A stretch of DNA of 62,943 bases, counting the filler, from Octopus bimaculoides (taxonomy: Eukaryota), in the NCBI RefSeq assembly GCF_001194135.2. It is 6 parts of 6 records of this genome, joined end to end, with 100 filler letters (N's around TTAATTAATTAA, not from the genome) between each part and the next. Parts side by side here need not be neighbours in the genome. Positions count along the whole stretch, not along the records: positions 48,953 to 56,466 come from NC_068984.1; 5 more parts are not named here. One strand, given 5' to 3'. Positions within the stretch are counted from its first letter, which is position 1, and each line of letters opens with the position of its first letter. The notes under the pieces are model-generated. The model saw only the letters and a program-made list of their open reading frames with translations, had not been told where the DNA came from and ran no database searches. The position numbers were made by a program, and so were the translations under genes. Shown here in pieces: positions 1 to 62,943 of the stretch.

Positions 1-788
1 TTAAAACCCTTTCTAACATGGAAGTATCCAAAGAGCATTTGAGGCACATAATGCTTTATGAGTACAAAAAAGGAAACTCTGCAGCCAAAGCGACTTCAAA
101 CATACACTCAGTTTATGGGAAAGAATGCTTGAATGAAAGAACTTGCAGAAGATGGTTTGCAAAATTCAGAAGTGAAGATTTCAGTCTTGAAGATGAAGAT
201 CGAACAGGACGTCCAGTTGAGTTTGTTGATAAGCTCCTTGAGGCATTACTTAAAGAAAATCCTGCATTATCAGTTGAAGAATTGGCAATAAAGCTTAGTT
301 CAAACAATACAACTGTTCATCGTCATCTTCAACAACTTGGAAATGTTCCCAAACTTGGAAAATGGGTGCCTCATGAGTTGTCCGAAAGCAACCACAAATT
401 CTGAGTTGACATCTGCTCTTCTCTCCATTCTCGCGAACTCATTTCTCCTTTTTTGGATAAACTTGTGTGACTGGTGACGAAAAATGGATCTTCTATCGAA
501 ATGTTAAACGTCGTAAACACTGGCTTGGTAAAAGGGAAAAAGTTCGACCACAACCGAGAAGAGAATTTCATGGGAAAAAGGTTCTTCTCTCTATCTGGTG
601 GGATTGCAAAGGAGTAATTCATTTTGAATTGTTACCACCTAATGCAACAATCAATGCTCAAGTCTACTGACAGCAATTAGAGCGTTTGAACCAAGCTTTG
701 AAGGAAAAAAACCGCTTTAGTGAATCGAAAAGGAGTGATGTTTCATCAGGACAATGCGCGACCCCACACTGCAAATATCACATCACAG
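1..788 (+). mobile_element. Mariner (DD34D-type) element, defective; 5' end cut by window start, 3' truncated
   Basis: ORF 18..404 carries HTH plus GKWVPHEL; then VTGDEKW and HQDNARPH in shifted frames; internal TGA at 402-404. Sequence aligns closely to the reverse complement of 44012..45278 and stops at ~788. Confidence 0.95.
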
Positions 789-925
789 AGAGAGAGTTCA
801 AACTCATCAGAGAGAGAGAGAGTTCAAACAAGAAAAACGACAAAAAAACAACAACAGAAAACAACAACGCGAGGACGTGATACAGATATTGTGTTACTGG
901 ACGTTCAGGAAAGGAAAGAAAGAGA

Positions 926-960
926 ATTTGACGTTTCGAGCGAAGCTCTTCGTCGGAAAT
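926..960 (-). ncRNA. Minimal type I hammerhead ribozyme motif (Penelope-like element type) with core variant CCGACGA
   Basis: Minus strand reads AUUU-CCGACGA-A-GAGC(UUC)GCUC-GAA-ACGU-C-AAAU: helix I AUUU/AAAU, helix II GAGC/GCUC, palindromic ACGU helix III, predicted GUC cleavage site between 930 and 929. Confidence 0.7.
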
Positions 961-1022
961 ATAGGAAAGTCCAAAGAAGGGAAGACGGAGGAAGAAAAAT
1001 CGCCAACGATATACACGAGCAA

Positions 1023-1054
<32 letters not shown>

Positions 1055-1858
1055 NNNNNNNNNNNNNNNNNNNNNNNNNNNNNNNNNNNNNNNNNNNNNN
1101 NNNNNNNNNNNNNNNNNNNNNNNNNNNNNNNNNNNNNNNNNNNNNNNNNNNNNNNNNNNNNNNNNNNNNNNNNNNNNNNNNNNNNNNNNNNGAGAGAGAG
1201 GGGAGAGAATGAGAGAGAGGGGAGGGAAAGAGAGAGAGAGCTGTATGCTTCTGATTATGGCTACATTTCTAATAACAGAAATATAGTTTTTCAGGATGAA
1301 TAAATCTGTAATTTCTTTAGCAGTTTTATAAATCTCAGTCCCATCAGCATTTCCTATCAGGACCGCATTTATTAACTTAATTTCTGATGGTCGGTTGGTG
1401 TGTAAGCAGTCTTAGATTATTCCTTATTGAGCAGATTCATGGAACTTAATTATTCTCAGCCAAACAACTCGGTTCGATGTGTAGACTATTAGGTATCGAT
1501 CATACTGCACATTCTGACATGTGTAAGGTGGGGTAGAGGAGCAGTTTAGACATTTTCTACTTTCTCTACTGTTTTATCCATTTCAAATATATCTCTATAT
1601 TATCTTTACGAAATTTTCTAGCGAAAAAGGAGATGGGATATTTTTGGAGTTCCTATGTTAGCTGCGCTCCAGAATGGCTTTAGTTGTTGTGGATTAAATA
1701 AACTGAAGAACTTTCTTTCTTTGCAAATGTTTACAACATTTCGCTTTTGTAATTGAAAGTTCGTGTAACAGTAACATATATAGATTCCACTTAATGTAAA
1801 TAACATATACAGACGTACATTTGGTGTAAAAAATGCACAGACATATAGTTGGTGTAAA

Positions 1859-3122
1859 GAAGGTGCTTTCCGGAAGTTTTGGGGTTTATTTAGGATAGGC
1901 AGTTACAACTTTCATAGACTAGTGTAATTTTAGTATATCATAACTATATATCTAATTAACTGATCTGCCAAATTTTTTATTTCAGATTGAAGGAGACTGG
2001 TACTACAATAATTTGAACACACCCTACTAAACACTGCATATCATTGCTAACTGGTTTGCAGAATGTAGACGGGACGTGAAGACAATTTTGAAGCTCACTA
2101 TGTAAAAAACGTTTTGTTAAACTGAGCAAAAGGCCACAGAAACTTATGAACTGCTTCAGACTGCTTATGGATTAATTTGTATGAGCTGAGCATCTACTTT
2201 TCGTTGGCACAAGAGGTTCAAGAACGGTAGAGAAAGCCTGAGAGACGATGAGAGAAGTGGGAGGAAGAGGGACGTCAGAACATTAGAGATGTTTGAGAAA
2301 ATTCGTAATTTTCTGGATGAAGACCGTTACGTCTCTATAAAGAGAATAAACATACAGTTACCGTGGAAATTGTACACCGATTTATTCTTGAAAATTTGAA
2401 CATAGTTTGGTGCTCAGTGACGAACAGAAAGAAAGAGTGCGAATGTGACAGCAGGGAGCTCATCACCTTCAATCCAAGAGTACTTGAGTTTCTGGTGATC
2501 TGTGACAAAAGCTGGATCTACTTTTATGATCCAGAGATCAAGAGACAGAGTGCCTAATGGATGCATCTTGGCTTCCTCAGACCCAAGAAAGTCGGGCAAT
2601 GTAAATCCATCGAGAAGCTCATGATGATCTCATTTTCGGCAACAATCCACTGGGTTCCCTCTGGCCAGACGGTCAACAAAGAGTAGTTTGTGGAGGTTTT
2701 GTGGAAGTGTAAGGAGAGATTTCGTCGTAAAAACGCCAAAGCTCTTTCACTCAGATCAGAGGTACATGCACCAGGACAATACACCAGATCACAGTTCCAT
2801 CCTGGTAACTAACTACTTGACAGAGATAAGCATAAAAACTGTCCCTCACCCTCCCTACAATCAAGACCATGCTCCCTGTGATTGATGGAGAAACTCAGGG
2901 ACTGTTGTTTTGAATACATTTGAAAAGATGAACGAGGCTGTGGACAAGGGTCCTGGTCATTTTCACCTTAGAGGACTTCTATTGAGGCGTTCACGAAAGG
3001 GCTGGAGCATTACAAGTGCATTGAAGTTAGAGGATCGTACTTTGAAGGAGATTAGGGTTTGTACTTTGAAATTAATAAATGTCTCTCCGGAAAAAATCTC
3101 AAAACTTCTGAAATCCACCTTG
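1859..3122 (+). mobile_element. Degenerate full-length mariner element (DD34D)
   Basis: Imperfect TIRs (gaaggtgctttccggaagttttg at 1859 vs reverse complement of the end at 3122, followed by TA). Transposase remnants ATETYELLQTAYG, FRWHKRFKNGRESLRDDERSGR, VICDKSWIYFYDPE, HQDN...PHPPYNQDHAPCD with 34 residues between the last two Asp. Confidence 0.9.
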
Positions 3123-3438
3123 TAGACTTACAGGTGTAGCAATAACATATGAACATACAGCTTGTGTAATTACAGCATAGACGTATACTAGGTGTAATAT
3201 AAGGATATATACATAGGTTATGAGCGGTAGTGGTGTCAATTAGACCCAGACGTTTCAGGTAATGGTGAGTAAGTGCCATGAATAGACCATAGTTATGCTC
3301 CAGGTTTGGTGATTATGCGAATAAGGGGTCCAACGTAGGTCATATATCAACGTGTGAATATAAGGATTTATTTCGTACAGAGATTGTTCTAAAGTATATA
3401 CAGCCTTGGTTTTTTTTATCACTTTACGAAAAATAAAT

Positions 3439-3481
<43 letters not shown>

Positions 3482-3725
3482 CATACACTAGTTATGATAG
3501 TAGCATATATGTATATAGTAATGCATTTGACATAACAATAACATATATACATATACAACTAAGGTAACATTAGCATGTGCAGTCATACTTGTTACATAAC
3601 AATAGCTTAGGCATAAAGTTTGTGTAGTAATAACATATATAGACTTAGCGTAACAAAAGCATATATGGATATGCAGTTGGTGTAACATGACATATAGACA
3701 TAGAGATGCAGTTGGAGAAATAATA

Positions 3726-3771
<46 letters not shown>

Positions 3772-4127
3772 NNNNNNNNNNNNNNNNNNNNNNNNNNNNN
3801 NNNNNNNNNNNNNNNNNNNNNNNNNNNNNNNNNNNNNNNNNNNNNNNNNNNNNNNNNNNNNNNNNNNNNNNNNNNNNNNNNNNNNNNNNNNNNNNNNNNN
3901 NNNNNNNNNNNNNNNNNNNNNNNNNNNNNNNNNNNNNNNNNNNNNNNNNNNNNNNNNNNNNNNNNNNNNNNNNNNNNNNNNNNNNNNNNNNNNNNNNNNN
4001 NNNNNNNNNNNNNNNNNNNNNNNNNNNNNNNNNNNNNNNNNNNNNNNNNNNNNNNNNNNNNNNNNNNNNNNNNNNNNNNNNNNNNNNNNNNNNNNNNNNN
4101 NNNNNNNNNNNNNNNNNNNNNNNNNNN

Positions 4128-4234
<107 letters not shown>

Positions 4235-4520
4235 GTTGGGGTAACAATAACAAATACAGACATACATACCAAATATAGACATACACACACACACACCCAC
4301 ACACACACACACACATATATAGACATACAGTTGGTATAACAATAGCAAATATAGAGGTTGTGTTGGTGTAGCAATAACATATACGAACAGGTATACAGTT
4401 GGTTTACAATAAAATGTATAGACATACAGTTCGCGTAACAACAGACATACAATAGGCATACAGTTCACTTAACAATATAATATGTACACATCACTAAGTG
4501 ATGTCAAAATAAAATATACA

Positions 4521-4920
4521 GGCGCAGGAGTAGCTGTATGGTAAGAAGCTTGCTTCCCAACCACATGGTTCCGGGTTCAGTCCCACTGCATGGCACCTTC
4601 GGCAAATGTCTTCTATTATAGCCCCGGGCCGACCAAAGCCTTCTGAGTGGATCTGGTAGATGGAAACCGAAAGAAGCCCGTCGTATATATATATGTATGT
4701 TTGTGTATTTGTGTGTCTGTGTTTGTCCCCCCACCATCGCTTGACAACTGATGGTGTGTTTACGTCCCCGTAACTTAGCAGTTCGGCAAAAGGCACCGAT
4801 AGAATAAGTACTAGGCTAACAAAGAATAAGTCCTGGGGTCGATTTTTTCGACTAAAGGCGGTGCTCCAGTATGGCTGCAGTCAAATAACTGAAGCAAGTA
4901 AAAGAATAAAAGAATAGAAT
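4521..4920 (+). mobile_element. tRNA-derived SINE, family A (octopus OK/OR-like)
   Basis: Head GGCGCAGGAGTAGCTGTATGGTAAG (A-box-like), B-box-like GGTTCAGTCCC, internal TA/TG tract, AAAAGAAT tail; at least six other copies in the window. Confidence 0.85.
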
Positions 4921-6181
4921 TAAGATTTAAAAAAAACGACAGCGCCTAACAATGCGGTAAGTTAATTTGAGCAACCTTTATATATTTCATGCACTAAGGT
5001 TCATTATCAGAAGTATATAGTATAGTAACAATAGCATTCATAGACATACAATTAGCGTAACAGTAATATCAAACAATTGTTGTAGCAGTAGCATATATAG
5101 ACATACATTTAATTCCTTCTCTTCGCAATAGCAGCGCAATATGGTGTGTAGGCGAAGGACTGTCAATGGTGAATTATAATATTGATAAGATATCGTTATT
5201 CCATGGCTGATAGATGAGTTCTTGAATATAATTGGAATACGATGATTGTGAAAGATAACAGGTATCAATGTGATAATTACGGTAGAAGCTGTGTAATTAT
5301 AGAATCATTGTTGTAACTGCGTGATATGGCTTCGTTAACCGTTAATATAGGGAAAATACAAATGATAGTGTAATTGTAGATGATGGTTATTCATAACTGT
5401 ATTGTTATTGCATGGTGAAAATGAATTGATAAATGGGATAATAACGATATACTGACATAAAGTGGTCAGTGGAAAACAAGAATTAAAAAATAAAGAATAG
5501 CGATTTTGAGAAAAACGCGACACAAAGAATATACATCACTGTATATTTTTCTCTCTGCTTCTCTCTCTCTCTCTCTTTCTATCACTCTTTCTTTTTCTGT
5601 TTTTATACTTACACTTACGAACACAAAGATGTATATACCTAACATAAATATGAGAGTCTTCTCTAGTGAAATCTAGCAATACATCAAGAGCTTATAAATA
5701 TGTGTGGTAGGGTGATAAGGTAGGTGTTTGACAGTCATCTAGTCAACGGTTTCTTTCGATCAGCTCTTAGTTCAGCCGCACACATCTTTCGGGCGTCAGT
5801 GCATCGACATTCCAATCTTATGACTTGTACAGTCGATCTAAAGAAGGCGCGTTGCAATGGAGTAATCCACTGTAAATTAGCAACACACTCTACACACTCA
5901 TATTTGTATTGAGTACTTGCGCTTCTACATCGCCACAGCATCAACATTCACGCACGCGCGTGCGCACCTATGCACGTGCGCGCGCACACACGCACACACA
6001 CACAAGCGGGTGCTACTTTAGCGTGCGGCCTACCGCAGCACCCACAATCTATACTAATCTGGGTTAAGCTTAGGACTAGGATTCACGGTTACAGTTACGA
6101 TTAAGGGTTAGTGTTAGGATTAGGTTTTAGGGCTAGGGTTAGACTACATGCCTATGTGTGTGTGTGTATGTGAGTGTGTGA

Positions 6182-6226
<45 letters not shown>

Positions 6227-6278
6227 CAATCCTTATGAATGTTATAGAAATAATCAAGTAGATAAACACAGATAAATT

Positions 6279-6335
<57 letters not shown>

Positions 6336-6350
6336 ATATTTATATTTATA

Positions 6351-6705
6351 GTGGAGGTGCAGGGCTCAATGGTTAGAGCATCGAGCTTACGATCGTGTGG
6401 TTGTGAGTTCGATTCCAGGACCAGGCTGCGTATTGTGTTCTTGAGCAAGACACTTTATTTCATGTTGCTCCAGTTCACTCGGCTGTAGAAATGAGTTGCG
6501 ACGTCGCTGGTGCCAAGTTGTATCGGCCTTTGCCTTTCCCTTGGATAATATCAATGGCGTGGAGAGGGGAGGCTGGTATGCATAGGCGACTGCTGGTCTT
6601 CCATAAAAACAACCCTAGTTTATGCGTTCTCCGATGAGGCCACTTTCCGCCCAGACTTGTACACTGGAGGGGAACCTCTTAGGTGCACCCATGGTCATTC
6701 ATGAC
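6351..6705 (+). mobile_element. tRNA-derived SINE, family B
   Basis: Head GGCTCAATGGTTAGAGC...GAGTTCGATTCC (A/B boxes), core TTGAGCAAGACACTTTATTTCATGTTGCTCCAG; 3' half matches reverse complement of 48601..48852. Confidence 0.8.
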
Positions 6706-6832
6706 AACTTGAGTTGATACATATATACATTTACATATGCACATATACATATATACGTATACACGTGCACACACACACACATACGTACATATAGATATAT
6801 TTTATTTAGATACATATATACATACACCCCCC

Positions 6833-6886
<54 letters not shown>

Positions 6887-7571
6887 NNNNNNNNNNNNNN
6901 NNNNNNNNNNNNNNNNNNNNNNNNNNNNNNNNNNNNNNNNNNNNNNNNNNNNNNNNNNNNNNNNNNNNNNNNNNNNNNNNNNNNNNNNNNNNNNNNNNNN
7001 NNNNNNNNNNNNNNNNNNNNNNNNNNNNNNNNNNNNNNNNNNNNNNNNNNNNNNNNNNNNNNNNNNNNNNNNNNNNNNNNNNNNNNNNNNNNNNNNNNNN
7101 NNNNNNNNNNNNNNNNNNNNNNNNNNNNNNNNNNNNNNNNNNNNNNNNNNNNNNNNNNNNNNNNNNNNNNNNNNNNNNNNNNNNNNNNNNNNNNNNNNNN
7201 NNNNNNNNNNNNNNNNNNNNNNNNNNNNNNNNNNNNNNNNNNNNNNNNNNNNNNNNNNNNNNNNNNNNNNNNNNNNNNNNNNNNNNNNNNNNNNNNNNNN
7301 NNNNNNNNNNNNNNNNNNNNNNNNNNNNNNNNNNNNNNNNNNNNNNNNNNNNNNNNNNNNNNNNNNNNNNNNNNNNNNNNNNNNNNNNNNNNNNNNNNNN
7401 NNNNNNNNNNNNNNNNNNNNNNNNNNNNNNNNNNNNNNNNNNNNNNNNNNNNNNNNNNNNNNNNNNNNNNNNNNNNNNNNNNNNNNNNNNNNNNNNNNNN
7501 NNNNNNNNNNNNNNNNNNNNNNNNNNNNNNNNNNNNNNNNNNNNNNNNNNNNNNNNNNNNNNNNNNNNNNN

Positions 7572-7618
<47 letters not shown>

Positions 7619-8241
7619 CACACGCACACACACATACACATTTACATGGGGTACAAAATGGAGTACAACAAAATGGAGGTTAGAGAACAAAGAAAAAGAA
7701 TTACAAAAAAGAAACAAATTATGTAAAGTTGTATCTCGACAGCTGTTTCAAGTCGGCCATAGCCTACGTAATAAGACTGTTTTGTTCTCCATTTTGTTTA
7801 TTCTGTTATTTGCATTTTGTGCTTCATGTAAAATATATGACTCCAGCCTACCTGTTTTTATTTTTACCTTACTATCTCTACATATAAAATTTATATGTAT
7901 GATATCATGTAAGCATAAATCATAAATATATATATGTATAAATACATATACATATATAAATCAAATAAGTGACAAGGATGTCCAGGTATCAGTGCATTAC
8001 GGCCGTTTCAAGCGAATCCATTTAATCGATCAGTGAAAACATTACATCAATTTGAAAGAAACCGCTCTCCTCAGACGCAAACGACCATATAGATTTCCAA
8101 CATAAAGGATAAACCATTTTTTAGCAAAATTTATATCAGTACTAGACACCAAAATTATACATTGATCCTTTTGTTATATTTGTAGCAGAATGAATTTAGA
8201 GAAAAATGTATGTATATATATATATATATATATATATACAG

Positions 8242-8564
8242 GAGCACGCCGTCGGTTACGACGACGAGGGTCCCAGCGGATCCAATCCATAGAACTGCCT
8301 GTTCATGAAATTAATGAGAAGGTGGCTGAGCACTCCACAGACACGTGCATCCTTAACGTAGTTCTCAGAGATATTCAGCGTGACACAAAGTGTGACAAGG
8401 CCGGCCCTTTGGAATACAAGTACCACTCATTTTTGCCAGCTGAGTGGACTGGAGCAACGTGAAATAAAGTGTCTTGCTGAAGGACACAACACGTCGCCGG
8501 GAATTGAACTCACGACCTTACGATCATGAGCCGAACGCCCGGACCACTAAACCACGCGCCTTCA
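8242..8564 (-). mobile_element. tRNA-derived SINE, family C
   Basis: Minus-strand head GGCGCGTGGTTTAGTGG...GAGTTCAATTCCC; core shared with family B; tail shared with 49120..49296. Confidence 0.8.
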
Positions 8565-8614
8565 GCATATATATAAAATCACACACACTCACACACATTT
8601 TAGATATAATGGAT

Positions 8615-8662
<48 letters not shown>

Positions 8663-8878
8663 CATTGGTATGTGTGCGTGTATGGGTGTCTACATTATCT
8701 TAGATACGATGTCTAATTATTGTATACATTTAAAAAACTGCGTGTTCATTATCTATTTTCTATCTATGTTTTTATGCATGTATGTGTGTGTATGTTGGAG
8801 CTTATTCGTTATACAAAGACATACAGTTGGTGTAACAACGATAAAATATAAAAAATTGGTGCATCACTGTGAAATATT

Positions 8879-10033
8879 GGGGAGACCGGGTCTAGTTGTT
8901 ACACGGGTATGTTGTTACAAGCCCATCGTTTCCAACTTCAAGAAATAGGTGGCACTCGGGTCTCTACCTCGTGAAGGCCAACTCCATAGCATCATGACTG
9001 CACATGTGTATTGCACTGGCGGGCTGTCACTAGGAAAGGTATGGCTCAAAAAACGATTTTTTACTCCAAAAGTGAAATTTTGCTACAAAGTTATTTCCTT
9101 AATGACTGAAGCACAAGAGGTGTAACTGAAGTAGTTTGTGGCTCATTAGGAAGTGATGGAAGTTGCCTTCGATACATGAAGGTGTGTCCTGGATGCCATG
9201 CATTGCTAGTGCTGTGTACGAGGTAATCCATAGAAATCCCTGGTCGGGGCTAGTTGTTACANNNNNNNNNNNNNNNNNNNNNNNNNNNNNNNNNNNNNNN
9301 NNNNNNNNNNNNNNNNNNNNNNNNNNNNNNNNNNNNNNNNNNNNNNNNNNNNNNNNNNNNNNNNNNNNNNNNNNNNNNNNNNNNNNNNNNNNNNNNNNNN
9401 NNNNNNNNNNNNNNNNNNNNNNNNNNNNNNNNNNNNNNNNNNNNNNAAGAGCCACCAGAAAAGTTATGGATGAAAAGAAATCATTACGGGATGTTGCCGT
9501 AAAACAGCGCATAGTGGATGAAATAGACGAACGGAAATCCAAACCAAAGAAGGCAACTGGTACAGAGAAGGCAACAAAGGGGAAGGGAAAATCAACTAAA
9601 ACAGGTAAAGGCAAAGGGAAGCAACCTCGCAGCAAGCAAGTCGCCGATTGGAAATGCCTTGTCTGCTCAGATTGGTATTCCAACTCCCTTCCAGGTGAAG
9701 AATGGGTGCAATGCATTATCTGTAAAGACTGGGCACACTGACTGTTCCGATGGACGACAGGACTTTCTGTGTGATCTGTGTGGTGAGAAGTTAATGGAGG
9801 ACGATTCCGACTAGATAGCACAGGTAACAATGGGGGAATTGGTTGATGAGGACTCTCAGTATCACAGTTAGGTTATGAGGTGGTTCAAAGCACAGTTAAT
9901 TAATGAAAATAATACTTCATAGATGCAAGAAGCAGGTGACATATTCATTTTAAACTTGTTTGTTAACATAATTCCGAGTAACCGACAGTTGTAACAGAGT
10001 ACCCCAGTAAGTGTCACAACGTACCCCGCACTC
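8879..10033 (+). mobile_element. DNA transposon remnant (pogo-like, Tc1/mariner superfamily) whose transposase C-terminus carries a PHD finger
   Basis: After the gap, 9448..9814 encodes a Lys-rich linker then CLVC...CIIC..WAH-x-DC...CDLC (C4HC3; one 1-nt frameshift after WAH), stop at 9812-9814. End-like motifs GGGGAGACCGGGTCTAGTTGTTACA (8879) and TGTCACAACGTACCCCGCACTC (10012) are imperfect inverted copies. The gap at 9262-9447 prevents proving one element. Confidence 0.6.
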
Positions 10034-10477
10034 GGGGAAAATTGTTACAGTTGATACCACCTCGTTAATTAGAACCTGTCTAATTAATGTTATGTAATTT
10101 CTGTTTTTTTGCTGGTGATAACAATAAATAGAAACGTATTATTAATTAAATCTCCAAACAAACTTCAGCTGTGTTCATTTATGTGGGTGCCAAGGCAAAC
10201 AAATGAAAAAACGTAACAACTAGATCGGGTCTCCCCTACTGTTTTTATATTAAACCAATTACGATTGAATTGTATTTGCATAAACACACATACTATTCAA
10301 TACATGATGTATAAAAGCACTGTGTGTGTGTGCGTGTGTGTGCGCGCGCGCGCGTTCCACTTTTCTTATATTTATATTTGTATACATTTCGCATGGTTCG
10401 TGTGTATGCATGTAATTCTTTATCCTTTGCGTGAATGTGTGCCCACGTGCATGTGCATAAATACATAGATAAATACA

Positions 10478-10522
<45 letters not shown>

Positions 10523-10629
10523 ACTCACACACACACACACACACAAGGGTTTTGAATGCATAAAGCAGTGGGCATTGACCCAATAAAGGGCTCATTCCAC
10601 ACCAAGAATCTAAACTGTCAACAAGTTAT

Positions 10630-11230
10630 TTTATTTTGTCGTATTAAGTTATATTATATTATAGAATATTATACTACATTATGCTATACTATATTATAGC
10701 ATACTACATCACATCTATCTACTCATCTATGTTACATTATATCATAGTATATTATTATATTACATTATATTACATTACATTATATTATATTATATTATAT
10801 TATATTATATTACAATATATTATATCACAATATATTATATCACAATATTTTATATCCTGCTGTAATATATATCATGTTACATCAATTTACATTACACTAT
10901 CTTATATTATGCCCGTCTCTATCATATTACATTATATTGTACTATAAAAATATATATTAAATCATCCTATGGTATATTCTCTGCTATATCATATTTTTTT
11001 ACAATATATCGCTATATATTATATCATAGTATAATAGATTAAACTACGTATATTATATTTCATAATATTATGCTGCATATATTATTTTGTACTATGGTAT
11101 ACTTAGTACTCTGGTATATACTATGTTATATTCTGCTATGTTTGCATTATATCATTACATTCTATATTATACTATAACATACTTTATATATTATATCACA
11201 TTACATTATACTATAAGCAGTTTTTCTCTG
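10630..11230. repeat. Degenerate AT-rich pentanucleotide (TATTA/TACAT) tract
   Basis: Visible TATTA periodicity, purest at ~10770-10815. Confidence 0.8.
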
Positions 11231-11334
11231 CAGTTGATAATAGACCTAAGTTATAATAAATTTTGGAATATAACAAATTCCGTCCACGAATAAGTTGAAT
11301 ATTTTTGTGATTTGCAAGACACCTTAACTGTATG

Positions 11335-11336
11335 AT

Positions 11337-11388
<52 letters not shown>
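11335..11388. repeat. (TAC)n microsatellite
   Basis: Direct reading. Confidence 0.95.
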
Positions 11389-11389
<1 letters not shown>

Positions 11390-11466
11390 GAGGTATATGT
11401 CACACATATTTACAAACACACAAATATGTACGGGCACACACACACATATGTATATGCATATATATA

Positions 11467-11507
<41 letters not shown>

Positions 11508-11828
11508 NNNNNNNNNNNNNNNNNNNNNNNNNNNNNNNNNNNNNNNNNNNNNNNNNNNNNNNNNNNNNNNNNNNNNNNNNNNNNNNNNNNNNNNNNNNNN
11601 NNNNNNNNNNNNNNNNNNNNNNNNNNNNNNNNNNNNNNNNNNNNNNNNNNNNNNNNNNNNNNNNNNNNNNNNNNNNNNNNNNNNNNNNNNNNNNNNNNNN
11701 NNNNNNNNNNNNNNNNNNNNNNNNNNNNNNNNNNNNNNNNNNNNNNNNNNNNNNNNNNNNNNNNNNNNNNNNNNNNNNNNNNNNNNNNNNNNNNNNNNNN
11801 NNNNNNNNNNNNNNNNNNNNNNNNNNNN

Positions 11829-11859
<31 letters not shown>

Positions 11860-12435
11860 GAATATTCTATATATATATACATATATTCATACACATATTT
11901 TAGTATGTGTGTATGTGAGTGAGTGTGTGTTTATGTGTGCGTGTGTGTGTGTCCGTGCGTATGTGTGTGTGTGCGTGTGTGCGTGCATATACATACTTGC
12001 ACAAATGCAACTACTTGTGAAATATGCAGTAAAGTAGCAAGCAGGAAAATCACAATACATATATACCAGAGTTAATAATAATAATTATCCTTTTTACATA
12101 GATTATCACGCTGCTTTTCTTCAAAAATTGGTAAAGTAAAATCGGGCAAACAGCGTTGTAAATCATGTATGTATGTATGTATGTATGTATGTATGTATGT
12201 ATGCATACATACTATCGATATACATGTAAGTATGCATGTATATCGATAGAAAGAAAAATAGACAGACACATACATACATACATACATACATGCATACGTA
12301 CAAACATACATAGACAGAGAGGTATATCGATACGTTCCAGTAAATACGTATGTGTGTGTCCACGCATTGATATAAACTATCAAATACTTGTCTAAATATT
12401 TATCTGTCTGATTGTCTATCTATATCTATATACAT

Positions 12436-12473
<38 letters not shown>

Positions 12474-13063
12474 CTGTAAATAATATATGAGAATTATTCG
12501 GTAGCCATGATAAAACTCCGAGTTTCGGATGTCGAATAATTGTCACAAATTATTTACAGATACATTCCTCTATTTACATAATATGGAGGTCCCTTTCTTT
12601 CTTTTGTTGTCTTACCTTTTCTATCAATATATATANNNNNNNNNNNNNNNNNNNNNNNNNNNNNNNNNNNNNNNNNNNNNNNNNNNNNNNNNNNNNNNNN
12701 NNNNNNNNNNNNNNNNNNNNNNNNNNNNNNNNNNNNNNNNNNNNNNNNNNNNNNNNNNNNNNNNNNNNNNNNNNNNNNNNNNNNNNNNNNNNNNNNNNNN
12801 NNNNNNNNNNNNNNNNNNNNNNNNNNNNNNNNNNNNNNNNNNNNNNNNNNNNNNNNNNNNNNNNNNNNNNNNNNNNNNNNNNNNNNNNNNNNNNNNNNNN
12901 NNNNNNNNNNNNNNNNNNNNNNNNNNNNNNNNNNNNNNNNNNNNNNNNNNNNNNNNNNNNNNNNNNNNNNNNNNNNNNNNNNNNNNNNNNNNNNNNNNNN
13001 NNNNNNNNNNNNNNNNNNNNNNNNNNNNNNNNNNNNNNNNNNNNNNNNNNNNNNNNATATATA

Positions 13064-13251
13064 CGAGGTGAGGTTGAAAAGTACCTGGCTTTGAGGTATC
13101 GTGAAAGACTTCGCAGGAGGCCCAAACTTCCGAGTTCTTTTACAGGGCCTAGGAAAACTGAAGGACCGTGGTTGATTAAAATCATAATTAACAGATCCTG
13201 ATTAACTTATTTTCTTTTTCTACTAGCCATGAACTTTTCAGCTTCCCCTCA
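13064..13251. mobile_element. Short mariner-type MITE (~190 bp)
   Basis: TA then CGAGGTGAGGTTGAAAAGTACCTGGCT; right end AGCCATGAACTTTTCAGCTTCCCCTCA is an imperfect inverted copy; no coding capacity. Confidence 0.6.
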
Positions 13252-13367
13252 AACATACATACATACATACACACACACATACATATGTATATTATGATAT
13301 TATATTATAGTATAGTATAGTACTTAATATATATTATATACTAGATGTATGTCCAAACGGTTTAGAA

Positions 13368-26000: not shown

Positions 26001-26500
26001 AATGGTTGTCAGAATCGGTAGAGCGTCGTAAGAAATGGTAAGGGATGGCTGGAGCGTCTAACGAATAGGGGACGAAAGTTGGCGGAATTAGTGGAGCGTT
26101 TAAAGAAATGATGGAGAATCGTTAGCAGTATGGTGGTTCGTTGAAAGTAATAGTGGAGAATGGTTGGAAGAATCGGTGGAGCTGTCGACCGAAATAGTAG
26201 TGGATGGTTGGTAGAATCGGTGAATCATCGAAAGAAATGGTAAAGGGTGGTTAACAGAACCAGTTGAGCGTTGAAAGAAATGGTGGAGAATGGGCGGCAG
26301 AATCGGTGGTGCGTCGAACCAAATAACTTGTAGTATTTGGTTAGGTCTTTTTGGTTACGAATTTAAAAGTCGCAGGTTTACTTGCTTTCCGTTATTCTGA
26401 ACTCGATAAAATATTAATTATATTGATATAGTAATCAATCATAAATTAGTGCCCCAGCATGGCCACATCCGACGACTGAAATATGTAAGCTAATAAAAGA
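26001..26500 (+). repeat. About eight degenerate ~43-bp tandem copies of a SINE 5' head, leading into a SINE body
   Basis: Unit like GAATGGTTGGCAGAATCGGTGGAGCGTCGAAAGAAATGGTGGA repeated 26001-26330; the last unit continues to a SINE-type tail (CCCCAGCATGGCCACA...GACTGAAA). Confidence 0.7.
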
Positions 26501-26570
26501 TTGTCTTTTGGAAGTATATAAAATTTTCCATTGTATTTCTATAAATCTGATAATCAAGAATGATTTGGAT

Positions 26571-26820
26571 ATTGGTTGATTCCGTTTGCTTAGCCAATGG
26601 GAGTGGGTGGGCAATATTGGATAGGAGGGGCGCTAATATACGGAACTGAATCAGTATAGTATCAAAGATACGGTATTTATCGCCTTTGTCGGAAGGAGGC
26701 TGAGCTCGATACGATTTAAATCAAGACTATAGAGAAACAGTACTTGTATGGTGTCCTATCCTAACTGACAGCCTTTGCCAGGAGGAAATATTCGGTTTCG
26801 AATGAATATTGTGACGTCAT
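26571..26820. promoter_or_regulatory. Promoter-like motif cluster (three CCAAT boxes, GC-box-like motif, perfect CRE)
   Basis: ATTGG 26571-75, CCAAT 26594-98, ATTGG 26616-20, GGAGGGGCG 26624-32, TGACGTCA 26812-19. No transcript evidence. Confidence 0.35.
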
Positions 26821-27395
26821 CACCCTAGCGGTATTTCTATCTTAAATTGTGTCTGTTATTATTCTCTCGGTTGTTATACCATCATTTTAGTTTAATGAAG
26901 CCCAAAATATTAATTAATATGTATATATTTCTTTGTTTTTAATAGCTTAGCCAGAGGAAAAACCTCCTTGACTGGGGAAAGAAGGATATTATATCCAGAA
27001 CAGATACTTGGCCCGATGCTTGCAGCATAGTGAGCTCTATCAAAACACCCAAAGTGGAGGTGTTAAAAAGGGCGACGGGTGGTTGAGTTAGTGTTGGCAT
27101 ATTCAATGTGAGAGGATGAAATTAATAAAAAAATAATGAGACGAAAAGAAAACGTAATTAGTGGATGATTAATGCTAGTTTCATGTATTTTGGCATCTCT
27201 AGATAACTCTAGATTTAATTTGGTCTTATTTTGACCTCATCAGCAGAGCATAGACTCGACCCTATTTGTCAAAGTTATAACCAGATAATTAGAGAGTAAA
27301 TCTCCACGACATTGCATTTGTTGACAGTGGAAAATAAAACAGTTTACAGAATAAGACAGACATCATCTGCATTAGAAAACAGCAGTTAGTATAGA

Positions 27396-27609
27396 GTGCC
27401 TCCTTCAAACGAGCCCACAACCTACGGGACCTCTTGGTCCACAGCTTCTTCCCCAACCCAACCTCCCAACCTGGCTCGTTCCCCTGCTCCCGCCCACGCT
27501 GCCGCACTTGCCCTTACCTCTCCAACACCACCCTCCTCACCAGCACCCATCACCGACCCTATCGCATCACCGACTCCTTCACCTGCACGTCTACCAACAT
27601 CATATATTG
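27396..27609 (+). mobile_element. Penelope-like element fragment (linker plus start of GIY-YIG endonuclease)
   Basis: SFKRAHNLRDLLVHS...PGSFPCSRPRCRTCP...ITDSFTCTSTNIIY, the typical PLE Cys motif and FTC-x-S-x-N-x-IY; runs into a gap. Locally C-rich composition differs from flanks. Confidence 0.85.
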
Positions 27610-27709
27610 NNNNNNNNNNNNNNNNNNNNNNNNNNNNNNNNNNNNNNNNNNNNTTAATTAATTAANNNNNNNNNNNNNNNNNNNNNNNNNNNNNNNNNNN
27701 NNNNNNNNN

Positions 27710-27740
<31 letters not shown>

Positions 27741-27786
27741 CACAGACGCACACACATCAATACACACACACGTATATGGCAGAAAA

Positions 27787-27877
27787 TATCTGTCCAAGGT
27801 GCTACGAGATTGGACTGAAGTCGAGACTAAAGGGTTTCAAAGCGAACTTCTTAACTACACAGTCAAGCCTTCGCCTA
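27787..27877 (-). mobile_element. Family A SINE 5' fragment
   Basis: Degenerate reverse complement of the family A head. Confidence 0.6.
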
Positions 27878-28534
27878 GATATATAGATGATCTTTTGATA
27901 AACATATTAGCAATCGTGTTATCACAGATTTATTATAACACTTAGGATAATGAAATTCTATTTAGAAACATACGGTAAGGCTATGTTGAACAATGAAACC
28001 GAAATAGAATGCTAAATTATATAAAGCTACACTACAAAGGAACCACCAAAGACAGACAATCTGCTCAGAACTGGTGAAGTAAACAAAGCACAGCATATAT
28101 TAATTAATAGGAGAATAGTTAGGAAAGGATATCGTAGAAGTTTTAGATTAATAAATGTAACTTCTATAAATGTCAAAGTAAGGTAGGGCTGTTTTACCTC
28201 CTCACTTCAAGCCAGTATATTGCTCTTGTGAACAGTTTATAAGCGCTAATTGCCGACACAGTCCAATATTAATTTTCACGAAACCTACTGTTTATTCTAC
28301 TAATGTAAATCTAATTAACATTCTAGCTATTTCTGTAATAAGTTACGAATATACAGTTCTCTACATTAACTTAATTGATTTATCAAGATTAGATTGGTAA
28401 ATAACGAAAATAAGGACTGCATTTAGAGTAGAATGTACAAATGACGACGCCGTATTATTATAATTAACACATCGAAAGATTGGGACAGAAACTGTTACAA
28501 CTAGAAAATTATTATAAAATTTCCATGGTAAAAC

Positions 28535-28600
<66 letters not shown>

Positions 28601-28672
28601 AGCCTGTCTGCATGTCTGTCTACGTGTCTATCTCTCTACGTATTCATCTATTTTATGTAACGATCTCTGTGC

Positions 28673-28716
<44 letters not shown>

Positions 28717-28725
28717 ATATATATG

Positions 28726-28756
<31 letters not shown>

Positions 28757-28811
28757 GTATATATATATATATATCTATGTATATATATATGTATATATAT
28801 ATATATGTATA

Positions 28812-28850
<39 letters not shown>

Positions 28851-28859
28851 ATATATATG

Positions 28860-28915
<56 letters not shown>
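28535..28915. repeat. Compound microsatellite (ATCT)n, (TA)n/(TATATG)n, (GA)n
   Basis: Direct reading. Confidence 0.9.
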
Positions 28916-31900
28916 GGGAACTGGGGCCGAGAAGATTAGTATCCTTAGCATGTATAAAGCAAAAGATTCAAATTTAGTGACAGGTAAGAATGGAACTACA
29001 GAATGTGTTGCAACAATATTTCGTACCTTCTGCATGAAAAAAGAGCCCCACTGAATGAAGTGGAGATGACAATGAAAAGGAAGAATATGTGCTGGGAAAC
29101 GGAAATGTCACTGTTGAGACCAAAAGAATTTTGATCGTGGCACAATTTCTAAAGCTTTCTCAATAAAAATTACAGAAGTATAATTAAGGATGAATAATTA
29201 TATCTGTATAAAATATCTGCAATTAAGCACGTTTATATCATACAGCTCTGTATTTGATAAAACGTGTATCCAATAGAGATGAAAGAGCCTGGGTATGAGA
29301 GAATAGTGCTTATGTTTGCACTGTGTAATAGAGATGAAAAACGTATAAACACACAACGTATTTCAGAGGTAAAGAAACGATAGGCTTTCTATGCGAAGCT
29401 AAATGTTTGATTTCATCAAAGCCATTTGTATATCGCTGTGAGCAATACGCAAATCTATTTGTTCGAAATGATTTAAATCATAATTCATGTTGCTTCTGCA
29501 ACTTGAGTATTTCTGACTAATAAATATTGTCATGTATTAAAGATATACGCTGTTAGTAATTACAGTTATGTCAGAGAGCTCTTTCAGATATGTGGCGAGA
29601 CGGAACTTAGTTTAATGTTTTGTACGTTTAAGCATTCGTTACTCTAAACAAGAACAAACTCACGGAATCGTTACGTTAGACATGTATATGTCACTTAGTA
29701 TTCACATATTATTAGTGTTTATGAAACATAAATACTCGTCTATACAATATGTGAATTCTTTCAGGTTATTTTTGTTATTTGTAGATTCGAGCATCCAAAT
29801 GAAATATAGTCGTATCGTTCAAATGAAAGAAAAGTTTTGCTGCAAATACAATTCGTGCACTTACATAAAATAATTCACCCCTCTATTCCTTTAACATTAT
29901 TCCATATATTTCTTTATAAACTTACTGACTAAGTGTTATTGCACAAAACAATTACTTTATAAACAGCTGATGAGTAATTTTTTTCTATTCACATAGCAGT
30001 GTCTTTGGTTTCTATTTCATAGATGTCTTCCTATAGCATTGAATGATACATATTCGCCATAAATATTCAAACACTTCAATCATGTAAACATTCAAAGTAG
30101 ACACAGTGTATGAAAGTTTTTCTTGTATCAGTTTTTCTTGTATCAGATAAACATATATAAATAACCAGATATATTCAGATTTGCAATACGGATTGCTTTA
30201 CATTAGGTACCTAACACACATGAATAAATGTATGAACATATATATTAAGAACAAGTAATTTTAGTTTAGTTATATAATATTCTTATATAGTCGTCGTTAC
30301 ACGTATTAAAATTCTCATCCAGAATGTAAATGTTATCAATTTAGAATACTTTACGAAAAGTCCCGGAATAAAAGACAATAAAATCAAAGCAATATTTTGT
30401 GTAAAATATTATTGTCATTTCTATGCAAACAAAATTTAGATTTCAGGGCGGTCTGTTCGTACCGTGTTTTTTAAGGATCAATTTGACTGAAAATCCTATT
30501 TATCTCTACGCTACAAAACGAAGATTGCCTGCAGTGTAAATAAGGCATATGTTATTAAACAATGGTTAAAAAAAAAAAGAAAAACGGTGAGTAACATTGG
30601 CATAAAATAGTGCTTTATAAGACATATTTGTGAATTCAAGCAAAACTGTTACGCAGTGCTTAGACATAATTTATTTTTAACACGACATCATCATGTTACT
30701 AGCGTTAAAGAAGTAACATGTTGCTCTTAATTTTCTGGAAAACATAAATTTGACATTAGCTGCAGAGACATACATCTCTCACTTTTCTCACTCATCTCAT
30801 CATAAAAACCCTGGAGTTTATAATTTACGACAGAAAGTTCTACAGAATATTTGAGACGAATATATTAAACCGAAAGTAAATCAAATTGTGACTTTGATAT
30901 TCGAACCCAGGTTAAAATACGAGTACGCAAAACTAGTAACGAAGTCTTGGGTGATAAATAATATATACATATAAGCAATTAAATTTCAGATAATTATTGG
31001 TATACTATTTGCATAATTGCATAAATTAATGTGATATTGCCCAATAATTATATGTAAAACTATTTTAACAGATTTGATTTTGTGAACGCAAGTAGAAGTG
31101 CTTATTAATGCATATATCATAATCATTGAATCACAACTTAAATTGCATATTATGTAGAATTTGCCGGAGATTCGCTAAATTGCAATTGTATGCATATGTT
31201 TCGTTTGAGAATAAGTAATTGAGTCGTTTTCCGATGCTATTCAACCGCTCATGAAGAGCTAAATTTAGAGCGAAATATATGCATTTCATATAGATAAGTC
31301 TCAGCTAGAAATTAAATGCATATTGAACATAGTAATAACTGTGATAATTGAGGGAACAAACGTATATGTTCGCCAGGTAAATTCAGACGTATTCTGTTGA
31401 TAACACGTTTCAAGATGTTCCAAGCAGGAAATCATTTGTCCTAAAATATCTAACATAAATGAGATAAATTATGAGTAACAAGAAATGAATTACAATTGTA
31501 AGTGGTCGAATGCTTCCAATCGGTTACCCAAGTGTTCTGTTCAGTCACTCAGCATCTGTACGCTAATGCTACTGAAAATATTTAAGGTAAACTATACAGA
31601 CGGCTATATTTACTGTCGTTAATATTTGGTACTTAACTTATTGATTAAAGATGTATGAATTTCGAGCGTAAAAGCCGCAACAAGATAATGTTAGACAGTC
31701 TCTCTATAAGGTCATTTCTGCCATTTATCGACAGTAATTCTAAAAAACGATAATTCATTTCAATAGCATAATTTTCCTGTTAGAAAATATTTTTTTCTTA
31801 CACACACAGACACACACACACACCTTCCTTCGAAGCACTGCTGTANNNNNNNNNNNNNNNNNNNNNNNNNNNNNNNNNNNNNNNNNNNNTTAATTAATTA

Positions 31901-31945
31901 ANNNNNNNNNNNNNNNNNNNNNNNNNNNNNNNNNNNNNNNNNNNN

Positions 31946-31983
<38 letters not shown>

Positions 31984-34900
31984 TAAATTATATACATATA
32001 CGTATATATGCATATATAATGTCCATATGTATATCTATATAAGAAAATTGTAGTCAGTCTCATAACATAATAATAGTGATCATAAATGTAGCATATGTAA
32101 AAACATAATATATATTCATATCATATTTCCGTTTCACTTGCAGAAATAGTTTTGTACATTATAGTGAGTAATGGTTAGCATATACGTAATCTAAGTTAGA
32201 TATCTGTCCTGACATATGCACTTCGTATACATTGCCACTCAGATGTTTGAGAACTGAAGTCGAAGCATTAAAGTGCATTTTTATGATATTTTATTAATGT
32301 TTTCAGCTATATACGAAACGCTGGTGTAGGTTTTAGGCTTAATTTAATTACATGGAAAAATGCGAGCAAGAGAAATAATTTTCTTAAGATTATAAACCCG
32401 GAAAAGTACTGGACAAGTTATTAGACTTGGAAAAGTTCAGGACAAGTTATTACATCTGGTAAAGTACAGCACAAGAAAACTTTTACTTAAAATATTGCAG
32501 CTAAGGAAATAAATTTCAAATAAAATATTTAGATGTAGAAAATATTAGCTTTTATTAAATCTAAAAAGTTTATTACGAGTTATTACTTCTATTTGTTATT
32601 ACTTGTTACTTCTACTGAAAATAAAAATAACTCAAAATATTTTTTGCAGTTTAAAAAAATTCATTTCAATTTTTTAAGTTATTAGTAATTAGAAATTTGA
32701 AAATGGGTTATAAAAATAATAGTAGTACATAATTAGTTAGTACAATAAATAGAATAATAAAAAGATTATATATATTACAGTAAAATCTACGTATAACAAC
32801 AAACGCACAGTAATATTTGCTTGAGTTATTGCTAAGTCTTCACATTTTTAGTCTTGACCCAATGCCTATTTTTTAAATAATGAATTTGCCTACCATATAT
32901 ACTATTCTACTTTTCATAAAACTTTAGCTATATTGGTTCTCATTTTTTTAAAGAATTTTAGTGTGTCAATATTTTAACAAAATGATGATACCTTTCTTAA
33001 TTATGATGTTACTTTGTAAATTAAAATGAAATAATTTTTAATTTTCAGATTTTATCCTTATCTGCAATATTTTGAGTAAACATTTTCTTGTTCTGTACTT
33101 TACTAGATGTAATAACTTGTCCTGTAATTTTTAAGATTTATAATCTTGAGAATATTATTTCTCTTGCTTGCATTCTTCCATGTAATCTATGTTTTTCCCA
33201 GGCTATGCTATTATTCTAATTAATAATGTGTCAATTAACGGTGTCATTGATAATATTTTCGTTATCCCAATGACGCCGGTGATATATATTAAAGTCCCCT
33301 TTTATATAGAACTATATTCATAAATAAGTATAGAACTATATTATCAGCCGCAAATTTGAGAAACAAACACTCATGACTTTTTTCTTTTAAAACTTCATTG
33401 CATGAGATTGATACCATGAAGCTCTTCGAATTGAGATCTATCATTAATAAAAAAGATAATTATACTTTTTTTTGCCTTACTTGTACTTTTCTTCATGATA
33501 TTTGACCTCAGAACGTTTTTCATACAAAATTTTGTTGCTTGGGACCAAAACTATGAAATCCTTCATGCTTTCTCCTATCATTGAAGCTAAGATAAATTTA
33601 TTTTCCTTTTAGAATAAAAAAGTTATTTAGATTTAAACTTGATTGGTGGTGTTACTTACTCTCCTATAACGTTGCTACAAATTTTGATGCAAACTTTTTT
33701 TCTACTGGATCAAATCTCAATTTCTTTATGCCAAAATGTAGCTAGGGAACAGTCCTCTTCAAAAATGTTAACAGTTTTTAATTTGGTTAGAACTGAATTA
33801 GCGACAAGCTCTGAAAGATGCTCTGTGTGAGTAAATTGCGGCTTTAAGAATATTATTCAACTACTACCGTAGTTGAATGGTCGGGCTATTAACTGATATA
33901 TTACCGAGAAAGAGATGGCATACATAGTAATTATTTGCCTAGATATTCTGTCTTTATATTTTTCTCTTTCATTTCTGTTGTTCGACTTTAGTAAAGAACA
34001 AATAAATGGTTGAAGTTTAATAATACTGGGAAGAATTATCCTTTTTTTAAGTACGATACATTCCATCCAATTAAAATCGAAACCATATCGATTTATTTTA
34101 ACGATTAGATTCTTTTCTTCGTCGGAGAAAAAACTTTTTTTTTCAAATAATCGTAAAATTTATATCATCTGTAGAAACATAGAGCAGATTGTATTTTTTA
34201 AATTTTTTTATATCCCTCATCATGTTCCTCATTTTGATTTATATGATTAGATGATGAAGGTTTATTGATTTTCGTGTTCCTTGTTTTGCAAGACATTTTG
34301 TTTCAAAGTTTTCTCGGCACATAATCCATGTTGTTTCTCTGACACTTAAGAACGTTACATTTTATAATCTCCAAAATTATTTGTCATATTGATTGTTATT
34401 TGCGAGATAACAAATTTGGAAAACTGTTGCTTTTTAAAGCACGTTCGCAAAACATCACTGTAGGTATTTTGTTATGTATCGTATTGATTCAGATTTCTTT
34501 CGCTCAGAAGCTAAAATTGGTTATCTATCTGTTAACAGGTGTTTAGCAATATCGGTGTTTATAGTAATCTATTTCAGTAGAACTAAGGGAGTATTTATAT
34601 AAGTTGTTTTGAGTGGATAACAGAAAATTTGTATAAATAACAGTTTTAATGGAAAATAATATTTCTTATCTTGGAGGCTTTTCAGAATATCAACCCTTAA
34701 TTTATCTTGTAAGATTCTGAGCTGGGAAATCGAAATTCTCAAAGAAGAAAGCAAAAACATTTTTATCTATCACTTCAATAATATGAGGTATGAGATCGCA
34801 CCAAACAGCATATATTTCCTTGACAACTGAGTAGACAAATGCTTTCCACAGTTATATATTAATGTATAATGTTATATATTAAGGTAGATAAAACATGCCT

Positions 34901-36484
34901 TCATTTACAAAAATTGTTATTAATCAGGTGTCAGTTGTGACATGCATGATGACGTATTACGTACGGTTCAATGGATTACAGCATAGCTGCCAAGCCAACA
35001 TTTGGTGTTAATTTTCATTGAAATTGCAGTCTTACTCAATTGAACTTGTGCAAACATTAAATGTTCTTTCATTGCATATCGTTAATAATTTATAGTAAGG
35101 ATGAATATTTTATATNNNNNNNNNNNNNNNNNNNNNNNNNNNNNNNNNNNNNNNNNNNNNNNNNNNNNNNNNNNNNNNNNNNNNNNNNNNNNNNNNNNNN
35201 NNNNNNNNNNNNNNNNNNNNNNNNNNNNNNNNNNNNNNNNNNNNNNNNNNNNNNNNNNNNNNNNNNNNNNNNNNNNNNNNNNNNNNNNNNNNNNNNNNNN
35301 NNNNNNNNNNNNNNNTATATACACATATATATATATACATATATATATACATATATATGTATGTATGTATGTTAAAGAGATAATATTGTTTCAGTCAAGT
35401 AAACCCGCAGAGAGCATATCGTAGTTATTTATTAATCGATGTCGATACGTTGACCTGAATTATACACATGTTACAATTTGAATGGTTTATTCAAATGATC
35501 CGACAGTCAGGCAACTGACAGAAAGAATGGGAAGGGTTATAATTTATGTACATTTATACATATGGATATACGTATATAATTTAAGTAAAATTATTCGTGT
35601 GGATATACGTATACATGTGTGTTTGAAGTACGCACATGCGTAAACACCTGTGTTAGTGTATAATAATGTATGTATGTGTGTGCATATGTGTATGTCTGTG
35701 TGCCTTCGTGTGTGTGTATGTTATAAACATATGATGCCTATCTAGAACACTGCTTACTTCGTAGAAAACAGCAGAAAATCTATTAGAAAATGCTTAATGA
35801 AATATTCTAGAGGATTTAATAGATTAAACAACTATGAATACTGTTTGTGACATACTTATAAATCAAGAGCTATTCAATGCATCCATCCATCTATACATAA
35901 AAACATACATACATACAGTTTAATGTGACATTCAATCAATTAGAAGGAAAATATGCATATAGAACAAGCTAATCGAAATGGATGTAGATAACTTCCCTTT
36001 AAGCAGCTCTTGACGATTTTGGCTTTTTAACATGATCGCTTGCCTCAGAGAGTCAGTAGATTTGTAGTAAAAGGTACTAATGAAATATGTTGTTAGGATA
36101 GGACAGTACAAAATGAGAAGGACATATGAGCCAAGGCAATGTCGATTTGACAAAAAAAAAAACGACGGAAATTGTAAGCGTTATGGGCAAGGCAAAAAGA
36201 ATACGAAACATAAACAATGACCTTACACAGTAACATTTTCGATTAAAGGGAAAATGACAGGTAATCCGAGTGCAGCAGCTGATATAGGTAAAGCTTAGAG
36301 AGAGAGAGAGTAGGTTTTGATATGGTAACTCTGAAACAAAGCGAAACAAAGAGAAAGGTGAAGTTTTGAAAAAAATAAGTAACAGCAAATAACAGGATTG
36401 TGGGAACTAAAAAGGAAAGAAATCTGGAGGAGGGGAGAATTTGCCACCGAAAGGCAGAGAACGAAGGGGAAAGCCATATATATA

Positions 36485-36826
36485 TTCTTTTATTCTTTTG
36501 TTTCAGTCATTTGACTGCAGCCGTGCCGGAGTAACGACCTTTGGTCGAACAAACCAACCCCAGGACTTCTCGGTCTCTTTTGCCGAACCGCTAAGTTATG
36601 GGGACATTAACAAAATAACATCGGTTGTCAAATGATAGTGGAAGGACAGACACAGACGCACAAGTATATATATATATATATACGACAGGCTTCTTTCAGT
36701 TTCCATCTACCAAATCCACCCACAAGGCTTTGTTCAGCCCGAGGTTATAGTTGAAGGCACTTGCCCAAGGTGCCACGCATTGGGACTGAACCCGGGACCA
36801 TGTGGTTGGGAGCCACTCCTGCGCCT
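36485..36826 (-). mobile_element. tRNA-derived SINE, family A (short deletion in head)
   Basis: Reverse complement aligns with 4521..4920. Confidence 0.85.
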
Positions 36827-37354
36827 ATTCACACACCCACTCCTACGTCTCTCTCTATATATAGATATATAACATGCAATTCTCGTAAAAAAAATACAGT
36901 TTCTAAAATAGAGAAATTCGAAGGATAGCTATAGTCCAATTTCAGAACGCTTGTCATGTCTACAGATGATATGGTTTCGAGTCCTACGAGCAGCTTTTCA
37001 CTTTTTCTATCCAAAAGGTTTTCAGCTCAATATTTATACGCTATTATTTGTAACTTTGCCTGCTTGCAGATTCACTGTATCATAATATACACATTCATTA
37101 ATAAATGAATGCACACACACACGGGTGCGCACGCGTGTATATATTTCATTATTTAGTTTAATTTAAGATTTCTTGCCAATAGAGAAAAAAGCGGTTTCTG
37201 TCCTAGATCCAAGGTTCCTTCATTGGAATTTCAACATCAACAACAGGGTATTTTTGTTTGTTTGTCTGTCTGTCTGTCTGTCTGTATGTATGTGCGTGCA
37301 AATTTGTATGATTTATGTATGTATTCTCATGCATATCTTGACATGCTAATATAT

Positions 37355-37985
37355 ATTTAAATGATAAACTTCTGGAAAGTTTTACAGATTTTTACAGTTG
37401 CTGTGATGGATAGGATTTGTAGTCTTCGAATTAGCTTTCTCCTTTCCGGTTTTGAGAAACTTAATTTCTCAAGAATGGCATTTAGGCAGTGTATTGCATA
37501 TCTCGGGGCCCCAATAATTACAGCTATAAACCTGAACTTGTAATCTGGATAGAGTAACTGCAGATATCTCAATAGTTCAGCATAGGTGTTCTCTTTTTCA
37601 CTGGTCTTCAGCTTTATGGTAACATTCGCTCGGCAGCTAATTTCCACAACTGTGCACAATTTCTCTTGGTTATCCCAAATCATTATATCAGGTCTGTTGT
37701 GATTACATTTTATTGAGGTCTTCAGTGCTACATTTCACCAGTATTCCTTTTTATTATGAGTGGCTATAACTTCTACCATATTGTAGGTTTTTATTTATTT
37801 GTCCTCGGGATTATCCTTTCGACGGATTTCCTTGTAGAGTTTCCTAGCTACATCGTCATGTCTCATCGGTAGATAATACCGTGATGACATTTTCGGACAA
37901 CTGTTTATGATGTGGGTGATATCTTCAGTGTAAACTCCACAAAATCTGCATCGGTTGTCCCATTTTACGTTTTTTTTCTGCATCT
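37355..37985 (-). mobile_element. 3' end of a second RLE-type non-LTR retrotransposon
   Basis: CRFCGVYTEDITHIINSC...RHDDVAR knuckle; RPD-MIWDNQEKLCTVVEISC...EKENTY endonuclease core; VIIGA; stop at ~37357. Confidence 0.85.
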
Positions 37986-38052
37986 CTATCCTTTTTCTAC
38001 ATCAGGTAATTAGTTGATATTTCCTGCATGTATGTATGTATGTATGTATGTG

Positions 38053-38115
<63 letters not shown>

Positions 38116-38493
38116 GCATATATATATATATGTATGTATGACGTGTGTGTGTATGTGCGTGCATGCGCGCGCGTGCTTGCGTGCGTGCGTGTTTATGTGT
38201 GTGTGTGTGTGTGTGTATAGACATATATCAATTAAATGGAATCCTATAAAGTAAGTTAAATCTAAACAACAAATAATTATTTCCTTCTGTCCAGAGTTGA
38301 ACATCTTTTAGAAAAGATATATTTAGCACCCATTTCCCATATATTTCTATCTATCGATAAATCAGTTCAACTGAAATATTATAAGCGCATTTTCATTCAA
38401 TATAATCACGTTATTGCCTTCAAGCCTAATATTGGTATTAAGTTTAAGATCTTTGAAACGTCATAAACATTATGCTGTATGCATGTCTACAGT

Positions 38494-38494
38494 A

Positions 38495-38556
<62 letters not shown>

Positions 38557-38592
38557 TTACTTCTACTACTGATGATGATGCTGATACTGAGG

Positions 38593-38663
<71 letters not shown>

Positions 38664-38696
38664 TGTAATGATAATGATAACGATAATAATAATTGT
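38494..38696. repeat. Compound (TAC)n-(GAT)n-(AAT)n microsatellite
   Basis: Direct reading. Confidence 0.95.
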
Positions 38697-39479
38697 CTGT
38701 AAAGAACCAAACTGAAGTGCTCAATCGATTTTTGCTTGAAAAATAAGGAAAATAATTTCTGAAAATTGTTTCTGTAATCTTCTATGATATTATTAATTAT
38801 TCATATTAGAGAAGCATTTGATGATGTAAAAGGAAATGAAATATTGTGCGCATCACGTCTGATAGAAATAATGATCTAGCTAGAATACAACTTTTTTTTT
38901 TTAAATGATATGGCTTTATTGAGTTGGCTCACAGAGAAGTTGATTTCTATTCTTCTGACTTTGTCTTGATGGCACGGAATTATGAAAGGTCTGACGCAAT
39001 ATAAAGCATTATGGTTATAGACGATCATTGATTTGTACTTCAAAAGAGTTCTAGAGCTCAGTGGTAACTTAAAATTGTCCGGGTGTGTAACGAAAACAAC
39101 CCTAGATCGATTCCTCTGATGCAACTAATAAATCAACTGTACATTTGATTCTGATAAGGGAGCTGTTTCAGCAGTTACAAACTATCATTTCTGTTTTTTT
39201 TTTTTGTATTTCGAACTGAGGAATTCATATTAGAGATTGTTGGCTTTATAGTTTGAATAAAAACAATGAATCTAGGTTCCTCACATTGTTTTAATTAATG
39301 ATTCTTCATGCTGGTATTCAGACAGCATTCCAGTGGGTGACATATTGTCAATTAGACAGAACGCGTAACAAAGTTAGCACCTATTATATCAATCGTGTTA
39401 GGTTGAAGGCGGAGTCGACTCAGGTGATATTTAAACTCAAACGACTGATAGAAAAAGGTAACTTTATACTACGAAAACT

Positions 39480-39830
39480 ATATTTAAGATAGATAAATAC
39501 AGCCCCATTAAGTATGAAATAGCCCGGCTATGGAAAATAAAGAAGGTGAAGATAGTGCCAATTATTGTTGGGTCCTTGAGAACAGTATCAGAAGGCGTGA
39601 AGGGGAATATATAGGAAATTGGAATAGAGTGCCCAGTAGAACTGTTACACAAGGTTTGCCTTCTTGGCACGGCCAGAATAATCAGGAAAGTATTAGATAA
39701 CTGGAAAGAACGGATAGCTTGGCTGCAGGTAGCAAGCCCGCTATGCATGCAAGACTCTGGGAGCTCCAACAAAACCTGTGATAAAGAGAAATAATAACAA
39801 CAACAATGATGATAATAATGTTGAAATTGA
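39480..39830 (+). mobile_element. 5'-truncated 3' end of the same R4/Dong-like family as 18620..20316
   Basis: IDKYSPIKYEIARLWKIKKVKIVPIIVGSLRTVS...CPVELLHKVCLLGTARIIRKVL; DNA nearly identical to 20150..20316; followed by 3' UTR and AAT/AAC tail. Confidence 0.85.
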
Positions 39831-39849
39831 AAATAATAATATAGATAAC

Positions 39850-40030
39850 AGCGATAGATGCTAGAATCGGTAGGAAACTGGATAGGGTGCCTTGCGTTAT
39901 TTATTTAGTCTTCTTTAATCACTGAGTTCAAATCTCAAAGAGTTCATTTTATTCTTCTGACAGCGCGAAAATAAAATACCTGTCAAGTACGGCTGCACCC
40001 GCACACGAAATCTGTGGTAGTGTTCCTATG
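39850..40030 (+). mobile_element. Degenerate tRNA-derived SINE, family E
   Basis: GCTAGAATCGGTAG head and CTGAGTTCAAATC B-box-like motif. Confidence 0.45.
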
Positions 40031-41786
40031 CTAGCTACCATTGTAATTAATTGTTGTCGTAGCAGTAACAGCAGCTATAATTATAATAGTGGTAACAATT
40101 ATTTCTGATACTACAAATTAAATAATTATCTGATTGGTATATGAAAGTATTAAAAAAGACATGTGTAATACACAGCATAGTAGAATAGCATCGTTTGGAC
40201 TTTTTTTTAGAGCGTTCAGCAATTTAGCACCATAAACAATGAGGGAAATACATCATACTTAATTTTTTTTTTTCACAAATCAATCGTTCGATTTGATTAA
40301 ATTGCAATTCTATTGGTCTTGCTTTACTGCAATATCACATGCCAGATAGTAGATAGTATGTTTTCCCCGCTCGTTATATTTTCGGCTGTTATAAAGCATG
40401 TTAACGTCTTGCAAAAGTTATAATTTACCAATGTGATGATGCAGATCATCAATATCTCCTTGAGTTATATTTTCCTTTTTTTTTTTATTATTTTAAATCC
40501 ATTCAATTGTGTTTGTTTCTTTTGTATTGCGGTTCTTTCAGAATATTACGTGAATTTTCAGTACAACGCCTCTAAACCAACATTTCAATACCTCTTCATC
40601 TGCGCTAAAATTTTCGTTCGGGCCATTTATGTTTTAACTTTTATGTATTTACAACATTTTTCAATATTTATATCAATATTCCCAAACTTACTATGAATCG
40701 ATATTTTCAAAAAGAAATAAAATATATATATATAGAGAGACGAAATGAATAGATGTATAGCTGTATATATCTTCTTGCTTTGACGATTCTCATAAATTGT
40801 ATGCATATATCATACAGCTGTGCGCTAGTTACTTCCAAAACAGCAGAATGATTGTTAATCTAATGATAATCTTTCCATTTTTTTTAATGTATGGATTTTT
40901 TTTTTCCATTGAAGCCATATTTCTCTATTTCTATTCTCTTCTTGAAAGGCGCCAAGTATATAATTGAGATTTCCAAATCAATGGCACAATGTTAGGTAGA
41001 CGCTATTTTTTTTCTTTTTCAAACAGAAGTTTTCTAAATATTTGATGTAAACTCTTTCTCATATATTCCTATCTATCACTATCCCTTCTAAATATACTAT
41101 GACTTTTAATTTTCCGTACCTTCTTTAGACTCGTTGTTAGTAATGCAGTAACATCTGTCTCGACGTTATTCATTACTGTAAACGTCATGAAATCACTCGC
41201 GTTCGAATAATATTTCCACTAAATGGCGAATGACTGCATCGTATAAGAAATTTGGCGTAAAATGGAATGTTGCATACCAGATATCACATGAGCCCGAAAT
41301 CAAAACTAAGGGACCGTATCTAATTGTAAAACTAACTTTAAAAATTGGGGATCCTAATTTATAGTCTACTGGAAGATTTCATTTTAGAACGGCATGATAA
41401 CTGAATATTCATAAAGAAAACAACACTACTGCAGCTTATAACAATAATTTGGGATTTTTACGGCATTTATTTGCATTTTAGTAACTTGAAATCTAATGTA
41501 TTGGTTATAAGTATAAATATTTGGCGTTATAAGAAGCCGCTATATAAGACACAAAACTACTTATCCAGTTCAAAAATTACGATATTTCCTTATATTACAG
41601 TAATTGAATGGCCTTCGTATTTGTATATCCTGTTATCACCATAAGCCTATTTTTTTTTTATATTTTAGTATTCACTATTTAATTTCACCGACAATAGCTG
41701 ATATTAAACTCATTTTACATTGATTTTTCGCAGAACTTATAAAGTAACATATAGACATAATGAAAGGAAAACTAGAAGAGATAAAG

Positions 41787-42000
41787 GGTAGTGGGTTGGC
41801 AATATCAGGGGGGAAAAGAACAAAATATTTTAAGATATTCAATTACGTCTCTTTATGCTCTGAGTTCAGATCTCATCGTTGCCGATGTCACCTTTCACTC
41901 TTTCAGAATTGAAAAAAAAAAAAGTACTATGGGGCATTGATTTGATCGATTAAGTTCTCCCATAAAACTTTTGGCCTCGTGCCTTTGTCAAAAATCAATA
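41787..42000 (+). mobile_element. Degenerate tRNA-derived SINE, family E
   Basis: GGGTTGGCAATATC head, CTGAGTTCAGATC, ACCTTTCACTCTTT core, GGCCTCGTGCCT tail. Confidence 0.55.
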
Positions 42001-42264
42001 TTCTATCAATATATTAAAATAATATCGATGATTCGATATATCGATATATAGACATGTGATTACATTCGTTATCGTATTTCACAAAAATATTGTTGCCAAC
42101 AACAAATGCATGTTATGAACAAGGGTAAAAGAACAGTTACTAGTCAAACTAGCTCTCGTCCCCTTCCTTGCAAAGCACTACTACTGATGGAGTTGATATT
42201 ACTTTAAGAGAAGGCATAAAAATTTGTTAACTGGCTGATAGTAATCTCTATGTAATAATGATTT

Positions 42265-42327
42265 CAAATTGCAGCACAAGGCCAGCAAATTGTAGCACAA
42301 GGCCAGCAAATTGTAGCACAAGGCTAG
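42265..42327. repeat. Three tandem copies of a 21-bp unit (CAAATTGTAGCACAAGGCCAG)
   Basis: Direct reading; unit resembles the reverse-complement tail of family E SINEs. Confidence 0.9.
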
Positions 42328-43096
42328 CAAGAGCACGTTAGGTCAAAATCGTAGACTATGCGTTTAGTAGATTTAAGAACCGGGAATGATGCTTCTTTTG
42401 TTTATATGTATTGTAATAGCACCTCCTCTTCTCGGTTCATACAACTAGGAATGTTTCTAGTCTACTAGCTCTTGCTATAGGCGTCTGTCAAATTGGGGTA
42501 CACAAGTCTAGCGCATATCTATATATTTAATAGTATATCAATTGCCCCTGCCGGCGTTCCTACCTATTGTACTCCATTTCTATTGCAGTAGTCCATCTTG
42601 GCAGCCACAAAATTTAAACATCTCCGGTCCATCATTATTCGTAGAACAGTTGGGAAAAGTGCTTGAAATTAAAAATGCACCCATAGTGGACTGCTAAAAC
42701 CTAATTGTGGATTTGTTGCTAATTATTGGTTATATTATTACTGATATAATAATTGATAATATAACAGTTATTGATATGCCATGTTCTACAGACCGGAACA
42801 TAAAAGTCAAGTAAATATAATAAAGTAAAACAATCGAAACACGAGAAATTAGTCATGAATGTAGTAGGAATGTAAAAGTTGTACCGATAATGGTAGATTT
42901 AGAAAACAAAACAAAACAAAACAAAACAAAAAACAACAGAAAGTGAGGGTAATAGACAACAAAGTTCAGGCATGATTGTGATTAAGAATTTAATTCATAG
43001 CTACGCAGTTTCAAGTTCGATTTATTATAGCTTCAGATTAATCAAAAATTGATGCAATTTAAAACTTTGTAGACAAAAGCCATATAAAAATGCTCG

Positions 43097-43141
<45 letters not shown>

Positions 43142-44011
43142 ATACACACACACTCACACACACGCACGCGTACGTACTCGTTTAAGATGCCAATTGGCAA
43201 AATCATTATAGAATCGATTAGATTGGTTTGTGCAATAATCGTTCCCACATTCTTCACACTGAATTCTAATCGCACGGATGTCAAATATGCCAGTCACCTA
43301 TTAGTGGTCGATAAATACAACACTAATCCTGTATTGAGATCGATTCTTCTCTCTAACTCTTTCTTTTGTCTTTTTATCTATCTTTCTCTCTCTTGGAGGA
43401 AGCTGGCTGCGGTCAGATGTGGATAGGTATGGTTACCACCAAGTTTAAAAGCGCATAAGACACCGTATCTTAAGACGGTTCTCCTACAATTTCTGTTCGT
43501 AGTTAGGTGCTTTAGAAGCCTGCTACCTACCCACCTGTTTTAGGTTTCGTTCCTATTATGTGGCTTTGTGTATGTATATTTATCTGGTGCTGCTTTTGAT
43601 GTTTTTCATTTTTAAACTTTTGTTCTGAAGGAATTGGTGCGTTAATACTTTATGGTATCTTGTTCCATTCCTTTACGCCTATGTGGACATCACCTACCTA
43701 TCTTTACAGGCGGTGATAGAATAAATATCAGTGAAGGTGTTAGCATCGATATAGTTGACGATGGGTCTCCAACATAATAACTATTCAAATCATCAATGTT
43801 TGTTACAAACGAAAACTGAATCTAATATATTTCGATAATTTTTCAAATCCAACTTTCTAAAAAGTGTAAGTTGATATAAGCTCGATTAAATAAGAGTGAG
43901 TGAGTGCAACATGTATTACTTGTTAGTTATTATTATCGTTTAAATTTTTTAAATATCAGTCGTCGTTTTATATCTACTATACCATCATTGTTCAATAATG
44001 CCAAAAAAATA

Positions 44012-45278
44012 TCAGGTCATCCCATAAGTTCTGTCCGTATTTTGAATAAAGAAAACAAGTGATCAAATGTTATATTAATCATCAATATACTTTCCCTGAT
44101 TATCTATGACTTACTTCCATCTATTTACAAGCTTTTTAATCCCATTAATGTAAAACTCTTTTGGTTTCAAAGCGAAAAACTCTGAAATGTCAGTTTCGAC
44201 CTCCTCTTGACTTGCGAAAGTTATGTTCCCCAAATGATTCTGTAAACTACGAAACAAATAGTAGTCTGAAGGAGCAAGGTCGGGAGAATAAGGTGGAGGA
44301 GGAATTTTTTCCTAACCAAGCCCAAGCTCTTCGATCTTTTGTGATGTGATCTTTGCAGTATGGGGTCGACACATTGTTCTGATGAAACATCACTCCTTTT
44401 CGATTCACTAAAGCGGGTGTTTTTTTTTTCTTCAAAGTTTGGTTCAAACGCTCTAATTGCTGACAGTAGACTGGAGCATTGATTGTTGCATTAGGTAGTA
44501 ACAATTCAAAGTGAATTACTCATTTGCAATCCCACCCGATAGAGACAAGAACCTTTTTCTGATGATGTTCCCTTCTCGGTTGTGGTTGAGCTTTTCCCCT
44601 TTTACCAAGCCACTGTTTAAGACGCTTAACATTTAGATAGAAGATCCATTTTTCTTCACTAGTCACAAGTCTATCCAAAAAGGGTGAAATGAGTTCGTGA
44701 GAATGGAGAGAAGAGCAGATGTCAACTCGAGATAAGCGGTTGCTTTCGGACAATTCATGAGGCACCTATTTTCCAAGTTTAGGAACCTTTCCAAGTTGTT
44801 GAAGATGACGATGAACAGTTGTATGGCTTGAACTAAACTTTATTGTCAATTCTTCAACTGATAATGCAAAGGAACTTTTCATCAAACTCAACTCAACTGG
44901 ACGTCCTGTTTGATATTCATCTTCAAGGCTGAAATCTCCACTTCTGAATTTTGCAAACCATCTTCTGAAAGTTCTTTTATTCAGGCATTCTTTCCCATAA
45001 ACTGAGTGTATGTTTCGAGTCGCTTCGACTGCAGAGTTTCTTTGTTTGTACTCATAAAGCATTTTGTGCATCAAATGCTCTTTGGATACTTCCATGTTAG
45101 AAAGGGTTTTAATCGAAGACATTTTAATTCTATTATTCTGTAAAATAATATTTAATTATTTTAAATGTACACAAATGCATAAAAATAATTTTTAATTCCA
45201 TTAGACCTTCTAAAATACAATTAAATTTCATTCAATTTTAAAAAAGATAAATCGGACAGAACTTATGGGATGACCTGA
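44012..45278 (-). mobile_element. Full-length (1267 bp) defective mariner element
   Basis: Perfect 26-bp TIRs TCAGGTCATCCCATAAGTTCTGTCCG, TA on both sides (44010-11, 45279-80). Transposase in broken frames with WVPHEL-like, VTSEEKW, HQNN (second Asp lost) and YSPDLAPSDY. Confidence 0.97.
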
Positions 45279-47352
45279 TACTTATACTGTAAATTTTAAT
45301 CTCACTTCAGATCCGAACAATCGGCCAGAGCAAAAAGTGAAAGTGTTTTCTTTAGAGAAAAATGCGAAAGTACTTTTCGTGGACGAACGGTTAAAGTTTA
45401 GTTTATTATCCTTTTAATACAAAGGATAAAAGGATCTAAATATCAATGATAGTTCAAAACCACCGTTAGTCGTATGAAAAGATAAGTTTTTCTTCACTAA
45501 TAATTTTATTCTCGGGTTTCATTCTTTTTGCGCATATAAAACATTTTAATGACAATTGTTATTTTCACATAACATTTAATAACTTTCAGTCTAGAATGAA
45601 ATCCGAGAATTGAAGCAACAAGAGAACGAATATGTGATGATACAAGTAAATGATGAGAGATGAGAGAACAAAGACAGGAAATAATGGAAAGTTCAAGATA
45701 AAACAATAGAACAAGAAGAGTCAATGTTACTAAACATAAACGTACAGAACGCTAACGATATCAACGAAAGAAGTCGACTGATACGAAGATAGATAAAAAA
45801 AAAATGGCCGTTGAACAGCGAACTGATCATTACGACTAAAACGAGAGAGAGGGGGGAGAGGGAGAGAGAGAGGGCAGGGGTAGAAGTGGACGGAATATCA
45901 GAAAGAACTTCATGAACTATATCGAATAAACACGAACGTAGAACACTAGCTCCATTGAGAAACGTTCAAAGACAACATCAGAGACGACTTGGTGTGCTCA
46001 GAAGAGTGTTTAATGTCAGAGAAATGTTGAGATTTTGTTCGTGTTGTGAAACTTTGAGATTAAGAAACATGTTTCTAATTCTGGTTTCATCGGTAAATTG
46101 TGACTTCTTTCTCTTTGATGTCCATGATGAAGAAGCTGATAATTTCAGGAAAAATATCCAAAATATTTTTGTACTAACTTCATTTAGTACAAAAATATAA
46201 ATTACTGAAGTTAAGATTTCTTAGTGTTCTAGGAGAGAAGGCCGTATAAATATATATCCCTTTTTCGCGAGTCCTCAAACCTTCTGATATTGGAGTTTTA
46301 CAGTTAAATAATTCATGAAAACAACGAAGAAAGGCTGTAATGAAAGCTTTATGTACAGTGGAGTTTTCAACGAAATATTATATACGGCGAGCTCCTGTGC
46401 TAAACGCCAGAATTTTCTAATTTAATACAATAGTCTTCAAATATCTGCTGAGTGATGCTTAATATTTATTTTATTGTTTCTAACGCTACAAGTCATTTCA
46501 ATTTTAGATTTTTAACAGCCTCAGTGGTTTAATTTATTATCACAAAAAACATATTTGACCTAATGAAATCATGTTATGAACATATGTAAATGTATGCATC
46601 AGAATAAAATTAAGCAATTTTATAAACTGTAGTATTTATACCGGTCCCACTAGTGTATGGCGATGTGTGTATAAGGTAAATGCACATCAATAAGCAGACG
46701 CCGCTAACATATTTCGTTTGGTGTATCTATACCATACGTTGGCGCGCGTACGCGCATTTGTGTGCGTGTATGTATGAGAGTGTGTCGAAGATTAACATAT
46801 AATCGATTGAATCTGATAATTATTTCGGATCACTCATGTTTTGGAGAGAAATGTTACCTTGAGGTTGTTGACATTGATGCTGCTTGTAGTTTGTTTCTAA
46901 TGTTATAAACACTCCCAAGAAATGCCGAATGAAAGGCTTTCATTCATGTGCTGACGCGCATTCGATAGAGAAACATCGAGAGATATTTAGAAAAGAACAA
47001 CAACCTAGTTTTTACTGATTCTCTATGACGACAAGCGGAAATATTGACACAATAACAGCAGCTTGTTTTAAGCTTGTGGATTGGCAGATAGACTGGTGTA
47101 ATGGTGAGGATGCTGATAAGTATTGCTGTATACTGACTTTGCTACTGCATATAGTGGAGGTTTAAAACGAAGTAAGTGGTTACGAAATGTATTCGATGGT
47201 ATTAAGCAAGTAAGGTATGATAAAGACATCAACAAAACAAGAAAGGTTTGTTGACAGTTTAACGCTAAATGTAAACAACCTATCAGTATAAACAACTTAT
47301 TTAATATGGTTTTGCCTGCTGCTCAAGGCTATGAGGTATACCATTTACCGTT

Positions 47353-47763
47353 TACTTTTTACTTATCTCAGTCATTAGACTCCAGCCATGCTGGGGCACC
47401 GCCTTGAAGGCCTTTAGTCGAATAAATCGACCACTGTACTAACTTGCTTTAAAACTTGCTACTTATTCTGTTGGTTTATTCTGCCGAATTTCTCAGTTAC
47501 AGGGATATAAAGAAACCAATACCGGTTGTCAAACGTGGGGAAGTCAACACACACAGAGACACAAATACACACAGAAATATACATATGTGTGTGTGTGTGT
47601 GTGTAATAAAATACAGCGGATTTCCACTCAGTCTCCGTCTACTAAATTCACTTACAATACACTGGTCTGTCCGGGGTTATACTAGAAGGCACTTGCCTAA
47701 GTTGCCACACAGTGAGACTGTACCAGAAACGACGTCGTTATAAAGCGAACTTTTTAATCACAC
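47353..47763 (-). mobile_element. tRNA-derived SINE, family A (degenerate)
   Basis: Reverse complement aligns with 4521..4920. Confidence 0.75.
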
Positions 47764-48600
47764 GTCGTAATGTAAAAAAGTACCGTGAAGGACACGCCAA
47801 AGTTACGGGGAAAAAATACATTTATATTTAATCACACAATTCATATTTAGTTGTTAGAATTTTCATTTCTCCCGCAAAGCCCAACGCACATACATCTGAA
47901 GAGTTAATCCGAGTGCATTATTGAAGTATCAATTGGATGAAATTTACTTGGTGGGTGTAATTTGTATCACATATTTAAAAGAACTCAGTTACAAAGTTTA
48001 ATCATCTTAGTGGGTTTTAAAATGTTATCTTTTCTCCGCGATGTATGAAAGTTGAGAATGTGGGAGTAAGGTAGAGATAAAAATATTTATATGAATCTTT
48101 TCATTAAAAAAATATATAAAAGTAACCTTTCAAAACAGATATCCGAGCTATGATAGGTGATCTGAATAATGCTCTTCCTGTTTATATAACTTTTGTCAGT
48201 GTTGAGAAGTACTGAAAAAGAACAAGCCGTTGATTTGATCTCAAGCAAAGCATAATCTGTGAGGATTCCTCGATAAAATAGTTTAGATAAGTTAAACACG
48301 TGGTGGAGTTCTTGAGACTAAATGTCTTCAACAAACAATACACTCCGGGAAAACAGTGTAATATTTTTATATTTTCCATTATAATGTTTACAAAACATTT
48401 TGTGAATGTTGAAAACTGACTTATAAACATCACTGCTAAGAGTATAAAAATAGTTAACTGAACCTGCTCACAATCTCACAAATACGTCCATACAAACACA
48501 CGCACCACGTACGCACACAGATGAACAAAAAAACTCTCTCTCACACACATGCACACACCCATAAACACATTCGCACGCGCACGTACGGTTTATAGATATA

Positions 48601-48852
48601 GGGTAAAGGTTAAATACCCACCGCTTCGGTCATGAATGACCATGGGATTCTACCTAGAAAGTTTCCCTCCGAGGCACAAGTCCGGGCAAGGTTGTTTATG
48701 GAAGACCAGCAGTCACCTATGCATACCAGCTTCCCCTCTCCACGCCACTGATGTTAGCCATGGGAAAGGCAAAAGCCGATTAAGCTTGGCACCAGTGACG
48801 TTGCATCTCCTTTCTGCAACTGAGTGAAATGGAGCAACATGAAATAAAGTGT
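48601..48852 (-). mobile_element. Family B SINE, 3' part (head lost in gap)
   Basis: Reverse complement of ~6440..6705. Confidence 0.8.
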
Positions 48853-48952
48853 NNNNNNNNNNNNNNNNNNNNNNNNNNNNNNNNNNNNNNNNNNNNTTAA
48901 TTAATTAANNNNNNNNNNNNNNNNNNNNNNNNNNNNNNNNNNNNNNNNNNNN

Positions 48953-49296
48953 ATAGGATCGCGGTTTCGATTCCCAAACCGGGCGTTGTGAGTGTTTATT
49001 AAGCGAAAACACCAAAAGCTCCACGAGGCTCCGACAGGGGATGGTGGCGAACCCTGCTGTACTCTTCCACCACAACTTTCTCTCACTCTTACTTCCTATT
49101 TCTGTTATGTCTGTAATTCAAAGGGTCAGCCTTATCACACTGTGTCACGCTGAATATCCCCGAGAACTACGGTAAGGGTACACGTGTCTGTGGAGTGCTC
49201 AGCCACTTGCACGTTAATTTCACGAGCAAGCTGTTCCGTTGATCGGATCAACTGGAACCCTCGACGTCGTAAGCGACGGAGTGCCAACAACAACAA
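48953..49296 (+). mobile_element. tRNA-derived SINE, family D (tail shared with family C)
   Basis: GGTTTCGATTCCC B-box at the gap edge; tail GTCACGCTGAATATC...GACGGAGTGCCAACAACAAC matches reverse complement of 8242..8400. Confidence 0.75.
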
Positions 49297-49685
49297 TATT
49301 GATCATGAAAAAAAAGCAAAGTATGGTCATCTGATGGTGTAGTTAGTCGATCAGATATTTAACCAGTTGACTAAAAATAAAGAAGTGATATTGAACCAAT
49401 GTTTGTGTTATTATTGATGTAATGACCTTCCCAATGCATAACAAAATATAGTGTTGTTCTTGTTGTTCTTGTTGTTAAAATACAGATCAACATACTTATA
49501 TTTAGAGTTGTTCCAGCCATGACCATCCTGTCGTTTATGGCTGTAAAACTGCATTATTGTCTCTACCTTCCTTTTTAAAGATAATTGGAAGTAATTTGAG
49601 GAAGATTTGACAGTTATCTTTAGTTAGATTATTAAAAAATAATAAAAATTCTTAATTTTAAAAGTTTTCTCATTACTTTTTTTAG

Positions 49686-49773
49686 ATGACAAGGATATCA
49701 ACTAAGGTATTTGCAGTTTTTGGTATAATTGTAGCAATATTTTTGTTTCAATATGCAACATCAGTATTTCAAA
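49686..49773 (+). CDS. First coding exon of HtrL/YibB-family gene: short basic cytoplasmic tail plus type II signal anchor (MTRISTKVFAVFGIIVAIFLFQYATSVFQ)
   Basis: ATG at 49686 directly follows a pyrimidine-rich acceptor (ttctcattactttttttag). The 88-nt exon ends at a strong donor (A|gtaagt at 49774), phase 1. The leftover A plus gc of the next exon gives Ser in frame. Hydrophobic run VFAVFGIIVAIFLF follows R/K residues. Confidence 0.8.
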
Positions 49774-49840
49774 GTAAGTTATTTTATATTCTTTAATTTA
49801 CTTTATAATTTTACATTCAATTTTTAATTTTATTTCATCT

Positions 49841-49998
49841 CGGCATGGCTATGTGATAAGAAGTGTACATTCCAACCTCATGGTTCTGTGTTCACTCCCA
49901 GTGTGTGGCACCTTGGGCAAGTATCTTCTATTATAGCCTCGACCTGACCAAAACTTTGTGAGTGGATTTGGTTGACGGAAACTGAAAGAAGCCTATTT

Positions 49999-50040
<42 letters not shown>

Positions 50041-50280
50041 GTATGTGTGTGTGTGGTATGTGTGTGCGTGCATGTGTGTGTTTTTGTGTTTGTGTTGTCC
50101 ACCACTGTTTGACAACTGGTGTTAATGCTTACATCCCCATAACTCAGCAATTTTGCAAAAGAAACCAATAGAATAGGTACCAGAAATTTACTGGGGTTGA
50201 TTTGTTTGACTAAACCCTTCAAGGTGGTGCTCCAGCATGGCAGAAGTTCAATAACTGAAGCCAGAAAAAGGATAAAAGAA
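49841..50280 (+). mobile_element. tRNA-derived SINE, family A, in intron of the HtrL-like gene
   Basis: Aligns with 4521..4920. Confidence 0.8.
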
Positions 50281-50529
50281 ACCCAAATATTTCAATGTGT
50301 CATTGCTTGTTTCTCTGATAACCTGTAGCCTAGAATTAGAAAGAGAAATGAAATCATTTCGTTGGAGTTACAAACTCAATGTTCTGGATCATAATGCCTT
50401 TGAAAAAGCTTATGCCCCAAAATATAAACCAAGACTGAAATAAAATCTACAGTCAATAGGATTCAGTCCACATGCAGGATTCTAAGGGTTTTAATGCCAG
50501 GAAATAAAATCAGGCCGAAAGGAATATCA

Positions 50530-52182
50530 TTCTTTTATTCTTTTTCTTTTATTTGTTTCACTAATTTGACTGCAGCCATGCTGGAGCACTGCCTTTAGTC
50601 AAAAAATTCGACCTCAGGACTTATTCTTTGTAAGCCTAGTACTTATGCTATCGGTCTCTTTTGCTGACCTACTAAGTTATGGAGATGTAAACACCCCAAA
50701 ATCGGTTGTCAAGCAATGGTGGAAAAACACAGACACACAAACATATATATACAGGGGTTGGACAAAATAATGGAAACACCTAGCATCATAGCATCATAAT
50801 TTTGAAATATCTATAAAACCATCAAAAGCTTGTTTATTTTTATGTTTTTTGATTTTATATTAATGTTGCTTAATATGTTTTGCAAAAATTGATGATTCTT
50901 TTCAGATATCATCAGAAAAATGTAATTAAAATTCATTAAAATGACACATCTATCGGACTTTCAAAGAGGTCAAATTGTTGGTGCTTGTATGGCAGGTGCT
51001 AGCATAAGGAAAACAGTGGAAATGTTTGGTGTATCAAGAAGTACTGTCTCGAAAGTAATGACAACCTTTGAGAAAAAAGTGAAAAACCTCCTTGTCAAAA
51101 CAAAACTCTGGAAGAAAATCAAAACTTTCAGACTCTTATGCAAATTGTTAAAAAAGATCACAAAAGTACAGCTCCCAAAATTGCTGTAGAGCTTAACAAC
51201 CACCTCGAGAACCCATTTTCCACAAAAACTGTTCACCAGGAGCTGCACAAAGCCAAATTTCATGGGAGGGCTGCAATCAGAAAACCACTACTTTCAAAAA
51301 CAAAGTTGCACAGCATTTAGAGTGGAGTAAAAACCTACATAATTGGTCCCTAGAGCAGTGGAAGAATGTTATTTTCTCGGACGAGTCATCCTTTATCTTC
51401 TTTCCGACCACTGGCCAAGTATACATGTGGAGAAAGCCAAAACAAGCATTTGACCCAAACTGCTTTCTTCCAACTGTTAAACATGGAGAAGAATCTGTGA
51501 TGATCTGGGGGGGGGGTATGTCTTGGAAATCTGCGAGCCCAATGGTTTGCTTGCATGGCAGAATTAATAGTCAAGACTATTTAAGCATTTTATCTGATCA
51601 AATTCATCCTATGGTTGCGGAACTGTTTCCCGAGGGAAACACAATCTTTCAGGGTGATAATGCACCAATTCACAAAGATAAAGTTGTTACTGAATGGCAC
51701 AAGGAACATTCTAGTGAAGTTGAACATCTTATCTGGCCACCACAGTCCCCAGATTTCAGTATTATTGAACATTTATGGTGCATTTTAGAAAAATGAATAA
51801 GGAGTCGATATCATCCACCATCATCACTACAAGAACTAGACACTGTTTTAATTGAAGAATGGACAAAAATTCCTTTGGAAACGATTCAAACTTTGTACAA
51901 GGCCATACCTCAAAGAATTCAAGCTGTGATTACAGGTGGTCCTATTCCATACTGATATAAATTTGTTTGAAATTTTTTGGTGTTTCTATCATTTTGTCCA
52001 ACCCCTATATATATATATATATATATNNNNNNNNNNNNNNNNNNNNNNNNNNNNNNNNNNNNNNNNNNNNNNNNNNNNNNNNNNNNNNNNNNNNNNNNNN
52101 NNNNNNNNNNNNNNNNNNNNNNNNNNNNNNNNNNNNNNNNNNNNNNNNNNNNNNNNNNNNNNNNNNNNNNNNNNNNNNNNNN

Positions 52183-52231
<49 letters not shown>

Positions 52232-52245
52232 TAGATGTGCCACTC

Positions 52246-52277
<32 letters not shown>

Positions 52278-52358
52278 CAAGGTGCCACTCAGTGGAACTG
52301 AACCAAGATCCATGTGGTTGGGAAGCAAGCTTCTTATTACACAGCCACACCTGTGCCT
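50530..52358 (-). mobile_element. Family A SINE split by a Tc1-like insertion (pieces 50530..50751 and ~52240..52358)
   Basis: 3' half left of the Tc1 and 5' head right of it and the gap; insertion site is the SINE's internal TA tract. Confidence 0.75.
50752..52007 (+). mobile_element. Full-length (1256 bp) defective Tc1-like element with DD36E catalytic spacing
   Basis: 29-bp TIRs CAGGGGTTGGACAAAATAATGGAAACACC (26 of 29 match), TA flanks. Broken transposase 50941..51955 with FSDES (D 51380), FQGDNAPIH (D 51656), SPDFSIIEHLW (E 51767): 36 residues between D and E. Confidence 0.95.
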
Positions 52359-52760
52359 ATGTATATTTTCTTATGATCCTTGGAAAATTTCTAATGCGAC
52401 AATAAATTATATGAGATTTGTCTCAGGAAACTACTTGAATAGTACTTAAAACACAGGAAAAATTACATAAGCTCAAAGGTTGATGCAATCTTCAGAGAAA
52501 TCCAAGAAAATCCAAGAAAAATGTAACAGATTATTGGGTGTAAGCTGAATATGCACAAATTTAGAAAGATGTATATTAAACTGGTTATCTCTGACAAATA
52601 TGTTTGAAGGAAACATGTATAAATATTATTGGTATATCTACTTCAAAACTATTACCTGCAGAACTTTGATATGATGCAGTTACAAGCCTTGTGGAGTTGT
52701 TACCAATAGGAGGCAATATGGTTATGTAATTTATGTAGTTTTTAGACATTCTTTAGCAGG

Positions 52761-53060
52761 TCATCATCATCACCATCGTTATTTAACGTCTGTTGTCCAT
52801 GCTGGCATGGGTTGGACGGTTTGACCAGGGCTGGCCAGCTGGAGAGCTGCTCCAGGTTCCTGTCTGATTTGGCTTGGTTTTTATGGCTTAATGCCATCCC
52901 TAACACCAACCACTTTACAGAGTGTGCTTGGGTGTTTATATGTGGTATATTTTATGTATATTTTATATGGCACTGAGATGGCTGCTTTCTGTGTGACACT
53001 GGCACAAGTAATTTTTGCATGACACCAGCACGGGTACATCTTGTGCGGCGCCAGTATTCA
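52761..53060 (-). mobile_element. Retroposon 3' end (SINE/LINE tail with (GAT)n-type terminus)
   Basis: Minus strand ends CCAACCCATGCCAGCATGGACAACAGACGTTAAAT-(GAT)n-like; GC content is higher than flanks. Confidence 0.55.
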
Positions 53061-53346
53061 GTAATATATGTTATATCACCAACAATGGTGCTAAGGTTGG
53101 AAAATTTCTGGAAGTTTTCAGAAAGTAACAAATTTGAAGACAGAGACTATCACTACCCACGAGTATATACAGACACCATATACAGGAGTTGCGCAATGAT
53201 GCTGTCGAGTGGAAGGCCCCAAAATGGCACACATTCTCTCTTGATGACCCTATGAACTTGCTAGCATTCATTAGCACTTGTATCTACTAGTTGTTTGTAG
53301 ATAATGCTGGTAACACCTGTATCTGCAAGTTGTTTGCAAAAGAAAA

Positions 53347-53382
<36 letters not shown>

Positions 53383-53953
53383 ATGCATGTGTGTGTGTGT
53401 GTGCATGCATGTGTGTGTGTGTATGTGATAATGTCTCCTTATCTAACCTTATCTAACCATCATGTAATGATTGTAAATGAGCAATCTTTCTGTTATATCG
53501 CAATACTACACAGTGGTTGTGTGAGCATCTCATCCTCGTCGCCACTGTTATATCGCACGTGTGGATGATCTCTACTCAACTCTCACTTCCGACGACTCGA
53601 CTCTACCGAACTCGAAGTCTAGTCTACCATTGACTCCGTCTCACTCTTACGCTCTGCTCGATGCTTTTCGTCTAGCTATTTATACGTATTGGACTAGCAT
53701 ACTTATCGCCTGAGGGAGTCCACACAACACTTTCATGGTAAACATATCTAGTCATGGGAAAATATTATCTTACTTGGAAACAAGGAAAGGTGACAGGAAA
53801 GACATCTAACTCTAGAAAATCTGTCTCAACAAATTTTGATTTTACCAATGCAAACATACAAAAGGAAACTTCAAAGATGGTGACGATGGTGATGGTGATA
53901 GTGATGATAAATATCACACGTTTTATTAATTAATTATTTATATATCATTTCAG

Positions 53954-53991
53954 GCACTCTGTTCTCAAGCCCAAGTTCGATACAACCCAGG
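53954..53991 (+). CDS. Second coding exon (38 nt) of HtrL/YibB-family gene; Ser/Pro-rich stem (S)TLFSSPSSIQPR
   Basis: Acceptor tcatttcag at 53951-53953 and donor gtaaga at 53992. Phase 1 in and phase 0 out exactly bridge the flanking exons without stops. Confidence 0.7.
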
Positions 53992-54114
53992 GTAAGAACT
54001 TCATGAATTCCTTTTCAACATATCTAAGCAAGAAAAAGTATAAACACTTAAGATTATAGAAAATGTGAATATTATTGCATCGTTCCAAGTTTTCTCGATA
54101 TAAATATTAGTCTC

Positions 54115-54322
54115 AAATTTTGGCAGAAGGTCAGTAATTTTGGGTGTGAGAGTAAGTCAATTACACTAACTCCAGTGCTCAACTGGTTCTTATTTTATAG
54201 ACCCTGAAAGGACGAAGGGCAAAGTCAACCTCGATGGAATTTGAACTCAGGATATAAAAATGAATGAAAAGCTGCCAAATGTTTTGTTCAACAGGCCAAT
54301 GATTCTGCTAGCTCGCTGCCTT
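54115..54322 (-). mobile_element. tRNA-derived SINE, family E
   Basis: Minus head AAGGCAGCGAGCTAGCAGAATC, B-box GAGTTCAAATTCC; aligns with 58433..58645. Confidence 0.75.
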
Positions 54323-54409
54323 TTCTTGATATAAATATCAACTTTAAAGAATCTTTAGTATTACTTCCACTTGTTAACATCTTTTAAATGGGTAACATAT
54401 AACAGCTGA

Positions 54410-54528
54410 ATGGGTCAACTTTGCCTTACATCCTTTCGGGGTCGACAAATTAAGTAACAGTGAAACACTGAAGTCGATGTAATCAACAAATTCCCTTTCC
54501 CAAAATGGCTGCCCTCGTGGAAAAATTT
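54410..54528 (+). mobile_element. Family E SINE, 3' half
   Basis: Inverted copy of 54115..54235. Confidence 0.7.
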
Positions 54529-54571
<43 letters not shown>

Positions 54572-54581
54572 NNNNNNNNNN

Positions 54582-54615
<34 letters not shown>
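54527..54615. repeat. (TAG)n microsatellite with small gap
   Basis: Direct reading. Confidence 0.95.
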
Positions 54616-55103
54616 TTTTGTTGTTGTTGTTATCATCATAAATCTATTACATGCTACTTTAGCTAGCAGGGATATTATCTTGAAGTCTGGTGAGAACAGG
54701 TAACCTCAAATCTCAAGACTCTTTCTTAGGCTTTTTGCAGAATATACTACAGCACTTCTTTCTGTCTCAGTTCCAATATTCTTCAGCCTCTCAGGTGACT
54801 GCCAGATGTTGTGTACCGATTTTACAGTAATGACAAATCTTGGATTTCATGTAATAAATTTTGATAAAGGCCATGTATATTTGTCATGTAGATTTTCAAT
54901 TTTCATTTAGTCCAAAGGATTCACTCTGTTTCCTTTTTAATGCAGAGGTAGTCATATTTTTAAATATATATTTTGTGATTTTCAATGTTAGGAACATAAC
55001 ACTAAAATATAGATAATGTTTTCATATAATATCTTAATGCAATTATATTATTATACCATATATGTATAATTATATCTCATTGTATATATTATTTACTTAA
55101 CAG

Positions 55104-55967
55104 GATAATCTATCTTCAACTGAGAAAGCCTTTTCTTCTATTCAAAGTAACCTTTCAATAAACACTGCAAAACTTACCAATGACATCACAGTATTGACTG
55201 CATATTTCAATATCGGAGCCTTTGCAAAGGGATCTTTGGGGAATATATTTACACCTAGTAAGTATTACGAATGGATGTCTGCATATGGTAAGATGCTCAA
55301 TAATCTAGTTGTTTATACAGATGATGAACGTACATACAAAACTTTTCAGAAGTTAAGGGGGAATGCTTTCAAAGAACAAACCAAGTTATTTTTTATAAAC
55401 AAGACGGAATTGTTATCATTTCAGATAGAAAAAAATATTTCTGATATATTTAAACAACCTGGTTACCCAAAGCATCTTCCCAATACTGTTGTTCCTGAGT
55501 ACTCTTGTGCCATGCATGCGAAATATGAATTGCTTAACCGAATCATAAGAAAGAACTTTTTTCACACTAAATACTTTATGTGGTCAGATGCTGGATTATT
55601 CCGGACACCCCAAAATTCTTTATTTAAATTGGCATTACCTAAAAATTTTGATGATACAAAAGTTGCTCTCAGCCGAGTGTTTGATTTTAATGAGAACTCA
55701 ACATATAAAGACATTATTTATAATAATAATGTGTGGCTTGCAGGTGGCTGCAGTCTTGGTAAATATGATGTTTTGTACAAATTTACTCAAGAATATTTCA
55801 ATTTTCTTCATAAATCTTTATCCATGAAACTAGTAAGTACGGATCAGCAAATTATATATGGGATGTATGTGGACAAACAAAAGCCTGTGACATATCTCCA
55901 ACTTTATGAATCAGGTTGGTATGCATTAAGCAATGCATGTTATGAAGCAGGAAAGGCACTAATTTGA
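55104..55967 (+). CDS. htrL: Terminal coding exon: HtrL/YibB-family (htrL-like) putative glycosyltransferase domain, 287 aa; full protein 329 aa
   Basis: Acceptor ttacttaacag at 55101-55103, phase 0, open to TGA at 55965-55967; contains ORF-track 55194..55967. Motifs I recognise from HtrL/YibB proteins, in the expected order: ITVLTAYFNIG, LVVYTDD, P-x-Y...K, YFMWSDAGLFR, WLAGG-x-x-x-G, TDQQII. Family call is from motif recall, not an HMM run; the symbol denotes family homology, not orthology. Confidence 0.85.
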   Translation, partial: DNLSSTEKAFSSIQSNLSINTAKLTNDITVLTAYFNIGAFAKGSLGNIFTPSKYYEWMSAYGKMLNNLVVYTDDERTYKTFQKLRGNAFKEQTKLFFINKTELLSFQIEKNISDIFKQPGYPKHLPNTVVPEYSCAMHAKYELLNRIIRKNFFHTKYFMWSDAGLFRTPQNSLFKLALPKNFDDTKVALSRVFDFNENSTYKDIIYNNNVWLAGGCSLGKYDVLYKFTQEYFNFLHKSLSMKLVSTDQQIIYGMYVDKQKPVTYLQLYESGWYALSNACYEAGKALI

Positions 55968-56220
55968 TTAATTAGTATCTTCCCTGCTTCAAAAATATGA
56001 ATGTTGTAAAACAATGGACAAAAGAATGTTTGGAATCATCACTTTATTGAGAAGCATTTCACCTTATTATGATAACATAAATATTTTTCCTTAACTTTCC
56101 TTTCTTGCATTCATTTTGTTTCGTATTTAACTACACACACACAACAAACACACATGTATATAGACATACACGCATACATATCTTTCTTCCAACTAACATG
56201 GAATGTATACGTATAATAGC

Positions 56221-56252
<32 letters not shown>

Positions 56253-56575
56253 GTATAAAAGATAATAAGAGTGAAAAAACTACAGAAGGCTTGTGTTACT
56301 TGGTTAAAGTATATATTTAAATTATGTCAGAAAAATGTTAGAAAAATGTTAGAAAAATTTTAGAAAATCTTTTTGGTATATAAACATTGTATTTTGAGAA
56401 ATAACCGGTTTCGTGTTGTCTTTTCAAATTTCTCTACTTCATTGTGTCGTGTTCACTCGAGTGTATNNNNNNNNNNNNNNNNNNNNNNNNNNNNNNNNNN
56501 NNNNNNNNNNTTAATTAATTAANNNNNNNNNNNNNNNNNNNNNNNNNNNNNNNNNNNNNNNNNNNNATATATATA

Positions 56576-56611
<36 letters not shown>

Positions 56612-58432
56612 TACATATATGTATGTGTGTATGTATGTAGTCTACTCGCATAGAACATACATATTGCCATGTATCTGAAATCTAATGTTTTTTCTTCCGT
56701 TATAGGCTGTGAGTGTTTTCTTATTTTATAATTTTGATATAAAAAAATAAATCTCATTTCCGGCTATAAACGGTTCTGTTCATTTTTTCAAACTGCCATT
56801 TTCATGAACAATTTAAACAGTCACACTAAACTTCAGAATCATAAAGGATAGCGTGAAGAATAAGTTACTTCTTGCATCACTTGAATATTACAATTATTAA
56901 TCTTTTAATTTGACTGCAATAGAATCTCGCAAAATATTCATAGAATTCTCGAAATTGATGTTATTGCTACTTACAACAAAAAATATATATGAGATTCAGT
57001 GCAGTCACAAACTCTAGCTTCGTAAATCGAGGCCTTTGAAATGTCAACGTCTTTTATTTATTTTTTTTTTTCTTTAACGTTTGTAACCATTCCATTTCAT
57101 TTATAACGCAAATTTATTTTAGAAGGCAAAAAAATGAACGTTACACGATCTCCTTTCTTCTCATATATCCATCGGAAACTTTGTGTTCCTATGTTAGAAA
57201 TCGATATTATACCATCATGTTTTGCTATCTGAACATTACTGATCAAACAAAAGCCTAAAATAAACATGTTTGTGCGTATATTTATTTATGTATGTATGTA
57301 TATGTATGTGCATATATGTGTTTGTGTTTATGTATGTGTGCATGTATGTATGCGCGTTTGTGAATGTATTTGTGTGCGTATGTGCTGTGTATTTATTTAT
57401 GTATACGTTAGTTGGGTTTTTTTTTCCTCTAACTATTGCGATTTTCTGTTTTATCAATCGACTGTAACTATAATCCCATTAATCAGATGAGTGTACATTG
57501 TTTCTTCATAGTTCTTCGCAGAACTAGATTTGAATCCAAAAACATAGAAATCCCGTCCCACTCAGAAATCGTTTCTATTATGCCAGAATCGTTTTTACTT
57601 TGATAAACGTAGGCAGGATTGAAATAAATTCAGTGTTGTAATCAAACAACTTCTCAGCTAAATAAACAGTACAGTTGTTGCTATATCGGTGCCTAACTTC
57701 AGGTTAATAATAGAGAGGCTGCACAGAGGAGCCACGGAGTGTTGATAAGCTCCTTACATTCAAAGTCTGCCATGCATGCTCAATTCTTGAATAAATCGGT
57801 AATTTCTGCTTACTCCTGGACATATTCAATGGGGTAGAAAGGGTATAGACTCCATCAGGTTGAACTGGCTCTTAATACTCTTTAAGAAGAAAACTTCTAT
57901 GGCTCCCCAATGACCACCTTTCAAAATCTTAAGAACGTTTGTCAATTAATAATGATTCTAATGATTAAAGCTGTGGGGTTTTGTTTTGGTTTTTCATGGC
58001 TTAGAAAGGAAGAACACTGTCTGTGACCTTTACAAGACCTCCAAATTGGTGGAGGCGTGGCAAGAAGATTATCGAATTTTTCTCAGACTAGAAACAAGAG
58101 GCCAGGTTCGATTGATTGCTGTAAATTCTATTCTGCTAAAGACACCCAAGAGATAGATAGTAGTGTTAAATCGTTAACGACTTAGATCTGCCGTAAGAAA
58201 TAGGTAAATTACATCTGCAAGACTTTCACAAATTTCTGTCTTACTCCAGGGGTTCCTTGTTGTCTTTGAGTTAATGAAACACAGAAGTTCAACTAAAAAG
58301 ATTATTGGTAAAGGAACATTAGGATAGAATATTGGCAACCTTCGCAGGGAGCATTTTTTTTTAAATTACTTAATATAAAAAGATATTGCTTACTGGGTTT
58401 AAATAATCACACTTGTGTAAAAGGAAATAATC

Positions 58433-58645
58433 CTTTCTACTTTAGGCACAAGGCCTGAAGTTTGGTAGGAGGGGACAAGTCGATTACATCGACCCCAGTA
58501 CTCAGCTGGCACTTAATTTATCGACTTCGAAAAGATGAAAGATAAAGTCGATCTCGGCGGAATTTGAACTCAGAACATAGCGACAGATGAAATGCCACCA
58601 AGCATTTCGCCCAGTGTGCTTACAATTCTGCCAGCTCGCTGCCTT
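58433..58645 (-). mobile_element. tRNA-derived SINE, family E (best-preserved copy)
   Basis: Minus head AAGGCAGCGAGCTGGCAGAAT, B-box CTGAGTTCAAATTCC, core GTCGATAAATTAAGT...GGGGTCGATGTAATCGAC, tail GGCCTTGTGCCT. Confidence 0.8.
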
Positions 58646-59741
58646 TGTGTGAAAAAGGGAATAATAAATAATGCCCATTGCACGACACTCAAGAAATTAG
58701 TATAGATTTTTGACATATATGTACGACGGGCATCTTTCAGTTTCCGTCTAGCAAATCCACTGACAAGGCTTTGGTATATACTTATTCTTAACACGTTCTG
58801 GAGGATATGAACGTGAATATTTTAATTGATGCTATATTTCACCTAGAAAGAAAAACTTCTCCCTTCAAAGAAAATGTTCTGACAACACACTCGATTCAGT
58901 GATTCAGGAGGGCTTAGTTAAGGTTTTAGTCTTGATACAGTATTGTATTCGGCTTGTATTCCACACTGGTGCTCTATAGATTAAATCTCTCGTATCATTC
59001 GGATGTTAGACAAAGATAATTTGATATTCTCGAGAATGGGGATTTATTCAATGAGATCGTGTCTTTCATCATCCGATATACAGCTTTTGACTTAGAAACA
59101 AACGTATTTAATGATGAGTTCTTCTTGCAGCTGTTTTTGGGTACTGAAGTTTTTCATTCAACGTGTTTAGTTCATGTTTTAAGAGTTATCTATTTACCCT
59201 CGGCAGTATGAAATCTTGCGTCGCTAAACATTTTAGTTAGTCTTTTTTTTTTCACATACAATGTAATTGGTGTGTGGTGTGTAGTTGGTTATTTTTATAC
59301 CTTATTCATTATCATGATATCGAAATGTCTAGCTGTGCAAGGAGATTGTTTACATGTTTTTTTTTCCTCGTTTTGTTATTCATTTGTGTGGCTTACGTTG
59401 GAAAATTTCATTATCATAAACTTTGCGCACAACTCCTAGATGTTCCAGTGTGATAGCAGCTGTGCACACAGAAACATTGTATTATATGCGTATGTATGTT
59501 TGTAGGTATGTATGTATATATACTTGTACAGATGTATGTATTAATGTATATATGTATGCATGTAGATATGTATATGTGTGTACGTGTGCATATATTATGT
59601 ATGAATGTATGCTTACAGGTAGGTAAGTAGGTACTTAGGTAGGTAGGTAGGTAGGTAGGTAGGTAAGATCACAAGCGTACCATCTCAGGTGCGGATGTGT
59701 TTTAACATATACAAGAGTACATACACACACACATACACACA

Positions 59742-59783
<42 letters not shown>

Positions 59784-60728
59784 CACATGTATGTGTATTT
59801 GCATACAGATACACACTCACATACACACTGTAACACTGCAATATATATTTTTATGTGTGTGTTTCCTTATATGCACACGTGTGTACAAACAATTACTAAG
59901 TGCTAAACTTCTGGAATGTTTTACATATTTTCACAGTTCCATTGATGGGTTTTTATTGTAACTACTTAATTAGACGTGTCTTTACTAGCTTTGCGAACCC
60001 AAACTTCACCCTATTCGTTACAAGGAAGTTAAGTACACCTCCAAGTACTTCAATAATTATTAACATAAATAAAAAAAATTTACCTACACCTCTATTCCTT
60101 TTACACAACAAGTAGCGTGTTGTTATTTCCTGTTTCTGGTTTGCAAAATTAATAGCCCTTCAAAATCCGGGCTATTATACAGAATGGACCAAAATTGATG
60201 ATATCAGACTGCATATTGCGGTCTGTGGGCATAATCTGGTAGCTTCAGTTGTTGTTCCAACTGCATTATTATACTTCGTGAGTTTTGGCGCATCCATTTC
60301 CACTTCTTGGTCCAAGACAACTTACTTTGATCTCTTATTTTACTGTTACTTTGATTGTTCTCAAGAACATAGCCATGCACTTTCCGCTGATATGCAGAAA
60401 GCTTTTTATCTGATAGTATGCTGCCGGTACAGCTGTCTAAATTCCAAGGGGTATGTCTTGGATCACCTGTTAGGAATACTTTCCAAACAGTTCCTTACAA
60501 CTCTTATGGTGTCCTTTGTATCATGCATACTTGCTCTTTGGATGCACTGCAATGCATACACACACACATGCATATATAGCTGTTTCTATCTACGGAGCAA
60601 CAGGTAAGTCTGCCATGTTTTTCATATTTTTGTCTTCTACGTAGGTTTATACACACAGACACACAGACATCCACAGACACAGACACAGATACATACAGAC
60701 ACACAAGCGAGCGCATACACATACACAT

Positions 60729-60763
<35 letters not shown>

Positions 60764-62511
60764 NNNNNNNNNNNNNNNNNNNNNNNNNNNNNNNNNNNNN
60801 NNNNNNNTTAATTAATTAANNNNNNNNNNNNNNNNNNNNNNNNNNNNNNNNNNNNNNNNNNNNTCATGTCTGGAATTCTTCATCACACTTTAGCAGGAGA
60901 AATTTCTACAAAAGACAACAGGAATATTGAAAGTAAAATAACTTATAGAAATAATAAGAGACACATCAATGTTATATACATTATGCACACACACACATAC
61001 ACACACAAATAATGTACTGTTCTGTGATGGGAAGATCAACAGACATGTTAAGAAATACTGTCTGGCATGCTCTCAGCATAATGACACTAATAGCAGTACA
61101 TAAAAACATATATTGTTTATGAAATAAAATCATACACACACATACATGTAAATATACTCTATTACACCCAACTGCATAATTTAAAATCTATCTTCTCTTG
61201 ATAAGACATTCTTCAATATTAGACATGGGTAGAGTTATTTTTGTGGAATATTCCAGCAGCTTCATAGCTTTAGGCCTTTAACGTTCAGGTTACTCTGTCA
61301 TATGAAATGCTTATATCGTCACATCTTTTTACTCTTAATAATGCATTATCTTGTAGGTTCAAAGTTTGATGATGTGATTGTTTATATTTAGAATGACATT
61401 GTAGAGTAAGTGTGAGAGGCCTGATCTGGCCAGTTTGAACAGAAAATATAGAATGGGCTGGATATAATCAGTTTAAATGCTAAAAGGTTAATATTAAATT
61501 CTCAACATGTCTCATTATTTATCACTCAGAATTCTTCATATAGAGACTATATTATGTGTAAACCAATGTTTTGTAGTTTCTGTGTTTATCTAACTTTGAC
61601 AATTATTGAATAAATAGTTGTAGTTTTATTGAGATATATTCTAATCAGAATATTAGCAGGAACAGATGCAATACATTGTTTAGATTAAATAATAAGCATT
61701 TCAAAATTTAGTATAATTAAACATCTTGAAATTAATTGACATTATAGCTAAAACTATATATTAATTCACATTGCAAAAAAATATTTGAAATTTAATTCAC
61801 ATCAACGAAATACTTAGAGTAAAATTCATGTAATTTGTATGTATTTATGGTTGAGTGAATGTAGCCCTAATAAAATGGTTTAAGCTGTATGTTAGTGAAA
61901 GTGATGAGTGGGTTGGGATTTCAAATCCCAGTTCACTCAAGAAAGTAAGAAAAATACTTTTCTATAAGTGCTGAGATTGACTTCATTATTTCAAACAGTG
62001 ACAAGACTTAAGGAATCTTGATGTGGGATGCAGAAAACTTTCTTCATAATACATATTTAGACAAGAATTATTGAAAATGACATAGTGATATTAATAACAG
62101 GGACAAAATAATTTATAAAATTATGTAGAAATGTTTTAAAGTGTATCTTATCTATAAAAGAAAGATTAAGATAATAAAATATTAGATGCTTAAAAACAAA
62201 AGAATCATAATAATTTCCATGTAATATCTAGAAATTTTAAATTCAATAAATCACAACAAAACTATTTTAAACAATATTTACTACAAACGATAAGTAGGCT
62301 TCATAACATACTGCTACATATAATGTATTTCAGAAACATTTTGTTATATTATAATAACTATAACAATGTGAAGTCAGTTTGTAGAAAGCAGATGATGGTA
62401 TTTCTGATAAAATTCTCAACAAATCTACAAAATTCTTCAATTGTCAGTGAGTTAATATATTTTAGCAACACATGACAATATCATCAGTTTATATCTCACA
62501 CTAAATATCTA

Positions 62512-62513
<2 letters not shown>

Positions 62514-62558
<45 letters not shown>

Positions 62559-62579
62559 TAATAATAATAATAATAATAA
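62514..62579. repeat. (AAT)n microsatellite
   Basis: Direct reading. Confidence 0.95.
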
Positions 62580-62943
62580 ACATTCTGGGGTTATTATAAA
62601 TGCAAAGAAATATATAAAAGATATTCAACAGAGTTCACAAACATAAACACTATATGTATATATATGTATAGGGATAGTGATCTGTTAAAGTTCATAAACG
62701 GTACAAAAAAATTCAGATTAAATTTATGAGTTATTATAACAACACATATAAACTATAGTGATATACATTAACACTCAGACTTATCGGCTATAAATCGATG
62801 CTTTCTGACAGTGAAACAAATATATATACACCTAGTGTGGAGTACATCAGACCAATATTATATATAAAATGTATCATAGTAATATATATATAATTTAATA
62901 TCACTTGTATAATGTTGTCTTGTGTGATTCTGAGATTACAAAA

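What the first reader, a model, noticed from the sequence alone, without database searches (positions are those of the whole stretch)
49686..55967. Bacterial LPS-locus protein family (HtrL/YibB) apparently domesticated as a Golgi-type membrane enzyme in an octopus-like genome
Seen: three phase-compatible exons give a 329-aa protein with a short basic tail, one TM helix, a Ser-rich stem and a catalytic-looking domain. It has five N-glycosylation sequons (NLS, NLS, NKT, NIS, NST), a YTDD acidic motif and no disabling mutations, although nearly everything around it is decayed. Established: the HtrL/YibB family is mainly bacterial; E. coli htrL lies beside the rfa/waa LPS-core genes and the family is regarded as a putative glycosyltransferase; tail-TM-stem-catalytic is the topology of Golgi glycosyltransferases. 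Inference: an ancient horizontal acquisition, or a patchily retained gene, now makes an uncharacterised animal glycan modification (for example on mucus, skin, egg coat or haemocyanin glycans). HtrL-like annotations exist in some invertebrates as far as I recall, but I know of no assigned function.
Basis: partly seen in the sequence, partly recalled or inferred. Interest (0 to 1): 0.8.

Follow-up and report, generated by a model that had tools for sequence, protein, structure and literature searches.

The report
Octopus HtrL-like Golgi-type glycosyltransferase gene
This is an intact three-coding-exon octopus gene for a membrane-anchored enzyme of the little-studied HtrL/YibB family, but it is one ordinary copy of a gene family found in at least five animal phyla, not a bacterial gene captured by octopuses.

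Summary
Exons 49686-49773, 53954-53991 and 55104-55967 join in frame to a 329-aa protein. It has a basic tail, one N-terminal membrane helix, a Ser-rich stem, five N-glycosylation sequons and a Pfam HtrL_YibB domain (56.8 bits; cut-off 24.1). Both assembly gaps lie in introns, inside microsatellites, and touch no exon.

The exon layout, intron phases and splice-site sequences match two annotated octopus paralogs. The likely ortholog (best hit) is the annotated O. sinensis LOC115210785, 88.5% identical over exon 3.

AlphaFold (pLDDT 90.3) gives a GT-A glycosyltransferase fold. The nearest solved structures are retaining GT6 enzymes, at only TM 0.4-0.55. No family member has a solved structure or a known reaction.

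The interpretation needs correcting. This is not an octopus-level domestication. The animal branch occurs in molluscs, annelids, brachiopods, nematodes and cnidarians, often in many copies. Bacterial and phage members are far away (51-72 bits against the animal profile, versus at least 255 bits for the 150 best-scoring clusters). Any transfer must be very old, and neither its direction nor its occurrence could be tested here.

Verdict: a real, probably functional gene; a new member of a known but uncharacterised family; moderate to low interest as a single locus.

The parts
49666..49685 (+). Polypyrimidine tract plus AG directly upstream of the start codon. This is a probable 3' splice site, implying at least one non-coding 5' exon further upstream.
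   Evidence: Seen in the sequence. The same T-rich tract plus AG lies 0-8 nt before the ATG in both paralog loci. That it is a splice site is inferred, not shown.
49686..49773 (+). Coding exon 1 (88 nt, ends in phase 1). It encodes the basic cytosolic tail (MTRISTK) and the signal-anchor helix; the TM core is about 49707-49769.
   Evidence: ATG and gtaagt donor. Donor site and phase are identical in the paralogs. Kyte-Doolittle maximum 2.1. AlphaFold helix at residues 2-32.
49774..53953 (+). Intron 1 (4180 nt as assembled). It contains assembly gap 52027-52182, SINE-like repeats, microsatellites and a decayed Tc1/mariner element.
53954..53991 (+). Coding exon 2 (38 nt), the first part of the Ser-rich stem (S TLFSSPSSIQPR).
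   Evidence: AG/GT boundaries. The exon and about 40 nt of each flank align with exon 2 of the two paralogs, and the length differences are multiples of 3.
53992..55103 (+). Intron 2 (phase 0). It contains the 10-N gap 54572-54581 inside a (TAG)n microsatellite.
55104..55967 (+). Coding exon 3 (864 nt including the TGA stop). It encodes the rest of the stem and the whole HtrL_YibB / GT-A catalytic domain (residues about 67-324, 55176-55949).
   Evidence: 88.5% amino-acid identity to O. sinensis LOC115210785 over 287 residues.
55314..55325 (+). YTDD (residues 113-116), an acidic motif at the end of strand beta-2. It is the proposed nucleotide base/ribose contact.
   Evidence: Strand at residues 109-114 in the model. 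Y113 is at least 90% conserved. E. coli has FTSPD at this place. The role is inferred.
55581..55595 (+). WSDAG (residues 202-206). W202, D204 and G206 are invariant in the 9-sequence alignment of animal, bacterial and phage members (A5). The motif sits where GT-A enzymes carry DXD.
   Evidence: Strand at residues 197-203. The role is inferred.
55839..55850 (+). TDQQ (residues 288-291), a conserved acidic/amide motif at the start of a C-terminal helix. It is a candidate catalytic or acceptor-side residue set.
   Evidence: D289 and Q290 are conserved in animals and bacteria (DDDQG in E. coli); phages have N-E-Q or T-E-E. The role is inferred.

Best explanation
The locus is an intact nuclear gene of an octopod, though not O. 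sinensis or O. vulgaris. It belongs to the animal branch of the HtrL_YibB family (Pfam PF09612).

Two short 5' coding exons supply a cytosolic basic tail, a signal-anchor helix and a Ser-rich stem that is probably glycosylated. One large exon encodes a luminal GT-A-fold domain.

The most likely mechanism is a Golgi-resident type II glycosyltransferase that moves a sugar from a nucleotide-sugar donor to a glycan acceptor.
- The nucleotide would be held by the beta-1 loop (TAYFNIG) and the acidic end of beta-2 (YTDD).
- The diphosphate would be handled at the DXD-equivalent position by the single invariant Asp of WSDAG.
- This may be helped by K182, which is invariant, and R209, which is nearly invariant, instead of or in addition to a metal.
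- The nearest solved folds are retaining enzymes (GT6, GT8, GT15), so a retaining reaction is slightly favoured.
- Donor, acceptor and product are unknown.

Evolution: the gene is one of several cephalopod paralogs of a family present in Mollusca, Annelida, Brachiopoda, Nematoda and Cnidaria. The fusion of a signal-anchor exon to an intronless catalytic exon is shared with an annelid and is therefore old.

Shown: gene structure, family membership, fold class, conservation and taxonomic spread.
Inferred: Golgi location, transferase activity, roles of the motifs and expression.

The stated confidence (0.65) is for the whole statement including the inferred transferase mechanism; for the shown parts alone (real intact gene, PF09612 member, GT-A fold, wide animal distribution) it is about 0.95.
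For: Gene model and frame. Conservation of the model in paralogs.

Family membership:
- Pfam 56.8 bits against a cut-off of 24.1.
- hhalign against E. coli HtrL: probability 98.5%, collinear over 242 columns.
- BLASTP E 4e-7.

Likely ortholog (best hit) and paralogs.

Constraint:
- dN/dS of 0.42-0.46 against the paralogs.
- Every residue shared by animal and bacterial members is retained.

Fold:
- AlphaFold pLDDT 90.3, pTM 0.83.
- Foldseek against PDB gave 139 hits at E<=1e-3. The 50 listed were GT-A enzymes: BoGT6a, alpha3GalT, blood-group GTA/GTB, Ktr4p and LARGE1.
- Giant-virus proteins, some named glycosyltransferase, match at TM about 0.6.

Topology:
- One hydrophobic segment at residues 4-22 and a disordered stem.
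- 73 of 137 animal homologs that look full-length have an N-terminal hydrophobic 19-mer, with a median stem of 45 aa.
- E. coli HtrL starts directly at the catalytic domain.

Taxonomic spread; PMC8989417 (C. elegans HTRL-1); PMC6214176 (corals).

Exon structure elsewhere: the catalytic domain is a single exon in Helobdella and Exaiptasia too, and Helobdella has a separate TM exon.

Bacterial context: E. coli htrL lies beside rfaD-waaF-waaC-waaL. An Acinetobacter member sits in the LOS outer-core locus OCL5 (PMC4172580). The phage B23 homolog lies two genes upstream of a GT25 gene.
Against: - No member of the family, bacterial or animal, has a demonstrated reaction (literature searches).
- No solved structure exists for the family.
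- Similarity to solved GT-A enzymes is only at fold level (TM 0.33-0.55, 9-14% identity).
- There is no canonical DXD, only one Asp in W-x-D-x-G.
- This orthologous pair departs from the animal consensus at four positions conserved in at least 85% of members, plus WLDIG to WSDAG.
- No transcript evidence exists for this species. The O. sinensis RefSeq isoforms carry extra cassette exons that are absent here.
- dN/dS of about 0.4 is only moderate constraint.
- The one published animal member, C. elegans HTRL-1, was described as a secreted, possibly antimicrobial protein, not as a Golgi enzyme (PMC8989417).
Confidence: 0.65

Rival explanations
1. Ancient horizontal transfer: a bacterial, phage or giant-virus HtrL-like gene entered an early animal lineage once or a few times. 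It gained a signal-anchor exon and then diversified. The octopus gene is a descendant of that event. (This concerns origin only and is compatible with the best explanation's mechanism.)
For: - The family is abundant in bacteria (LPS/LOS loci), jumbo phages and giant viruses.
- Among named hits only some animal phyla appear; no vertebrate or arthropod was seen in the lists.
- The catalytic domain is intronless in octopus, leech and sea anemone, and the membrane anchor sits on a separate 5' exon.
- Bacterial proteins lack the anchor.
Against: - No non-animal sequence close to the animal branch was found: 51-72 bits for the bacterial and phage members tested against at least 255 bits for the 150 best-scoring clusters.
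- Presence in Cnidaria, Spiralia and Nematoda fits vertical descent from an early metazoan with later losses equally well.
- Single-exon catalytic domains are common in undisputed old Golgi glycosyltransferase genes (established knowledge).
- Other eukaryotes were not sampled.
Confidence: 0.4
2. The protein is not a glycosyltransferase. It uses the HtrL fold to bind or modify microbial glycolipid, or another substrate, as a secreted or membrane immune effector. Alternatively it transfers a non-sugar group such as a phospho-substituent.
For: - C. elegans HTRL-1 carries this domain, is expressed throughout the pharynx and was grouped with antimicrobial effectors (PMC8989417).
- A peptide resembling an HtrL_YibB protein was reported in snail mucus (PMC11206429; weak match, 63% identity, E 4e-4).
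- There is no canonical DXD.
- All sugar linkages of the E. coli K-12 core are credited to other Waa enzymes (my own knowledge, not checked here).
Against: - The fold hits listed are nucleotide-sugar transferases.
- The residues conserved from phages to animals (Y175, K182, W202, D204, G206) cluster at the GT-A donor-site positions.
- The type II anchor with a stem is the standard Golgi enzyme layout.
Confidence: 0.2
3. The copy in this window is a young pseudogene or a relaxed duplicate that merely still has an open frame.
For: - It sits among decayed repeats.
- It shows moderate dN/dS (0.42-0.46).
- It departs from consensus at W146L, L203S, F315Y and G318S.
- The stem is shorter than in the paralogs.
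- No product at 90% identity or more is present in the 5.8-billion-protein collection.
Against: - 329 codons are open across three exons with all four internal splice sites canonical.
- All the departures from consensus are shared with the O. sinensis ortholog, which is 88.5% identical. They therefore predate the species split and have been maintained.
- Every family-wide invariant residue is present.
Confidence: 0.08
4. Bacterial contamination or a very recent transfer into this genome.
For: The Pfam family is titled 'Bacterial protein of unknown function'.
Against: - The gene has spliceosomal introns with GT-AG boundaries.
- Octopus SINE-like and Tc1/mariner repeats lie inside the introns.
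- GC content is 33-36%, the same as the flanks.
- An ortholog and paralogs with the same exon structure exist on chromosome-scale octopus assemblies.
- Identity to E. coli HtrL is only 21%.
Confidence: 0.01

Closest known systems
Octopus sinensis LOC115210785 (RefSeq 'uncharacterized protein', isoforms X2 and X3; P0001, P0002)
   Same: Likely ortholog (best hit). It is 88.5% identical over the 287 residues of the last exon. It has the same tail-TM start and the same exon 3 start (DNL...). It shares the departures from the family consensus (WSD[AI]G, L146, Y315, S318).
   Different: - Exon 1 is only about 42% identical.
- The RefSeq isoforms insert one or two 40-aa cassette exons carrying a pyruvate-kinase fragment (PF00224). 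Isoform X2 starts in a SINE-derived exon. Neither is found in the read sequence of this window.
- Only three of the five sequons are shared (read).
Octopod paralogs O. sinensis LOC115210944 and O. bimaculoides LOC106877989
   Same: They have the same three coding exons, intron phases and splice-site sequences. They are 65-66% identical and have the same type II layout.
   Different: - Their stems are about 25-30 aa longer.
- They keep the consensus WLD[IV]G and WF.L motifs.
- The loci are different.
E. coli HtrL/YibB (b3618) and bacterial or phage HtrL_YibB proteins
   Same: The domain is the same and collinear end to end. They share TAYF(D/N)IG, (Y/F)T..D, PEY, an invariant Lys, W-x-D-x-G and DQ motifs. 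Their function is unknown too.
   Different: - Identity is 21%.
- The window protein scores far below the NCBIfam equivalog cut-off (66.7 against 264.9 bits).
- The bacterial proteins have no N-terminal anchor or stem, so they are presumably cytoplasmic.
- They are encoded in LPS/LOS loci (PMC4172580).
GT6 retaining glycosyltransferases (Bacteroides ovatus BoGT6a, bovine alpha-1,3-GalT, human blood-group GTA/GTB)
   Same: These are the best solved-structure matches. They have the GT-A fold, and the animal members are type II Golgi proteins. BoGT6a is titled metal-independent in its PDB entry; that it lacks a canonical DXD motif is my recollection, not checked here.
   Different: Similarity is only at fold level (TM 0.33-0.55, rmsd 7-9 A, 10-14% identity). 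There is no Pfam or sequence match to GT6. The gene is not a member of GT6.
C. elegans HTRL-1 (T11F9.12)
   Same: It is the only animal PF09612 protein discussed in the searchable literature (PMC8989417).
   Different: It is reported as 736 aa, secreted, nematode-specific in architecture, expressed throughout the pharynx and discussed as an immune effector. Its sequence was not compared here. The paper's statement that the domain is otherwise only bacterial is contradicted.

Membership tests
Pfam PF09612 HtrL_YibB | Whole-protein score above the curated gathering threshold | tested here: met
   56.8 bits against a cut-off of 24.1, E 3.5e-15, profile positions 2-246 of 267.
Pfam PF09612 HtrL_YibB | Collinear, near full-length homology to the founding member, E. 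coli HtrL | tested here: met
   hhalign probability 98.5%, E 3.7e-15, 242 columns. BLASTP 21% identity, E 4e-7.
Pfam PF09612 HtrL_YibB | Family-wide invariant residues (Y96, P168, Y175, K182, W202, D204, G206 in window numbering) | tested here: met
   All are present in the window protein. They are invariant across animal, bacterial and phage sequences.
NCBIfam TIGR02192 / NF008462 'protein YibB' (equivalog, i.e. same function as E. coli YibB) | Score above the equivalog cut-off | tested here: not met
   66.7 bits against 264.9, and 50.7 against 342. It is a homolog, not an equivalog.
GT-A fold nucleotide-sugar glycosyltransferases | Rossmann-like alpha/beta/alpha sandwich resembling solved GT-A enzymes | tested here: met
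   The model has pLDDT 90.3. There are 139 PDB matches at E<=1e-3, and the 50 listed are GT-A enzymes with probability 1.00, but TM is only 0.33-0.55.
GT-A fold nucleotide-sugar glycosyltransferases | DXD (or variant) metal/diphosphate motif after the fourth strand | tested here: inconclusive
   Only one acidic residue is present (W-S-D204-A-G) at the end of strand 197-203. Some GT-A enzymes do without DXD.
GT-A fold nucleotide-sugar glycosyltransferases | Demonstrated sugar transfer from a nucleotide sugar | not testable with these tools
   The literature searched reports no assay for any family member.
Golgi type II membrane glycosyltransferases (topology class) | Short cytosolic N-tail with basic residues, a single N-terminal signal anchor, a flexible stem and a luminal catalytic domain with sequons | tested here: met
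   Tail MTRISTK. Hydrophobic residues 4-22/8-28 (Kyte-Doolittle 2.1). Stem pLDDT 44-61. Five sequons. 73 of 137 homologs have the same layout.
Golgi type II membrane glycosyltransferases (topology class) | Golgi localisation | not testable with these tools
   This needs tagged expression.
CAZy GT6 | Sequence membership (Glyco_transf_6 profile; conserved GT6 catalytic residues) | tested here: not met
   No Pfam hit other than HtrL_YibB at E<=1. No sequence hit to any PDB chain. 10-14% identity in the structural alignments.

The most novel reading that the evidence does not exclude
The animal HtrL-like proteins are a so far unclassified family of Golgi GT-A glycosyltransferases. They derive from an ancient transfer from a bacterium or a large DNA virus into an early animal. 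They were retained and expanded in cnidarians, spiralians and nematodes, possibly lost elsewhere, and they build lineage-specific glycan epitopes. Working out one member would also give E. coli HtrL its first function.
Probability: 0.3. Interest if true: 0.55.

Novelty: new member of a known kind. Interest (0 to 1): 0.3.

Why it matters
HtrL/YibB is an orphan family. It is common in LPS and LOS gene clusters and occurs in jumbo phages and giant viruses. As shown here, it is also widespread and multi-copy in at least five animal phyla as a type II membrane protein. In the literature and structure databases searched here, no member has a known reaction or a solved structure.

The only paper that discusses an animal member states that the domain is otherwise purely bacterial, so the animal distribution is under-appreciated. 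A confident AlphaFold model now points to a GT-A nucleotide-sugar transferase with an unusual single-Asp motif, which makes the activity directly testable.

This particular locus adds little beyond that. It is one octopod paralog with an already annotated likely ortholog (best hit).

Tried and rejected
1. O. sinensis orthologous locus. I tried to fetch it for a nucleotide-level exon comparison and a branch-specific dN/dS. Isoforms X3 and X2 are not on record as gene products, so I used paralog loci instead.
2. Transcript contigs for the window's own protein. No cluster at 90% identity or more exists in the protein collection.
3. Viral relatives by pattern scan of IMG/VR with the animal profile found none. 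A mixed animal/bacterial/phage alignment was too divergent to seed a scan. PHROGs gave no hit.
4. Solved structures by sequence, with a single protein and with a profile: nothing real. Two chance hits to HMG-CoA reductase at E above 1.
5. The third homolog search, with a profile of divergent animal members, was swamped by more than 90 near-identical oyster transcript variants and added no new phylum.
6. The bacterial genome scan with E. coli HtrL returned only close relatives (Enterobacteriaceae, Acinetobacter, one Bacteroides). It did not sample the bacterial diversity needed for a rooted tree.
7. The Holden et al. 2012 paper on C. jejuni WlaTC is not held. My recollection that InterPro names this family 'WlaTC/HtrL glycosyltransferase' is unverified.
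8. tRNA and Rfam scans of the piece found nothing.
9. Contamination and recent transfer were considered and rejected (see the rival explanations).

Full report
**1. What is in the sequence**

The piece spans 48953-56466, has 35.5% GC and contains 166 N. One long open frame stands out against a background of repeats.

Joining 49686-49773, 53954-53991 and 55104-55967 gives 990 nt and a 329-aa protein with no internal stop.
- All four internal splice sites are canonical: TTTCAAA|gtaagt, tttcag|GCACTC, CCCAGG|gtaaga and ttaacag|GATAAT.
- The frame of the last exon opens at 55101, directly after a TAA that is part of the acceptor. It runs 288 codons.
- At the local stop-codon frequency of 0.0525, that has a chance probability of about 2e-7.
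- The next longest ORFs free of N in the piece are 123 and 114 aa.

**2. The assembly gaps**

Both gaps are intronic and sit inside microsatellites.
- Gap 52027-52182 lies in intron 1, between the (TA)n run that flanks a Tc1/mariner element and an (AG)n run.
- Gap 54572-54581 lies in intron 2, inside a (TAG)n run.

No exon abuts a gap. The reading frame is set by the splice sites, not by continuity across the gaps. The one thing that cannot be excluded is a small cassette exon hidden in the 156-N gap.

**3. Is the exon model right?**

I could not get RNA data for this species, nor the O. sinensis orthologous locus. I used two annotated paralog loci instead: O. sinensis LOC115210944 (L001) and O. 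bimaculoides LOC106877989 (L002).

Mapping their proteins back to the DNA shows the same three coding exons.
- An 85-nt first exon ends in phase 1 at the same TTTCAAA|GTGAGT site.
- A small second exon is 50 nt in one paralog and 62 nt in the other, against 38 nt here. The differences of 12 and 24 nt preserve the frame.
- One large last exon follows aacag|G.

Exon 2 and about 40 nt of intron on each side align between the window and both paralogs. Exon 1 and its flanks align too.

One refinement: in all three genes a polypyrimidine tract plus AG lies 0-8 nt before the ATG. This suggests a non-coding 5' exon further upstream.

**4. Family**

- Pfam gives a single hit, HtrL_YibB (PF09612): 56.8 bits against a cut-off of 24.1, covering residues 69-300.
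- NCBIfam's YibB equivalog models match far below their cut-offs (66.7 against 264.9 bits). The protein is a homolog of E. coli YibB, not a functional equivalent.
- I took E. coli htrL from MG1655, where it lies next to rfaD-waaF-waaC-waaL.
- BLASTP against the window protein gives 21% identity, E 4e-7. A profile of 25 animal members aligns to it collinearly, with 98.5% probability.

**5. Relatives**

The best hit is O. sinensis LOC115210785 (RefSeq 'uncharacterized protein'), 88.5% identical over the last exon.
- The window therefore comes from another octopod.
- Its SINE-like repeats are 91% identical to copies in O. sinensis.
- The O. sinensis isoforms carry extra 40-aa cassette exons with a pyruvate-kinase fragment, and isoform X2 has a SINE-derived first exon. 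Neither is present in the read sequence here.
- Other cephalopod paralogs are 58-72% identical.

Named relatives come from many animal groups:
- Gastropods: Haliotis, Patella, Littorina, Pomacea, Lymnaea, Nucella, Batillaria, Babylonia, Gigantopelta.
- Bivalves: oysters, scallops, Mytilus, Mercenaria.
- A chiton: Liolophura.
- Annelids: Helobdella, Capitella, Paralvinella.
- A brachiopod: Lingula.
- A nematode: Soboliphyme.
- A sea anemone: Exaiptasia.

The literature adds C. elegans HTRL-1 (PMC8989417) and corals (PMC6214176).

An exhaustive profile search of 1.84 billion cluster representatives found 3136 clusters at E<=1e-3 and 285 at E<=1e-30. The best 150 all score at least 255 bits. The bacterial and phage members I could retrieve score only 51-72 bits against the same profile. 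The animal branch is thus large, old and well separated from them.

**6. Constraint**

- dN/dS over the last exon against the two paralogs is 0.42 and 0.46.
- The protein keeps every residue shared by animals and bacteria.
- It also keeps every residue invariant across animals, bacteria and phages: Y96, P168, Y175, K182, W202, D204 and G206.
- It departs from the animal consensus at four positions conserved in at least 85% of members (V73L, W146L, F315Y, G318S), and WLDIG is replaced by WSDAG.
- All these departures are shared with the O. sinensis ortholog, so they are maintained rather than signs of recent decay.

**7. Structure and likely mechanism**

AlphaFold, run with the 25-sequence alignment, gives pLDDT 90.3 and pTM 0.83. 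The model has an N-terminal helix (residues 2-32), a disordered stem (33-42) and an alpha/beta domain.

Foldseek against the PDB returns GT-A glycosyltransferases in all 50 listed matches.
- The best are the retaining GT6 enzymes BoGT6a (titled metal-independent in its PDB entry), alpha-1,3-GalT and blood-group GTA/GTB.
- Ktr4p (GT15) and LARGE1 follow.
- The scores are modest: TM 0.33-0.55 and 9-14% identity.
- No PDB sequence matches by sequence search.

In the viral structure library the closest are giant-virus proteins from Bodo saltans virus, Pithovirus-like viruses, Solumvirus and an iridovirus, at E 1e-14 to 1e-11 and TM about 0.6. A few jumbo phages have homologs at 22-27% identity. 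One of them lies two genes upstream of a GT25 gene.

Reading the conserved motifs on the model's secondary structure:
- TAYFNIG follows strand beta-1.
- YTDD ends strand beta-2.
- WSDAG ends the strand where GT-A enzymes carry DXD.

I therefore infer that D204 is the DXD-equivalent residue and that YTDD contacts the nucleotide. The invariant K182 and the nearly invariant R209 may take over part of the metal's role. This is inference; I had no access to the model coordinates.

**8. Topology**

- The tail MTRISTK, a single hydrophobic segment (Kyte-Doolittle maximum 2.1 at residues 4-22), a stem with 11 Ser in 38 residues and five sequons are all confirmed.
- Three of the five sequons (N58, N141, N153) are shared with the O. 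sinensis ortholog (read).
- Of 137 animal homologs with at least 35 residues before the domain, 73 have an N-terminal hydrophobic 19-mer. The median start is residue 12 and the median stem is 45 aa.
- E. coli HtrL begins directly at the catalytic domain.
- In the leech the anchor is also on its own exon. In leech and sea anemone the catalytic domain is a single exon.

**9. Evolutionary reading**

The data rule out contamination and recent transfer. The gene has introns with host repeats inside them, host-like GC content, and an ortholog and paralogs on chromosome-scale assemblies.

The data also rule out a domestication specific to octopuses. They do not decide between an ancient transfer into an early animal and vertical descent with losses.
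- An intronless catalytic exon with a separate anchor exon fits a transfer. It is also common among old Golgi enzyme genes.

**10. Comparison with what is known, and verdict**

The gene is a member of PF09612 and of the GT-A fold class. It is not a GT6 member and not a YibB equivalog.

No function is known for any member. The Acinetobacter and E. coli members are noted only as LPS/LOS-locus genes (PMC4172580).

The locus is a new member of a known but uncharacterised family. The family is a reasonable target for enzymology, but this single locus is of modest interest.

Noticed in passing
window 50743-52016 (intron 1): A decayed Tc1/mariner transposon. It has 38-nt inverted arms including the TA-rich flank (50743-50780 and 51979-52016, 92% complementary). 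The transposase is broken into ORFs that hit HTH_23, HTH_Tnp_Tc3_2 and DDE_3. It is inserted in a (TA)n tract and abuts assembly gap 52027-52182.
   Followed up: yes
window 48953-49285; 49846-49916 and 52277-52347: SINE-like interspersed repeats. The first is 91% identical to a copy in the O. sinensis paralog locus (L001 6146-6480). The other two form an inverted pair that is 79% complementary. ARAGORN and Rfam find nothing in the piece.
   Followed up: partly
window 49880-49918, compared with O. sinensis isoform X2 (P0002) residues 1-13: The N-terminus of RefSeq isoform X2 (MVLCSLLVCDTLG) matches the SINE copy in intron 1 of the window at 85%. That isoform's first exon therefore looks repeat-derived and lacks the membrane anchor.
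   Followed up: partly
O. sinensis LOC115210785 isoforms (P0001 residues about 42-81; twice in P0002): A 40-aa in-frame cassette (YHGETIKNV...KGPEIRTGLLKG) carries a Pfam pyruvate-kinase (PF00224) hit. It looks like an exonised gene fragment and is duplicated in isoform X2. No counterpart exists in the read sequence of the window.
   Followed up: partly
Literature: PMC8989417 (eLife 2022): The paper states that the HtrL domain is found, outside nematodes, only in the bacterial protein HtrL. The searches here show it in molluscs, annelids, a brachiopod and cnidarians as well.
   Followed up: yes
One search hit list (P0271-P0372; Magallana/Crassostrea gigas LOC105342359): More than 90 separate 90%-identity clusters of a 377-aa oyster HtrL-like protein come from transcriptome assemblies. 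This implies either extreme polymorphism or many near-identical copies of this gene in oysters.
   Followed up: no
L023 (Synechococcus phage B23) 1492-2298; L024 (Xanthomonas phage XacN1) 1489-3129: Jumbo-phage HtrL-like genes are annotated only as hypothetical. B23 gp357 lies two genes upstream of a GT25 glycosyltransferase. XacN1 ORF330 fuses the domain to a C-terminal extension of about 275 aa. Both carry W-[VI]-D-A-G, like the window's WSDAG.
   Followed up: partly
L020-L022 (Logan contigs from SRR8281672, SRR8281665, SRR25158145): A 331-aa relative (P0008), 58% identical to the window protein, is encoded without interruption on contigs of about 2 kb with about 1 kb upstream of the ORF. 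These are probably spliced transcripts of a cephalopod. The organism was not identified.
   Followed up: no
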